The notes below the pieces were generated by a model that searched no databases, had not been told where the DNA came from, and was given only the letters and a program-made list of their open reading frames with translations. From an uncultured Gemmatimonadales bacterium (GTDB lineage: Bacteria > Gemmatimonadota > Gemmatimonadetes > Gemmatimonadales > GWC2-71-9): a stretch of 64,000 nucleotides of DNA. The position numbers and the translations under genes were made by a program. Shown here piece after piece: positions 1-64,000 of this stretch (its first letter is position 1; every line of letters starts with the position of its first letter). The stretch is from assembly GCA_963730185.1 (NCBI GenBank), contig CAVSQW010000013.1, forward strand, positions 151,245 through 215,244, in the 5' to 3' direction.

Positions 1-16
1 CGGGCCGGTCCGGCCG

Positions 17-1621
17 GTGCTCCTGCTCTTGGTCGTCGCGGTCGGACTGGTGTTGCTGGTGGCCTGCGTGAACGTCGCCAACCTGCTCCTGGCGCGGGGC
101 GCCGTACGGGTCCAGGAGGTCGCGGTGCGGGGGGCGCTGGGTGCCGGGGCGGGCCGCTTGGGACGCCAGTTCCTGGCGGAGGCCGTGCTGCTCACCGGGA
201 TCGGAGCGGTGGGCGGGGTGGGGCTGGCCTACTTGGCCCTTCACGGCCTTGGATCGCTGGTGCCGCCCGGGTTACCGCGGGTCGACACGGTCGACATCGA
301 CCTTCGGGTCTTGCTGGTGACGCTGGCGGTGTCGATCGGGGTGGGGGTGGCCTTCGGTCTGGTGCCCACCCTGCAGGCGCGCCGGGTCGATCCGATGACC
401 GCGATCACGGCCGAAGGACGCTCGGGCGGCGGCGGGCTCCGCCGCGCCCGCTTCCGCCAAGCGCTCGTCGTGGCGGAGCTGGCACTCTCGGTGGCCCTCG
501 TGGTGTCCGCGGGGCTGCTGGTTCGGAGCCTCTGGACCGTGCTCCGGGTAAACCCGGGCTTCGATGTGCGCCAGGTGGTGAAGGCGGAGTACCAGCTGGC
601 GCCGAAGCGCTATCCCACCGACTACTCGAAGTGGCCCCGCTTCTCCGAGATCCTCGATTTCGACCAGCGGTTGCTCGATCGGGCGGGCCGGATTCCGGGC
701 GCGACCGAAGTCGCGCTGGCCGGCGCCCAGCCGCTCGATCGTGGGTTCACCAACTCGTTCACCATCGTCGGACGCGAGGCCGAGTCGCGCGGCTGGCCGG
801 AGATCCCGGTCCGCCAGGTGAGCCCGGGGTACTTCGCGACCATGCGGGTGCCCCTCGTGCGCGGCCGCCTCTTCACCGCGGGTGACGACGCGGACCACGC
901 CCCCGTCGGCCTGATCAACGAAGCGGCCGTGAAGCGGTACTTCCCCGGCGCCGACCCGATCGGCCAGGAGATCCGCTATTGGGGCATCGCCCGGCGGATC
1001 GTCGGGGTGGTGGCCGACGAGCGGTTCTACGGAGTGACCGAGCCGGCGCCGCCCGCGACCTACCTTCCGGTCGGGCAGGCCCCCGGCCGCGGCGGGGTGC
1101 TGCTGGTGCGGGCCTCGGGCGACGTTCGGGCCGTGGCCGCCGATCTCCGGGCCGTGTTCCACGACGTGGATCCCGAGCTCGCCATCTACGGAGTCGAGCC
1201 CCTGGCGACCACGCTTCGGGAGTCGGTCGCCGAGCGGCGGTTCACGGCCCTGCTCCTCGGCGCGTTCGGGCTGGTGACGGTTTTGCTTGCCCTGGTCGGG
1301 ATCCACGGGGTGATCGGCTACGCGACGACTCAGCGCTCCCATGAGATCGGGATCCGGGTGGCCTTGGGGGCGACCCGGGGCGACGTGACCGCGCTGGTGA
1401 TGCGGAGCGGCCTCGGCCTGGCGGTCGCGGGGACCATCCTCGGCCTGGCCGGCGCGATGGCCGGTTCGAGCCTCCTGGCCGGCTTCTTGTTCGGAGTGGG
1501 CCGCCTCGACCCGATCACCTTTCTCGTGGTGCCGGCGGTCGTCCTGCTGGCCACCGCCGTCGCGACCTGGCTGCCCGCCCGGCGCGCCGCCCGGGCCGAG
1601 CCCCTCGACTCGTTGAGATAG
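17..1621 (+). CDS. ABC transporter permease, ADOP/MacB-FtsX type (5' partial)
   Basis: LLVACVNVANLLLAR and EIGIRVALGA FtsX-type motifs, duplicated permease architecture; the frame probably begins before the window. Confidence 0.9.
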   Translation: MLLLLVVAVGLVLLVACVNVANLLLARGAVRVQEVAVRGALGAGAGRLGRQFLAEAVLLTGIGAVGGVGLAYLALHGLGSLVPPGLPRVDTVDIDLRVLLVTLAVSIGVGVAFGLVPTLQARRVDPMTAITAEGRSGGGGLRRARFRQALVVAELALSVALVVSAGLLVRSLWTVLRVNPGFDVRQVVKAEYQLAPKRYPTDYSKWPRFSEILDFDQRLLDRAGRIPGATEVALAGAQPLDRGFTNSFTIVGREAESRGWPEIPVRQVSPGYFATMRVPLVRGRLFTAGDDADHAPVGLINEAAVKRYFPGADPIGQEIRYWGIARRIVGVVADERFYGVTEPAPPATYLPVGQAPGRGGVLLVRASGDVRAVAADLRAVFHDVDPELAIYGVEPLATTLRESVAERRFTALLLGAFGLVTVLLALVGIHGVIGYATTQRSHEIGIRVALGATRGDVTALVMRSGLGLAVAGTILGLAGAMAGSSLLAGFLFGVGRLDPITFLVVPAVVLLATAVATWLPARRAARAEPLDSLR

Positions 1622-1782
1622 TGACTAGGGAGTAGTGACTGGGGAGTAGGGAGGGAGCAATGAGTCGGGAGCGGGGTGGCGTTGCCGGCCCAACTCCCCC
1701 TATCTCCCGCTCCCTCCCCTACTCCCTATCCCCTACTCCCTCCCTACTCCCTACTCCCTATTCACGAATCACAACTCCCTAC
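1622..1782. repeat. Degenerate heptamer (CTACTCC/GGAGTAG) repeat element, G-rich arm then C-rich arm
   Basis: GACTAGGGAGTAGTGACTGGGGAGTAGGGAGGGAG starts at the TAG stop; CCCTACTCCCTATCCCCTACTCCCTCCCTACTCCCTACTCCC follows. Confidence 0.85.
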
Positions 1783-1826
1783 AATACCTTTCGAGGTCCG
1801 CCGTCGGAGGTCGCATTCTGAGGGTC

Positions 1827-2846
1827 ATGCTTCTTTCCCGGCTCGGGTCCTTCGACGAGCGGCCTGAGCCGCTCGAGCTTGCCGAGCGCCCCGACCCCGA
1901 GCCGGGTCCGGGCGAGGTGGTGGTCCGAGTTACCGCCTGCGGGGTCTGCCACACCGATCTGGACATCATCGAGGGCCGGACGGCGCCACCGGCGCTTCCG
2001 GTTGTGCTCGGCCATCAAGTGGTCGGGTGGGTGGAGCGACTGGGGGCGGGGGCGCGGGGGCTGGACGTCGGCGACCGGGTCGGCGTAGCGTGGATTGCCG
2101 GCGCCTGCGGTCGATGCGACTGGTGCGCCCGGGGGCTCGAGAACCTCTGCCCCGAGTTCCAGGCCACCGGGCGAGACGTCGACGGTGGCTATGCCGAGCG
2201 GGTGGTGGTCGCGGCGGACTTCGCGCACCCGTTGGCCGCCTCGCTCGACGACGTCCGGACCGCGCCGTTGCTCTGCGCCGGAGCGATCGGGTATCGCTCG
2301 CTGTCGCTGACCCGGCTCGAGAACGGCCAGCCCCTTGGCCTCACCGGCTTCGGGGCCTCAGGGCACCTGGTCCTCAAGCTGGTGCGGGCGCGGTTCCCCG
2401 CCAGCGAGGTCTATGTGTTTGCCCGGAGCGAGGTGGAGCGCGATTTCGCGCGCTCGTTGGGGGCGGTCTGGGCCGGGGCCATCGGCGAGCGGCCACCCCG
2501 CCGGCTCCGGGCGGTGGTCGACACCACCCCGGTCTGGCGGCCGGTGGTCGAGGCGCTCCGGACCCTGGAGCCGGGCGGCCGGTTGGTGATCAACGCGATC
2601 CGCAAGGTCGACGCCGATCGGGGCGTGTTGGCCGAGATCGATTACGCCGAGGATCTCTGGATGGAGAAGGAGATCAAGAGCGTTGCCAACGTGACCCGGG
2701 CCGACGTGCGGGAATTCCTGGCCCTGGCGGCGGAGCTCGAGCTCCAGCCCGAGGTCGAGACCTTTCCCCTGACCGACGCCAATCGCGCCCTGCGCGCCAT
2801 CCGGGAGGGCGGGCAGCGAGGCGCGAAAGTGCTGGTGGTGACGTAG
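1827..2846 (+). CDS. Zinc-dependent alcohol dehydrogenase family protein
   Basis: CGVCHTD, GHQVVG, CxxCxxC...C structural Zn motif, LLCAGAIGY. Confidence 0.93.
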   Translation: MLLSRLGSFDERPEPLELAERPDPEPGPGEVVVRVTACGVCHTDLDIIEGRTAPPALPVVLGHQVVGWVERLGAGARGLDVGDRVGVAWIAGACGRCDWCARGLENLCPEFQATGRDVDGGYAERVVVAADFAHPLAASLDDVRTAPLLCAGAIGYRSLSLTRLENGQPLGLTGFGASGHLVLKLVRARFPASEVYVFARSEVERDFARSLGAVWAGAIGERPPRRLRAVVDTTPVWRPVVEALRTLEPGGRLVINAIRKVDADRGVLAEIDYAEDLWMEKEIKSVANVTRADVREFLALAAELELQPEVETFPLTDANRALRAIREGGQRGAKVLVVT

Positions 2847-2853
2847 GCGCGGC

Positions 2854-4443
2854 TCAGTGCCCGGCGGCTCCGGAGCCTCGGAGCCGGCCGGTCTTGAAGA
2901 GCAGCAGCAGCGGGATCGCGATCAGGAACACCCCACCCATCAGCAGGAAGACCCGGTCGAACGCGATGACCGCGGCCTGCTTCCGGACCAGGTAGTCGAG
3001 CGCCGCCCAGGCCCGAGCGGAGGCCTGCTCGGCCGAAGCGCTCACCGCCATGAATTTCCGGGTCAGGCCCTCGATCCGCGCCATGGTGGCCGGCTCGGCG
3101 GGGTTGAGGTGGGTCCGAAGGCCTTCCCGGGCGTGCTCGGTGTACCGGGTCACGACGGTCGCGATGGCCGCGATCCCGAAGCTGCCGCCGAGCTGCCGCG
3201 CCAGCGAGTACAAGCCGGTGCCCTGGCCATACTGCGCCGGGCGGAGATCGGCGATCGCCGCGGCCGTGAGGGGCGGGAAGATCATTCCCAGGCCGATGCC
3301 GCGGAGAATGAGCGGGAAGGTGATGTCGGCGGCCCCGACCTCGGACGTGAACCGGGAGTGGAGGAGCATCGCCACGAAGAAGATGCCGATCCCCAGCGCG
3401 ATCAGGCCGCGAACGTCGACGTTGTTGTTGATCCGGCCCATCGCCGCCATGGTCACGGCGCTGGCCAGGGCGCCCGGCAGCATGATCCAGCCGGTCTCCG
3501 CCGGACCCAGGCCCACCACGTTCTGGACGAAGACGGGCAGGGCGAACACGCTGGCATAGAGGGCGAACCCGAGCGCCGCGCCGAAGACCATCCCCGCCGC
3601 GAGCTGCCGGTTCTTGAGGATCCGGAGATCCACGATCGGATGCTCGGTGGTGAGCTCGTGCCAGATGAAGGCGATCACCCCGAACGCCGCGAGGGCGGCT
3701 TCGACCCGGATCTCGGTGGACTGGAACCAGTCGTGCGCGCCCCCCCGTTCGAGCAGCACCTGGAGCGAGCCGATGCCCAGCGCCAGCAGGGCCACCCCGG
3801 GCCAGTCGATGGAGCTGGACCGGTGGAGCTTGGACTCGGGCTCGGGGACCAGCCGCCAGCAGAGCGAGCCGGCCAGGATCCCGATCGGGAGGTTGATGTA
3901 GAAGATCCAGGGCCAGGAGTAGTTCTCGGTGATCCACCCGCCCAAGGTCGGGCCCAGGGCCGGACCGACCATGACGCTGATCCCGAAGATGGCCATCCCG
4001 ATGGCCCGTTCGTCGGGCGGAAAGACGTCGAAGATGATCGCCTGCGCGGTGGAGATCAGGGCGCCCCCGCCCACCCCCTGCACGACCCGCCAGAAGACCA
4101 GCCCCTCGAGGGTGGAGGCCTGGCCGCAGAGGTAGGACGCGACCGTGAAGAGCGCGATCGAGCCCACGTAGTAGTTCCGTCGCCCGAATCGATCGGCCAG
4201 CCAGCTGGTAAGCGGCAGGACGATCACGTTGGCCACGATGTAGCCGGTGGAGACCCAGGAGATCTCTTCCAGCGTGGCGCCGAGGTTCCCCATCATGGTG
4301 GGGAGGGCCACGTTGACGATGCTGGTGTCGACCAGCTCGAGCACGCTGGCGAGCGCCACCGCGAACGAGATCAGGTAGCGGGCGCGGTAGATCTCCGACC
4401 GCGCGAGCGGCGGCCGCGCGGCGGGCAGGGCGATCGAGGTCAC
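2854..4443 (-). CDS. emrB: DHA2 family MFS efflux permease (EmrB/QacA type)
   Basis: DTSIVNVALP, DRFGRR, GPALGPTLGG, WPWIFYINLPIG motifs; many TM segments. Confidence 0.92.
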   Translation of the reverse strand: MTSIALPAARPPLARSEIYRARYLISFAVALASVLELVDTSIVNVALPTMMGNLGATLEEISWVSTGYIVANVIVLPLTSWLADRFGRRNYYVGSIALFTVASYLCGQASTLEGLVFWRVVQGVGGGALISTAQAIIFDVFPPDERAIGMAIFGISVMVGPALGPTLGGWITENYSWPWIFYINLPIGILAGSLCWRLVPEPESKLHRSSSIDWPGVALLALGIGSLQVLLERGGAHDWFQSTEIRVEAALAAFGVIAFIWHELTTEHPIVDLRILKNRQLAAGMVFGAALGFALYASVFALPVFVQNVVGLGPAETGWIMLPGALASAVTMAAMGRINNNVDVRGLIALGIGIFFVAMLLHSRFTSEVGAADITFPLILRGIGLGMIFPPLTAAAIADLRPAQYGQGTGLYSLARQLGGSFGIAAIATVVTRYTEHAREGLRTHLNPAEPATMARIEGLTRKFMAVSASAEQASARAWAALDYLVRKQAAVIAFDRVFLLMGGVFLIAIPLLLLFKTGRLRGSGAAGH

Positions 4444-4450
4444 GCCGGGC

Positions 4451-5536
4451 TCAGTTGGTGACGATGCTCACGTCGACCGACATCCCCGGTCGGAGCGGGT
4501 GGGCCTCGTCCTGACCCGGGTCGACCGCGATCCGGACCGGGACCCGCTGCACCACCTTGGTGAAGTTGCCGGTCGCGTTGTCCGGCGGGAGCAGGGCGAA
4601 CCGGGCTCCGGTGGCCGGGCTCACGCTCTCGACCGTTCCGTGGAAGGTGGCGCCCGGGTAGGCGTCGACCGAGAATTCGACCGGGGCGCCGATCGAGACG
4701 CGGGCCAGCTCGGTTTCCTTCAGATTGGCGGTGACCCAGACCTGCTCGTCCGGCACGATCGACAGCAGACTCTGGCCGACCTGCACGAGCGTCCCCGGCT
4801 CGACCGCGCGCTCGGCGACCACGCCGGACGCCGACGCGAGAATCACGGTGTACCCGAGCTGGAGCCGGGCGTTCTCGACCTGGGCCTTGGCCGCGCTGAG
4901 CCGGGCATTGGCCACCCGGACGCCCGCTTGGGCAGCCTTGCTCTGGCTCGACGCCGCGGCGGCCTGCCCCTGCGCGGCCTCGAGGCCGGCCTTGGCGCTC
5001 TCCACCGCCCACGTGGCCTGATCGAGCTGCTGGGGCGGGATGATCTTCCGATCGGCGAGGCTCTGATAGCGCTTGAGATCGCTCTCGGCCTTGGCCAGGG
5101 CGGCCCGGGCCGCCGTCACCTCGGCCGCGGCCGAGCCGGCCTGGGCGACGCGGCTGGCCGCCTCGGCGTTGGCCTGGCCCGCCTGTCCGCCCCGGCCCAC
5201 CTGGGCCTGGACGCTGGCCAGGTCGGCCTCGGCCTGATCCAGCCGGACCCGGAAGTCGCGATCGTCGAGCACGACCAGGGTGTCGCCGGCCTTCACATGC
5301 TGATTGTCGTCGATCAGCACCCGGGCGACGAAGCCCTGGACCCGGGGCGACACGGCCGTGATGTGGCCGTCGATCTGGGCGTTGTCGGTCGTCACGTGAT
5401 GCCGGGCGAACTGGAAGCGCCGCCACCCGTAGATCCCCCCGGCGACGACGATCGCCGCCACCACCAGGATCGGCACGAGCGAGCGCCGCTTGGCGGACGC
5501 GCCGGCGACGGGCATCTCTCCAGAGACTGCGGTCAT
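4451..5536 (-). CDS. emrA: HlyD/EmrA family membrane fusion protein
   Basis: TDNAQIDG, LLPPDNATGNFTKVVQRVPVRI; ATG 5536 has a GAGGAG SD (alternative start GTG 5560). Confidence 0.92.
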   Translation of the reverse strand: MTAVSGEMPVAGASAKRRSLVPILVVAAIVVAGGIYGWRRFQFARHHVTTDNAQIDGHITAVSPRVQGFVARVLIDDNQHVKAGDTLVVLDDRDFRVRLDQAEADLASVQAQVGRGGQAGQANAEAASRVAQAGSAAAEVTAARAALAKAESDLKRYQSLADRKIIPPQQLDQATWAVESAKAGLEAAQGQAAAASSQSKAAQAGVRVANARLSAAKAQVENARLQLGYTVILASASGVVAERAVEPGTLVQVGQSLLSIVPDEQVWVTANLKETELARVSIGAPVEFSVDAYPGATFHGTVESVSPATGARFALLPPDNATGNFTKVVQRVPVRIAVDPGQDEAHPLRPGMSVDVSIVTN

Positions 5537-5556
5537 GGTCCCACTCTCCTCACGGC

Positions 5557-6846
5557 TCACGGTAGCTGCTCGAGAATCCCCAACGCCCGGTACGCGGCGA
5601 CCCGCGCGATGGCGAGGCCCACCCGGGCCTGGATCACTTGGTCGCGCGCGGCCACCAGCCCGGTCTGCGCGTTGGTCGTTTCGATGCTCCCGGCCACGCC
5701 GGCCCGGAAGCGCTCTTCGGCCTGGTCCAGCTCCTGCTCGGCCAAGCGCCGGCGCTCGCCGGCCAGGCTCACTTGCTCGGTCGCGGTCGCCAGGTCGAGC
5801 AGCGCCTGCCGCGCGTCGGCATTGACCCGGCGTTCCAGGTCCTGGAGCTTGATCCGCTCGGCTTCGATCTTGAGACTCTGCTCCTCGATCCGGCGCTCGC
5901 GATGGAGCCCGTCGAAGATCGGAATGGCGAGGCCCAGCTGGGCGAAGTAGCTGCCCGCCAGCGTCCCGGTGGCCTGACCGCTCTCGGTGTAGTACCCGCT
6001 CGCCACCAGGCTGGGCAGTCGCTCGGCCTTGATCGCCCGCCGCGAGCCCTCGAGCACCCCCAGCCGCTGGCGTTCGGCCGCCAGCTCCGGCCGGTGGAGG
6101 AGGGCGAACGCCACCGCCGCGTCGGGGTCCCGGGGGATCGCGTCGGCCGCGGTGTCGGGGAGGCCGGCCAGCGTCAGGGTGGTGTCGGGCGGGAGATCGA
6201 GGGCGCGGGCCAGATCGAGCCGGGTCTTCTCACGGGCGTTCCGGGCCTGGCTCAGCTGGCTCCGGATCACGGCGGCATTGACCTCGTTCCGGGTCAGGTC
6301 GATCGCCGCCGTGAGTCCCGCCTGATTGAGCTGGCGGGCCTGATCCAGGAGCCGGATGGCGATCACGCTGTCGGCCTCGCGGGCCCGCACCGTCTCCTCG
6401 GCGCTCAGGGCGCGGAGGAACGCGATCCCGGCGGTGGTCCCGGCCAGAACGCCGGCCGTCTGGGTGTCATAGCCCGCGGCCACGACCGAGTCCTTGGCGG
6501 TCCGGAGCCGGGTGAAGGCGGCCCAGTCGAACAGGGTCTGCGACGCCCGAAGCTGGAACGAGAACAGGGAGAACGGGTCGGTCACCCCGGTGGCGAACGG
6601 GAGGCCGAACTCATCGAGGTTGAGGGTCCGGCGGTTGACGGCGCCGTCGAAGGAGACGGTGGGCAGGAGGCTTGCCCGCCGCTCCCCCACCCGCACCTGC
6701 GCGACCCGGGCGTCGATCCGCGCCAGGCTCGCGGCCACCCCGCGCTCGCGACCCAGCGCGATTGCGCGGGTCAGGTTCAGGGTGTCGGCGGGCGCCTGAG
6801 CCGTCGGGGCCAGGGTCGCGAGGGTGAGCAGCAAGGTCAGGGTCAC
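5557..6846 (-). CDS. TolC family outer membrane efflux protein
   Basis: Signal peptide, two OEP-like repeats (LLPTV / IPIFDG, ERFRAG), operonic with emrAB. Confidence 0.88.
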   Translation of the reverse strand: MTLTLLLTLATLAPTAQAPADTLNLTRAIALGRERGVAASLARIDARVAQVRVGERRASLLPTVSFDGAVNRRTLNLDEFGLPFATGVTDPFSLFSFQLRASQTLFDWAAFTRLRTAKDSVVAAGYDTQTAGVLAGTTAGIAFLRALSAEETVRAREADSVIAIRLLDQARQLNQAGLTAAIDLTRNEVNAAVIRSQLSQARNAREKTRLDLARALDLPPDTTLTLAGLPDTAADAIPRDPDAAVAFALLHRPELAAERQRLGVLEGSRRAIKAERLPSLVASGYYTESGQATGTLAGSYFAQLGLAIPIFDGLHRERRIEEQSLKIEAERIKLQDLERRVNADARQALLDLATATEQVSLAGERRRLAEQELDQAEERFRAGVAGSIETTNAQTGLVAARDQVIQARVGLAIARVAAYRALGILEQLP

Positions 6847-6862
6847 GAAAACGGTCCTTGGG

Positions 6863-7516
6863 TCAGGCGGCCGCGGCCGTATTGGGGCGGGCCAACCCGT
6901 TGGTGACGAAGTCGAGAATCCCGTCGAGGACCTGGTCGTCCGTCAATGCCTGCGGGTCCACGCCGGCAAAGAAGCGCTGGTGCATCGCCCCGTGAACCAG
7001 GAGCGACGAGATGGCTCGGCAGAAGAAGTCGGGATTCACCCGCCGGAACTCGCCCTGGGCGACGCCCCGCTCCAGGATGGTCCGCACCAGGCGCCGAATC
7101 GGGAGGATCACCTCGTCGAAGTAGAACCGGGCCAGGTCCGGGAAGTTGCTGATCTCCGAGTGCACCAGCCGGACGATCCGCGCCATTTCCGGGGTCCGGA
7201 CCGTGTCCCACATCTTGGTCATGATGCCGATCAGCTCCCGGCGAGCCGACTCCTCCCTCGGCTCGGCACCCGCCTCGTCGGCGGCGAACGAGCGCACGAC
7301 CCGGCTCCGCACCATCTCCCGGAACAGCGCCTCCTTGTTCTCGAAGTAGAGGTAGACGGTGCCCTTGCTCACCCCGGCTCGCCGGGCCACGTCGCAGAGG
7401 TTGGCCTTGGCGAAGCCCATCTCCCCGAAAACCGAGACCGCGGCGTCGATGATCTCGTCGGGGCGGTCGTCGGGCCGGCGGTGCCAGCGAGGAGTGCGAG
7501 GGGCATGTCGGGACAC
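6863..7516 (-). CDS. TetR/AcrR family regulator
   Basis: HTH VARRAGVSKGTVYLYFENKEALF; GTG start at 7516 chosen for upstream GGAG. Confidence 0.92.
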   Translation of the reverse strand: MSRHAPRTPRWHRRPDDRPDEIIDAAVSVFGEMGFAKANLCDVARRAGVSKGTVYLYFENKEALFREMVRSRVVRSFAADEAGAEPREESARRELIGIMTKMWDTVRTPEMARIVRLVHSEISNFPDLARFYFDEVILPIRRLVRTILERGVAQGEFRRVNPDFFCRAISSLLVHGAMHQRFFAGVDPQALTDDQVLDGILDFVTNGLARPNTAAAA

Positions 7517-7533
7517 GGGCTGCTCCCAGTTAA

Positions 7534-7588
7534 TGACCGGGAAGTAAGATAAAGAATCCCTGGAAGAGTACAAGTGACCAGGTAGTCA
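7534..7588. promoter_or_regulatory. Candidate TetR operators: two TGAC-N6-GT(C/A)A sites
   Basis: TGACCAGGTAGTCA at 7575-7588 and TGACCGGGAAGTAA at 7534-7547, in an AT-richer patch upstream of the tetR operon. Confidence 0.55.
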
Positions 7589-7593
7589 GTTGC

Positions 7594-7692
7594 GGAGAGT
7601 GACGGTGGGGGGAGGACGGGTGGGAGCGTGGGGGATGCGGGGGGATGAGGAGAGACGGGGTGGGGACGGGGGAGGCAGCGGGGGATCGAGGG
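7594..7692. repeat. G-run rich low-complexity intergenic tract
   Basis: Many G3-G6 runs with GGGGGA(T/C/G)G-like units. Confidence 0.6.
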
Positions 7693-7977
7693 TCAGACCA
7701 GGGCCCGTCTCGCCTCCTCCGGCCCGACGCCACTGACCTCGACCACTTTGCGGCGGCCCGACTCGCCCTGGACGATCCGGACGGCGGAGGTGGGGACGCT
7801 CAGTGCGTCCGCGAGGAAGCGGCGGAGGGTCTCGTTGGCGGCGCCGTCGACCGGGGGGGCGGTGATCCGGACCTTCAGCGCCTCGCCGTGGAGGCCGGCC
7901 ACCTCGGTGCGCGAGGCGCGGGGTTGGACGTGGACGAGGATGCGACAGCCGGCCGGGGCCGGCGTGAAGGGCGTCAC
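7693..7977 (-). CDS. DUF167/YggU family protein
   Basis: VQPRASR...LKVRITAPPVDGAAN...GESGRRKVV; GTG start overlaps the yggT stop. Confidence 0.9.
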   Translation of the reverse strand: MTPFTPAPAGCRILVHVQPRASRTEVAGLHGEALKVRITAPPVDGAANETLRRFLADALSVPTSAVRIVQGESGRRKVVEVSGVGPEEARRALV

Positions 7978-8555
7978 CGCAGGGCCGTGGCCAGGAGCGA
8001 GCGTCCGAGGTAGAGCAGGAGGTAGGCGACGAGCGGACTCCAATCGAACCGCCCGGCGGGTGGAAGCAGCTTCCGGATCGGCTCGATCAACCAGTCCGTG
8101 AGGGTGTAGGCGGGGCGCACCCACCGATTGTACCGGGTCAGTCCGAACCACGGCGAGAAAACACGCACGATCAGCGCGAGCATCAGGAGCCCTAAGGCCC
8201 AGTCCAGCGCGACGCGGAGCCAGACGGTGGGCGGGGAGCTGGCCAGCTGGGCCAGTCCGTATCCGAACCCGATGAGCCAGCGGGTGACGCTGATGAGAAG
8301 CAGGCCGCCGGCGACCGCGAGGCCGAGCAGCCAGAGGCTGGCGTCCTGCGGGTTGCCGCCCCGCCGGGCGAGGCGATTCTCGATCGGCCGGAGCATCCTG
8401 TCGCTCGCCGAACGGATTCCGCGGAACCAGGGGTTCTTGGCGCCGAGCCGGCCGGACCGGGCGGCCCAGTAGGTTCCGGCGACCGTGCCCGCGAACACCA
8501 CGCTCGCGAACGCAACCGCCCGAACGACCAGGTCGATCGCGCCGACGACTTCCAT
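7974..8555 (-). CDS. YggT family membrane protein
   Basis: LTDWLIEPIRKLLPP..RFDWSPLVA YggT motif; adjacent to yggU. Confidence 0.85.
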   Translation of the reverse strand: MEVVGAIDLVVRAVAFASVVFAGTVAGTYWAARSGRLGAKNPWFRGIRSASDRMLRPIENRLARRGGNPQDASLWLLGLAVAGGLLLISVTRWLIGFGYGLAQLASSPPTVWLRVALDWALGLLMLALIVRVFSPWFGLTRYNRWVRPAYTLTDWLIEPIRKLLPPAGRFDWSPLVAYLLLYLGRSLLATALR

Positions 8556-8559
8556 GCGG

Positions 8560-8832
8560 CTAGTCGCCGCTGCAGGTCACCGAGGTCGGCTCGATCCGGC
8601 CGCAGGCGATGGTCTGGTCCATCCCGCTGGCGACGGGACCGCAGGCCGTCGTTTGGGCCGCCTGGGTGGCGGCCTTGCGGTCCTGCCCCGAGGCCTTGGC
8701 GCAACGGTTGGCACCGTTGAAGGTGACGCAGACCTCGCAGGTAACCTGCTGCGAGCGAATCGTGGAGAACAGCAACAGCGCCACGAACGCCGCGGCGATG
8801 ACCCAGAACACGGTGGAGCGGTTGATCTTCAT
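8560..8832 (-). CDS. Small Cys-rich exported hypothetical protein
   Basis: N-terminal hydrophobic segment, six Cys, GC3-rich codon usage. Confidence 0.7.
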   Translation of the reverse strand: MKINRSTVFWVIAAAFVALLLFSTIRSQQVTCEVCVTFNGANRCAKASGQDRKAATQAAQTTACGPVASGMDQTIACGRIEPTSVTCSGD

Positions 8833-8944
8833 GGCGGAAAGATAGAGCCGTTGGCGGCCTGGTGGCATCCCGGGGCAGGTCCCCGTTCAGGCGCCCCGCC
8901 GCGGCGTTGGCCTCGCTCGGGTTCCGGCGGCGGACGGGCCGATC

Positions 8945-9121
8945 CTAGAACTCGCGGCGCTTCATCTCCTTGAACAGGCGCCGGGTTTCGGCATCCTCGG
9001 ACGGATTCCGGTGCTGCAGGGTGTCGTCGTACTGGACCGACCGGTCCCGCTTGGGCGGGGCCGGCTTGCCGGCGTGCTTCTTGACCAGGGCCGCGATCCG
9101 CTTCTCGTCTTGCTTCGACAT
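8945..9121 (-). CDS. Small basic hypothetical protein (58 aa, not in the ORF track)
   Basis: MSKQDEKRIAALVKKHAGK...LFKEMKRREF*; GGAG SD, strong GC3 bias. Confidence 0.7.
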   Translation of the reverse strand: MSKQDEKRIAALVKKHAGKPAPPKRDRSVQYDDTLQHRNPSEDAETRRLFKEMKRREF

Positions 9122-9215
9122 GGATGCTCCGGTTGGGGGGCAGTAGCCGTCGCCGTAAAATAGCTGGGCTGGGGCCCGGACGGTGGTGGGGCCGGTGGCT
9201 GCCCGGGCCGGTCGG

Positions 9216-11216
9216 TCACGGCGAGGCGGCCGGCTCGTCGCCCGGGGGGAGGGTGGGGGTGGGGCCGCGGAGCACCACCGTCGCCAAGGGGGGTAGCGTC
9301 GCCACCACGCTCTGGAGAAAGCCGTGCTGAGCGAGGGGGACGGCCTCGAGCGCCCCCGCGTTGCCCTGGCCGCTGCCGCCGTAGACCGGTGCGTCGCTGT
9401 TCAGGATCTCGGTCCAGGCGCCGTCGCTCGGGACCCCGATGCGGTAGTGGTGGCGCGGCACCGGGGTGAAGTTGCAGGCGATGACCAGGGGGGCGCCGTG
9501 CCGGCTGGTGCGGAGCATGAGCAGGATGCTCTGGTCGGTGTCGCTGCAGTCGATCCACCGGAAGCCCTCGGCCTCGAAGTCCAGCTCGTGGAACGCGGGC
9601 TCGGCGCGATAGGTAGCGTTGAGGTCCTGAACCCACCGCTGCACACCCCGGTGGGGTGCCCATTCGAGGAGATGCCAGTCGAGGCTGGCGTCGTGGTTCC
9701 ACTCCCGGCACTGGGCCAGCTCGGCTCCCATGAAGAGCAGCTTCTTGCCCGGTTGGGCGTACTGGTAGCCCAGGAGGAGCCGGAGGTTGGCGAACCGCTG
9801 CCACTCGTCGCCCGGCATCTTGCCCAGCAGCGAGCCCTTGCCGTGGACCACCTCGTCGTGCGACAGCGGCAGCACGAAGTTCTCGGAGCTCAGGTAGATC
9901 CCCCGGAAGGTCAGCTCCGAATGGTTGTGCTTCCGGTACACCGGGTCACGCGAGATGTAGCGCAGGGTGTCGTGCATCCACCCCATGTCCCACTTCATCC
10001 CGAAGCCGAGCCCGCCGACGTAGGTGGGCCGGGACACCATGGGCCAGGCGGTCGACTCCTCCGCGATGGTGACCGCTCCGGGGAAGGCACGGTAGACCTC
10101 TTCGTTGAGGCGGCGAAGAAACGAGATCGCTTCGAGGTTTTCGTTCCCACCGTACTGGTTGGGGATCCACTCGCCCTCCGGGCGGGAGTAGTCCAGGTAG
10201 AGCATCGACGCCACCGCGTCCACCCGGAGCCCGTCGGCGTGGAACCGGTCCAGCCAGTAGAGCGCGTTGCTGAGCAGGAAGCTCTGCACCTCGCGGCGGC
10301 CGTAGTTGAAGATCAGGCTTCCCCAATCCGGGTGGAACCCCTGCCGCGGGTCCTGGTGCTCGTAGAGGTGGGTCCCGTCGAAGTAGCTGAGCCCGTGCTC
10401 GTCGGTGGGAAAATGAGACGGAACCCAGTCGATGATCACGCCGATCCCGTGCTGGTGCAGGGTGTCGATCAGGTACATCAGATCCTGCGGCGTGCCGTAC
10501 CGCCCGGTCGGCGCGAAGTACCCCGTGACCTGGTATCCCCACGACCCGTAGAACGGATGCTCCATGATCGGGAGGAGCTCCACGTGGGTGAAGCCCATTT
10601 CCTTCACGTAGGGCACCAGCTGGTCGGCGAGCTCGCGATAGCTGAGCCAGCGGTTCTCTTCCTCGGGGATCCGCCGCCACGAGCCGAGATGGACCTCGTA
10701 GGTCGACATCGGCTCCTGGGCGGGCTTCCCGTCGCGCCGGCGGTCCATCCAGGCCCGATCCTGCCAGGTGTAGTCGAGATCCCAGACGATGGACGCCTGG
10801 CGGGGCGGTTGCTCGGCGAAGTAACCGACCGGGTCGGCCTTGTCGACCCGATAGCCGTTCAGGCCGGAGGCCACGTGGTACTTGTAGCGGGTGCCCTTGC
10901 CGACGCCGGGGAGGAATCCGCTCCAGATCCCGGACGAGGCGATCGCCTCGAGCGGGTGGGAGGTGGTGTTCCACTCGTTGAAGTCGCCCATCACGGCCAC
11001 CCGCTCGGCGGCCGGGGCCCAGACCGCGAACCGGGTGCCGGCGACCCCGTCGACCGTGTCGGGGTGGGCGCCGAATTTCTCGTACATCCTGAGGTAGGTG
11101 CCCTCGTTGAAGAGGTGGATGTCCTCGGGCGTCAGGCTCAGCCCGGGCGGCGGGGGGTCGGGGCGGCGCGTCCCTGGGCGGGTCCGCGGAGTGCTGGGGC
11201 GCTTACGGTCGGCCAT
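9216..11216 (-). CDS. glgB: 1,4-alpha-glucan branching enzyme
   Basis: [49 protein letters not shown]. Confidence 0.97.
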
Positions 11217-11292
11217 GGGTCGGTCCCTTCTCGCGTCCTGGGCGGCGCCCAGTGACGGACGCGGTTCGACAGGAAGGCTAACGCCATCCCGG

Positions 11293-14649
<3,357 letters not shown>

Positions 14650-14894
14650 GCTGCCTCCCGTTCCCGCCGCTGCCACGGGGGTGATGCTGGTCGAAGGGTC
14701 GAGGGTCATCGGTCCGGCGGTGGCGGGCGGAGAGACGGCGGCAGCCGATCGCTAGGGACGACGCGTCCAGCCTGAGGCCCTGCCCGGCGCCGGGTGAGGA
14801 GGGCGACCGCCGCTCGCTGAATCGGCCGGGAGTCGCTAGATTTGCGACTCACGGTCGTTTACGACTACAAGTAATCATACCAGAGCAACTCGTT

Positions 14895-14918
14895 GGCAGT
14901 CAAATAGCTATGACTGCC
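14895..14918. promoter_or_regulatory. Perfect 8-bp inverted repeat, candidate TetR operator
   Basis: GGCAGTCA-N8-TGACTGCC just upstream of tetR in the treS/tetR divergent region. Confidence 0.5.
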
Positions 14919-14931
14919 GACCCCCGACCCA

Positions 14932-15564
14932 ATGACTATGGCCGATCCCCCGAGCGAGGCTCGTCGCCCTGGCCGCCGCGACCGTCGCCGAGAGCGGACT
15001 CGAACCCGGCTCTTGGAAGCCGCGATGGATCTCTTCGCCCGCCGAGGTCTCTACGGCGCCCGGATCGAGGACATCACCGAGCAGGCCGATCTCGGCAAGG
15101 GCGCTTTCTACAACTATTTCGACTCGAAGGAGGGGCTGGCGGCCGAGCTGCTGGGTGCGGCGGTCGACCGATTGGATCGGGAGTACCTGGCCGAGGCGGT
15201 CGCGGGAAAACGAGGGACGGACCGGGTCGCCGCGCTGCTTCGGGCCCACGACCGGTTTTTCGACGAGCAGCCGCAGTTCCTCCTGCTCTTTCACCAGGCC
15301 CGCGGGCTCCTCCGGGTGGAGGCAGGGGCTCGGGGATCGCTCGGCGGGGCGGTGGAGCACTACCTCGGGCGGCTGGCGGGGCGGCTCACGGGCCGGGAGG
15401 TGCCGGATCCGGGCGACCTGGAGGCCGCCGCGCTGGTGGCGGGGGCGCTGGCCGGCTATCGCTCGTTTCGGCTCTCGGCCGGGCTGGGCTCGGAGCGGCT
15501 CCCGCTCGACCGGGCGCTGGCCTCGGGGGTGGCCCGGCTGCTGGGCGGGGAGGGGCCCGCCTAA
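14932..15564 (+). CDS. TetR/AcrR family regulator
   Basis: IEDITEQADLGKGAFYNYFDSKE HTH. Confidence 0.92.
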   Translation: MTMADPPSEARRPGRRDRRRERTRTRLLEAAMDLFARRGLYGARIEDITEQADLGKGAFYNYFDSKEGLAAELLGAAVDRLDREYLAEAVAGKRGTDRVAALLRAHDRFFDEQPQFLLLFHQARGLLRVEAGARGSLGGAVEHYLGRLAGRLTGREVPDPGDLEAAALVAGALAGYRSFRLSAGLGSERLPLDRALASGVARLLGGEGPA

Positions 15565-15615
15565 CGCCCGGGCCGGGCCTCGCCGGCGGTGGTGACCCGG
15601 ATCAGCTCGGCCACC

Positions 15616-15999
15616 TCACTTGGCTCCGGAAACCCCCGGCGTGTCCTCGGGCTTGACCCCGTCGTCGATCGGGACGACGGCGGTGCGCCAGCCGCTCTTG
15701 AAGGTGATGGTCAGCCGATAGCCCAGGGTGTCGGGCACCACCGTGGCGACGGTGGGCAGGGTCTTGGCATACTCCATCGCCTTGGTCACCTGGACGGCGC
15801 GGGCGTCGGGCGTGTTGCCTCCGTACCACTGGGCCAGCGACCGGCCAATGGCGACCGCTTCGGCCTGCTCGGTCCCGTAACGGGCATAGGTGGAGGCGGG
15901 GCGAAGGCCCGCCTGGTCGGCGAGCGGCGCGTGAGCATCGTATGGTCGGCAGGCCACTAGGCCACCGAGCGCGATCATGGCCACCAGGCTACGGTGCAT
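15616..15999 (-). CDS. Hypothetical lipoprotein
   Basis: MHRSLVAMIALGGLVAC lipobox; GAGGAG SD. Confidence 0.75.
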   Translation of the reverse strand: MHRSLVAMIALGGLVACRPYDAHAPLADQAGLRPASTYARYGTEQAEAVAIGRSLAQWYGGNTPDARAVQVTKAMEYAKTLPTVATVVPDTLGYRLTITFKSGWRTAVVPIDDGVKPEDTPGVSGAK

Positions 16000-16069
16000 G
16001 AGCTCCTCTTCCGATTCGATGGAACGGCGAAGCAGAATATAACTACCCCTTGCTCTCTGGCGACTCCCG

Positions 16070-16999
16070 ATGCTGACCCCTCTGCTCATCACTCTGCTCG
16101 TCGCGAGCCAGGCTCCCTCCGGCCCGCTGGTGGTGTCGACCGCGGGCAGTCTGGCGGCCCCGATGCGCGAGTTGTTGGCCGCGTTTCGGCGCCACTATCC
16201 CGAGGTCGAACCCCAGCGGGAGAGCTCCGGGAGCGTGGAGGCCGCCCGCAAGCTCGCCGAGTTCGGCCGGATTCCCGACGTTCTCGGCGTGGCCGACGGC
16301 ACCGTGATCGACGAGCTGCTGGTGCCCAGGTTCACGGGCTGGTGGCTGGCCTTCGCGTCGAACGCCATGGTGGTGGCGTATACGGACGCCTCGCGCGGGG
16401 CCGACGAGATCACGCCCGCCAATTGGATGGACGTGCTCCAGCGAAAAGGCGTGAGGGTGGGCCGGTCCGATCCGGCCCAGGACCCGAGCGGCTATCGAAC
16501 CCTGATGGTCTTTCAGTTGGCGGAGCGCTTCTACCATCGGCCGGGGCTGGCGGCGGCCCTGCTGGCTCATAGCACCAGGGAGTACACCCGGCCGAAGGAG
16601 GTGGACCTGATCGCGCTGCTCGAGACCGCCAACCTCGATTATGCCGTCTTCTATCGGACCGTGGCCCGCCAGGGGCATTTCAAGTGGATCGATCTGCCGC
16701 CGGAGATCGACTTGAGCGATCCCGATCGGGCGGACGAGTACGCCCAGGCGACGGTGACGATCCCGCGATCCCGCCGCGAGGCCAAGGGCGACATCCATCT
16801 CGCGGGTGCGCCGATCGTCTACGGGATCACCATTCCGAGCGCCGCGGCACATCCGGCGGCGGCCCGGGCCTTTCTCCGCTTCGTGCTCGGCCCGGAGGGC
16901 CGGCGGATCCTCGATCGGTACGGGTTCGTGCTGCCGAACCGGCCGGTCGTCCATGGCGACTCCACGGCGGCCCGGGTGGCCATGGGGGGCGATGATTGA
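16070..16999 (+). CDS. Tungstate/molybdate ABC substrate-binding protein (WtpA-like)
   Basis: AGSL, SGSVEAARK, SDPAQDPSGYR, RPKEVDL, PIVYGITIP; signal peptide. Confidence 0.85.
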   Translation: MLTPLLITLLVASQAPSGPLVVSTAGSLAAPMRELLAAFRRHYPEVEPQRESSGSVEAARKLAEFGRIPDVLGVADGTVIDELLVPRFTGWWLAFASNAMVVAYTDASRGADEITPANWMDVLQRKGVRVGRSDPAQDPSGYRTLMVFQLAERFYHRPGLAAALLAHSTREYTRPKEVDLIALLETANLDYAVFYRTVARQGHFKWIDLPPEIDLSDPDRADEYAQATVTIPRSRREAKGDIHLAGAPIVYGITIPSAAAHPAAARAFLRFVLGPEGRRILDRYGFVLPNRPVVHGDSTAARVAMGGDD

Positions 17000-17152
17000 G
17001 TCCGGCCCCGGCGATCCCGGACACCGCCGATCTCGGTGCCGCCCGGCCCAAGGGTGGCGCCCGGTTGGGCGCGGTGCTTAGATAGAGCATTCGAGCCGGA
17101 CTCGCCCTGAGGGGTGGTCCGCCTGTCCTCACACGGTCCCGGGCCCAATTCC

Positions 17153-18781
17153 ATGAACGGCACTTTCGACGTCCCGCATCCGGTCAACGAACCCGTCCTG
17201 TCGTACGCCCCCGGCACCCGGGAGCGCGAGCAGCTCAAGGCGGAGCTCAAGCGCATGAGCGGCGAGGTGGCCGACATCCCCCTGATCGTCGGCGGCCAGG
17301 AGATCCGGACCGGCCGGACCCATCCGGTCGTCTCGCCCCACCGCCATGCCCACGTCTTGGGCCGGGTGCATGAGGCCGACTCGAAGACGCTGAACCAGGC
17401 GGTTCGCGCGGCGGAGCGGGCGCAGAAGGAGTGGGCCAGCTGGTCGCTGGAGTCGCGGGCGGCCGTTTTTCTCAAGGCGGCCGATCTCCTGGCCGGTCCC
17501 TGGCGCCAGGTGCTCAACGCCGCCACGATGCTCGGCCAGAGCAAGACGGCGTTCCAGGCCGAGATCGACTCGGCCTGCGAGCTGATCGACTTCTGGCGCT
17601 TCAACGCGACCTACGCCGCGGACCTCTACACCCGCCAGCCGATCTCGTCGCCCGGGGTCTGGAACCGGATGGAGTACCGGCCGCTCGAGGGTTTCGTGTA
17701 CGCCATCACCCCGTTCAACTTCACCGCGATCGGGGGTAACCTGCCCGGCGCGCCGGCGCTGATGGGCAACACGGTGGTCTGGAAGCCCTCGAGCACCGCG
17801 GCGCTCAGCAACTACTACGTGATGAAGCTGCTGGAGGCGGCCGGCCTTCCGCCGGGCGTGATCAACTTCGTTCCGGGCGACGCGGTGGCCGTGAGCAACC
17901 GGTTGCTGAGCGACCGGAAGCTGGCCGGCATCCATTTCACCGGCTCCACGGCGGTTTTCCAGAGCCTCTGGCGGACGGTGGGTGAACGGATCGCCGACTA
18001 CGCGACCTATCCCCGGCTGGTGGGCGAGACCGGCGGCAAGGACTTCGTGGTGGCGCATCCCAGCGCCGATCCGGCGGCGGTCGCGGTCGCCCTGGTCCGG
18101 GGCGCCTACGAGTACCAGGGTCAGAAGTGCAGCGCCGCCTCGCGCGCCTATCTCCCGCAGAGCCTCTGGAACGAGGTCCGCGACCGGATGGTGGCCATGA
18201 TCGACGAGATCAAGATGGGCGACGTGGCCGACTTCCGGAACTTCATGGGCGCGGTGATCGACGCCAAGGCGTTCAAGAAGCTCGCCGGGTATCTCGACCA
18301 GGCCCGGAAGGACCGGGGCGTGAAGATCCTGGCCGGCGGCGGCGCCGACGACAAGAAGGGCTGGTTCATCGAGCCCACCCTGATCCAGGTCAGCAATCCG
18401 CAGTACCGGACCATGTGTGAGGAGCTGTTCGGACCGGTGCTCACGGTCTACGTCTATCCCGACAAGCAGTGGAAGCAGACGCTCCGGGCGGTCGACACCA
18501 CCAGTCCCTACGCGTTGACCGGGGCGGTCTTCGCGCGGGACCGCGCCGCCGTCGAGGAGGCAGCCGCCACGCTCCGGCACGCGGCCGGGAATTTCTACGT
18601 CAACGACAAGCCCACGGGCGCGGTGGTGGGCCAGCAGCCGTTCGGCGGCTCGCGCGCCAGCGGGACCAACGACAAGGCCGGCTCCTTCTTGAATCTGATC
18701 CGGTGGGTGTCGCCGCGGTCGATCAAGGAGACGTTGGTGCCCCCCACCGACTACCGCTACCCGTTCATGACGGCGCCGTGA
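17153..18781 (+). CDS. pruA: L-glutamate gamma-semialdehyde (P5C) dehydrogenase
   Basis: QAEIDSACELIDF, FTGST, GETGGKDF, EYQGQKCSA, QQPFGGSRASGTNDK. Confidence 0.96.
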   Translation: MNGTFDVPHPVNEPVLSYAPGTREREQLKAELKRMSGEVADIPLIVGGQEIRTGRTHPVVSPHRHAHVLGRVHEADSKTLNQAVRAAERAQKEWASWSLESRAAVFLKAADLLAGPWRQVLNAATMLGQSKTAFQAEIDSACELIDFWRFNATYAADLYTRQPISSPGVWNRMEYRPLEGFVYAITPFNFTAIGGNLPGAPALMGNTVVWKPSSTAALSNYYVMKLLEAAGLPPGVINFVPGDAVAVSNRLLSDRKLAGIHFTGSTAVFQSLWRTVGERIADYATYPRLVGETGGKDFVVAHPSADPAAVAVALVRGAYEYQGQKCSAASRAYLPQSLWNEVRDRMVAMIDEIKMGDVADFRNFMGAVIDAKAFKKLAGYLDQARKDRGVKILAGGGADDKKGWFIEPTLIQVSNPQYRTMCEELFGPVLTVYVYPDKQWKQTLRAVDTTSPYALTGAVFARDRAAVEEAAATLRHAAGNFYVNDKPTGAVVGQQPFGGSRASGTNDKAGSFLNLIRWVSPRSIKETLVPPTDYRYPFMTAP

Positions 18782-19581
18782 TCCGACCGGCGGCCGCCCT
18801 CCTGGTCGGCCTGCTGGTGCTGCAGGCTGAAGCGCCCCGATACCGCGGGGCGCTTCTCCGTTGCGCCGCCTTCACGGAGGAAGCCGACGCCCAGGTGGTG
18901 GGCCGGAGCGGCGTGGCCACGGTCCAGGACCGGATCTCCCGTCGTGGACTCCTGGTGATCACCCTCCGCGACTCGGCCGGCGTGGGGCGGGTCACCGCCT
19001 GGTACGACTCGCTCTCGGTCTGGCGGGACACCGACGCGGGCCGTGAGCTGGCGGAGACCGACGGCTTCGTCGGTGGCCGCTACGAGGGCGTCCTCTCGAC
19101 CGACGGGCGCTACCGACGGCTGCGGACGCCGTTCGTCCCCGGCCCGTTGGCGGAGATGGTCGATCTGGCCGCGGCGCTCGACGACTTCCTGCCCCGGCTG
19201 CCCGGGCGGGCCCTGGAGCCGAGAGACCGCTGGCGCGACACCACCGGCCTCGAGATCGAGCGGATCGAGGACTCACGGGTGGACGACCGGCGGCTCAGCC
19301 GATACCGGTGGACCGCCGATCGTCGGGCCAGAGACACGATCCCGACCGGCAACGACAGCCTGGCGGTCGAGGTGGAGCAGCGGACTCGGGAGAGCGGCGA
19401 GCTCACCTGGTCGGTGGAGTACGGGCCGCTGGCCTGGTCGCGCACGATCGGGGTGGACGCGCACGTGCCGGCCCGGCTCGGCGTGACCCGGTCACTCGCC
19501 ACCCGGGTGGACCAGCGGGTGCGGGTCTTTCAGGTCTTCGATCACCCCGCGTGTGTGGCGGAGCGGAAGGAGCGACCATGA
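18778..19581 (+). CDS. Hypothetical exported protein
   Basis: GTGA overlap with pruA and ATGA overlap with the nitrilase; signal-like N-terminus. Confidence 0.7.
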   Translation: MIRPAAALLVGLLVLQAEAPRYRGALLRCAAFTEEADAQVVGRSGVATVQDRISRRGLLVITLRDSAGVGRVTAWYDSLSVWRDTDAGRELAETDGFVGGRYEGVLSTDGRYRRLRTPFVPGPLAEMVDLAAALDDFLPRLPGRALEPRDRWRDTTGLEIERIEDSRVDDRRLSRYRWTADRRARDTIPTGNDSLAVEVEQRTRESGELTWSVEYGPLAWSRTIGVDAHVPARLGVTRSLATRVDQRVRVFQVFDHPACVAERKERP

Positions 19582-20510
19582 CGATCGTTCGGGGAGCCGT
19601 GGTGCAGGACGCATCGGTCGGCTTCGACCCCGTGGCCACGGTGGACCGGGTCGCGGCCCGGCTGGCCGAGGCCCGGCGCCAGGGCGCCGAGCTGGTGGTG
19701 TTTCCCGAAGCGTTCGTCGGCGGCTATCCCAAAGGGGCCGACTTCGGCGCCCGGGTCGGGATGCGCTCGGAGGCGGGGCGGCACGAGTTCGAGCGCTACC
19801 ACGCCGGCGCCATCGACGTCCCTGGACCGGTTACCGAACGGCTGGGCGAGCTGGCAGGCGAGCACGGTCTCTTCCTGGTGGTCGGCGTGATCGAGCGGAG
19901 CGGCGGGACCCTCTACTGCACCGTGCTCTTCTTCTCCGCCGAGGGCGTCATGGTGGGCCGGCACCGGAAAGTCATGCCGACCGCCATGGAGCGGCTCATC
20001 TGGGGCTTCGGCGACGGGTCCACGCTCGACGTCGTCGACTCGCCGCTCGGGAAGGTCGGCGCGGTGATCTGCTGGGAGAACTATCTCCCGCTCCTTCGGA
20101 CCGCCATGTACGCCCGGGGGGTCGAGCTCTACTGCGCCCCGACCGTCGATGACCGCGAGACCTGGCTCCCGACCATGCGACACATCGCGCTCGAGGGCCG
20201 GTGCTTCGTCCTCTCGGCCTGCCAGTACGCTCGCCGCTCGGACTACCCGGCCGACTATCGGCCGATCCAGGGCGACGACCCCGGCACCGTTCTGATCCGG
20301 GGCGGGAGCGCGATCGTGAGCCCCCTGGGGCGGGTGCTGGCCGGCCCGGTCTTCGATCAGGCCGCGGTGCTGGTGGCCGATCTGGATCTGGGCGAAATTG
20401 CTCGGGGGAAGTACGATCTGGATGTGGTCGGCCACTACGCCCGGCCCGACCTGTTCCGGCTGTCGGTCAATACCGCGCCTCTGGCGCCGGTCCGCTTCGA
20501 ATCAAGCTGA
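19578..20510 (+). CDS. Nitrilase / carbon-nitrogen hydrolase
   Basis: FPEAF, HRKVMPT, ICWENY catalytic E-K-C triad; DVVGHYARPD. Confidence 0.93.
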   Translation: MTIVRGAVVQDASVGFDPVATVDRVAARLAEARRQGAELVVFPEAFVGGYPKGADFGARVGMRSEAGRHEFERYHAGAIDVPGPVTERLGELAGEHGLFLVVGVIERSGGTLYCTVLFFSAEGVMVGRHRKVMPTAMERLIWGFGDGSTLDVVDSPLGKVGAVICWENYLPLLRTAMYARGVELYCAPTVDDRETWLPTMRHIALEGRCFVLSACQYARRSDYPADYRPIQGDDPGTVLIRGGSAIVSPLGRVLAGPVFDQAAVLVADLDLGEIARGKYDLDVVGHYARPDLFRLSVNTAPLAPVRFESS

Positions 20511-20563
20511 AGCCGCCGCCGTCGACCCTCGGCTCGTCACCCGGACCGGCGGCGGTGACCTTC

Positions 20564-20613
20564 CCATTGACGTTCTATGGAAGCGAAGTATCTTCTCCAT
20601 AGACGTTCTATGG
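20564..20613. promoter_or_regulatory. Tandem palindromic PadR operator sites
   Basis: CCATTGA-CGT-TCTATGG (20564-20580) and perfect CCATAGA-CGT-TCTATGG (20597-20613), directly upstream of padR. Confidence 0.7.
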
Positions 20614-20623
20614 GAGACCTGCC

Positions 20624-20953
20624 GTGCGACTCGAGCTCCTCCAAGGCACCCTCGACCTCCTCATCCTCAAGGCCCTGAGCTGGGGCCCCAATCACGGCTA
20701 CGGCGTCGCCCGCTGGATTCAGGCGCAGTCGGGCGACGCGTTGTCCGTGGAAGAGGGGTCGCTCTATCCCGCCGTCCACCGGATGACCCGGCGTGGCTGG
20801 CTCGCCGCCGAGTGGGGCGTCTCCGCCAACAACCGCCGGGCTCGCTTCTACAAGCTCACTGCCCTGGGCCGCCGCCAGCTGGCGGAGGAGCGTAAGGCCT
20901 GGCAGCGGTTCAGCGACGTCGTGGGAGGAGTCTTGGAGGCGGAGCGAGGGTGA
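20624..20953 (+). CDS. PadR family regulator (acidobacterial ADOP-associated type)
   Basis: LLQGTLDLLILKAL, HGYG, EEGSLYPA, EWGVSANNRRARFY. Confidence 0.93.
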   Translation: MRLELLQGTLDLLILKALSWGPNHGYGVARWIQAQSGDALSVEEGSLYPAVHRMTRRGWLAAEWGVSANNRRARFYKLTALGRRQLAEERKAWQRFSDVVGGVLEAERG

Positions 20954-21033
20954 TCGGCGAGCGGAGATCGAAGGGTGGCGAGGGAGCGGAGTGGGCGATG
21001 GTGGGGCGGGCCCGACCGACCGGAGGATGAGCG

Positions 21034-23760
21034 ATGGGCTGGCGACGCGATCGATACCGGGACCTGGGCGAGGTGTTTCGCCGGGGAGACGTGGACCCCG
21101 AGGTCCGCGAGGAGCTCGAGCATCACCTGGCGTCCCGGATCGAGGAGAACGTCCGGGCCGGGATGAACCGCGAGGCGGCGGTGGCCGAGGCGACCCGTCG
21201 GTTCGGCGACCTGGATCGCTATCGGCGAGAAACCGGCGACATCGAGCGGGGCCACCGGAGCTCTCTCCGTCGCCGCGAACGCCTCGCCCTGGCCCTCCAG
21301 GAGGCGCGCCGCGCGGTCCGAGCGCTGCTCCGGACCCCGACCTTCACGATCGCGGCGATCGCGACGCTGGCCATCGGCATCGGCGGCAGCACCGCCATCT
21401 TCACGCTCGTCGATGCGATCGCGCTCCGCCCGCTCGCCTATCCCGACGCCGGACGTCTGGTGCGGATCTACCACCCGGTGCCCAAGGTCGGGCCCGGCGC
21501 CCGCTGGGGGATCTCGGCCGCCGAGTTCTTCCATTTCCAGCAGAACGCCCGCACCCTGGCGGCGATCGGGGTGGCGCGGACCATGCGTTTCAACCTCGGT
21601 GGGGCGGGCCGGGCCTCCCAGGTAAACAGCGGGCTCGTCTCGGCGAGCCTGCTGCCGTTGCTGGGCGTTCGGCCGGTGCTGGGGCGCCTCCTGACGGCCG
21701 ACGACAACCGCCGGGGCAAGCTCGACGAGGTGCTCCTGAGCGAGCGGATCTGGCGGGAGCAATTCGGTGCGGATTCGGCGCTGGTCGGCTCGACGGTCCG
21801 GGTCGAGGGAAACGACGCTCTGGTAGTGGGCGTGGTGACCGGCGCGGGCCTCCCGGGTGAGGCGATCGACCTGTGGCTGCCCCAACCGCTCGATCCCGCG
21901 GCCGAGGCGCGGAACGATCACGGTGAGTACGCGATCGGGCGCCTGGCCGACGGGGTGACCCTGGCCCAGGCGGAAGCGGAACTCAAGGGGTTCCTGGCCC
22001 GCTATACCGAGATTTTCCCATCGGCTTACAACCAGACCTTCATGGACCGGACCGGCTTCACCCTCGAGCTGGTGCCGCTCAAGACCGACCTGGTGGGCGG
22101 CACGGCCCGGGTGCTCTGGGTGCTCCTGGCCGCGGTGGGTCTGGTGCTGATCATCGCCTGCTTCAACATCGGGAACCTCTTCCTGGTCCGGGTCCACGCC
22201 CGGCGCCGGGAGGTGGCGGTCCGGTCGGTGCTCGGGGCTAGTCGGGGCCAGCTGGCCTGGCATCATCTCAGCGAGAGCTTGCTACTGTCGCTGGCGGCCG
22301 GTGCCCTCGGGCTGGGGTTGGCCTGGGCCGGTCTCCATGCCTTTCTCGGCGCGGTGCCCAGCGGCCGGGAGCCGGGGGTGGCCGCATTGCTTCCCCGACT
22401 GGCCGAAGTGCATCTCGGCCCCGCCGGTGTGGCGTTCGGGCTCGGTGTGGCGGTGGCGGCCGGCCTGGTGTTCGGGCTGGCGCCGATGTTCGTGTCGTTT
22501 CGCTGGTCGGAGGTGCTTCGCCAAGCGGGGCGGGGCATCACGCCCTCGCGGCGGGAAGCTCGGGTCCGCGGGGGGCTGGTGGTGGCCCAGATCGTCCTGG
22601 CGGTGGTCCTGCTGGCCGGCGCCGGGCTGATGCTCGAGACCGTCGCCCAGCTCCGCGCGGTCAAGCCCGGGTTCGCGCCCGACGGGGTGCTGGCCGTCGA
22701 TCTCGCGCTGCCCTACGCGCGCTATCGAACGTACGCGGAGTCGGCCACCTTCTTCGACGAGCTGATCCGGCGGATCGAGGCGCTGCCCGGAGTGGCCCGA
22801 GCGGCGGCCGGCTCCGACGTGCCCCTGGAGATGACCGGTGCCGGGTGTGCCATCATGGCTGCCGAGGCGCGGGCACCGGACGCCGAGACGCCCTGCGTTC
22901 CGACCGCCGTGGTGAGCCCCGGATACTTCGCCGCGCTCGGCATCGACGTGGACGGGCGCGAGGCTACCTGGGCCGAAGCCACCACGGCTCAGGCCGGCGC
23001 GCTCCTGACCGAGCCGCTGGCCCGGCGGATCTGGGGCGACCGGAAGCCCCTCGGGTTGGGCGTCAAGGTCGACGGGGTGAACCGTCCCCCGTTCTTCCCG
23101 GTAGTGGGGGTGGTGCGGGGGGTCCATTTCGCGGGCCTCGAGCAGCCGCCGGGCGAGGTGGTGTTTTACCCGCTCCAGCCGGTCGCCGGCACGAGCCTTT
23201 GGGAGCCGCCCCACCGGATGACCCTCCTGGTCCGCGCCGCGGGCGTCCTGCCCGGCTCCCTCGAGGGCCCGGTGGAGCGGGTGGTGCGCGCCATGGACCC
23301 GGATGCGGCGTTGGCGCATGGCCGGACCATGACGGAGGTCATGGCCCGTTCCACGCTCCGGGTTCGACTGGTCACCGTGCTGCTCGTCCTCACCGCCCTG
23401 GTCGCGCTTCTCTTGAGCGGGATCGGCCTCTACGGCGTCATTGCCTATCTGGTGGGACGCCGGGCCTCCGAGATCGGCATTCGGATCGCGCTTGGCGCCC
23501 CGGTCGCGACGGTGCGCCGGCAGGTCGTGCTCGAGTCGACCCGGCTCGCGGGTCTCGGCGTCGGGCTGGGCGCGGTCGCGGCGTTCGGTGCGACCCGGCT
23601 GCTCCGCGCGATGCTGTTCGGGGTCGAGCCGGGCGATCCGCTGGTGCTCGGCGGCGCGGTGACGCTGTTGCTGGCGGTGGCGATCGTGGCGAGCCTGGTG
23701 CCCGCCCGCCGCGCCAGTCTCGTCGATCCGGCTCAGGTGCTTCGCGAAGGCGGCTCGTAA
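21034..23760 (+). CDS. ADOP family duplicated ABC permease
   Basis: N-terminal EELEHHL...RRFG prefix, two FtsX-type halves, downstream of padR. Confidence 0.92.
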   Translation: MGWRRDRYRDLGEVFRRGDVDPEVREELEHHLASRIEENVRAGMNREAAVAEATRRFGDLDRYRRETGDIERGHRSSLRRRERLALALQEARRAVRALLRTPTFTIAAIATLAIGIGGSTAIFTLVDAIALRPLAYPDAGRLVRIYHPVPKVGPGARWGISAAEFFHFQQNARTLAAIGVARTMRFNLGGAGRASQVNSGLVSASLLPLLGVRPVLGRLLTADDNRRGKLDEVLLSERIWREQFGADSALVGSTVRVEGNDALVVGVVTGAGLPGEAIDLWLPQPLDPAAEARNDHGEYAIGRLADGVTLAQAEAELKGFLARYTEIFPSAYNQTFMDRTGFTLELVPLKTDLVGGTARVLWVLLAAVGLVLIIACFNIGNLFLVRVHARRREVAVRSVLGASRGQLAWHHLSESLLLSLAAGALGLGLAWAGLHAFLGAVPSGREPGVAALLPRLAEVHLGPAGVAFGLGVAVAAGLVFGLAPMFVSFRWSEVLRQAGRGITPSRREARVRGGLVVAQIVLAVVLLAGAGLMLETVAQLRAVKPGFAPDGVLAVDLALPYARYRTYAESATFFDELIRRIEALPGVARAAAGSDVPLEMTGAGCAIMAAEARAPDAETPCVPTAVVSPGYFAALGIDVDGREATWAEATTAQAGALLTEPLARRIWGDRKPLGLGVKVDGVNRPPFFPVVGVVRGVHFAGLEQPPGEVVFYPLQPVAGTSLWEPPHRMTLLVRAAGVLPGSLEGPVERVVRAMDPDAALAHGRTMTEVMARSTLRVRLVTVLLVLTALVALLLSGIGLYGVIAYLVGRRASEIGIRIALGAPVATVRRQVVLESTRLAGLGVGLGAVAAFGATRLLRAMLFGVEPGDPLVLGGAVTLLLAVAIVASLVPARRASLVDPAQVLREGGS

Positions 23761-23842
23761 GCCGATCGTCGCGTTTCTGGCTATTGCTTCTCCCGATGGC
23801 GGGTTCGTACTTTTCACCAACCCACACGGGAGAACCCGCCGG

Positions 23843-24964
23843 ATGTCGGAATCTTTCCGAAGCTCCGACGAGTACGACGAACAAGCCCATCAGCTCTACA
23901 ATCAAGGTCGGTACGATGAAGCCCTCGAGGTCTTGAAGGACGGCCTGGCCGTCTATCCCTCGGCCGTGGAGCTCCACGTCGGCCTGGGATACGCCTACCT
24001 GGCCAGGGAGGAGTACGTCTGGGCCCGTCAGGGCTTCGTGCAAGCCTTGGCACTCGAGCCCGATCACGAGGACGCGCTGGCCGGGTTCGGCGAGACTCTG
24101 CTCCGGGTCGGCGACCGCGCAGGCGCGGTCCGGGCCTTCAGCCGGATCCTGGAACTGGGCTTCCAGGAGGATCACGACCTGATGCTGCAGGTGGGCCGGG
24201 CCCTGTTCCGCGACGGGCTGCTCGCGCACGCGCATCGTTTCTTCGAGCTGGCCGTGGCCGCCGAGCCCGAGTGCCAGGAGGCCGCGGCCTGTATCGGCTA
24301 TGTGTCCCACCGGCTGGGGCACGAGGCGGCTGCCCTGTTCTGGCTCCGCCGGGCCCTGGAGCTGGAGACCGGCTTCGCGGAGCCCCGGGTCTACCTCGCC
24401 AACCTGCTCTATGATCGGGGAGAGAGCGCCGCGGCGCTCCACCACTTCGAGCGGACCGCGCCCGAGGAACACTTCGAGGAGCTGGGGATCTATCGGACGA
24501 TCGAGCTCCGCCGAACGTTCTATCGCCTCGCCGACGACGATCCCTCGCTGGTGCCCTGGTACCACCGGCTGAGCGAGCTGATCGGCGAGAGCGATCCGGT
24601 CGACGACCTCCTGGCCGAGATCGAGTCGGTGCAGGCCGACGGCTCGATCCGTGATCCTCACCAGCTGGAGTTGTTCGGCGCGCTCCTGAGCGAGCCGCTC
24701 CAGATGCAGCGCCGCCCGGCCCGGAGCGACCATCACCAAGTGGCGACGGTCTGGGGCCAGACGTTCCGCGGCACCTGGGAGGAGATCCTGGACCAGCTCA
24801 AGGCCAGCGACCGGGGCGCCCAGTCTCAGACCATGTCGGAGTTCATGCAGGGATTCGCCAGGCGCAGCAGGGAAGAGACCGGCGTCATGGTCCCCGTCAC
24901 CGACGCCCAGGCGTTCATCGAGGGGGGCGTCGAAGCGGGGGTGTTGAGAGTGATTGGTGGCTAG
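23843..24964 (+). CDS. Tetratricopeptide repeat protein
   Basis: Repeated TPR-like helices (QGRYDEALEVL, ALALEPDH, RALELE). Confidence 0.8.
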   Translation: MSESFRSSDEYDEQAHQLYNQGRYDEALEVLKDGLAVYPSAVELHVGLGYAYLAREEYVWARQGFVQALALEPDHEDALAGFGETLLRVGDRAGAVRAFSRILELGFQEDHDLMLQVGRALFRDGLLAHAHRFFELAVAAEPECQEAAACIGYVSHRLGHEAAALFWLRRALELETGFAEPRVYLANLLYDRGESAAALHHFERTAPEEHFEELGIYRTIELRRTFYRLADDDPSLVPWYHRLSELIGESDPVDDLLAEIESVQADGSIRDPHQLELFGALLSEPLQMQRRPARSDHHQVATVWGQTFRGTWEEILDQLKASDRGAQSQTMSEFMQGFARRSREETGVMVPVTDAQAFIEGGVEAGVLRVIGG

Positions 24965-25210
24965 GGGGATTGGGAGTGGTGAGTTGGGAGTGGGGAGTAG
25001 GGAGGGAGTCGTGAGTTGGCACTAGGGATGTCGGGAGCATACCTACTTTCCACGCCAGCTCCCGGCTACTCCCTACTCCCGACTCGCCACTCCCTCCTAC
25101 TCCCGACCCACCACTCCCTCCCTACTCCCTACTCCCAACTCACCACTCCCTCCCTATTCACCACTCCCTATTCACCGCTCCCTAGCATCCCTAGCATCCC
25201 TAGCATCCCT
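24965..25210. repeat. Heptamer repeat element (G-rich then C-rich arm) ending in three tandem CTAGCATCCC 10-mers
   Basis: GGGAGTGGTGAGTTGGGAGTGGGGAGTAGGGAGGGAG...CCCTACTCCCTACTCCCAACTCACCACTCCC; 10-mer x3 near 25180-25210. Confidence 0.85.
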
Positions 25211-25244
25211 GGCGTTCCCCCGTCGGTCCCGCTTGCTTCCCACC

Positions 25245-27854
25245 ATGACATCAGGCGTCTTCAACTGGACCGCGGGCGTGCAGCGGGCGGTCCTGCCGAA
25301 TGGGTTGACGGTGTTGGCGCAGTACGATCGCGATGCCCCCGCGGTGGGCGTGGTGACCCACGTCCGGGCCGGCTTCTTCGACGAGCCGGACCGGTGGCAG
25401 GGGATCAGCCACGTGCTCGAGCACATGTTCTTCAAAGGCACCCCGACCCGGGGACCCGGGCAGATCGCCACCGAGACCAAGGCTCTGGGGGGGTACCTCA
25501 ACGCCTCCACCAGCTACGACTCGACCAGCTACTACGTGGTGCTGCCGGCGGCCGGGTTCGACCGGGCGCTGGCGATCCAGGCCGACGCGCTCCGGCACGC
25601 CCTGGTCGACGCCGACGAGCTGGCCCGGGAGCTCCGGGTCATCATCGAGGAGGCCAAGCGGAAGCTCGATTCCGCTTCCGCGGTGACCTACGAGACGCTC
25701 CACGCCGTGCTGTTCGATCGGCACCGGATTCGCCGCTGGCGGATCGGGGTCGAGGAGCAGTTGGCCGGGTTCGGTCGGGAGGACGTGGCCGGCTACTACC
25801 GGTCTCGCTACGTGCCGGAGCGGGTGATCGTCGCGGTGGTGGGGCCGGTGCCGGTCGACGAGGTGTTCCGACAGGTCGAGGCCCGGTACGGCGACTGGTC
25901 GGCCGCGCCCGGGGCGGTGGACCGGTCGCCCGAGGAGCCCTGGCGCCGCGAGGTGCGGGCCCGGACCCTCCGGGGCGACGTGACGCAGGCGGAGCTGGCG
26001 GTGGGGTGGCGGGGGCTCCCGGCTCTCCACCCCAAGGCCGCGTCGCTCGATCTCGCGGCCATCGTGCTCGGCTCCGGCCGGGGCAGCTGGCTCTATCGGG
26101 CGCTCCGGCAAACCGGCCTGGTGACCTCGATCGGGGCCTACCACTACTCGCCGTCCGAGGTCGGGGTCTTCTCGGTGGCCGCCGACCTCGACCCGGCCCG
26201 GCTCGCGCCCGCGCTCGACGGTGTCGCGGCCGGGGTCGCCGCCCTGCGGATCGAGGGACCCTCCGAGATTCACCTGACCCGGGCCCGGACGCTGCTCACG
26301 GCGCAGTGGGCTCGTCGGTTCGAATCGGTCGAGGGCCGGGCCAGCGCGTTCGCGGCGGCCGAGGCCTATGGCGGACTCGACGTGCTGGAGCAGGAGTTTG
26401 CGGCGATCCTCGCCGCGACGCCGGCGTCGGTGCGGCAGGCGGCGGAAGCCTATCTCGGCCCGGATCGGGCCGGGGCAGTGGCATATCTGCCCGAGGGGCG
26501 GGGCACCGACCTGACCGCCGAGATGCTGGCCGCCGCCCTGGAGAGGAACGCTCCGGCGACCCGCCCGAACGGTGGTCCGCCCCCGATTCCCGCGACTCGT
26601 CCCCGCCGATCGGGCCGGGGGCGGGTCACGGCCGACGTGGAGCACTTGGCCCTTCCGGGGGCCGACCTCCTGGTCCGGCGCAAGACCGGCGTACCCCTGG
26701 TGTCGCTCGGCGTGTACCGACTCCGGCAGCTGGTGGAGCCGAAGGCCGAGGCCGGCTTGGGCGCCCTGGCGGTGAGGGCGTCCGCCCGGGGCGCCGGCGA
26801 TCTCGATGCCGGCCGACTGGCGGATGCGTTCGAGGCCCTGGGCGGCAGCCTGAGCGGCAGCGTCGCGGCCGACTGGTTCGGCTTCTCGACCTCGGTGCTC
26901 CGGGACGGACTCCTCCCGGCGGCGACACTGCTCCGGACCGTGCTGTCGTCGCCCCGGTTCGAGGGAGCGGAGGTGGAGCGGGAGCGGGCCACCCTGGCCG
27001 ACGAGGTGGCCCAGAGCTCGGACGACATGTTTCGTCACCCGATCGAGCTGGGGCTGGCCGCCGCCTTCGGCGACCATCGCTACGGGATGCCGGTCAAGGG
27101 ATGGCCGGAGTCGGTGCGCGGGCTCTCGACCGAGCAGGTCCGGGCCTGGCACGGGGGCGAGCTGGCCCGGGGAAGGACCACCGTGGTGGCGGTGGGCGAC
27201 CTGGACCGGGGCGAGGCGCTCGATCTCCTGGCGGGGGTGTTTGAGGGGTTGGCGGCGCCGGCCGTGGCCGGGGAGCCGACGGTGCCGGCCGGCCTCGCCG
27301 CCGGCGAACGGGTGGAGCATCGGGCCAAGTCCCAGTCCGCCCTGGCGATGGTGTTCCCGGGGCCCGGACGGGTCGACCCCGACCGGCACGCAGCCCAGGT
27401 CCTCTCCGCGATCGCGAGCGGGCTCGGGGGGCGGCTGTTCCAGGCCCTTCGCGACCGGAGATCCCTGGCCTACACGGTGCTGATGTCGAGCTGGCAGCGG
27501 CGGGGGACGGGCGCTCTGGTGACCTACATCGCGACCTCGCCCGACCGGGAGGAAGAGGCCCGGGCCGCCATGCTGAGCGAGCTGGCCCGGTTCCGGGAGG
27601 AGCTGGTGGAGCCGCACGAGCTGGAGGACGCGGTGAACTACCTGGCCGGTCAGACCGAGGTGCAGCGCCAGACCGCCGGCGCGATCGGGGCCGAGATCCT
27701 GGATGCCTGGCTGATCGGGACGGGACTCGACGAGCTGCGGGATCCGACGGCGGGATTCCGGGTCGTAACCCGCGACCGGGTTCGGGCGGTGGCCGAGGCG
27801 TCGCTGGTGGCCGACCGCCGGGCCGAGGGAGTGGTGCGGGGCCGGATCGGTTAG
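25245..27854 (+). CDS. M16 family (pitrilysin-like) zinc peptidase, fused two-subunit form
   Basis: HVLEHMFFKGT inverted HxxEH motif, GGYLNASTS, LRDRRSLAY. Confidence 0.92.
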   Translation: MTSGVFNWTAGVQRAVLPNGLTVLAQYDRDAPAVGVVTHVRAGFFDEPDRWQGISHVLEHMFFKGTPTRGPGQIATETKALGGYLNASTSYDSTSYYVVLPAAGFDRALAIQADALRHALVDADELARELRVIIEEAKRKLDSASAVTYETLHAVLFDRHRIRRWRIGVEEQLAGFGREDVAGYYRSRYVPERVIVAVVGPVPVDEVFRQVEARYGDWSAAPGAVDRSPEEPWRREVRARTLRGDVTQAELAVGWRGLPALHPKAASLDLAAIVLGSGRGSWLYRALRQTGLVTSIGAYHYSPSEVGVFSVAADLDPARLAPALDGVAAGVAALRIEGPSEIHLTRARTLLTAQWARRFESVEGRASAFAAAEAYGGLDVLEQEFAAILAATPASVRQAAEAYLGPDRAGAVAYLPEGRGTDLTAEMLAAALERNAPATRPNGGPPPIPATRPRRSGRGRVTADVEHLALPGADLLVRRKTGVPLVSLGVYRLRQLVEPKAEAGLGALAVRASARGAGDLDAGRLADAFEALGGSLSGSVAADWFGFSTSVLRDGLLPAATLLRTVLSSPRFEGAEVERERATLADEVAQSSDDMFRHPIELGLAAAFGDHRYGMPVKGWPESVRGLSTEQVRAWHGGELARGRTTVVAVGDLDRGEALDLLAGVFEGLAAPAVAGEPTVPAGLAAGERVEHRAKSQSALAMVFPGPGRVDPDRHAAQVLSAIASGLGGRLFQALRDRRSLAYTVLMSSWQRRGTGALVTYIATSPDREEEARAAMLSELARFREELVEPHELEDAVNYLAGQTEVQRQTAGAIGAEILDAWLIGTGLDELRDPTAGFRVVTRDRVRAVAEASLVADRRAEGVVRGRIG

Positions 27855-28309
27855 AACATCGACATCGCCAGCAGGCTCCGCATCTGCTCGTTGGCGGCCC
27901 GGAGCCGGCCCGAGAGCTGGCGGACCAGCGCCTTGAGGATCGCGTAGCCCATCTCGGGCTCGAACTCGAGCAGGAGCTCGAGGTCGGGCCGGGAGATGGT
28001 CACCAGGGTGCACGCGCCGTTGGCGATGGCGTCGGTGGAGCGGTGGGACCGATCGAAGACCGACATCTCGCCGAAGCAGGCCGGCCGTTTCAGGATGGCG
28101 AGCGCCTCCTCACCGGCGCCGGGCACGTTCCGACTGATCCGAACCTCGCCCTCGGCCACGAGGAAGAGGCGGTTGCCGGGTTCGCCTTCTTGGAAGACGA
28201 CCTCGCCGCCCTGATACTTTTGGGTCTTCGAAACCCCGGCGACGGCGTCGCGCTGGGCGTCCGTCAGGTCGGCGAAGAGAGCGCTTTCACGGAGTAGGGC
28301 AGCGAGCAT
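27851..28309 (-). CDS. Cyclic nucleotide-binding domain protein
   Basis: VFQEGEPG..LFLV..GEV, FGEMS...RS; no HTH seen. Confidence 0.88.
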   Translation of the reverse strand: MLAALLRESALFADLTDAQRDAVAGVSKTQKYQGGEVVFQEGEPGNRLFLVAEGEVRISRNVPGAGEEALAILKRPACFGEMSVFDRSHRSTDAIANGACTLVTISRPDLELLLEFEPEMGYAILKALVRQLSGRLRAANEQMRSLLAMSMF

Positions 28310-28313
28310 GGCG

Positions 28314-28889
28314 ATGGATTCCGCTCGGGAGGCCGATGCCGCGCAAAGTAGCCCGCGCGGATCGGAGCGACAAGCGCGCCGGTGGACGGTGGCCGACGCT
28401 CTGAGCGTGTCACGGATTCCGTTGGCGGCCCTGTTCGTGGTAGCGCCGGACCGGCCCTGGCGGATCGTGATCCTGGTGGCGGCCGGGGTCACCGATCTGG
28501 TCGACGGGGTCGTGGCCCGGCGCTGGGGTGGCTCCCGGCTTGGAGCGTTCCTCGATCCGGTGGCCGACAAGCTCTTCATGGCGGCCGCGTTCGGGGTGGT
28601 GCTCGTCTCGGGCCGGCTGCATCCGCTCGAGATCGTGGGGGTGCTGGCCCGCGACATCATGGCGGCGGCGGCGTTCGCCACCACCGTGGTGCTCCGCCGC
28701 CCTGCCTCGATCCCGGCCCGGGTGGGCGGCAAGATGGTGACGATTGGCCAGCTGCTCACGCTGCTGGCGTTTCTGACCGGGAGCGGCTATCTCCGCCCGA
28801 TGGCCTGGGCCACCGCCGGCATGGCGATCTACGCGATCTGGGACTACGCCCGAGTGGCCCTGCGCGACGCCCGCCGCCTGGACACCTGA
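28314..28889 (+). CDS. CDP-alcohol phosphatidyltransferase
   Basis: TDLVDGVVARRWG.SRLGAFLDPVADK signature; start uncertain. Confidence 0.88.
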   Translation: MDSAREADAAQSSPRGSERQARRWTVADALSVSRIPLAALFVVAPDRPWRIVILVAAGVTDLVDGVVARRWGGSRLGAFLDPVADKLFMAAAFGVVLVSGRLHPLEIVGVLARDIMAAAAFATTVVLRRPASIPARVGGKMVTIGQLLTLLAFLTGSGYLRPMAWATAGMAIYAIWDYARVALRDARRLDT

Positions 28890-28955
28890 CCTCGCCCCGA
28901 CTCACTATCCCCTATTCACTCCCTACTCCCTACTCCCTACTCACCAGTCCCTATC
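28890..28955. repeat. Heptamer repeat, C-rich arm only
   Basis: CACTCCCTACTCCCTACTCCCTACTCACCAGTCCCTA. Confidence 0.8.
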
Positions 28956-29366
28956 ATGTCCAATCTCCGAACCGTCTCCGTCGCCTGGCAGGGTGGCATG
29001 CGCTTCGCCGGCGGACCCCCTGACGGTCCGACGCTCCTGGTCGACGCCGACGTCGCCGACGCGCCCGGGCCGATGCATACCCTCCTGATCGCGGCCGCCG
29101 GCTGCTCCGGCTCCGACATCGTCGCGATGATGCCCAAGATGCAGGTGGCCCTGCGCCGGCTCGAGCTGGTGGTTACTGGCCTCCGGGCCGAGGATCACCC
29201 CCGGCGGTACCTGAAGCTGCATCTGGTGATCACCATGGCGGGCGACGGGCTCGACGAGGCCAAGGCCCGGCGGGCGATCGATCTCTCGGTCGAGAAGTAC
29301 TGCTCGGTGGTGAAGAGCCTGAACCCCGACATCCCAGTCAGCTACGACCTCGTGCTCGAGCCGTGA
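28956..29366 (+). CDS. OsmC family protein
   Basis: AAGCSGSDIV and SVEKYCSV two-Cys motifs. Confidence 0.9.
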   Translation: MSNLRTVSVAWQGGMRFAGGPPDGPTLLVDADVADAPGPMHTLLIAAAGCSGSDIVAMMPKMQVALRRLELVVTGLRAEDHPRRYLKLHLVITMAGDGLDEAKARRAIDLSVEKYCSVVKSLNPDIPVSYDLVLEP

Positions 29367-29815
29367 TCCGGCGGGTGGCCGTCGCCATTCTGGCGCTGGC
29401 CTCGGTCGCGCCGTCCCCGGTCCGAGCGCAGCGCCCGCCCTCATCGGTCGGGATCCAGGCGACTCTGGTAGGGAGCGATCCGGCCTTTGAGGGGGTGGGG
29501 GGCACGGTGGTGAAGGCGCTTGACCGCCAGCTCCGGCTCACGGCCGGGGCCACCGTCGGTCGGGCGGGGTCCGAGACGCGGGGCCGGGGCGAGCTGGCAC
29601 TGGAGTACCTGTTCGACCCGGCGACCCGCGGGTGGTCGCCGCGACTCGCCGGCGGAGTGGCCGGGGTGAGCGGCCCCCGCGGAGGCGGCTACGTGCTGCT
29701 GGAGGTTGGACTGGAACAACGGCCCCGCGATCGGACGGGATGGCGCATCGATCTCGGCGTCGGAGGCGGGGTGCGGGTGGCGGCGAGCTTCACATGGAGG
29801 CTCGGCCGACACTAG
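29363..29815 (+). CDS. Hypothetical exported (beta-strand-rich) protein
   Basis: GTGA overlap with osmC; signal peptide ending VRA-Q. Confidence 0.6.
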   Translation: MIRRVAVAILALASVAPSPVRAQRPPSSVGIQATLVGSDPAFEGVGGTVVKALDRQLRLTAGATVGRAGSETRGRGELALEYLFDPATRGWSPRLAGGVAGVSGPRGGGYVLLEVGLEQRPRDRTGWRIDLGVGGGVRVAASFTWRLGRH

Positions 29816-29900
29816 CGCCCGTCATCCTGACCGTCCTATCCCTGTTGCTGCTCTTCCCACCCGGCCGTCTCCTTTCTGGAGCCGGCCGGCGACTCACGGC

Positions 29901-30167
29901 TCAGGCGTTGGCCGGGACTTCGCGGCCATGGGGGACGACCGGCTTGCAGAAGCGCTCGCCCAACAGACGGACCTTACCCAACTCCTCTTCGGGGAGGTCC
30001 GGATACCGCTCGGCGAGATACTGCATGGTGTCGTCCATCCAGTCCTTCTGGTGCTCCGGTTCGGCCTCCACCACTCCACAACGGAGGATGTGGCTGAACA
30101 GCTCGTCGCGAGCCTGGTCGAAGCTCGAGGGGGCCTCGGTCCTGAGGGGTTTTCTCTTCGTCGTCAT
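29901..30167 (-). CDS. Hypothetical protein
   Basis: Good codon bias, purine-rich SD. Confidence 0.7.
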   Translation of the reverse strand: MTTKRKPLRTEAPSSFDQARDELFSHILRCGVVEAEPEHQKDWMDDTMQYLAERYPDLPEEELGKVRLLGERFCKPVVPHGREVPANA

Positions 30168-30354
30168 TTCCCTTCCTGGAAGAGTTCGGGTTGCGATATG
30201 TAACAGCTAGAAAAATATACACTTAGTCCCGAATGGAGGCAAACCGCCGGATTGGCTTCATCTGGCCCCCCGCTCCATTACATTTGCGAGTCGGAATGGG
30301 CCGGATTTTCGGATCGCGTGGAGGCCGCTCGCGCGCCGGTGGGCGGGTGAACAG

Positions 30355-30672
30355 ATGAGCGAGCACAGCGAGCATAGCGAGCACGACGAGATCTACGGAT
30401 CGGAGCGACAGGAGCGCCTCAAGGCGCTCTTGCGCGACCTCGCGGAGCGGATCCTGGACCTTGACGAGCGGGGCCAGCTGCTCGAGTCGGTGCCCGATTT
30501 GCTTCAGCGGATGGGCGACCTCCGCTCGGAGCTGTTCCACTACGAAGTGCGGTCGACGTACGACACCCCGGAGATCGCGGAGAATCGTCGGATCGTGGAC
30601 GAAGCTCTCCAGCCCCCGAACTTCACCCTGCCGGACCCCGAGGAAGACGAACCATGGCGTCCTCCCGAGTAA
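30355..30672 (+). CDS. Hypothetical acidic protein
   Basis: Good codon bias; precedes the DsbA gene. Confidence 0.7.
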   Translation: MSEHSEHSEHDEIYGSERQERLKALLRDLAERILDLDERGQLLESVPDLLQRMGDLRSELFHYEVRSTYDTPEIAENRRIVDEALQPPNFTLPDPEEDEPWRPPE

Positions 30673-31373
30673 AGAATCCGCCCCCGCCCCCACCGGCCCA
30701 GAAGAGCCCGGGTGGGTTCTACCTGCTGGTGGGTCTCCTGATCGTGATCGGGGGCGGCGGGCTCTACTACCTGGTCGGCCGTCCCAAGGACGTGAGCATC
30801 CCGGCCAACGTCACCGTGCTCGAGGCCGACACCGCCGGGTTCCGGGGGTACCTCCTGGGTTCCGATTCCGCCAAGCTCGAGATCTCCGAGTACGCCGACT
30901 ATCAGTGCCCCGGCTGCCAACAGTTCGAGATCATCCAGATGCCGACGATCAAGAAGGAGCTGATCGACCCGGGCCTGGTCCGGTGGCGCTATCGCGACTT
31001 CCCGCTCGACCAGATCCACTCCCACTCGCGGCTAGCGGCCCACAGCGCGGCCTGTGCCTCCGAGCAGGGCAAGTACTGGGAGCAGCACCGGGCGATCTAC
31101 GAGAGCCAGGCGGAGTGGGCGGCCGCCGCCAGCGCGGGGGCCTTCTTCCGGGCCGACGGGCAGAAGGTCGGCCTCGACCTCGCCAAGTACAACGAGTGCA
31201 TGACGTCGGCCCGGTACGCCGGCCGGATCGAGGCCAGTCTCCAGGAGGGTGTCAAGCTGGGCGTGAACGTTACCCCGACGCTCTTGATCAACGGGCGGCT
31301 CTATCCGGGGGCCCTTCCGTCCGACAGCCTGATTTCTCTGGTCAAGCACCTCGTGGCGCCAGCCGCTCCATGA
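30654..31373 (+). CDS. DsbA family thioredoxin-domain protein
   Basis: EYADYQCPGC, YRDFPL, GVNVTPTLLING; N-terminal TM anchor. Confidence 0.9.
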   Translation: MASSRVKNPPPPPPAQKSPGGFYLLVGLLIVIGGGGLYYLVGRPKDVSIPANVTVLEADTAGFRGYLLGSDSAKLEISEYADYQCPGCQQFEIIQMPTIKKELIDPGLVRWRYRDFPLDQIHSHSRLAAHSAACASEQGKYWEQHRAIYESQAEWAAAASAGAFFRADGQKVGLDLAKYNECMTSARYAGRIEASLQEGVKLGVNVTPTLLINGRLYPGALPSDSLISLVKHLVAPAAP

Positions 31374-31801
31374 GCCTCCGGATGTCGGTGGCCCTCCTCG
31401 CCGTCGCGGGGGTCTTCGTATCGGCCTACCTGTACCTCTACAAGATCGGCGCGATTGGCGTGATGGTATGCGGCACCGGCGCGTGTGAGACGGTTCAGCT
31501 CTCCCCCCAGAGTCGATTTCTCGGCGTCGAGGTGTCACTGATCGGACTGGGGGGGTATGCCGCGCTCCTGGTGTTGGCGCTGGCGTCGCTCCAGCCCCGG
31601 TTCGCGGGGCGGAGCCGCCCGCTCGTACTGCTCCTGGCGCTGAGCGGGGCGGCGGTGCTCTTCAGCGGCTACCTCACCTACCTCGAGCTCTTCGTGATCC
31701 ACGCCATCTGTCGCTGGTGCGTCGGCTCGGCGGTGATCGTCGCGCTCCTCTTCCTGCTGGTGGCGGCCGATTACCGGCGGGCGGGGCCGTCGGCGGCATG
31801 A
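31370..31801 (+). CDS. Vitamin K epoxide reductase (VKOR) family protein
   Basis: C..GACETVQLS loop Cys pair and ICRWC active site. Confidence 0.9.
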   Translation: MSLRMSVALLAVAGVFVSAYLYLYKIGAIGVMVCGTGACETVQLSPQSRFLGVEVSLIGLGGYAALLVLALASLQPRFAGRSRPLVLLLALSGAAVLFSGYLTYLELFVIHAICRWCVGSAVIVALLFLLVAADYRRAGPSAA

Positions 31802-33732
31802 GCCTCCCGGAAGGCCAACCAGGACCCGTCCGGCCGGAGCCCACGGGCCGGCGGCTCGCCGGCCTCTCCCTGGCCGCGCTGGGCGTGGTCTTCGGCGACA
31901 TCGGGACCAGTCCCCTCTACGCCATCAAGGAGTGCTTCGACGGGACCCACTCCGTCCGGCTCACTCCCGACAACATCATCGGGGTGTTGTCGCTGATTTT
32001 CTGGAGCCTGAACTTCCTGATCTCGTTCAAATACCTCTGGCAGATGATGCGGGCCGACAACCGGGGCGAGGGCGGGATCCTGGCGCTGCTGGCCCTGGTC
32101 AAGCCGGGCGAGATCAAGAGCATGGGCAAGTGGATCCTGATCTCGATCGGGATCTTCGGCGCCACGATGCTCTACGGCGATGGGATCATCACCCCCGCCA
32201 TCTCGGTTCTGGGTGCGATGGACGGCCTCGGCGTGGCGACCCCGGCCCTCCAGCCTCACGTGATCTGGATGAGCATGGCGATCATCGTCGCGCTCTTCGC
32301 GATGCAGAGCCGGGGCACCAGCGCGGTGGGCGCGATCTTCGGCCCGGTGACGGCGATCTGGTTCGCGGCCATCGCGGCGCTCGGCATCCACGGCATCCTG
32401 ATGGAGCCGAGCGTGCTCCGAGCCGTGAACCCGGTCTACGCTTTCGAGTTTTTCCTGCGGGAAGGCAAGCACGGCTTTCTGGTGCTGGCCGCGGTGGTGC
32501 TGGTGGTGACGGGCGGCGAGGCGCTCTACGCCGACATGGGTCACTTCGGCAAGCGCCCGATCCGGCTCGCCTGGCTGGCGATCGTGCTGCCGGCCCTGGT
32601 CCTCAACTACTTCGGCCAGGGGGCGCTCCTCCTCTCCCGGCCGGGCGCGATCTCCAACCCGTTCTACGAGTTGGTCCCTCGCTGGGCTCTGTACCCGATG
32701 GTGGGAATCGCGACGGCGGCGGCCATCACGGCCTCGCAGGCGCTGATTTCGGGGGCGTTCTCGCTCACCCAGCAGGCCCTCCAGCTCGGCTACGTGCCCC
32801 GCCTCAAGATCGTTCACACCTCGGAGTCGGCGGTCGGGCAGATCTACATGCCGGGTGTCAACTGGACCTTGATGATTGCCTGTCTGCTCCTGGTCGCGGC
32901 GTTCCGAACACCCGGCAACCTGGCCGGGGCCTACGGCGTCGCCGTCACCATCACCATGGCCACGACCACGGTGCTCTTCTCGGTCGTGGCCCGGGACCGG
33001 TTCGGGTGGGGCCTCCTGAAGGTGGTGCTCTTCGGCGGAATGCTGCTCTCGGTGGACCTGGCCTTCATGTCGGCGAACCTGACCAAGATCCCGCATGGCG
33101 GCTGGCTCCCGCTCATCATCGGCGGGGTGATCTTCGTGCTGATGACCACGTGGCGACGGGGCCGCCAGATCGTGCACGACCAGCTCCACGGGAACGCCCT
33201 CCCGATCGAGATGCTGATCCAGGACATCGACCGGAAGGGCCTGACCCGGGTGCCGGGCACCGCGGTGTTCATGACCTCGGACCTCTCCGGCGCGCCGCCG
33301 GTGCTCCTCCACCACCTCAAACACAACAAGGTGTTGCACGAGCGGGTGATCCTGATGTCGATCGTGAACCAGCTGGTGCCCCAGATCGACCGGGACGATC
33401 GACTGGCGGTGGAGGAGCTCGGCTCCGGCTTCTACACGGTCGAGGCCCAGTACGGCTTCATGGAGACCCCCGACGTACCCACCCTGATGGGGCGGCTGAC
33501 CGAGTTTGGGCTCGCGCCCAAGCTCACCGAGACGAGCTTCTACCTGGGCCGGGAGACGCTCATTCCGGTCAAGCGGCGGGGCCTGAGCCTGTCCGAGCGG
33601 CTCCGGCGTCGGATGCCGATGTGGCGGAAGCGGATCTTCGTGCTGATGGCGAACAACGCCCGGCCGGCCACGGCGTTCTTCAATCTGCCCCCGAACCGGG
33701 TGGTGGAGATGGGGGCGCAGATCCAGATATGA
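31798..33732 (+). CDS. kup: KUP/HAK/KT potassium transporter
   Basis: GVVFGDIGTSPLYA, ADNRGEGGILAL, GGEALYADMGHFG. Confidence 0.96.
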   Translation: MSLPEGQPGPVRPEPTGRRLAGLSLAALGVVFGDIGTSPLYAIKECFDGTHSVRLTPDNIIGVLSLIFWSLNFLISFKYLWQMMRADNRGEGGILALLALVKPGEIKSMGKWILISIGIFGATMLYGDGIITPAISVLGAMDGLGVATPALQPHVIWMSMAIIVALFAMQSRGTSAVGAIFGPVTAIWFAAIAALGIHGILMEPSVLRAVNPVYAFEFFLREGKHGFLVLAAVVLVVTGGEALYADMGHFGKRPIRLAWLAIVLPALVLNYFGQGALLLSRPGAISNPFYELVPRWALYPMVGIATAAAITASQALISGAFSLTQQALQLGYVPRLKIVHTSESAVGQIYMPGVNWTLMIACLLLVAAFRTPGNLAGAYGVAVTITMATTTVLFSVVARDRFGWGLLKVVLFGGMLLSVDLAFMSANLTKIPHGGWLPLIIGGVIFVLMTTWRRGRQIVHDQLHGNALPIEMLIQDIDRKGLTRVPGTAVFMTSDLSGAPPVLLHHLKHNKVLHERVILMSIVNQLVPQIDRDDRLAVEELGSGFYTVEAQYGFMETPDVPTLMGRLTEFGLAPKLTETSFYLGRETLIPVKRRGLSLSERLRRRMPMWRKRIFVLMANNARPATAFFNLPPNRVVEMGAQIQI

Positions 33733-33912
33733 CGTAGGGACTTGGGATTAGTGAGTGGTGACTGGGGAGGGAATAGGGATTGGTGAGTTGCGGCCTCCAC
33801 TCCCCACTCCCTCCCCACACTTCCCCTTCTCCCTCCCTACTCCCTCCCTACTCCCTCCCCAACTCACCAGTCCCTACTCCCTCCCCAGTCACTACTCCCA
33901 ACTCACAACTCC
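33733..33912. repeat. Heptamer repeat element between convergent kup and msrA
   Basis: G-rich arm after the kup stop; C-rich arm CCCTACTCCCTCCCTACTCCC...CACTACTCCCAACTCACAACTCC abutting the msrA stop. Confidence 0.85.
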
Positions 33913-34455
33913 CTATCCAATCATCTCGCGGTAACGCTCCCGGAGCTTGGCCATCTTCGGTCCGATCATGGCCGAGCAGTAGGCCTGGTTGGGGTTCCGG
34001 CGGTAGTAGTCCTGGTGATGCGCCTCGGCCGGAAAGAAGGTGGTGGCGGGCACGACCTCGGTCACGATCGGGCGGTCGAAGGCGTGGCTCGCCATCAGCT
34101 CGGCGATGACCTCGTCGGCCACCACCCGCTGGTCCTCGTCGTGGAAGAAGATGGCCGAGCGGTACTGGGTCCCGATGTCGGGCCCCTGACGGTTGAGGGT
34201 GGTGGGGTCGTGGAAGGCGAAGAAGAGCTCCACCAGAGTCCGGTAGGAGATCGTCTCCGGGTCGAAGTGGACCTCGATGGCCTCGGCGTGGCCGGTCGTG
34301 CCGGCGCAGACCTGTTCGTAGCTCGGGTGCCGGACCGAGCCGCCCACGTACCCCGACACCACCCGGTTCACGCCTTTGAGACGCTGAAACACGGCCTCGA
34401 TGCACCAGAAGCAGCCGCCAGCCAGGGTGGCGACGCCGGTCTTGGATTCGTTCAC
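33913..34455 (-). CDS. msrA: Peptide-methionine (S)-S-oxide reductase
   Basis: GGCFWC, HDPTTLNRQGPDIGTQYRS, AEAHHQDYY. Confidence 0.97.
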   Translation of the reverse strand: MNESKTGVATLAGGCFWCIEAVFQRLKGVNRVVSGYVGGSVRHPSYEQVCAGTTGHAEAIEVHFDPETISYRTLVELFFAFHDPTTLNRQGPDIGTQYRSAIFFHDEDQRVVADEVIAELMASHAFDRPIVTEVVPATTFFPAEAHHQDYYRRNPNQAYCSAMIGPKMAKLRERYREMIG

Positions 34456-34513
34456 GATCTCACCTTGCGGGTTGTCCCGAGCGGTCGCGCGAACGCCCGA
34501 CCCCTCAGGCCTC

Positions 34514-36460
<1,947 letters not shown>

Positions 36461-36851
36461 GGCGGTGTTGGGGGAGACGGGTGAACGGACGGACGGGCGG
36501 TCTGCCCGGTCGGGGCGGCTCGTTCTGCCAACTATAGCGTCAGGTCGGCTCGACGGACAGACGGGCGCCCGCGCTTCCGGTCCCCGCATCCTCTGCCCGT
36601 TGAGCGGTCCCCCGGCTCTTCGTTGTTCCGTGCAGCTTCTTGCCGCCGTGTGCAGGAATGCGTTGTCAGGGCTTCGCTTGCATTCCCCGAGACTCGGAGC
36701 GGGATGCGGTGTCGCGCCGGTGCCATGCGCCTCGGTCAGGCCTCAGTAAGTCGTTTGCTTCGGTGTAGTTGGATCGTGGGCACGGCTGGCACTGGACTCG
36801 CGCCTCCCTTTGCCGCGACCGACACCCGGCGCGTGGGAACGCGCCACGTCC

Positions 36852-37187
36852 ATGACTCCGAAGGCGAAGCCGATGGCCACGACCGACGTCAACGAACGCC
36901 AGATCGAATCTCCGGAGGTGTTGGGACTGGAGGCGCGGGGCGCGTTCCGGGATGCGGCGGTGGAGCTGCTGGCCGAGCTCCCGGAGCAGTTCGGGCGGCT
37001 GATCGTCGACTTCACCGGAACCCGCCGGATCGACTCCGCCGGGCTCGGGGCGCTGATGCTGATCCAGCGGAAGGCGGCGGAGCGGAAGCAGGTCGTGGTC
37101 CTCCGACACCTCCGGGACGAGTTCCGGTTCCTGCTGGTGCTCACCAAGCTCGACGATCTCTTCGAGATCGACGGCCCCGCCCGCTAG
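36852..37187 (+). CDS. STAS domain protein (anti-sigma factor antagonist-like)
   Basis: IVDFTGTRRIDSAGLGAL, TKLDDLFEI; alternative start 36873. Confidence 0.88.
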   Translation: MTPKAKPMATTDVNERQIESPEVLGLEARGAFRDAAVELLAELPEQFGRLIVDFTGTRRIDSAGLGALMLIQRKAAERKQVVVLRHLRDEFRFLLVLTKLDDLFEIDGPAR

Positions 37188-37274
37188 TATATTCCCGCGG
37201 CCCGTGGGGCGGGGCCCGGCCGTGGCCGGGGCCCGCTCCAAGCATTTCCGACTTTCCCGAGAGACGTCGCCGAC

Positions 37275-37988
37275 GTGGCCTCGCATCCCAGCGCGCCGCT
37301 CGAGCTCGACCAGGTCCGTCGCCGCTTCGGCCGCCGCGAAGTGGTTGCCGGGGTGTCGTTGACCCTGGCCAAGGGCGAGGTCAGGCTCCTGGTCGGCCCC
37401 AACGGCTCCGGGAAGAGCACCTTGGCCCGGCTGGCCGCCGGCCTGCTCCGGCCCACGGGCGGGTCGGTGCGGGTCGAGGGGCGCGATCCCCGCGGAGACG
37501 GCGGTTCCCGCGGCACGATCGGGTTCGTGGGGCACCAGTCGCTCCTCTACGAGGATCTGACCCCCCGGGAGAACCTGGCGTTCGTGGCCCGCCTCTACGG
37601 GTTGGCCGATCGCGACGCCGGCGTCGAGGCAACGCTCGACCGGACCGGCGTGGGGCCCGAGCGGGCCACCCAGGTCCGCCGTCTCAGCCGGGGGATGGTA
37701 CAGCGGGTGGCCCTGGCCCGGGCCCTCCTCGCCCGGCCTACCCTGGTGATCTTGGACGAGCCGTTTACCGGGCTCGATTCGCCCAGCTCGGACCGGCTGG
37801 TCGGGATCCTGAATGCCCTCCGCGAGGACGGCGGGTCGATCCTGGTGATCAGCCACGACCTCGAGGGCATCTGGCGAGTGCCCGCCCAGGTCACGGTGCT
37901 CAAGGCCGGCGCGGTCCAGTTCGACGCCGACACCAGCCTGGCGCTGGACGAATTCCGCCACCGCTACGCCGAGGCGATCCTTGCGTGA
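37275..37988 (+). CDS. ccmA: Heme ABC exporter ATP-binding protein
   Basis: GPNGSGKST, LSRGM, LDEPFTGLD; ccm context. Confidence 0.88.
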   Translation: MASHPSAPLELDQVRRRFGRREVVAGVSLTLAKGEVRLLVGPNGSGKSTLARLAAGLLRPTGGSVRVEGRDPRGDGGSRGTIGFVGHQSLLYEDLTPRENLAFVARLYGLADRDAGVEATLDRTGVGPERATQVRRLSRGMVQRVALARALLARPTLVILDEPFTGLDSPSSDRLVGILNALREDGGSILVISHDLEGIWRVPAQVTVLKAGAVQFDADTSLALDEFRHRYAEAILA

Positions 37989-38661
37989 GCTTTGGCGGGT
38001 GGCCTTTGCGGTGCTGGCCAAGGACGCTCGGGTGGAGCTCCGGAGCAAGATCGGGTTCCAGGCGGCGTTGGTCTTCGCGGTGCTGGTGCTGGTGATCTTC
38101 AACTTCGCGCGCGATCCGGCCACGGTCACGACGGACGTCTTGGCCCCGAGCGTGCTCTGGGTCACCGTGACGTTCGCGGGGGTGATCGCCCTCAACCGGT
38201 CGTTCGCGCTCGAGATGGGGCATGGGGCCATCGACGGCCTCCTCCTGGCGCCGGTCTCCCGGAGCGCGCTCTTTCTCGGTAAGTACCTCGCCAATCTCCT
38301 CTTCGTGCTGCTGGTCGAGGCGCTGGTCCTGCCCCTGTTCGTGCTCTTCTTCAACGTGGCCCTCACACCCTCGCTGGTGGCCGTGGCCGGGCTGCTGACC
38401 CTGGCCACCATCGGTTTCGTCGCCATCGGCACGGTCCTGGCCGCGATGACGGTCAAGACCCGGTTCGCCGAGCTGATGCTGCCGGTGTTGACGCTGCCGT
38501 TCCTGGTGCCGCCGGTGCTGGTGGGGGTGCAGGCGACCGCCCGCTTGCTCGCGGGGCGGCCGATGAGTGAGATTGCCGGGTGGTTCCGCTTTCTGGTACT
38601 GTATGACGTGGTCTTCGTGGTGCTCACTCTGCTTCTCTTTCCGACGGTCGTCGACGAATGA
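37981..38661 (+). CDS. ccmB: Heme exporter protein B
   Basis: KDARVELRSK, LNRSFALE, LPVLTLP. Confidence 0.9.
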   Translation: MRELWRVAFAVLAKDARVELRSKIGFQAALVFAVLVLVIFNFARDPATVTTDVLAPSVLWVTVTFAGVIALNRSFALEMGHGAIDGLLLAPVSRSALFLGKYLANLLFVLLVEALVLPLFVLFFNVALTPSLVAVAGLLTLATIGFVAIGTVLAAMTVKTRFAELMLPVLTLPFLVPPVLVGVQATARLLAGRPMSEIAGWFRFLVLYDVVFVVLTLLLFPTVVDE

Positions 38662-39341
38662 GTGAATCCAGACCGGCCGACGGGGCGATCCGCTTCGGAC
38701 TCGGGATCAGCGTCCTCGGGATGATCCTCCTCGCGGTCGCCTACTTCATGGTCATCGATTACACCCCGACTGAGCGCTGGCAGGGGTTGGCCCAGAAGAT
38801 CTTCTACCTCCACGTGCCGGCCGCCTCGATGAGCCTCTTCGCGTTCGGCATGGTCGGCGTCGTGAGCGCCCTCTACCTCTGGCTCCGCGATCCCCGGCTC
38901 GATCTGTTCGCGGAGTCCTCGGCCGAGGTGGGCCTGGCCTTCGGGGCGGTGATGCTCACCACCGGTCCGATGTGGGCCAAGCCGATCTGGGGCACCTGGT
39001 GGCAGTGGGAGCCCCGCCTCACTCTGACGCTCCTCCTGGTGTTGCTCTTCCTGGGTTACCGGGCTCTCCGGAGCGCCATCGACGATCCGTCCGAGCGGGC
39101 GCGATACGCCGCGGTCGTGGGCATCATGGCGCTGGTGCTGGTGCCGTTCGTGCACCTGAGCGTGTACCTGTTCCGGACGATCCATCCCCAGCCGGTCATC
39201 TTCAAGCCGAGCAAGCCGTCGCTGCCGTGGGAGATGCTGCGGACCTTCCTGGTGTCGTTCGTGGCGTTCATCGTGTTGTACATCGGGTTCGTGACGACCC
39301 GCTACGGCCTGGCCCGCCGGTCCGCGGAGGAGGCCGCATGA
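38658..39341 (+). CDS. ccmC: Heme exporter / cytochrome c biogenesis protein C
   Basis: IFYLHVP, WAKPIWGTWWQWEPRLT tryptophan-rich motif, RTIHP. Confidence 0.93.
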   Translation: MSESRPADGAIRFGLGISVLGMILLAVAYFMVIDYTPTERWQGLAQKIFYLHVPAASMSLFAFGMVGVVSALYLWLRDPRLDLFAESSAEVGLAFGAVMLTTGPMWAKPIWGTWWQWEPRLTLTLLLVLLFLGYRALRSAIDDPSERARYAAVVGIMALVLVPFVHLSVYLFRTIHPQPVIFKPSKPSLPWEMLRTFLVSFVAFIVLYIGFVTTRYGLARRSAEEAA

Positions 39342-39463
39342 ACGAGCCTCCTCAGAACGGGGCCTACATGGTGGCCGCCTATGCCGTGGGAGCGGTCATT
39401 CTCCTGGCATATCTGGGGAGTCTCTGGGTGAGGAGTCGGAAGGACGGACGGAGAGGGACCTGA
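39338..39463 (+). CDS. ccmD: Heme exporter protein D-like
   Basis: 41 aa, YMVAAY + TM + basic tail, ATGA overlap with ccmC. Confidence 0.75.
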   Translation: MNEPPQNGAYMVAAYAVGAVILLAYLGSLWVRSRKDGRRGT

Positions 39464-39575
39464 CGGGTCCCAAGTCTGCGTGCGTTGGCGCGGCCTGCGG
39501 GTCGGCGACGATCCGGGCGGAGCGATGCGCGGAATCGGATGACGCCTCCGATGGCACCGGGCGGTGGCACCACGG

Positions 39576-40529
39576 TTAGGCCGGCGGCCGGGTGCCGATT
39601 TCCCGATGCAGCCACGCGAGCATGTCGGTAGTCGCGGCGGGTGTAAGCCCGTGGCCGGCTTCGTACCAGATCACCCGCTTGGGCTCACTCGCGGCCCGGT
39701 GAAGGGCGGCAGCGAGGCTCGGCGGCACCGTCTGGTCCTGACTCCCCGACTGCAGTAGCAGTGAGGCGGGCGCCGCTCGGCCGACGAAGCGGATCGGCTC
39801 GATCGGGCTCATCGCCGCGATCCACCGATTCCACGCGTCTCGCGGGACGCCGGGAACCGAGACCGCACTGCCGTCTGGCCCGGTGAAGTGCGAGACCAAC
39901 CCGCCATCAGCCACCTGGAGCACGTAGGTCCGGAGGCGTCGCTCTACCCCGGCGAACAGGGCGCCGGTCGCCCCGCCGTAGCTCCGGCCCACGTAGGCAA
40001 GCCGGGTCGGGTCGACGTCGGGCCGCGCCACGAGGACGTCGACCGCCCGCTGGAGCTCGACGATCAGCTGCACCTGGTACGCGCTGTCCGCGGGGGTGAA
40101 GGTGACGGGCGATGCCAGCCGGCGAGCCCAGGGTGCGTGGATCGCGATGGCCACCGCGCCGACCCGGGCGACGGCCATCGCGTTGGGCATCACGTTGGCG
40201 TCGAGCATGCCGATCAGCGTACTGTCGATCCGGCCGGGCGCACCGTGACCTACGACTACGCCCGCAAACGGTCCCGACCCCTCTGGCACGAAGAGGAGGC
40301 CGCTCACTCGGCCGCCCTTGGGACTCGCGAACCTGACGGCGTGGATCGCAATCCCATCTTCGGTCCGGAGGAGGGAGTCGGCCAGTTCGAGTGGCGCCGA
40401 GCGGTCGTACGCAAACGTGGCAATCGGGGCGGGCGCGACCTGGGCGGCGAGGGGCGTCACCAAGGTGAGAGCGGCCACGAGCGCCTCGACCGGCCGAATG
40501 GAAGCAGCGTGCCTGGCGGGCTGGGTCAT
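39576..40529 (-). CDS. Exported alpha/beta hydrolase
   Basis: GRSYGG nucleophile elbow, D(QTVP), AGH. Confidence 0.85.
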   Translation of the reverse strand: MTQPARHAASIRPVEALVAALTLVTPLAAQVAPAPIATFAYDRSAPLELADSLLRTEDGIAIHAVRFASPKGGRVSGLLFVPEGSGPFAGVVVGHGAPGRIDSTLIGMLDANVMPNAMAVARVGAVAIAIHAPWARRLASPVTFTPADSAYQVQLIVELQRAVDVLVARPDVDPTRLAYVGRSYGGATGALFAGVERRLRTYVLQVADGGLVSHFTGPDGSAVSVPGVPRDAWNRWIAAMSPIEPIRFVGRAAPASLLLQSGSQDQTVPPSLAAALHRAASEPKRVIWYEAGHGLTPAATTDMLAWLHREIGTRPPA

Positions 40530-40659
40530 GAGTTGCGAGACGTCGAGAGGCCCGCCCGGGTTTCAGGGAGTCGCCGCCCCCCCACCGCCCCGCTGGACAA
40601 CGGGTGCACCCTCGTGCCCAGACGGGCCGCTGGACTTCCCTTCGCCCGGGGCCGGTCCT

Positions 40660-42495
40660 CTACAGCGCCCGGGCCGGCGGCTCCCGCAGCAGGCCGAGGA
40701 GCGGCAGCGCGGCGCCGGCCAGCCCCGCTGCGACCAGGATGCCGGCCAGCCTGAGCACCAGGTCCCCGCGCCAGCCCGCGACTCCCACCACGCTGTCCGA
40801 CACCGCGCCCCAGAGCACGCTCAGGAAGAGGAAGAGCCCGAGCGCCACGCCTCCGAGTCCGGTGCCCAGCCCCCGGGCCAGGACGTAACCTGCGATCCGC
40901 CACCGTGGTGCCCCGACCGATCGGCGGAGGGCCAGCTCCCATGCGATCGAGCCCACCCAGAGGCGGAGCGAGGCGAACGCGCCGATCGCGGCCACGATCA
41001 GTGCCAGGCCGCCCGCGAGGGCATAACCCCGGCCGAACCACCAGAGCGGGGCGATCGCCAGCCGGCGGAGCGCAGCGGCCGGCGTGGCCGCCCCGACGGT
41101 GGCGCCGGCGCCGAGCGCCCCGGTCACCGCCGAGCGGACCGAGTCCTGCACCGGCGCGCCGTTCCCCGGGGTCACCACCAGCTCGGCCCGCACCGGGGGG
41201 TGCTGGAACACGCTCAGGTACACCGCCTCGAGCGGTTGCCGGGCACCGCCCAGCGCCGGCGACCGCCGGTCGTCGACGATCCCGATCACCCGGTATGGCT
41301 TGGTCAGGAATCCGTCGCTCAGGTAGAGCGGCCGGCCGATCGCCTCGCCTCGCTGGAAGTGCCTGGCGGCGAGGTAACGGTTCACGACCGCCACCCGCTC
41401 ACCGGCCCAGTCGTCGTCCGCGGTAAAGCCCCGACCCCGCTCGATCCGGAGCCCCTCGGCCGCGAAGGTGTCGGGGCTGACGAAACGGTGGGCCGCGCGG
41501 AGGTGGTGCCAGCGGAGCATGATCATGCCCGAGTAGCACTCGCCACAGTCGGTCGACATCTCGTCGATGGTGCCGAGGCCGGCCAGCTCGCCGGGGGCCG
41601 CCAGGCTCACCGAGTCGAAGCGGCCGCTCGCCGCGAGCCGGGTCAGGAGACGGCGGTAGCCGGCCGCCCGGGTGGCGGGGTCGTCGATGCCGGAGTCGAT
41701 CGAGAAGGCCAGACCGCCGGCGGCGGGGTCGGCGGCCGGCGTCAGGTCGGTGCCGGTTCGGTCGGCGAGGAGCGACCCCGCCATGAGGATCGCGAGGCTC
41801 AGTCCCAACTGGAGCGCCGCGAAGCGGAGCCGGACCTGGCCGTCGGGCTCGCGGGCCAGGTCGCGGGCGGCGGCGGTGCCGAGCGGGAGGAGCGAGCCCA
41901 GCACCACCAGCAGGGCCGTGAGACCGAGGGCCAGCCACGGGGCGAAGCCGAAGGAGGCTGGCCCGGGCCACCGGTCCACGGCCGCCCGCCCGATCACCCC
42001 GGCCGCCAGGAGGCCGAGGGCCGCGATCGCCGCCACCAGCAAACCGGACTCGAACACGAGCGAGGCGAAGAGCCCCCGACGCGACGCCCCGACCGAACGG
42101 TGGATCCGGATGTCCGGACCACGGGCCGCCGCCCGGATGGTGAACGTGGTGAGGAGCGACACCGCGGCCACCGCGAAGGTGACCCAGGCCAGGACCTCCA
42201 GGAGCTGGAAGAGGCTCTTCAGGGCCAGCGCCTGCGTGGCGCTTGCGCTCTGGACATCCGGGGTCCAGCGCACCGCGGCGGCCGGTGGCGGCGTGTTGGC
42301 CACGGTCAGCGTCGTCCCGTCCCGGCTCGCGGAGGCCAGGGAGCGGACCGGGACGGTGGCCGTCAACGCCACGGCGCCGAGCAGCACCACCAGCACGGCG
42401 GTGCCGCGGGTGGAGCGGAAGGCGTCGAGGGCCGGGGTCGCGACGGCGATGAGCCGCCGCCGGAGGGTCGAGACGTCGGAGCGGGGTGAGGGCAT
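40660..42495 (-). CDS. FtsX/MacB-like ABC permease (divergent)
   Basis: IHRSVGASR, ERGRGFTADD, ELALRRSVGA. Confidence 0.75.
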   Translation of the reverse strand: MPSPRSDVSTLRRRLIAVATPALDAFRSTRGTAVLVVLLGAVALTATVPVRSLASASRDGTTLTVANTPPPAAAVRWTPDVQSASATQALALKSLFQLLEVLAWVTFAVAAVSLLTTFTIRAAARGPDIRIHRSVGASRRGLFASLVFESGLLVAAIAALGLLAAGVIGRAAVDRWPGPASFGFAPWLALGLTALLVVLGSLLPLGTAAARDLAREPDGQVRLRFAALQLGLSLAILMAGSLLADRTGTDLTPAADPAAGGLAFSIDSGIDDPATRAAGYRRLLTRLAASGRFDSVSLAAPGELAGLGTIDEMSTDCGECYSGMIMLRWHHLRAAHRFVSPDTFAAEGLRIERGRGFTADDDWAGERVAVVNRYLAARHFQRGEAIGRPLYLSDGFLTKPYRVIGIVDDRRSPALGGARQPLEAVYLSVFQHPPVRAELVVTPGNGAPVQDSVRSAVTGALGAGATVGAATPAAALRRLAIAPLWWFGRGYALAGGLALIVAAIGAFASLRLWVGSIAWELALRRSVGAPRWRIAGYVLARGLGTGLGGVALGLFLFLSVLWGAVSDSVVGVAGWRGDLVLRLAGILVAAGLAGAALPLLGLLREPPARAL

Positions 42496-42649
42496 GGGAC
42501 TAATGTATGCGGCGGTTGCGGCGCCGGCGCCCCCGTCGAACGAAGCCGCCGCCCGCCGCCTCCCGGTTCCCGATGACGGCTTTTCCGTCCTTCCTGCGCA
42601 ACGTTGGCACCACTCGTCCCGTCTCTACCCCGTTTCACCGGAGGCCGTC

Positions 42650-43033
42650 ATGGCCGGCGCCCGTTCTGTTGTGCCTATTCTGGCCTTGCTCGGAGCCGCC
42701 TGCGGCGGGGGCGGAGGCGGCGCGCCCGCCGCTGCCCGGGCACCGACCCGGGCCGGCGACGTCTGGGAGATCGACCATCCGGACGACCGGGCCAACGCCG
42801 CGGGGGCGGCGCTGGCCTACGTCAACGGACTGCACGTCATGGTGGTGGACGGCAACCGGGCCTGGGCCGGGATGACCCGGCTCGACGCCGAGTCCGGGGC
42901 CGACGGCGCCCGGACGTTCCACCTGGATGGCGGTCTCACCGCCGACCTGGTCAAGGCGGGCGATGGCCTCGAGCTTCGCTTCTCCACCGGCGAGCGGGTG
43001 CCCCTCCGGAAGCGGGAGGGCTCGGCCCAATGA
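42650..43033 (+). CDS. Hypothetical lipoprotein
   Basis: GGAGG SD; LGAAC lipobox. Confidence 0.75.
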   Translation: MAGARSVVPILALLGAACGGGGGGAPAAARAPTRAGDVWEIDHPDDRANAAGAALAYVNGLHVMVVDGNRAWAGMTRLDAESGADGARTFHLDGGLTADLVKAGDGLELRFSTGERVPLRKREGSAQ

Positions 43034-44241
43034 CGACCTCTCCCCGAGGGCTCGCTCGTGGGCGCCTGATCCGGACCGCTCTGGTCCTGGCCCCGGCGCT
43101 GGTGCTTTTGCCGCAGCAGGTGCCGGAGCTGGACGAGACCCTGGTCGCGCTCACCTATCACAAGGTCACCGGCGACTCGCTCGACTATCAGCGGGCCGCC
43201 GGGTTCGCCGAGTCGGTCCGGCGGGCCAGCCGGTTCGACCAGCCCGACGCCGTCAAGGCCGAAGTCACCCGCCTGCAGGCCGCGGTGGCCGCGGCCGACC
43301 CGGCCCGCGAGTTCACGGTCCAGGTGCGCGACAACGTTTCTCAGTACGACCACGACCGGGGCGAGTTCTCGATCACGTTGTACGAGCCGGGCCACTACCT
43401 GCCGCTCCAGGTCTTCGGCGAGGAGTACCGGTTGGTCTTCGCGAACGCAGAGGCCGCCCACGCCATCCCGATGCCGAAGGAGCAGGCCCGGGACTTCGAC
43501 GCCCGACTCAACCAGATGGGCCGGAGCGTCACCAACGAGATCCGGTTCCGGGTGGTGGGCGCCGGCGACCCGGCCGGCGGCGTCTCGGGCCGGGTGGTCC
43601 GGGCCGAGATCGTGAGCGCGCGGCTCCTGGACCGGGATGGGCAGGTGCTCTTCAGTCCGACCTTCCAGCCGGCCCGGACGGTGACGGCCGAGGCCGCCCC
43701 GGCCTTCGATCCGGCGGCCACCGACGTGGCGGGGCTCCGGGTGGGGGTCAAGGGCAAGGACCTGGAGGCGACGTTAGGCAGGCTCTTCGGCAAGGTCAGC
43801 CGGGGTGGCGCCAGCAGCGCCTCGGCCCGGGGCCTGGTCGCCTCGCTCGAGGTGAACGGCATGGGCTGCATGAAGATCGGCGGCCGCCGGACCAAGGTCG
43901 GCCCCGGCTCGGTCTGTGTCGTCGCCTACCTCGACCAGGACGACGTGGTTCGGATGGTCCGGGTCGAGCGGCTCTTCCCGGCGTTCGACGGCAACGTCTA
44001 CCGGAGCGCTTTGGTGAGAAAGTACGGCCCGGTGGCCCGGACCAATGGCGGCGGCTACGGCTGGTCGCTGGGATGGGGCCCCGCGATTGCGGGCGCGTAC
44101 TTCAACGGGATCAACGCCCTCACGGCGAGCATCGCGCCGGAAGAGGACGCGATGGATCTGGGCGGCAACCGGATTGCCGACCTGAAGCTCACGCTGCAGC
44201 TGGTGGACGCCGGCTGGGTCGCGACTCACACCTCGAAGTGA
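43030..44241 (+). CDS. Hypothetical exported protein (possibly DUF4852-like N-terminal domain)
   Basis: ATGA overlap, signal-like N-terminus, strong codon bias; family call tentative. Confidence 0.7.
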   Translation: MTTSPRGLARGRLIRTALVLAPALVLLPQQVPELDETLVALTYHKVTGDSLDYQRAAGFAESVRRASRFDQPDAVKAEVTRLQAAVAAADPAREFTVQVRDNVSQYDHDRGEFSITLYEPGHYLPLQVFGEEYRLVFANAEAAHAIPMPKEQARDFDARLNQMGRSVTNEIRFRVVGAGDPAGGVSGRVVRAEIVSARLLDRDGQVLFSPTFQPARTVTAEAAPAFDPAATDVAGLRVGVKGKDLEATLGRLFGKVSRGGASSASARGLVASLEVNGMGCMKIGGRRTKVGPGSVCVVAYLDQDDVVRMVRVERLFPAFDGNVYRSALVRKYGPVARTNGGGYGWSLGWGPAIAGAYFNGINALTASIAPEEDAMDLGGNRIADLKLTLQLVDAGWVATHTSK

Positions 44242-44252
44242 AGGAGCCCCCT

Positions 44253-45398
44253 ATGATCACTCCGACCCGCCCCCGATTGCGGGCCCCGCTGGCGCTCGCC
44301 TGGTTGAGCGCGACGGCCGCTACCGCGGCGGCCCAGGCATCGCCGGGCTGCGCCCCGAATGTCCCCTGCCAGAAGGTCGCCAGCTTCGTCGCCTCGGTGA
44401 CCGACGTGCGGCCGAGCGTGGCCGGCAACAACCGGCTGGTGGCGATTACGCTCAACGTCCAGAACGCGACCGACCACGTGCTCCGGCTCGGCTACGTCGG
44501 CGGATCGGGCGTGGCGACGGACGAGCGGGGCAACCGGTACGGGCTGCTCAGCGTCCGCGGGATCGGCCAGATCGCCAACGGCAGCTTCGATCCCAAGTTC
44601 GTGCTCTCGCCCGGCGAGGCGAGCATCGTGCGGTTCGAGTTCGCGTGGCAGCCGACTCGGGGCGCGATCTACGGCTCGACCTACGACGTGGAGCTTTCGC
44701 TCCGGGAGATCGATCCGGTCACCGAGAATCAGTTCGAGCTCGGCCGGGAACACGTGCTGCTGTACAAATCGCTGGCTCCCGGCGCCGTGGTGGCCGATGC
44801 GGGCGCCTCGCCAGCCCCGCCGCCGGCCCCGGCCTCGCCGAGCGCCGACCCGCCGGCGGCCGCGCCCGAAGTGGATCCCTGCGAAGGGAAGGAACGCTGC
44901 TACAACGGCGGGCCGTTCGTGGCGGAGATCACCCAGCTCACGCCGAGCGCCGTGGGCGGGCGGCACCACATGCTCACCCTTCAGGTCAAGATCAAGAACC
45001 TGGGAACCGAGCCCTTGATTCTGGCCTACCGGCCCGGCTCCAGCGTGGCGGTCGACGAGCTGGGGAACCGCTACGTCTACGGGCGGCCGGGAACGCACGA
45101 CGTGAGCTTCAAGGGGATCGGCGCGGCGACGGCGAGCTCGGTCGATGCCCGCTTCGGCCTCCGGCCGGGCCAGTCGGGGAACGCCACCTTCAACGTCATC
45201 CGGTTCAACTCCGGCCGGCAGCAGATCGGGACGAGCTGGACGTTCGATGCCACCTTGGTGGAGCTGATCCCGGTCAACGCGACCCAGGCCAAGCAAGGGC
45301 GGGAGTTCGCGATGACGTTCACGGACTTGACGCCGGCCGGGGCGAAGGGCGTGAAGGGGCTCCTGAACGCGCTCACCAAGAAGAAGACGAAGCCCTGA
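44253..45398 (+). CDS. Exported protein with two internally repeated beta-rich domains
   Basis: AAGGAG SD, signal peptide, DE(R/L)GNRY..GIG..F.L.PG repeated twice, Pro-rich linker. Confidence 0.78.
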   Translation: MITPTRPRLRAPLALAWLSATAATAAAQASPGCAPNVPCQKVASFVASVTDVRPSVAGNNRLVAITLNVQNATDHVLRLGYVGGSGVATDERGNRYGLLSVRGIGQIANGSFDPKFVLSPGEASIVRFEFAWQPTRGAIYGSTYDVELSLREIDPVTENQFELGREHVLLYKSLAPGAVVADAGASPAPPPAPASPSADPPAAAPEVDPCEGKERCYNGGPFVAEITQLTPSAVGGRHHMLTLQVKIKNLGTEPLILAYRPGSSVAVDELGNRYVYGRPGTHDVSFKGIGAATASSVDARFGLRPGQSGNATFNVIRFNSGRQQIGTSWTFDATLVELIPVNATQAKQGREFAMTFTDLTPAGAKGVKGLLNALTKKKTKP

Positions 45399-45401
45399 CC
45401 C

Positions 45402-47378
45402 TCAGGCGGGGCGGACCCGCACCGGCAAGGTGACCATGACACGTCCCGCCCACTGGAGCCGCTCCTGGACCGCGGTCGCGGTCCGGTTGTGGAGCAGCCG
45501 GTCGTACCATCGTTCCCGCCGGAAGATGAGCTTCCCGGCAAAGAACGTGACCTGCGGGAAGTCGCGGGCCGCCTCCAGACAGAGCTGCTCGGCCTCGGCC
45601 ACCACGTCGGTGCCGATCCGCATCCGGCCCGCGGCCGCCAGTCCAAGCCCCGCCGCGAGCGAGAGATATCGGGCGAGGGTCCGCTCCGTCCGCTGGCGAA
45701 GCTCCGCGACCGCGTCTTCGCCTTTGAAGTCGCCGGAATCCACGACCCCGACCGCCAGAAACACGACGTTCCGGTAGTGCCCGGGGAAGGCGCGGAGCAC
45801 GTTGAGCAGGGTGTGGATCCCGACACCTCCGTAGGACCCGACCAGGAGCGCGGCCGTCTGGCCGGTCGGATCGAGCCGGGCCGCAGGCGCGGGCTGGCCC
45901 TGGTGGACAAGGGGCAGGTCACCCAGCTCGCGGTAGAGCGCGTCCACGGTCGCCGTGACCCGACGGTAGTGGCGCTTGACGACGAAGCAGAGCCCGATCA
46001 CTAGCGCGGTGATGGTCATGGTGATCCACCCGCCTTCGGCGAACTTCTCGGTGACCGTCACCGCCAGGATGGTCGCGCAGAGGGCGAGCCCGGCGGCGAA
46101 CAGCGCGATCCGGCGACGGCGCTCGGGGCGATCCCGGGTCTCCCGGCCGAGCCAGAGCTTGAGCATGGCGGCCATGGAGAGCGAGAAGGTGAGGAAGACG
46201 TTGATCGCGTACATCACGACCAGGTGGCTCACGTCGCCGGCGGTATAGACTAGGGCGGCGAGCGCGGCGCCGCCCATGAGCAGGATCCCGTTCTGGGTGG
46301 TGAGCCGCTCCGAGAGCGCCGCGAACCGGTGCGGCACCCACGAGTCCACCGCCATGTTGGCCAGCACTCGGGGCCCGTCGAGGAAGCCCGCCTGGGCCGC
46401 CACCACCAGCAGCATCGCTTCCGAGAACAGGGTGAGCAGCACGAAGGCGCCTCCCAAGGGCAGCCCGCCGGCCAGGCGCTCCACCAGGAGGGCGTTCATG
46501 GTCTTGCCAGGCGCGGGGTGGATGTCCCAGAGCAGGTAGCAGACCAGGAGGCCGGTGGCCGTAAAGGCGAGCGAGGCGGCCATGTAGGCCATGGTCCGCT
46601 TGCCGGTCGCCACTTTCGGCTCGCGCATCATCGGGAGCCCGTTGGAAACCGCCTCGATGCCGGTGTAGGTCCCGCCGCCCAGCGAGTAGGCCCGGGCCAG
46701 GAGCACCAGCAGGCCGCCGAGGCCCAGCGTGCTCCAGCCCTCGCGATAGCCGGCGCTCAACGCTCGAGCGGTCTGCGGCAGCCGGGGAAGGTGGCCGACC
46801 AGCCCGCCACCGATCAGGACCACGTGGGTGACGACGAAGAGCAAGAAGACCGGGAGGAGCACCAGTACGGACTCCCGGACGCCACGCACGTTGAGGACGA
46901 TGAGCCCTACGATGAAGGCAAATTCCACAGCGAGCTTGCTGGCCACCCAGGCGGGAGGGAGCACGCTGAACAGCGCGTCGCCCGCGGCCGCGATCGAGAT
47001 CGCGATGGTGAGGACGTAGTCGACCAGGAGAGCCGAGCCCGAGACCACGCCCACGGCCGGCCCGAGCAATTTGCTCGCGACCACGTAGCCGCCACCCCCG
47101 GTCGGGAACTGTTCGATGATCCGGCTGTAGCCGGCCGAGATGAGGAGCACGGTCCCGGCCATCAGCACGGCGAGGGCCAGGGCGAGATAGGTGTGGGCCT
47201 CGAGGGTCCTGAAGGCCTCCTCCGGTCCGTAGGCCGACGACGAGAGCCCGTCGGCGCCGAGACCGACCCAGGCCAGGAAGGGAATGAGGGCCAGCCGGTG
47301 GAAAAGCCGGCGGTCCTGGAGGTCGCGCGGCCGGCCGATCACGAGCCGGCGGACCCGATCGCTGAGCGAGGTCGCCAT
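45402..47378 (-). CDS. APC family permease, KimA/YdaO-like (probable K+ uptake)
   Basis: ADGLSSSAYGPEE, GGGGYVVA, ALLVDYVLT, TGIEAVSNG; C-terminal soluble domain with LLHN. Confidence 0.85.
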   Translation of the reverse strand: MATSLSDRVRRLVIGRPRDLQDRRLFHRLALIPFLAWVGLGADGLSSSAYGPEEAFRTLEAHTYLALALAVLMAGTVLLISAGYSRIIEQFPTGGGGYVVASKLLGPAVGVVSGSALLVDYVLTIAISIAAAGDALFSVLPPAWVASKLAVEFAFIVGLIVLNVRGVRESVLVLLPVFLLFVVTHVVLIGGGLVGHLPRLPQTARALSAGYREGWSTLGLGGLLVLLARAYSLGGGTYTGIEAVSNGLPMMREPKVATGKRTMAYMAASLAFTATGLLVCYLLWDIHPAPGKTMNALLVERLAGGLPLGGAFVLLTLFSEAMLLVVAAQAGFLDGPRVLANMAVDSWVPHRFAALSERLTTQNGILLMGGAALAALVYTAGDVSHLVVMYAINVFLTFSLSMAAMLKLWLGRETRDRPERRRRIALFAAGLALCATILAVTVTEKFAEGGWITMTITALVIGLCFVVKRHYRRVTATVDALYRELGDLPLVHQGQPAPAARLDPTGQTAALLVGSYGGVGIHTLLNVLRAFPGHYRNVVFLAVGVVDSGDFKGEDAVAELRQRTERTLARYLSLAAGLGLAAAGRMRIGTDVVAEAEQLCLEAARDFPQVTFFAGKLIFRRERWYDRLLHNRTATAVQERLQWAGRVMVTLPVRVRPA

Positions 47379-47429
47379 GGCCCTCAAGGAAAGGGTCCCG
47401 GCACTCTGGCGTAAGCCGTTCCGGCCAGG

Positions 47430-47446
47430 TCTTGATGGAATCTTGA
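47430..47446. promoter_or_regulatory. Direct repeat TCTTGA-N5-TCTTGA, candidate KdpE (OmpR-type) site
   Basis: 11-bp period direct repeat between the divergent APC and kdpD genes. Confidence 0.5.
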
Positions 47447-47485
47447 GGTGGCTCCCCGGTAGCTTTCCCTCCGGGAGGGGCTCTC

Positions 47486-49030
47486 ATGACGGAACGGGGC
47501 GAGTCGCCGATGGGGTATCTCTGGGCCGCGCTGATCGTGGGTGGCGCGACGGCCGGCGGTATGCTGCTCCGGGCCCGGCTCGAGACCATCGACTTCGCGA
47601 TGCTCTACCTCCTCGCGGTGGTCGTGGTCGCGGTGCGCCATCGGAGCGGTCCCGCCCTCCTGGCCGCGGCGCTCTCGGTGGCCGCGTTCGATTTTTGCTT
47701 CGTGCTGCCCTACTACACCTTCAACGTTCGCGACAGCCGCTACTACCTCACCTTCCTGGTGATGCTGGTGGTGGCGCTGGTCATGGGTCGGCTCACGGCC
47801 CGGATCCGCCGGCAGGCCGAAGAGGCCACTGCCCGGGAACGGCTCACCGCCGCGCGTTATGCCCTGAACCGGGACCTGGCCGGCGTGGCCGACCGAAGCG
47901 CCCTCACGGCGGTGGCCGCCCGGCACCTGGCGGCCTGCCTCGTCGATCCAGGAGCGGTGGCGGTGGCCGAGCCGACTTCGGTCGACGGTGGCGTGCCGGT
48001 CTGGCCCGCCGGGGACGGGTTCGAGAGCATGGACGCCCGCTGGGCGGCCGACGCGGCCTTCCGGGAAGGCCGCTCCGTGGGCTGGGGCGCGTCGCTTTAC
48101 CCGGAGGGCGACGTGCTGGCGGTGCCGCTCCGGGTCCCGACCCGGACGCTGGGCGTGGTGCTGGTCCGTCCCGAGCGACCCGACGTCCGTCCGAGGGACT
48201 CGGTGCGGCGGACGCTCGAGGCGCTGGCCGAACAGACTGCGCTCGCCTTGGAGCGGACTCTGATCGCGGAGCGACACGAGGCCGCCCGGATCGAGCTCGA
48301 GACCGAGCGGCTCCGGACGGCGCTTCTGAGCTCGCTCTCCCACGATCTCCGGAGCCCGCTCTCGAGCATCGAAGGCGCGGCCAGCAGCCTGGTGCAGGAC
48401 GGCGAGTCGTTGCCCGCACCGGTGCGCCTCGATCTGGCGGAGACGATCGTCGAGGAGTCGCGCCGGCTCAACCGGATGGTCGGCAACCTCCTCGACATGG
48501 TGCGCGTCGAGGCCGGATTGCTGGCCGTCCACAAAGAATGGCAGCCGCTGGAGGAGGCCCTGGGCGTGGCGCTGATCCGGATGGAGGCCCGGCTGGCCGG
48601 GCGCCCGGTCACCGCCGCCCTCGATCCCGCGTTGCCATTGGTTCCGATCGATGGGCTCCTGATCGAGCAGGTGCTCATCAACTTGTTGGAAAACGCGGTG
48701 AAGTACACGCCCGCCGGCTCGGCCATCGTAGTCGAGGCGCGAGCCCGGGCCGGGGCGGTCGAGGTGGCGGTGCGGGATCGGGGGGCTGGGATTCCAGCCG
48801 ACCAGGTCGAGGCCGTCTTCAAGCGGTTCTACCGGGCACGATCGGTGGACGGACCGGCCGGTGGTGCCGGGTTGGGCCTCACCATCTGTCGCGGAATCGT
48901 GACCGCGCACGGTGGCCGGATCTGGATCGAGGTCGGCGAGAGCGGCGGCACAACGGTCCGATTCACGCTGCCCCTCGAGGGTGAGCCGCCCCGGGCCGTC
49001 GTCGAAGCCTCAGCGGACGGGCAGGCATGA
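47486..49030 (+). CDS. kdpD: KdpD-like sensor histidine kinase (TM domain-GAF-HK only)
   Basis: AFDFCFVLPYYTF, LLSSLSHDLRSPL, NLLENAVKY, GAGLGL; lacks the N-terminal KdpD/Usp region. Confidence 0.85.
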   Translation: MTERGESPMGYLWAALIVGGATAGGMLLRARLETIDFAMLYLLAVVVVAVRHRSGPALLAAALSVAAFDFCFVLPYYTFNVRDSRYYLTFLVMLVVALVMGRLTARIRRQAEEATARERLTAARYALNRDLAGVADRSALTAVAARHLAACLVDPGAVAVAEPTSVDGGVPVWPAGDGFESMDARWAADAAFREGRSVGWGASLYPEGDVLAVPLRVPTRTLGVVLVRPERPDVRPRDSVRRTLEALAEQTALALERTLIAERHEAARIELETERLRTALLSSLSHDLRSPLSSIEGAASSLVQDGESLPAPVRLDLAETIVEESRRLNRMVGNLLDMVRVEAGLLAVHKEWQPLEEALGVALIRMEARLAGRPVTAALDPALPLVPIDGLLIEQVLINLLENAVKYTPAGSAIVVEARARAGAVEVAVRDRGAGIPADQVEAVFKRFYRARSVDGPAGGAGLGLTICRGIVTAHGGRIWIEVGESGGTTVRFTLPLEGEPPRAVVEASADGQA

Positions 49031-49734
49031 GCGCCCCCAATCCGGTGGTGTTGATCGTCGAGGACGAGCCTCAGATGCGGCGTTTCCTGCGTCTGGCCCT
49101 CGAGAACCACGCCTACCAGGTGGTCGAGGCAGGGACGGCCCGGCAGGGCTTGGCGCAGGCGGCCGGCCGAAATCCCGATCTGATCCTGCTCGACCTCGGG
49201 CTCCCCGACGGCGACGGGTTGGAGGTAGCCCGGGAGCTTCGGCGGAGCACTCGGGTGCCGATTGTGGTGATTTCCGCCCGCGGGCGGGAGCAGGACAAGA
49301 TCGCCGCGCTCGATCTCGGTGCCGATGACTACCTGACCAAGCCCTTCGGCGTGGGCGAGCTTCTGGCGCGGCTCCGAGTGGCGCTACGCCACGCGGCCCT
49401 CCCGCCGGGCGGCCCCGACGACCCCGTCTTCGAGGCGGGTGACGTCCGGGTGGACCTCATCCGGCGGCGGGTCGCGCGCGCGGGCCAGGAAGTGCACCTG
49501 ACGCCCACGGAGTACAAGGTCCTGAGTACCCTGATTCGGAACGCTGGCAAGGTCGTGACCCATCGCCAGCTTCTGCAGGAGGTTTGGGGGGCGAACCACG
49601 TGGGGCAGACGCACTATCTCCGGGTCTACCTGGCCCAGCTCCGCCGGAAGCTCGAGGTCGATCCCGCCCGGCCTCGGTTGCTCTCGACCGAGCCGGGAGT
49701 CGGATATCGGTTGCTGGACGGGGAATCCGCCTAA
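49027..49734 (+). CDS. kdpE: KdpE-type response regulator
   Basis: LDLGLPDGDG, GKVVTHRQLL, HYLRVY..QLRRKLE.DPARP..TEPGVGY. Confidence 0.92.
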   Translation: MSAPNPVVLIVEDEPQMRRFLRLALENHAYQVVEAGTARQGLAQAAGRNPDLILLDLGLPDGDGLEVARELRRSTRVPIVVISARGREQDKIAALDLGADDYLTKPFGVGELLARLRVALRHAALPPGGPDDPVFEAGDVRVDLIRRRVARAGQEVHLTPTEYKVLSTLIRNAGKVVTHRQLLQEVWGANHVGQTHYLRVYLAQLRRKLEVDPARPRLLSTEPGVGYRLLDGESA

Positions 49735-50080
49735 CGCTCTGCCGCGACCCTCCGGGTGGCCACCACCATCGAGGCGTTGTCTGGCGCGGGGACCGCGGCG
49801 CTCGCGTGTCTCGAGCCGATCGGAGGTCGAGGCCCCGGACGGCGGCGCGGCGGAGCAGGATCCGGAAGCACCCTTCCGCCAGATCGGCCGCCAGGAATGC
49901 CTCGGCGGCCGTTTCGCTGGCCAGCCCCGCCTCGATCGCGACTCCCAGCTCGATCAGCGTCCGAGCGACGAGGTCGGCGCCGGCCTCGTGAAAATTGACC
50001 GAGGCATAGTCGGGCCGCGAAGTCCACCGACCGATCGTCCGAACCCGGCGGGCCAGGCGGGCGCCCGGGGCCAAGGTGAC
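49731..50080 (-). pseudogene. Remnant of a beta-keto acid cleavage enzyme (BKACE/DUF849) family gene
   Basis: WTSRPDYASVNFHEAGA...GVAIEAGL, then RGLDLRS.RDT and, in another frame, APDNASMV; truncated and frameshifted. Confidence 0.55.
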
Positions 50081-50220
50081 GGATGGGGCGGTCCGCTGAG
50101 GGCGGCCTGAAGCATGGAATCCGCTCGAAAGGGCGACCGATCGAATATCGAGGGCCGCCGCAGTGGCCTTCCCGGCCGTGCGGGCCTATCGTCAATGCGA
50201 TGCCACGGAGGCTCAAACCG

Positions 50221-50727
50221 ATGCCCTTCGACTCGCACCTCATTCTTGAAGCGGCGCTCGCGGGAATCGGGGCCACCCTCCTCATCGACCTGTGGGCCCT
50301 CCTGCTCAAACGGGCCTTTGCGATCCCATCGCTCAACCCGTGCCTGCTGGGCCGCTGGGTCCTCCACATGCCCGAGGGCACCTTCAGACACGCGAGCATC
50401 GCGGCCGCGAAGCCGAAGGCTGGTGAGTGCGGGGCCGGGTGGTTCTGCCACTACCTCATCGGTACCGGCTTCGCCCTGATCTTTGCCCTCATCTCTCCCG
50501 ACGGCTGGTTCGCCAGCCCGACGCTCTGGCCGGCCGTGGCCTTCGGAGTTGCGACCACGGTCATCCCCCTCTTCATCATGCAGCCCGCCCTGGGCCTCGG
50601 CCTGGCCTCCTCCAGAGTCCCGAAGCGGGGCCAAGCCCGACTCAAGAGCCTCGCGACCCATGCGGTCTACGGGCTCGGCCTATACCTTTCGGCCGCGCTC
50701 CTGAGCCGAGTGCTCGATCGGAGCTGA
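50221..50727 (+). CDS. DUF2938 family membrane protein
   Basis: GIGATLLIDLW, GRW, GWFCHYLIG, MQPALGLG, HAVYGLGLY. Confidence 0.85.
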   Translation: MPFDSHLILEAALAGIGATLLIDLWALLLKRAFAIPSLNPCLLGRWVLHMPEGTFRHASIAAAKPKAGECGAGWFCHYLIGTGFALIFALISPDGWFASPTLWPAVAFGVATTVIPLFIMQPALGLGLASSRVPKRGQARLKSLATHAVYGLGLYLSAALLSRVLDRS

Positions 50728-50803
50728 ACCGGCTCACCAGGCGCCGACCCCCGGTGCCCGGATGCCATTCGCCTTCGCCGACCTGGTCTTCAAGACCTGG
50801 CGC

Positions 50804-50834
50804 TTGCGCTTATTTCGATAATCAGCTAAATACT
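50804..50834 (+). promoter_or_regulatory. Putative leaderless promoter with palindromic ArsR/SdpR operator
   Basis: TTGCGC then TATTT-CGATAATCAGCT-AAATA inverted ends, a few nt before ATG 50839; no SD. Confidence 0.5.
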
Positions 50835-50838
50835 GAAC

Positions 50839-51153
50839 ATGAACGACGTGTTCAAGGCGCTTGCCGACCCAACCCGCCGCCGGGTGCTTCAGCTGCTGCA
50901 CGGGCGGCCGATGACCGCCGGCGAGATCGCCGATCAGTTCGACGTCTCCAAGTCGACCATGTCGGCCCACTTCACCGTCCTCCGCTCGGCGGGGCTGATC
51001 GCGGCCGAGAAGCGGGGAACCACCATCACCTACAGTTTGCAGCTGTCGGTGCTCCAGGACGCGTTGCTCGGGTTCGCGGACGCGGTCGGCGTCGGCCAAC
51101 CGCGCCCCGTTTCCAAGGGGCGGTATTCTCCCCGGCCGAAGCATGCAACCTGA
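50839..51153 (+). CDS. ArsR family regulator, SdpR-like
   Basis: MNDVFKALADPTRR..MTAGEIA..SKSTMSAHF..EKRGTTITYSL. Confidence 0.9.
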   Translation: MNDVFKALADPTRRRVLQLLHGRPMTAGEIADQFDVSKSTMSAHFTVLRSAGLIAAEKRGTTITYSLQLSVLQDALLGFADAVGVGQPRPVSKGRYSPRPKHAT

Positions 51154-51751
51154 TCGTCGAGCCGGCCTGGCCGCGCTGGCCGCGGTCGCGGCGACCGCGA
51201 GCGTCGCGGCCTGGGGATGGTTTCTCTTTCCCGACCGCTGGGCCCGGTGGCTCGTGGCCGCGACGCTGCTGCCGGTAATGTGGGCGTTCGCGGAGGCGGC
51301 GCAGGAGCGGGGCAGGGACCCGTCGATCGGTCGGCCGATCATGCTTCTGATTCGGAGCTGCTTCGCCTGGGCGGGCCTGATGCTGACCGTGCGGCTCGGT
51401 CTCAGGCTGGCGATCCATGCGGGCTTGGTGAGCCAGGCCTGGCTCCCGGCGGGCCGCCGGGCGGTCGGGCTCCTTCTGGCCCTCGGAATGGTGCTGTTCG
51501 GCAACGCGCTCCCGACCCTCCGGTCGCCCTGGCCCTATCCGGATCAGCCTTTCGCCTGGCAGCAGGTCCATCGCTTCGTGGGCTGGACCTTCGTGATCGG
51601 GGGATTGGTCGTGGGCGGGTGCTGGACGTTCCTGCCGCCGGACGATGCGCACCGGGCCACAGTCCCGACGCTGCTCGTGGTGACGGTGCTCACCCTGGCA
51701 CGAAAGCTGACCTCCGTCGCCACGCGCGCGGGGCGATCGCTGGCCCGTTAG
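51143..51751 (+). CDS. SdpI-like membrane protein
   Basis: GNALP, LRSPW, WQQVHRFVG motif; follows the sdpR-like gene. Confidence 0.7.
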   Translation: MQPDRRAGLAALAAVAATASVAAWGWFLFPDRWARWLVAATLLPVMWAFAEAAQERGRDPSIGRPIMLLIRSCFAWAGLMLTVRLGLRLAIHAGLVSQAWLPAGRRAVGLLLALGMVLFGNALPTLRSPWPYPDQPFAWQQVHRFVGWTFVIGGLVVGGCWTFLPPDDAHRATVPTLLVVTVLTLARKLTSVATRAGRSLAR

Positions 51752-51789
51752 GCGCCGTCACCGTACCCTGATCCACCAAGGAGCCGGCC

Positions 51790-52062
51790 GTGCCGACCGT
51801 GACGTTCTACCACTCCGCCATCTGCCCTCGCTGCCGGTTGACGTCGCTGTTCCTGCGGTCGCTCCTGCCCGACTATCCGGGGGTCGCCGTCGAGCGGGTC
51901 GAGTATCTTCGCAACCTGAGCGCAGCCCGTGCGGCCGGGGTGCGGACGATCCCCACCCTGGTCGCCGGCGACCGCCAGCTGAGCGGGTTTCTGATCTCCC
52001 GCTCGCGCCTCCGCCGGTTCCTCGACGATTTGTCGTCGGCCGAAGCCGAGCCGGCCTCGTAA
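51790..52062 (+). CDS. Small thioredoxin/glutaredoxin-like protein
   Basis: CPRC and GVRTIPTL; AAGGAG SD. Confidence 0.75.
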   Translation: MPTVTFYHSAICPRCRLTSLFLRSLLPDYPGVAVERVEYLRNLSAARAAGVRTIPTLVAGDRQLSGFLISRSRLRRFLDDLSSAEAEPAS

Positions 52063-52236
52063 GGGGCGGCGCTCGGGGCCGCGAGGTCGTCCTCCCGCCG
52101 AAGGGTCCGAGCGACTGGTGACCATCGCGCTCCTCACGGTGGCGGGCGCGCCGCCCGCTTTGCCCGTTTTCACCGGGCGCCCTATCTTCGAGCGAGCACC
52201 GCGGATGCGCTCCCCTGATCGAGGTGACCGAGTCTG

Positions 52237-52764
52237 ATGAGCTGGTGGGAGCGACTCCTTCACGCGGCCTTTCCGCCCCGGACCGGGCTCGACGTCGACG
52301 AACCCAACCCGCTCGCGTTGGCGGTACCCCCCAACCCGGCCTCGGTGATTCGGGCCATGGCCCTCCTGGCTGGTCCCGAGTCCGAGCTTTACTGGGAGGG
52401 GAGGGCGGGCCAGGTTCTCGGGGCCTGGCTGCGGCGGCAGGCGGGCGACGGTGAGCGCCGGGTGGCCATCGGCATCACCCCGGTGCAGGACTTCTATCAC
52501 CTTCCCGCCAGCCACGACCTGCTCGCCGAGCTGGCCGAGCGGTTGGAGCGTGCCCCGTCCTTGCCGGAGCGAGTCCGGCTCCATCTGCACGACGAGGGCC
52601 GAATGGTGCTCGAATGGCGGCGGGCCTTCCGGACCGGCCCGATCCTGGTTTCCCGTCGAATGCCGGAAGACCGGTTGGCGGCTTTCGTCGGGGCCATCGG
52701 CGGTCCGGGGCCGGCGACGCCGAATCCAGCACCGACTACGCCTCGGTCGGGACGGAATGGATGA
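52237..52764 (+). CDS. Hypothetical protein
   Basis: ORF with GAGG SD-like sequence; no recognised motif. Confidence 0.55.
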   Translation: MSWWERLLHAAFPPRTGLDVDEPNPLALAVPPNPASVIRAMALLAGPESELYWEGRAGQVLGAWLRRQAGDGERRVAIGITPVQDFYHLPASHDLLAELAERLERAPSLPERVRLHLHDEGRMVLEWRRAFRTGPILVSRRMPEDRLAAFVGAIGGPGPATPNPAPTTPRSGRNG

Positions 52765-52833
52765 GGTGAGCCGGCCTCGCGCCTCGAGCGTCGAGGTATC
52801 GTTCCCCAATCCTTCTTTCGCCGGAGCTTCCTC

Positions 52834-53958
52834 GTGAGTACCCGCCGAACGTTCGTAGCGCAGGCCCCTCTCGGTCTCCTCGGTGCGCTCGCGGTGTCCC
52901 GCGACCGGTCTCGGGGCGCGGCGGCGATGGCTGCCGTCCTGGGCGGGTCCGCGGCACCGAGCGGGCCCGGGGCCCGTCCCGCCGCCCTGGCGGGCGCCGC
53001 CGGCGGGGGCCCGGTGCTCCGCTGGGTGCCCAAGCACGACGAGCTGGTGTACACCTTCGGCGGGGCGGCCCCGAAGCAGCGGATCACTTCCGGGACCCGG
53101 ATCATCACCTGGACGGAAGACTGCTTCGACGGCGTGATCAAGACTCCTGCCGATCTGCCCTCGCAGCGATTGCCCCCAGGCCACGACAACCCGCAGACGG
53201 GACCGTTCTTCGTGGAAGGCGCCGAGCCCGGCGACACGATCGCGGTGCACGTCGTGAAGCTGGAGCCGGCGCGCGCCTACGCGGTCTCGGGCTATGGGCC
53301 TGGGTTCGGGGCGCTGGTGGGCACCGATCGGACGGCGATGCTCGGCGGCGGTCTCCCCGAGACGACCTGGCGATACTCGGTGGACACCGCCCGGAACGTC
53401 GCCCGCACCACCTCCGCTGACGGCAAGTACTCCTGGGAGGTACCCCTCGCGCCCTTCCTCGGCTGCCTCGGTGTGGCGCCGGCCAACGGCGAGGTCCGCT
53501 CGACGATCGTCCCCGACGTATTCGGGGGCAACATGGACTGCCCCGAGGTGCGGGCCGGGAACACCGTGTTCCTCGGCGTGAACGTGCCGGGCGGGCTTCT
53601 GTCGTTCGGCGACGGCCACTACGCGATGGGCGATGGCGAGATCATGGGCGCCGCCATCGAGGGTGCGATGAACGTCGAGGTGGTGGTGGAGCTGATCAAG
53701 GGTCGGGCGACCCCGGTTCCCCGGATCGAGAACGCGGACGAGGTGATGTTCGTCGGCGCGGGCCGGCCGCTGGAGGATGCGGCGCGGATGGCGTTCAAGG
53801 CGATGGTCGGGTGGGTGCGCGAGACCTCGGGCATGGGCGAAATGGACGCCTACCAGCTCGTGGCCCAGCTCGCCCGGGCGCCCATCATCCAGCTGGTCGA
53901 CCCCGAATACACCGTGATGGTGAAGCTCGACAAGCGTCGGGTGCCGGCGCGGGCCTGA
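52834..53958 (+). CDS. Acetamidase/formamidase family protein with Tat-like leader
   Basis: TRRTFV twin-Arg, NPQTGPFFVEGAEPGD, GGNMD, GDGHYAMGDGE. Confidence 0.9.
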   Translation: MSTRRTFVAQAPLGLLGALAVSRDRSRGAAAMAAVLGGSAAPSGPGARPAALAGAAGGGPVLRWVPKHDELVYTFGGAAPKQRITSGTRIITWTEDCFDGVIKTPADLPSQRLPPGHDNPQTGPFFVEGAEPGDTIAVHVVKLEPARAYAVSGYGPGFGALVGTDRTAMLGGGLPETTWRYSVDTARNVARTTSADGKYSWEVPLAPFLGCLGVAPANGEVRSTIVPDVFGGNMDCPEVRAGNTVFLGVNVPGGLLSFGDGHYAMGDGEIMGAAIEGAMNVEVVVELIKGRATPVPRIENADEVMFVGAGRPLEDAARMAFKAMVGWVRETSGMGEMDAYQLVAQLARAPIIQLVDPEYTVMVKLDKRRVPARA

Positions 53959-53988
53959 GCGGGCACGAAACCTTTGGAGGGTACGAGG

Positions 53989-54654
53989 ATGACGGATTCA
54001 CGGACCCTCCGCATTGGCGGACTCGGCCTTTGGGTCGGCGCCCTGACGTTCAGCGTCCACATCGTGCTCCGATCGGTGATCACCGCCGGTCCGGACCCCA
54101 ACGCCGCCGCGTCGGGCGCTTTCTGGGTGCCGGTCAACGCGCTTGGCGTGGTCGGCGGCTTGCTGGTGCTGCTCGGCTTGCCCGCGATGTACGCCCGGCT
54201 CGCCGGACCGGGCGGCCTCCAGGGCCTGGTCGGGATGGCGCTCATCGCGCTGGCGTGGGTTTTCTTCGGCGTATTCCTCAGCCTCTACGGCCTGTTGGTG
54301 ATGCCGTGGCTCGCGGACCGGGCGCCCGCGCTGCTGGCCGAGTCGTCGGTGCTTCCCGTCGGGTTCGTCGTCGCGTTCGTCGCCGGATTGGTCGCCTGGT
54401 TGATCGGATCCGTGCTCTGCGCCCTCCCGTTCCTTCGGGGACGGGTGCGACCGCGCTGGGTCGGGTTCGTGCTCCCGGGCTCGGCGATCTGGGCCGTCGT
54501 GGGGACCCTCGTCATCGCGCCCAGCGGCCCGGCCGAGAGCTTTGCCGTCAACCTGCTGTCGAACCTGGGCCCGGTGCTGCTGATGGTCGCGGCCGGTTAC
54601 CTGGGTTTCTCGACTTGGCGGGAGCACCGACGAGGCGACCGGGCCGCGCCCTGA
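53989..54654 (+). CDS. Hypothetical multi-pass membrane protein
   Basis: About six hydrophobic segments. Confidence 0.75.
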   Translation: MTDSRTLRIGGLGLWVGALTFSVHIVLRSVITAGPDPNAAASGAFWVPVNALGVVGGLLVLLGLPAMYARLAGPGGLQGLVGMALIALAWVFFGVFLSLYGLLVMPWLADRAPALLAESSVLPVGFVVAFVAGLVAWLIGSVLCALPFLRGRVRPRWVGFVLPGSAIWAVVGTLVIAPSGPAESFAVNLLSNLGPVLLMVAAGYLGFSTWREHRRGDRAAP

Positions 54655-54772
54655 AGCCGTCGGCGTGACCGCCCCGGCGTGACTGGGCGAAACAGCGTCA
54701 CGGCCGTCATCGTCAGGTCGGGAGCGCTCACTTCCGACGGTGGCTCGACCCCGAAGGTACGACGGAGGCACG

Positions 54773-55291
54773 ATGGAGATTCGGGCGATGGCACCGACCG
54801 ACTGGCCCGCGGTGCGGCGGATCTACGAAGAGGGCATCGCCACCGGCGAGGCGACGTTCGAGACGGCGGCGCCGAGCCGGGAGAGGTGGAACGAGGGACA
54901 CCTGGACCGGGGCCGTCTGGTCGCGATCGGTGACGGGGAGGTCCTCGGCTGGGCGGCGCTTTCGGGCGTGTCCGACCGATGCGTGTATGCCGGGGTCGCC
55001 GAGGTGAGCGTCTACGTGGCGGAGGCGGCTCGGGGGCAGGGGGTGGGCCGCGCCTTGCTCTCGGCCCTGATCGAGGCCTCGGAGCGGGCCGGGATCTGGA
55101 CCCTCCAGGCCGGCATCTTCCCCGAGAACGCGGCCAGCGTCTGGCTTCACATCCAGGCCGGGTTTCGGGAGGTCGGCCGGCAGGAGCGCTTGGGACGCCT
55201 CGGTGGGCGGTGGCACGACGTGCTGCTGTTCGAGCGGCGGAGCGCCGCGGTGGGGACTGACGCCGACTCGCCCGAAGGCGCCGGGCCCTAG
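54773..55291 (+). CDS. GNAT N-acetyltransferase (phosphinothricin-acetyltransferase-like)
   Basis: IYEEGIATGEATFET, ARGQGVG, IFPENAAS, WHDV. Confidence 0.9.
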   Translation: MEIRAMAPTDWPAVRRIYEEGIATGEATFETAAPSRERWNEGHLDRGRLVAIGDGEVLGWAALSGVSDRCVYAGVAEVSVYVAEAARGQGVGRALLSALIEASERAGIWTLQAGIFPENAASVWLHIQAGFREVGRQERLGRLGGRWHDVLLFERRSAAVGTDADSPEGAGP

Positions 55292-56115
55292 CCCTGCTCC
55301 AGCGCCAGCGCGGCCCGGAGGCGTTCCCAACGGCCGCGGGACACCCGGAGCCGCACGCCGCTTCGGAGGACGATCGCGCCGCCCCCGTCGGCTTCCCGAT
55401 GGAGCTCCCGGATCCGCGTCAGCTGGACGATCGTGCTTCGGTGAATCCGGAGAAACGCCTCGGCGTCCAGCGCCGCGTCGAGGGTGTGCAACGACTGGCT
55501 CAGCAGGTGGCGCTCCGTCCCCACGTGAATCCGCACGTAATCTCCCAATGCTTCGATCCAGTCGATGGCGTTGACGTCGATCAGCACGAGCTTGGCGCCG
55601 GTGCGGACGCCGAGGCGGCGGAGCGGCCGGCCGACGCCGGAGCTGCCGGGCTCGAACGTCGCGGGTGCCGCGGTTGCGCCTGACGTTCGGTCGGCCAGCA
55701 GACTCGCCACGGTGTTCCGGACGGTCAGGGCGTCGAGCGCGTCGAGGCGCTCGATCGCCCTGGCCACGGCGGCATCGAACCGGGGCCGGCCGAACGGCTT
55801 GAGCAGATAGTCGAGGGCGTGGACCTCGAACGCTCGGAGGGCGTGCTCGTCGTGGGCGGTGACGAACACCACGCCTCGGGGGACGGCGTCGCCGAGCGCC
55901 GCCAGCACGCCGAATCCGTCGCCGCCCGGCATCTGGATGTCGAGGAAGAGGAGATCGGGGCGGATCGCCCGGACGGTCTCCACCGCGTCCTCGCCGTTGG
56001 CCGCCTCGGCCACGACCTCGACCCGGGGATGGTGGTCGAGGAGGGTGCGGACCACCTCGCGAGCGGCGGGCTCGTCGTCGACGATGACGGCACGGATGGA
56101 ATCGAGCTCGTTCAC
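55288..56115 (-). CDS. LytTR family response regulator
   Basis: DDEPAAR, LDIQMP, ALDYLLKP, FLRIHRSTIV. Confidence 0.93.
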   Translation of the reverse strand: MNELDSIRAVIVDDEPAAREVVRTLLDHHPRVEVVAEAANGEDAVETVRAIRPDLLFLDIQMPGGDGFGVLAALGDAVPRGVVFVTAHDEHALRAFEVHALDYLLKPFGRPRFDAAVARAIERLDALDALTVRNTVASLLADRTSGATAAPATFEPGSSGVGRPLRRLGVRTGAKLVLIDVNAIDWIEALGDYVRIHVGTERHLLSQSLHTLDAALDAEAFLRIHRSTIVQLTRIRELHREADGGGAIVLRSGVRLRVSRGRWERLRAALALEQG

Positions 56116-56116
56116 G

Positions 56117-57241
56117 TCACCGGGCCGGTCCGGGAAGCCACACCGTGACCAGGGTGCCACGATCGGGCGTGCTCTCGAGGTCGAGACGGGCTCGGCCGCC
56201 GTGCAGCTGCTCGAGGCGCTCCCGGGTGTTGGCCAGCCCCGTTCCCGATCCGGGCTGTGGGGTCGGCGCGTCCAGCCCGGGACCGTCGTCGCGGACCAGG
56301 AGCCGTAACCCGCCGTTCGCGAGCTCGCCCGTGACCTCGACCCGGCCGCCCGCCGCTCGGGCCGAGATGCCGTGCCGGACCGCGTTCTCGACCAGCGGCT
56401 GGAGGATCAGGGGAGGGACCTGCCAGCTCAGCGCCTCATCCGGCGCGCGTACCAGGACCGACAGCCGGTCGGGAAAGCGGGCCTGTTCGATGGCGAGATA
56501 CTCCTCGACCATCGCGAGCTCGTCGCCGAGCGGGATCTGGAGGGTCTGGGTGGAGCGCTGCACCCGATGGAAGAGACTGCCGAGGTGGTCGAGGGCGGCC
56601 TCGGCCTCGTCGTCGGCGCCCCGCCGCCAGAGCTGGCCGATGGTGTGCAGCGTGTTGAACAGGAAATGGGGTCGCATCTGCGCGGTCAGGGCCTGAAGCC
56701 GGGCCCGGGCCAGCTGGCCCTCCAACCGGGCCAACCGGAGCTCGCGATCCCGGCTGTCGCGGTAGTACCGGGCGGCCAGCGTGATGGCCAGGACCGCGAG
56801 GTACACGGTGAGGCCGAGATGGAGACGCATCACCGTCCAGCGGGCGCCCTGCTCGAGGAGCGGGCCGAGGCCCTTGAAGGCGCCCGCCAGGGCCCAGTAG
56901 AGGAGAACGACGAGCAGGTTGACGACGAAGGTGAGGGCCACCGCCGCGCCGAGGTGGATCAGGGCATGCGCCAGGCGGCGGCCCGGGGGCAACGGGAAGC
57001 GGAGGGCGAGCGCCACGATGGCGAGCGACACCGGAATCCAGGGAACGGTCTGGATCAGGGCCGATCCGACGGCCGGGCCGAGCGGTGCGGCCGGCCCCCC
57101 GGCCAGGGTCGCCGCGAACGAGGCCTGGGCGCCGATCACGACCGCGATCACGACCCAAGCCGCGGTCACGGCCAGTACCAGCTGCCCGAGGCCCCGGCGG
57201 GGGCCGGGGAGGTCGGAGGAATCGCCGGGTCCGGCTATCAC
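56117..57241 (-). CDS. LytS/YehU-type sensor histidine kinase
   Basis: AQMRPHFLFNTLH, QPLVENAVRHG, GTGLAN. Confidence 0.93.
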   Translation of the reverse strand: MIAGPGDSSDLPGPRRGLGQLVLAVTAAWVVIAVVIGAQASFAATLAGGPAAPLGPAVGSALIQTVPWIPVSLAIVALALRFPLPPGRRLAHALIHLGAAVALTFVVNLLVVLLYWALAGAFKGLGPLLEQGARWTVMRLHLGLTVYLAVLAITLAARYYRDSRDRELRLARLEGQLARARLQALTAQMRPHFLFNTLHTIGQLWRRGADDEAEAALDHLGSLFHRVQRSTQTLQIPLGDELAMVEEYLAIEQARFPDRLSVLVRAPDEALSWQVPPLILQPLVENAVRHGISARAAGGRVEVTGELANGGLRLLVRDDGPGLDAPTPQPGSGTGLANTRERLEQLHGGRARLDLESTPDRGTLVTVWLPGPAR

Positions 57242-57258
57242 TCGAGACGTCGCCTGGG

Positions 57259-59471
57259 TCAGTGAGAGCCCAAAGTATAGGTGAGCTTCGCGATCAGCGC
57301 CCGTTGGAGCGAGAGGGGAGGTGCGATGCCGTCCGGGGTCGTGGCCCGGTCGGTATCCAACCCCTCGTTGTAGACCAGCCAGAAGTCGGTTCCCTCCCGG
57401 AAGGCGTAGCGGAGCCTGACGTTGAGGTCGAGCCGGTTGGTGGTGGAGTTGTACTGGACGAACGCGTTGCCTGACGCGCGGGCGTCGGCCGCGACCCTGA
57501 CCCGGAGCCGGGCGAGATGGATGTCGGTGCGCTGGTGCCGGTCGTTGAACCGCAGGAAGGTGGCCTGATAGGCGGCCGCCCAGCTCGAGGTGCGGGCGAC
57601 ACGTTCCAGGTCGGGCTCAGGATCACCTGGGCCCGGGTGCCGTCGAAGTAGCTGCCGGCCCGGGCATCGACGCTGGTGCGGATCCGGCTGCCGGTCGGCA
57701 TGAAGAACACCATCTGCAAGTCGGCGAACGTGTACGACCCGGCGGGGATCTGCGCGGTCCCGACCGGAAAGGCGGCGAGGACGTTCTCGTGGAACACCTT
57801 GGGCTCGATCCAGCCGCCGCCACCGGCTTTCGTGTCCCACTGGACCCAGACGGCGTACTGGGCCGACTCGAGGGCACCGTCGCCGTTCCGCCAGGTCTGG
57901 AACGCGAGCGCCCCGGGGTAGACCCGGCGGAGCCAGGAGCTGCCGTTGGTGAAGAAGAAGTAGTTGCCCACGATGTTGGCGGTCGTGAAGTCCTGGCGGG
58001 GCTCGAACCCGAGCTCGGGGCGGAAGGTCGAGCCGGAGCGGGCCAGGTTGGCGACGTACTGGAGTCCCCGGCCGGTCCGGCGCTCCCACTTGAGATCGAA
58101 CTGGCTCCGGTCGAGGAGCGAGCCCCCCGCCGATGGACTCCCGTTGTCGTCGGTCGCCGCCCACTTGAGGGTCAGGTAGTGGTCGCCGACCACCCGGAAG
58201 GCGCCGTCGAGGCCGAGCGCGAGGTTCCGCCGGCCGCCGCCGAAGTACGACGTGAAGAGGAATCCGGCGGTCGAGTACGGATTCAAGACCTGGCGCCGCA
58301 GTCGGAGCACGTCGAAATGCTCGGCCGGTGAGGTACCCTGGCGGTCGGTCTGCATGGCCAGGAGCCCCACGTCCCAGGGGCCGGCCCGGCCCACCAGGCG
58401 GCCACCGCCCAGGATCCGGACCGGGGCCAGGTCGGCGGTGAGCCCAATCCGGCGGGAGTTGAAGAGCCGCGAGCCGCCCACGCCCGTGTAGTCGAAGATC
58501 CCGCTCCCCTCCTGGAAGAAGCGCCGCCGTTCGGGGTAGTAGAGCGGGAACCGATCCAGGTTCACCTGCTGGTCGTCGGCCTCGACCTGGGCGAAGTCGG
58601 TGTTGGCCGTCAGATCGAGGGTGAGCTGGCTGGACACCGGGTAGCGGACGTCGAGTCCGGCTTCCCGGGATGTGGCGGTGGTGACCACGGAGCCGGGGGC
58701 GACGGCCTCGGCGTTCCGGGTCGTTCCCCCGAGCAGGTACGGCGTCACGTACACCGGGGTCCGGGGCTTGAGCCCGGTGAGGATGACGTCGCGGGCCACC
58801 GACGGTCGCCGGAACTCGAACTTGGGGTCGATCTCCGGGAAGGTGACCCGCTCGCCCGAGCGAGAGATCAGCCGGGTCACGGTCAGGCCCATCACGACGG
58901 TGCCGTCGGGGCCCGGCTTGAAGCCGATGCTCGACAGCGGGATCCGGATCTCGGCGAACCATCCCTCGGCGGTGACGGTGGTCCGGGCGGTCCAGAAGGT
59001 GTCCCAGCTGTCGTTCAAGGTGGCTCCGTCGTCGGACACCAGCTCGTCGAAGCGGATCCCGCCGGGTGTGGTGCCGAACCACTTGCTGTTCTGATTGTCG
59101 TTGAAGGCGTCGATGTAGATGGCGAACGCGTCGTCGCCGTTCCACCGGTCTCGATAGAGCGAGTTGATCCGGATCCCCGACGGATCGGTGTCGTAGAACC
59201 AGCCGGCGGCGTAGAAGTAGTCGTCGTCGTAGGCCACCCTGATCTCGGTCCGCTGGGTGGGTGGCGCCCGGAACACCGGGGCGTAGGTGGTGAGCGGGAG
59301 GGTCGGAATGGCCTGCCAGGCCGGCTCGTCGGGCACGCCGTCGATGGTGACGGGGCCGGGGAGCCGGGGCAGGGGCAGCGGCGCGATCTGGGCGGACAGG
59401 CGGACCGGAATCGTGGCCAGCGTGACAACGAGGCATCCGGCGACGAGCGAGGCTCTCCAACTCACTTCCAT
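57259..59471 (-). CDS. CBM9-like / DUF5916 outer-membrane-associated protein, frameshifted near 57570-57600
   Basis: [25 protein letters not shown]...[15 protein letters not shown]; two +1 insertions separate the C-terminus (AYQATF...AKLTYT). Confidence 0.8.
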
Positions 59472-59499
59472 GCGGGCGCTCCCGGGGTGGCACGAACCT

Positions 59500-59583
59500 G
59501 AACGAGTTTCAGGACCGTACGAGCGAGGGGTGCGTTCCGGGGACGAGTGGTCGCCCAGTGGTGGAACGAGGTGGCCGAACGGT
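59500..59583. promoter_or_regulatory. Periodic GAACGAG-like direct repeats, candidate LytTR binding array
   Basis: GAACGAG 59500, GAGCGAG 59521, GGACGAG 59541, GAACGAG 59564, GAACGGT 59577, upstream of the DUF5916-lytS-lytTR operon. Confidence 0.45.
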
Positions 59584-59716
59584 GGTCTGGCGATGGGGGC
59601 CGGCGTCGCCGCGGCGGGCGGGTGGTCAGGACTCGCGCGAATCCGGTCCGTGCCGCAGCGCAATGGTACCGGTCCGATGGTTGCCTGGTAGGATCTTATC
59701 CGGCCGGAGCCATGCT

Positions 59717-60694
59717 GTGCCACATAATTCCTTACTGCTGCGAGCAGTGCACGATAAGGCCAGGATCCGGCGACTTAGCCTGCGAACGGAGCAGGCATAT
59801 CGACGCTGGATCGTCCGGTTCATCCGGCACGCCGGCCTCCGTCACCCCCGCGAGCTGGGCGAGTCTGACGTCGCTCGGTTCCTGACCTGGCTCGCCGTCG
59901 AGCGCGGCGTCTCGGCGTCGACCCAGACCCAGGCTCTCTCCGCGCTGCTGTTCTTGTTTCGGACAGTGCTGGGTCGACCGCTGGGGCGGCTTCCCGAGCT
60001 CCGGTGGGCCTCGCCTCGAGCCAGGCTTCCGGTCGTCCTGACCCCGGACGAGGTGCGAGCCGTGCTGGGCCGGCTCCGGGGCACCTACCGGCTGGTGGGA
60101 CTCCTGCTCTATGGGAGCGGCCTCCGGCTGTTGGAGTGCCTGACCCTCCGGGTCAAGGACCTCGATCTCGCCCGGTTGGAGATCCGGGTCCGGCAGACCA
60201 AGGGGGGTACGCCGAGGGTGACGGTGATCCCGAAGTCGTTGCGGGAAGGGATGCTAGGCCAGCTGGCCAGGGTTCGCCGGATCCATCGGCGCGACCTGAT
60301 GCGCGGCGCCGGAGAGGTCGCCTTGCCGGACGCGCTCGACCGGAAGTACCCGAGTGCGGGCCGCGAGTGGGCCTGGCAATGGGTGTTCCCGGCGACCCGG
60401 ACCCATCGGGAGTCCGATACCGGCGTCATCCGCCGCCACCACCTGCACGCCAGTGGCGTCCAGCGAGCCATGCGCGCCGCTGTCCGGGCATCCGGCATCT
60501 CCAAGCGGGCCAGCTGTCATACCTTGCGACACTCCTTCGCGACGCAACTGCTCGAGTCCGGGCAGGACATCCGGACGATCCAGCAGTTGTTGGGGCATCG
60601 GAGCGTCACGACGACCATGGTCTACACCCATGTCCTGAACCGGGGCGGGTTGGGGGTTCGGAGCCCGGCCGACGGGTTGGGGCTGGAGCCGTGA
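59717..60694 (+). CDS. intI: Integron integrase
   Basis: [39 protein letters not shown], plus the IntI-specific insert [25 protein letters not shown]; start uncertain. Confidence 0.95.
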
Positions 60695-60746
60695 TAATTG
60701 CTTATCTTGCAGACGTGGGTTCACGCAGGTCAAGTAATAGTTAGAC
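60695..60746 (+). other. Putative attI site (R box G/TTAGAC at 60740-60746)
   Basis: GTTAGAC is the exact reverse complement of GTCTAAC, the R'' box of cassette 1's attC; AT-richer spacer right after the intI stop. Confidence 0.7.
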
Positions 60747-60764
60747 CGCTCCAGCTGAGATCCT

Positions 60765-61724
60765 GTGACGCAACGACCTTACCATTGGGACGGCCGCGAG
60801 ATCTGCGACGTCGTCTTGGTCCGAACGCCTTATCCGGATGCGAACGCAGCCGAATCGCGGCCACTTATCTACTTCGATGAGTGCCTCGCACTTACGGACG
60901 ACATCCTACTCGGACCGGTCGACGGCGACTTGGCAGGCCGGATCGCGGACGCATGCTACCCTCGAGGCGAGAATTTCGAACCGACTCGTGTCTACGGCTT
61001 TCCCTACGCTTTCATTCACGATCCGGCCGCCGTCTCCGACAACGAGCTCGCCTTCGATCCTAAGAATCGGCTATTTGCTGCCGTCGCCCTGTCGCGTCTT
61101 GTCCACCCCACTTCGGTCGGCTTCGAGCAATCGGCCCGCCTTCGGCCGCTTCCAGACGGCACCCAGCAGATAATCGCAACTAGGCAGCACCACTTGAATC
61201 CCGCGGCCTTTGTCATTGACCCCGGGAACAACTGACTTATTCCGGACGACGTCAGTCCTCTTCGCGATCTTCTGAGTGCATACCATAATCCCAGTGTGAA
61301 GAAGCCAAACCGGCTTCGCGCCGCGATGTGGTACCATGAAGCTGGCAGCCGGTCGTACTACCTCGACGTCACCTGGGCACTCCTAACGACAGGGCTTGAG
61401 GCTCTGATCCGGATCCGCGACGAAAAGACTCCCGCTGGGAAATGGGTAGGGTCAACCAGGGCGTTTGTCGAGCGCTTGCTAGCTATCGGGACTCTTGTGC
61501 CAGCACTCGCGGTACCCGAGGCGGACCTCAGGGAGATGTACGAGTTACGCTCCCTCATCGTCCACGGGCTTGTGCCGGCCGGCAGCGATCCTCGCGCCTT
61601 CGGCCTACTCCAGAGAAAACAAGCGTTGCTGGCAGGGATCATTCGTCACGCGCTTCTTGACCCAGCGTTCGCCGCGATCTTCGATTCCGACGTAAGCCTG
61701 GCTACGCACATGCCGCTGACCTGA
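60765..61724 (+). pseudogene. Cassette 1: HEPN-motif (Apea-like) protein with in-frame TGA at 61233-61235
   Basis: ORFs 60765-61235 and 61296-61724 are in the same frame with no other stop; GLEAL...MYELRSLIVHG Rx4H motif. Confidence 0.7.
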
Positions 61725-61737
61725 TCCCTTTGGAGCG

Positions 61738-61874
61738 GTCTAACCAATTCTTGAACTGGACGGGCGCCGGCGCTCCGCTTGCGAAGTCGCGGCCGCGCCC
61801 CAATGTTGGTGGGAGGATGGCGGGGCCGCTCAGTTCCGATGCGGCGCCCGCCAGTTAAGAATAGGACGTTAGGC
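61738..61874 (+). other. attC site 1 (137 bp)
   Basis: GTCTAAC...TCTT(G)AACTGG(A)CGGGCGCC / GGCGCCCGCCAGTTAAGA...GTTAGGC. Confidence 0.93.
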
Positions 61875-61990
61875 ATCAAGCCCCGACATCAGAGTACCAG
61901 CTGGCCTGGCAGCGACCTACCGTATCGGGCTCTCAACCCATGGCCCCGAGCCCTCTTGCGCTCGGGAGCCCGGAACGGAACCTTTCTCGT

Positions 61991-62218
61991 ATGGCAAACC
62001 CTGCCTTTGACTTCCGACATCTGTCGATTGCCGAGCGACTCGAGCTCGTTGGCGACATCTGGGATAGCATTGCCGAGGACGCGGATGCGGCCAGTTTCCC
62101 TGTCTCGGACGAGGATAAGGCATTGCTGGATCAGCGATTAGCAGACCTCGAGGCCCATCCAGAGGCCACGATCCCCTGGGAGGAGGTCCGCCGGCGCCTG
62201 ATTGACCGACTCCGCTAG
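61991..62218 (+). CDS. Cassette 2 antitoxin, putative addiction module component
   Basis: LSIAERLELVGDIWDSI...LLDQRL...IPWEEV motif, coupled to the toxin. Confidence 0.9.
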   Translation: MANPAFDFRHLSIAERLELVGDIWDSIAEDADAASFPVSDEDKALLDQRLADLEAHPEATIPWEEVRRRLIDRLR

Positions 62219-62514
62219 TGGCCGCAGCCTTTCGACTTCAGAGCGGGGCCGAAGGGGACCTGGCGGACGCCCTGCTGTGGTACGAGGATCAGGCTGCTGG
62301 CCTCGGCGTCGAGTTCTTCCGGGCCGTGGAAGCGAGGTTCGCGGCAATCCAGCGCAACCCGGAGCTCTACCCGGTTGTGTATCGGGGCGTTCGTCGGGCG
62401 CTGGTGCGCCGTTTTCCCTACAGCATCTACTACCGAGTGGAATCAGGCTCAATCACCGTGCTGGCCTGTCTCCATTCGCGGAGTCATCCACGGCATTGGG
62501 AATCGCGCGCCTGA
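62218..62514 (+). CDS. Cassette 2 RelE/ParE family toxin
   Basis: AEGDLADALLWYE..GLG.EF..RRFPYSIYY..VLACLH..HP..W. Confidence 0.92.
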   Translation: MAAAFRLQSGAEGDLADALLWYEDQAAGLGVEFFRAVEARFAAIQRNPELYPVVYRGVRRALVRRFPYSIYYRVESGSITVLACLHSRSHPRHWESRA

Positions 62515-62515
62515 T

Positions 62516-62652
62516 GCCTAACCAAATCTTGAACTGGACGGGCGCGCGGGGCGCGAATTCCGGAGTCGCGGCCGCGCCCCAATGTTGGGTGGAGGATGGC
62601 GCGGCCGCTCAGCTCCGAGCGGCGCCCGCCAGTTAAGATTCGGACGTTAGGC
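62516..62652 (+). other. attC site 2 (137 bp)
   Basis: GCCTAAC...GTTAGGC with the same L-box arms as attC1. Confidence 0.93.
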
Positions 62653-62769
62653 ATCAAGCCCCGGAGCATCAGGGTATGGCATGCCCGGAGCGTTTTCCGT
62701 ATCGGACTCCGCAACCCACGGCCCCGGGCCCTCTTGCGCTCGGAAGCCCGGCAACGGAACCTTTCTCGT

Positions 62770-63000
62770 ATGGCAAACCCTGCCTTTGACTTCCGCATCT
62801 GTCGATCGCCGAGCGACTCGAGCGTCGTCGGGCGACATCTGGGATAGCATCGCCGAGGACGCGGATGCGGCCAGCTTCCCCGTCTCGGACGAGGATAAGG
62901 CCTTGCTGGATCGGCGCTTAGCCGACGCTCGAGGCTCATCCAGAAGCGACGATCCCCTGGGAGGAGGTTCGCCGGCGTGCTGATTGATCGACTCCGCTAG
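62770..63000 (+). pseudogene. Cassette 3 antitoxin copy, frameshifted
   Basis: Aligns to 61991-62218 with about five single-base indels; premature TAG at 62845-62847. Confidence 0.75.
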
Positions 63001-63296
63001 TGGCCGCAGACCTTCGACTTCAGAGCGGCGCCGAAGGGGATCTGGCTGAGGCCCTGCTGTGGTACGAGGATCAGGCGGCTGGCCTCGGCGTCGAGTTCTT
63101 CCGGGCCGTGGAAGCGAGGTTCGCGGCAATTCGGCGCAACCCGGAACTCTACCCAGTTGTGTATCGCGGCGTCCGTCGGGCGCTCGTCCGCCGATTTCCC
63201 TACAGCATCTACTACCGGGTCGAATCAGGCTCAATCACCGTGCTTGCCTGTGTTCATTCGCGAAGTCATCCACGGCGCTGGCAATCGCGCGCTTGA
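63000..63296 (+). CDS. Cassette 3 RelE/ParE family toxin (paralog)
   Basis: Differs from the cassette 2 toxin at 7 of 98 residues by manual comparison. Confidence 0.92.
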   Translation: MAADLRLQSGAEGDLAEALLWYEDQAAGLGVEFFRAVEARFAAIRRNPELYPVVYRGVRRALVRRFPYSIYYRVESGSITVLACVHSRSHPRRWQSRA

Positions 63297-63297
63297 T

Positions 63298-63435
63298 GCC
63301 TAACCAAATCTTGAACTGGACGGGCGCCCGGGGCCCGGATTGCCGGAGTCGCGGCCGCGCCCCAATGTTGGTTGGAGGATGGCGCGGCCGCTCAGCTCCG
63401 AGCGGCGCCCGCCAGTTAAGATTCGGACGTTCGAC
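63298..63435 (+). other. attC site 3 (138 bp)
   Basis: GCCTAAC...CCAGTTAAGATTCGGAC-GTTCGAC. Confidence 0.9.
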
Positions 63436-63450
63436 GAACAGAGGGCGGTG

Positions 63451-63933
63451 ATGAAACGAGTAGCACTTCTTCTCTTTGTTGGCTGGATCACGACTAGCTG
63501 CGCACCTCTTGATGGTTCTGTCGAAGCAGAGAATCATGAGCTGGTGCACGCGGTGTTCTCGGACGTCTGGAGCAAGGGGAACGTCGAGCTCATCCCCGCT
63601 CTCTTCTCGGAGAGTTACGTCGGTCACTTTCCGGGTGGTGACACCGTGCGTGGTCGAGAAGGTCTGGCATCTGCAGTGATGGCCCACCGTAAGGCCTTCC
63701 CAGATTGGACCGAGGACGTGGAGGGCGTGATCATCGATCACGAGTCGATCGCGGTCCGATTCACGTCGCGAGGCACCAACACGGGGGAGTTTCTGGGCAA
63801 TCCGCCAACAGGAAACCGGGTCGAGATCTCGGAAGTTGTCATATTCAGATTGGAGGACCAGCAGATCGCTGAGCAATGGGTCTATCCGGACATGCTCAGC
63901 CTTCAGCGCCAGCTGAGTGTGCGGCACCAGTGA
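63451..63933 (+). CDS. Cassette 4: SnoaL-like ester cyclase, probable lipoprotein
   Basis: KAFPDW, GTNTGEFLGNPPTGNRVE; signal peptide ending TTSC. Confidence 0.88.
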   Translation: MKRVALLLFVGWITTSCAPLDGSVEAENHELVHAVFSDVWSKGNVELIPALFSESYVGHFPGGDTVRGREGLASAVMAHRKAFPDWTEDVEGVIIDHESIAVRFTSRGTNTGEFLGNPPTGNRVEISEVVIFRLEDQQIAEQWVYPDMLSLQRQLSVRHQ

Positions 63934-63944
63934 AGAATACTGTC

Positions 63945-64000
63945 GTCTAACACGGCGATGCAGCCGGACGGCCGCTACGCGGCCGCCGCTGATCGCCAGA
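63945..64000 (+). other. attC site 4 (short type, truncated by the window end)
   Basis: GTCTAAC-ACGGCGATGCAGCCGGACGGCCGC-TAC-GCGGCCGCCGCTGATCGCC hairpin. Confidence 0.8.

What the first reader, a model, noticed from the sequence alone, without database searches (positions are those of the whole stretch)
59717..64000. Integron with inverted architecture: integrase co-oriented with and upstream of its cassette array
Seen: an intact IntI on +, followed 45 bp after its stop by GTTAGAC and then four cassettes, each closed by an attC, all on +. Known: canonical integrons have attI 5' of intI with divergent cassettes; the co-oriented layout is a minority arrangement, for example in Treponema denticola. 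No transposon genes flank the left side, so it looks chromosomal. Inference: a little-studied integron lineage where cassettes may be expressed by read-through from intI or from a promoter at its 3' end.
Basis: partly seen in the sequence, partly recalled or inferred. Interest (0 to 1): 0.85.

Follow-up and report, generated by a model that had tools for sequence, protein, structure and literature searches.

The report
Reverse integron with candidate self-brake
This is a real bacterial gene-capture device (an integron) whose enzyme gene points toward its own cassettes, a known layout that is normal in this lineage; the only less familiar feature is a conserved pair of sites inside the start of the enzyme gene that look like the enzyme's own binding sites and may let it limit its own production.

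Summary
Confirmed, and a known kind. An intact IntI (59717-60694) is followed 45 bp later by attI (crossover G/TT at 60740/41) and four cassettes; attC4 is cut by the contig end. It is not a misjoin: a contig of another run is identical across the intI stop and attI, then enters a different first cassette, and cassette 4 sits behind other attC arms in two more runs. The layout is the published 'reverse/inverted' integron. It is no minority here: 10 of 10 orientable loci of this order and the closed Gemmatirosa replicon are co-oriented, while 9 of 9 orientable gammaproteobacterial controls are canonical. The scan found this layout before in other Gemmatimonadota and on another contig of this genome.

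The extra finding is an inverted pair of attI-like boxes, 15 bp apart, in intI codons 11-23. They keep rare A/T bases in 8 of 8 relatives despite amino-acid changes, one box ranks first among about 1,900 10-mers in 8 of 8 genes under one of three attI matrices, and both survive in an integrase-less copy elsewhere in the genome. No LexA-type box precedes this intI. IntI self-repression is a testable guess (about 0.3).

The parts
59686..59709 (+). candidate intI promoter (extended -10 TGGTAGGAT, 59686-59694) and ribosome-binding GGAG (59706-59709)
   Evidence: read by eye; a similar TGGTAGGCT precedes intI in L009/L255; not found by the consensus scan; inferred
59717..60694 (+). intI, intact integron integrase, 325 aa, GTG start
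   Evidence: start aligned with ATG/GTG starts of closest relatives
59749..59758 (-). box 2: L-box-like 10-mer CTTATCGTGC inside intI (codons 11-14)
   Evidence: rank 2 of 1902 10-mers in this gene under all three attI matrices; ranks 2-131 in relatives; NAT-AAR kept in 8 of 8
59774..59783 (+). box 3: attI-box-like 10-mer CTTAGCCTGC inside intI (codons 20-23), inverted to box 2, 15 bp away
   Evidence: rank 1 in this gene under all three matrices; rank 1 in 8 of 8 genes under L+DR+R, ranks 1-11 under the other two; YTT-AGC kept in 8 of 8
59724..59735 (+). ATAA-N4-TTAC motif at the intI start, repeated as ATAA-N4-TTAT at the stop (60694-60705)
   Evidence: pattern occurs 4 times in GC-rich parts of the genome: these two and the C14/C16 stub; NTA codon 6 kept in 8 of 8; does not match the attI matrix (ranks 86-1736)
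60695..60746 (+). attI: distal repeat CTTATCTTGC (60701-60710), L box GGTCAAG (60728-60734), 5-bp spacer, R box G/TTAGAC (60740-60746)
   Evidence: same geometry in 8 relatives; L+R is a near-perfect inverted copy of the R''-L'' arm of attC1; run X4 identical to 60746, then another cassette
60741..61868 (+). cassette 1: HEPN-like (RxxxxH) gene 60765-61724 with in-frame TGA at 61233-61235, closed by attC1
   Evidence: 16 homologues, best 50% identical over 95%; W in 13 of 14 aligned homologues at the stop; nearest named Atlas clusters MauJ (49% of members) and HEPN_Apea (15%), leads only; no Pfam or PADLOC hit
61738..61874 (+). attC1, 137 bp, 8-nt L'-R' spacer
61869..62646 (+). cassette 2: TIGR02574 antitoxin (61991-62218) and ParE toxin (62218-62514), closed by attC2 (62516-62652)
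62647..63429 (+). cassette 3: diverged copy of cassette 2 (59 substitutions, 13 gap columns), ParE intact (63000-63296), antitoxin with five 1-nt indels; attC3 63298-63435
63430..64000 (+). cassette 4: SnoaL-like gene (63451-63933); attC4 from 63945, cut by the contig end
   Evidence: same cassette behind two other attC arms in runs X2 and X6

Best explanation
This is a complete reverse (inverted-integrase) integron in a chromosome-like setting, whose intact IntI likely excises attC-bounded cassettes and inserts them at the attI 45 bp behind its own stop codon, and whose first cassettes are likely read from a transcript that starts in front of intI. Shown: the parts, their geometry, a different first cassette at the same G/TT in another sample, and cassette 4 in other arrays. 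From established knowledge of IntI1 and VchIntIA (recalled): folded bottom-strand attC recombines with double-stranded attI. Inferred: read-through transcription (about 0.55 on its own), and supply of IntI in trans to integrase-less attI platforms of the same genome. The host is most likely Gemmatimonadales, judged from titled relatives of the integrase.
For: IntI family score and residues. attI geometry in 8 relatives. X4 contig: 0 differences over 60675-60746, then 79 unlike letters; X2 and X6 join cassette 4 to other attC arms at its boundary. Orientation survey: own order 10 co-oriented, 0 canonical, 18 uncalled of 28; Gemmatirosa kalamazoonensis L132 with 14 co-oriented attC; gammaproteobacterial control 0, 9, 19 of 28; spirochaete-order set 11, 1, 17 of 29. 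Housekeeping flank. C6 and C14 arrays share stretches of 666, 555 and 655 bp at 98, 97 and 91%. No terminator-like site between intI and attI.
Against: No recombination or transcription was measured. No sigma-70 consensus promoter was found in front of intI or in attI, so the promoter is unplaced; class 2 integrons keep Pc inside attI (PMC5559693) and a putative Pc next to attI is described for the Treponema reverse integron (PMC7691350). The X4 evidence is one 151-nt contig at depth 2. No contig spans the whole locus. The assembly shows indel noise (C14/C16 overlap 94.8% with 43 gaps), so stops and frameshifts may be errors. Flank synteny is weak: 1 of 16 relatives has a DUF5916 gene upstream, about 3 kb away. 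My attC finder is a heuristic, not IntegronFinder, and left 158 of 243 loci uncalled.
Confidence: 0.9

Rival explanations
1. Add-on to the main reading: IntI binds the inverted box pair in codons 11-23 of its own gene and blocks the shared intI-cassette transcript, replacing SOS control by a negative feedback loop.
For: Codons 6, 13 and 20 keep an A/T third base in 8 of 8 relatives although the residue changes (TTA/GTA/ATA, GAT/CAT/TAT, CTT/TTT); only 6 of 313 columns reach 7 of 8, four of them in codons 6-23. Leave-one-out attI matrices rank box 3 and box 2 at or near the top. The frameshifted C14 stub keeps both boxes at the same 15-bp spacing, as a perfect 7-bp inverted repeat, with a diverged spacer. 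ATAAG-N15-CTTA occurs only at intI and the stub in GC-rich parts of the genome, which argues against a global host regulator. A LexA-type direct repeat seen before lexA and recA precedes 1 of 34 intI loci, not this one; background 64 of 1892 windows.
Against: The 8 genes are kin. I spotted the boxes as TA-rich words, which the matrix also rewards. Column 267 is also 8 of 8 with a residue change, and the protein-fixed HTLR codons (+802) also score high. 5' ends are AT-richer in this genome (AT3 0.15 against 0.10). The motif is absent from the sister C6-type and wider order genes inspected (18 rows). A 15-bp spacer is not a simple site. The LexA motif is my inference from two genes.
Confidence: 0.3
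2. The conserved 5' words are a promoter element, an RNA structure or a site for another regulator, not IntI sites.
For: DNA-level conservation is real; the alignment consensus pairs box 2 with box 3 weakly (-2.8 kcal/mol) with one two-sided change, and the stub folds that pair.
Against: Pair probability is near 0 in 7 of 8 coding copies; no TAnnnT hexamer fits on either strand by inspection and the promoter scan is empty; no further copies in the genome.
Confidence: 0.35
3. Cassettes are expressed from a separate Pc in the intI 3' end or attI, independent of intI transcription.
For: Precedent in class 2 integrons (PMC5559693) and the putative Pc of Treponema (PMC7691350, 10.1101/427781). Three integrase-less platforms of the C6 type (C12, C17 twice) keep attI and, by eye, a trace of the intI 3' end, with no convincing match to an intI 5' end.
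Against: No consensus promoter there; in L134 and L035 the intI reading frame runs into the attI L box (2 and 6 nt from stop to crossover), so the transcript reaches attI anyway.
Confidence: 0.4
4. Assembly artefact or a locally inverted canonical integron.
For: Error-prone assembly; contig ends in the array.
Against: Independent contig across stop and attI; same layout in 10 of 10 orientable loci of the order and in a closed named replicon; no attC upstream.
Confidence: 0.02

Closest known systems
Reverse / unusual / inverted-integrase integrons (Treponema denticola type; also Chlorobium phaeobacteroides, Blastopirellula marina). PMC3607928, 10.1101/427781, PMC7691350, PMC4889954, PMC13323075: passages read
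   Same: intI transcribed toward attI and co-oriented with the cassettes; attI with L, R and direct-repeat boxes between intI and the first cassette; standard IntI and attC.
   Different: Much shorter stop-to-attI distance (45 nt); long GC-rich attC (137 bp) with an 8-nt L'-R' spacer (18 of 21 sites in this order against 5 nt in 15 of 16 spirochaete sites); in the 57-row tree a 99* branch separates the spirochaete and cyanobacterial integrases from the group that holds this one.
Class 1 integron (IntI1/attI1; L133, named plasmid)
   Same: 54% identical integrase, same catalytic residues and insertion domain; attI of simple site plus upstream repeat (PMC10500605, passage).
   Different: Class 1 is divergent, mobile and LexA-controlled (PMC3108266, passages); here co-oriented, no transposon genes in the flank, no LexA-type box. 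Bottom-strand extrahelical bases here are T and C against T and G in class 1 attC (recalled).
CALINs / integrase-less arrays (PMC4889954, listing and one passage; concept recalled)
   Same: The C14/C16, C12 and C17 platforms of this genome are arrays or cassettes behind an attI without intI.
   Different: The C14/C16 copy keeps about 80 bp of the intI 5' end joined within about 120 bp to an attI of this very integron's type.

Membership tests
Integron | IntI tyrosine recombinase with the IntI-specific insertion and intact catalytic residues | tested here: met
Integron | attI with L box, 5-bp spacer and R box GTTRRRY next to intI | tested here: met
   alternative first cassette at the same point
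Integron | Cassettes closed by attC (R''/L''/L'/R', bottom-strand hairpin, extrahelical bases on the R''-L'' arm) | tested here: met
   for attC1-3 (own heuristic, not the IntegronFinder model); attC4 truncated
Integron | Cassette promoter Pc | tested here: inconclusive
   no consensus promoter found; no RNA holder listed
Integron | IntI-catalysed recombination | not testable with these tools
   only indirect: cassette exchange at the predicted crossover points
Reverse (inverted-integrase) integron | [quoted passage not shown] | tested here: met
Reverse (inverted-integrase) integron | IntI falls in the spirochaete/cyanobacterial/planctomycete clade | tested here: inconclusive
   not inside that clade, but 37 co-oriented rows are one side of a 99* branch against 12 canonical rows in an unrooted 57-row tree, L184 set aside; PMC4889954 already calls the group paraphyletic
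Mobile (transposon-borne) integron | Transposase or Tn402-type genes beside the platform | tested here: not met
   left flank only; right side lies beyond the contig end
SOS-regulated integron | LexA box in the intI promoter | tested here: not met
   motif inferred from this genome's lexA and recA is absent from -250..+30 of this intI; the motif itself is unvalidated

The most novel reading that the evidence does not exclude
In one Gemmatimonadales lineage of reverse integrons the integrase represses itself through an inverted pair of its own binding boxes written into codons 11-23 of intI. One promoter would then drive integrase and cassettes under IntI feedback instead of SOS, and integrase-less mini-platforms that keep promoter, boxes and attI would stay under that control in trans.
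Probability: 0.3. Interest if true: 0.7.

Novelty: new member of a known kind. Interest (0 to 1): 0.38.

Why it matters
The layout itself is in print and is handled by standard tools, so it adds one more member. Two points have some value. First, among this integrase's relatives the 'inverted' layout is the rule across many soil phyla, so the textbook divergent layout may be the proteobacterial special case (sample biased, tree unrooted). Second, how integrases without a LexA box are kept in check is an open question (PMC3108266 names another regulator as a possibility to explore); the box pair gives a concrete 35-bp target that one EMSA and one reporter fusion can test.

Tried and rejected
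RNA expression: no RNA holder listed. Sigma-70 promoter and terminator scan: 0 promoters, 2 terminator-like hits, both at chance level. RNA hairpin for the 5' boxes: not supported in 7 of 8 coding copies. Xer dif reading of ATAA-N4-TTAT: rejected, spacer is 4 not 6 bp (dif geometry recalled). Search for C14-like stubs in 21 other genomes of the genus by DNA similarity: only short GC-rich matches. attI pattern in 151 family genomes: 1 further hit, which has its intI. The idea that decayed platforms preferentially keep the intI 5' end: three such cases (G020, G012, G018) were found with a 5' pattern, and one search lists many 3'-only remnants, so it is not used as evidence. C12 and C17 platforms: no convincing intI 5' remnant (C17 scores near the shuffled maximum, C12 modestly above it on poor alignments). 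Flank synteny inconclusive. Cassette 1: no Pfam or PADLOC family. Literature on IntI self-repression: not found in two searches or in term look-ups in PMC8876359, PMC5559693 and PMC3108266; Gemmatimonadota reverse integrons not found in searches beyond phylum lists. The library lacks most subscription papers and I read no supplements, so the IntI tree of PMC4889954 (its Figure S2) may bear on this. L246 and L184 are single-hit 'canonical' calls that may be false. L261 was left out of all counts.
Full report
Observation. The window is the last 64 kb of contig C13 of a 5.27-Mb, 70% GC genome in 17 contigs. The ORF from GTG 59717 to TGA 60694 scores 415.9 bits on TIGR02249 (cut-off 265) and aligns with IntI1 at 54% identity, with the catalytic residues and the IntI insertion in place. 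GTTAGAC begins at 60740, 45 nt after the stop. I wrote an orientation-aware attC finder (R''-5 nt-L'' with a bulge on the left arm, 5-8 nt spacer on the right, paired stem). It finds three sites in the whole window, all on + in the array. A looser version finds 10 in the genome, all at four array loci; it misses several real sites seen. The fourth attC stops just short of R' at the contig end. GC falls from 0.705 in the flank to 0.62 in the array. The ORFs scanned between 25 and 59.7 kb are housekeeping genes or have no family (32 sent, three more).

attI. The 52 bp after the stop hold a repeat box (CTTATCTTGC), an L box (GGTCAAG), a 5-bp spacer and the R box. Eight relatives show the same plan, with 2 to 79 nt from stop to crossover. 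L plus R is an almost perfect inverted copy of the R''-L'' arm of attC1. Independent runs back this up. A 151-nt contig of X4 is identical over 60675-60746 and then continues into unrelated sequence, so the intI-attI junction is real and takes other first cassettes. Cassette 4 is found at 99% in X2 and X6, each behind a different attC right arm, the match starting at 63428 and 63433. These are low-depth contigs; none spans the locus, and no RNA holder was listed.

Cassettes. Cassette 1 encodes a 319-codon HEPN-like protein; homologues are 234-341 aa and have Trp where the window has TGA (13 of 14 aligned). The family is unnamed; MauJ and HEPN_Apea are leads only. Cassettes 2 and 3 are diverged copies of a TIGR02574-ParE addiction module, the second with five indels in the antitoxin. 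Cassette 4 is SnoaL-like. The assembly is noisy (C14/C16 overlap 94.8% with 43 gaps), so breaks may be errors.

How common is the layout. IntI relatives occur in 43 of 61 genomes of the order; titled relatives are mostly Gemmatimonadales, then Acidobacteriota, Rokubacteria, Myxococcota, Cyanobacteriota and others. Of 264 loci with a near-full IntI, 243 were non-redundant and 85 could be oriented: 71 co-oriented, 14 canonical. By set: own order 10/0 of 28, titled genomes 26/2 of 80, metagenome contigs 23/2 of 76, spirochaete-order set 11/1 of 29, gammaproteobacterial control 0/9 of 28, and Gemmatirosa kalamazoonensis with 14 co-oriented attC. The control shows that the finder tells the two layouts apart. 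A FastTree of 244 rows needs 3 changes of layout (shuffled mean 13.2). In a 57-row IQ-TREE subset that I picked, 37 co-oriented rows form one side of a 99* branch against 12 canonical rows (L184 set aside), and the spirochaete and cyanobacterial rows are split from the window's group by another 99* branch. The trees are effectively unrooted and lack Vibrio-type integrases, so they do not give the direction of change.

What is known. The layout is described for Treponema (PMC3607928, PMC7691350), Chlorobium and Blastopirellula (10.1101/427781), is treated as one of two expected types in a soil survey (PMC13323075), and is called paraphyletic in PMC4889954; Gemmatimonadota appear in phylum lists (PMC8618304, PMC10500605). 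I read passages of these, also of PMC9668308, PMC3108266, PMC5559693, PMC8876359 and PMC2426708; no full texts or supplements. Earlier notes of this scan report the same layout in other Gemmatimonadota and on C6 of this genome; I had reached that reading before opening them.

Other platforms in the genome. A second co-oriented intI (53% identical, frameshifted in the assembly) heads an array on C6. C14, duplicated at the end of C16, carries about 80 bp homologous to window 59706-59784 and, some 120 bp later, an attI homologous to 60696-60744; both alignments beat 300 of 300 shuffles, the middle part does not. Its array uses the same 137-bp attC family and shares three stretches of 555-666 bp with C6 at 91-98%. 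Three more attI sites of the C6 type lie on C12 and C17 without intI.

The 5' boxes. The stub drew attention to AT-rich words in the first 23 codons. In 8 subclade genes (near-duplicate L090 and outlier L011 dropped) 6 of 313 codon columns have A/T at the third base in at least 7; four are codons 6, 13, 20 and 23, and the first three are 8 of 8 although the residue varies. The other two are codons 150 and 267. Matrices built from the attI boxes of the other seven loci rank the 10-mer at +58 first of about 1,900 in 8 of 8 genes (L+DR+R; ranks 1-11 with L+DR, 1-5 with L only) and the inverted 10-mer at +33 at 2-19 (2-76 and 2-131 with the other two); the word at codon 6 does not score. In the stub these two rank 1 and 3 of 782 (L+DR+R), keep the 15-bp spacing and form a perfect 7-bp inverted repeat. 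The pattern has no other copy in GC-rich parts of the genome. RNA pairing is not supported in the coding copies. A GTTC-N7-GTTC repeat found twice before lexA and once, with a mismatch, before recA precedes 1 of 34 intI loci, the background rate. Against: kin are not independent, the matrix rewards the TA-rich words by which I found the boxes, the protein-fixed HTLR codons also score well, and 18 more distant genes lack the motif.

Mechanism. Shown: platform, cassettes and exchange at the predicted crossover points. Known from other integrons (recalled): IntI recombines folded bottom-strand attC with attI. Inferred: with 45 bp and no terminator-like site between intI and attI, a transcript from the candidate extended -10 at 59686-59694 would run into cassette 1; a separate Pc near attI remains a real rival. 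If integrase and cassettes share a promoter without LexA, a brake on IntI is needed, and IntI bound at boxes 2 and 3 could supply it; I put this at 0.3.

Verdict. Real, active-looking, a new member of a known kind and ordinary for its lineage. Interest 0.38, carried mostly by the testable box pair.

Noticed in passing
G000:C14:2100-2345 (L002) and G000:C16:31346-31592 (L003): Integrase-less platform: about 80 bp of the intI 5' end plus an attI of the window's type, followed on C14 by an array of about nine attC. C16 ends exactly at the attI R box and overlaps the start of C14 at 94.8%.
   Followed up: yes
G000:C6:184308-200000 (L001): Second co-oriented integron next to a tRNA-like fragment; intI frameshifted in the assembly; the only intI of 34 with a LexA-type repeat upstream; shares cassette-sized stretches with C14.
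   Followed up: partly
G000:C17:112958-113309 and 116979-117329; G000:C12:249318-249422: Three attI sites of the C6 type without intI; the two on C17 end a duplicated 350-bp element (89% alike) that starts with a GC-rich hairpin after TAGAT, each followed by cassette-like genes.
   Followed up: partly
G000:C15:702339-702600 (-) and C15:526500-526835 (+): GTTC-N7-GTTC direct repeats before lexA (two) and recA (one, one mismatch): candidate LexA box of this lineage.
   Followed up: partly
L318 (G020:C522), L317 (G012:C198), L319 (G018:C139): Same-genus intI genes cut after about 60 or 194 codons and joined straight into array sequence, or internally deleted.
   Followed up: partly
L134 and L035/L006: The intI reading frame runs through the attI repeat and stops in or just after the L box, 2 and 6 nt before the crossover.
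   Followed up: no
L184: One canonical call nested among co-oriented Methylomirabilota/Rokubacteria-like integrases: a reversal or a false hit.
   Followed up: no
window 61738-61874, 62516-62652, 63298-63435: attC family with an 8-nt L'-R' spacer (18 of 21 sites in this order) and C instead of G as first bottom-strand extrahelical base.
   Followed up: partly
window 57259-59471 (-): DUF5916 gene divergent from intI appears frameshifted near its 3' end; a LytS/LytTR-type pair follows at 55288-57241.
   Followed up: no
G000:C7 about 715000-758262 and C12 about 422000-434977: AT-rich contig ends (a 3-kb locus on C7 is 35% GC) in a 70% GC genome: foreign DNA or misjoins.
   Followed up: no
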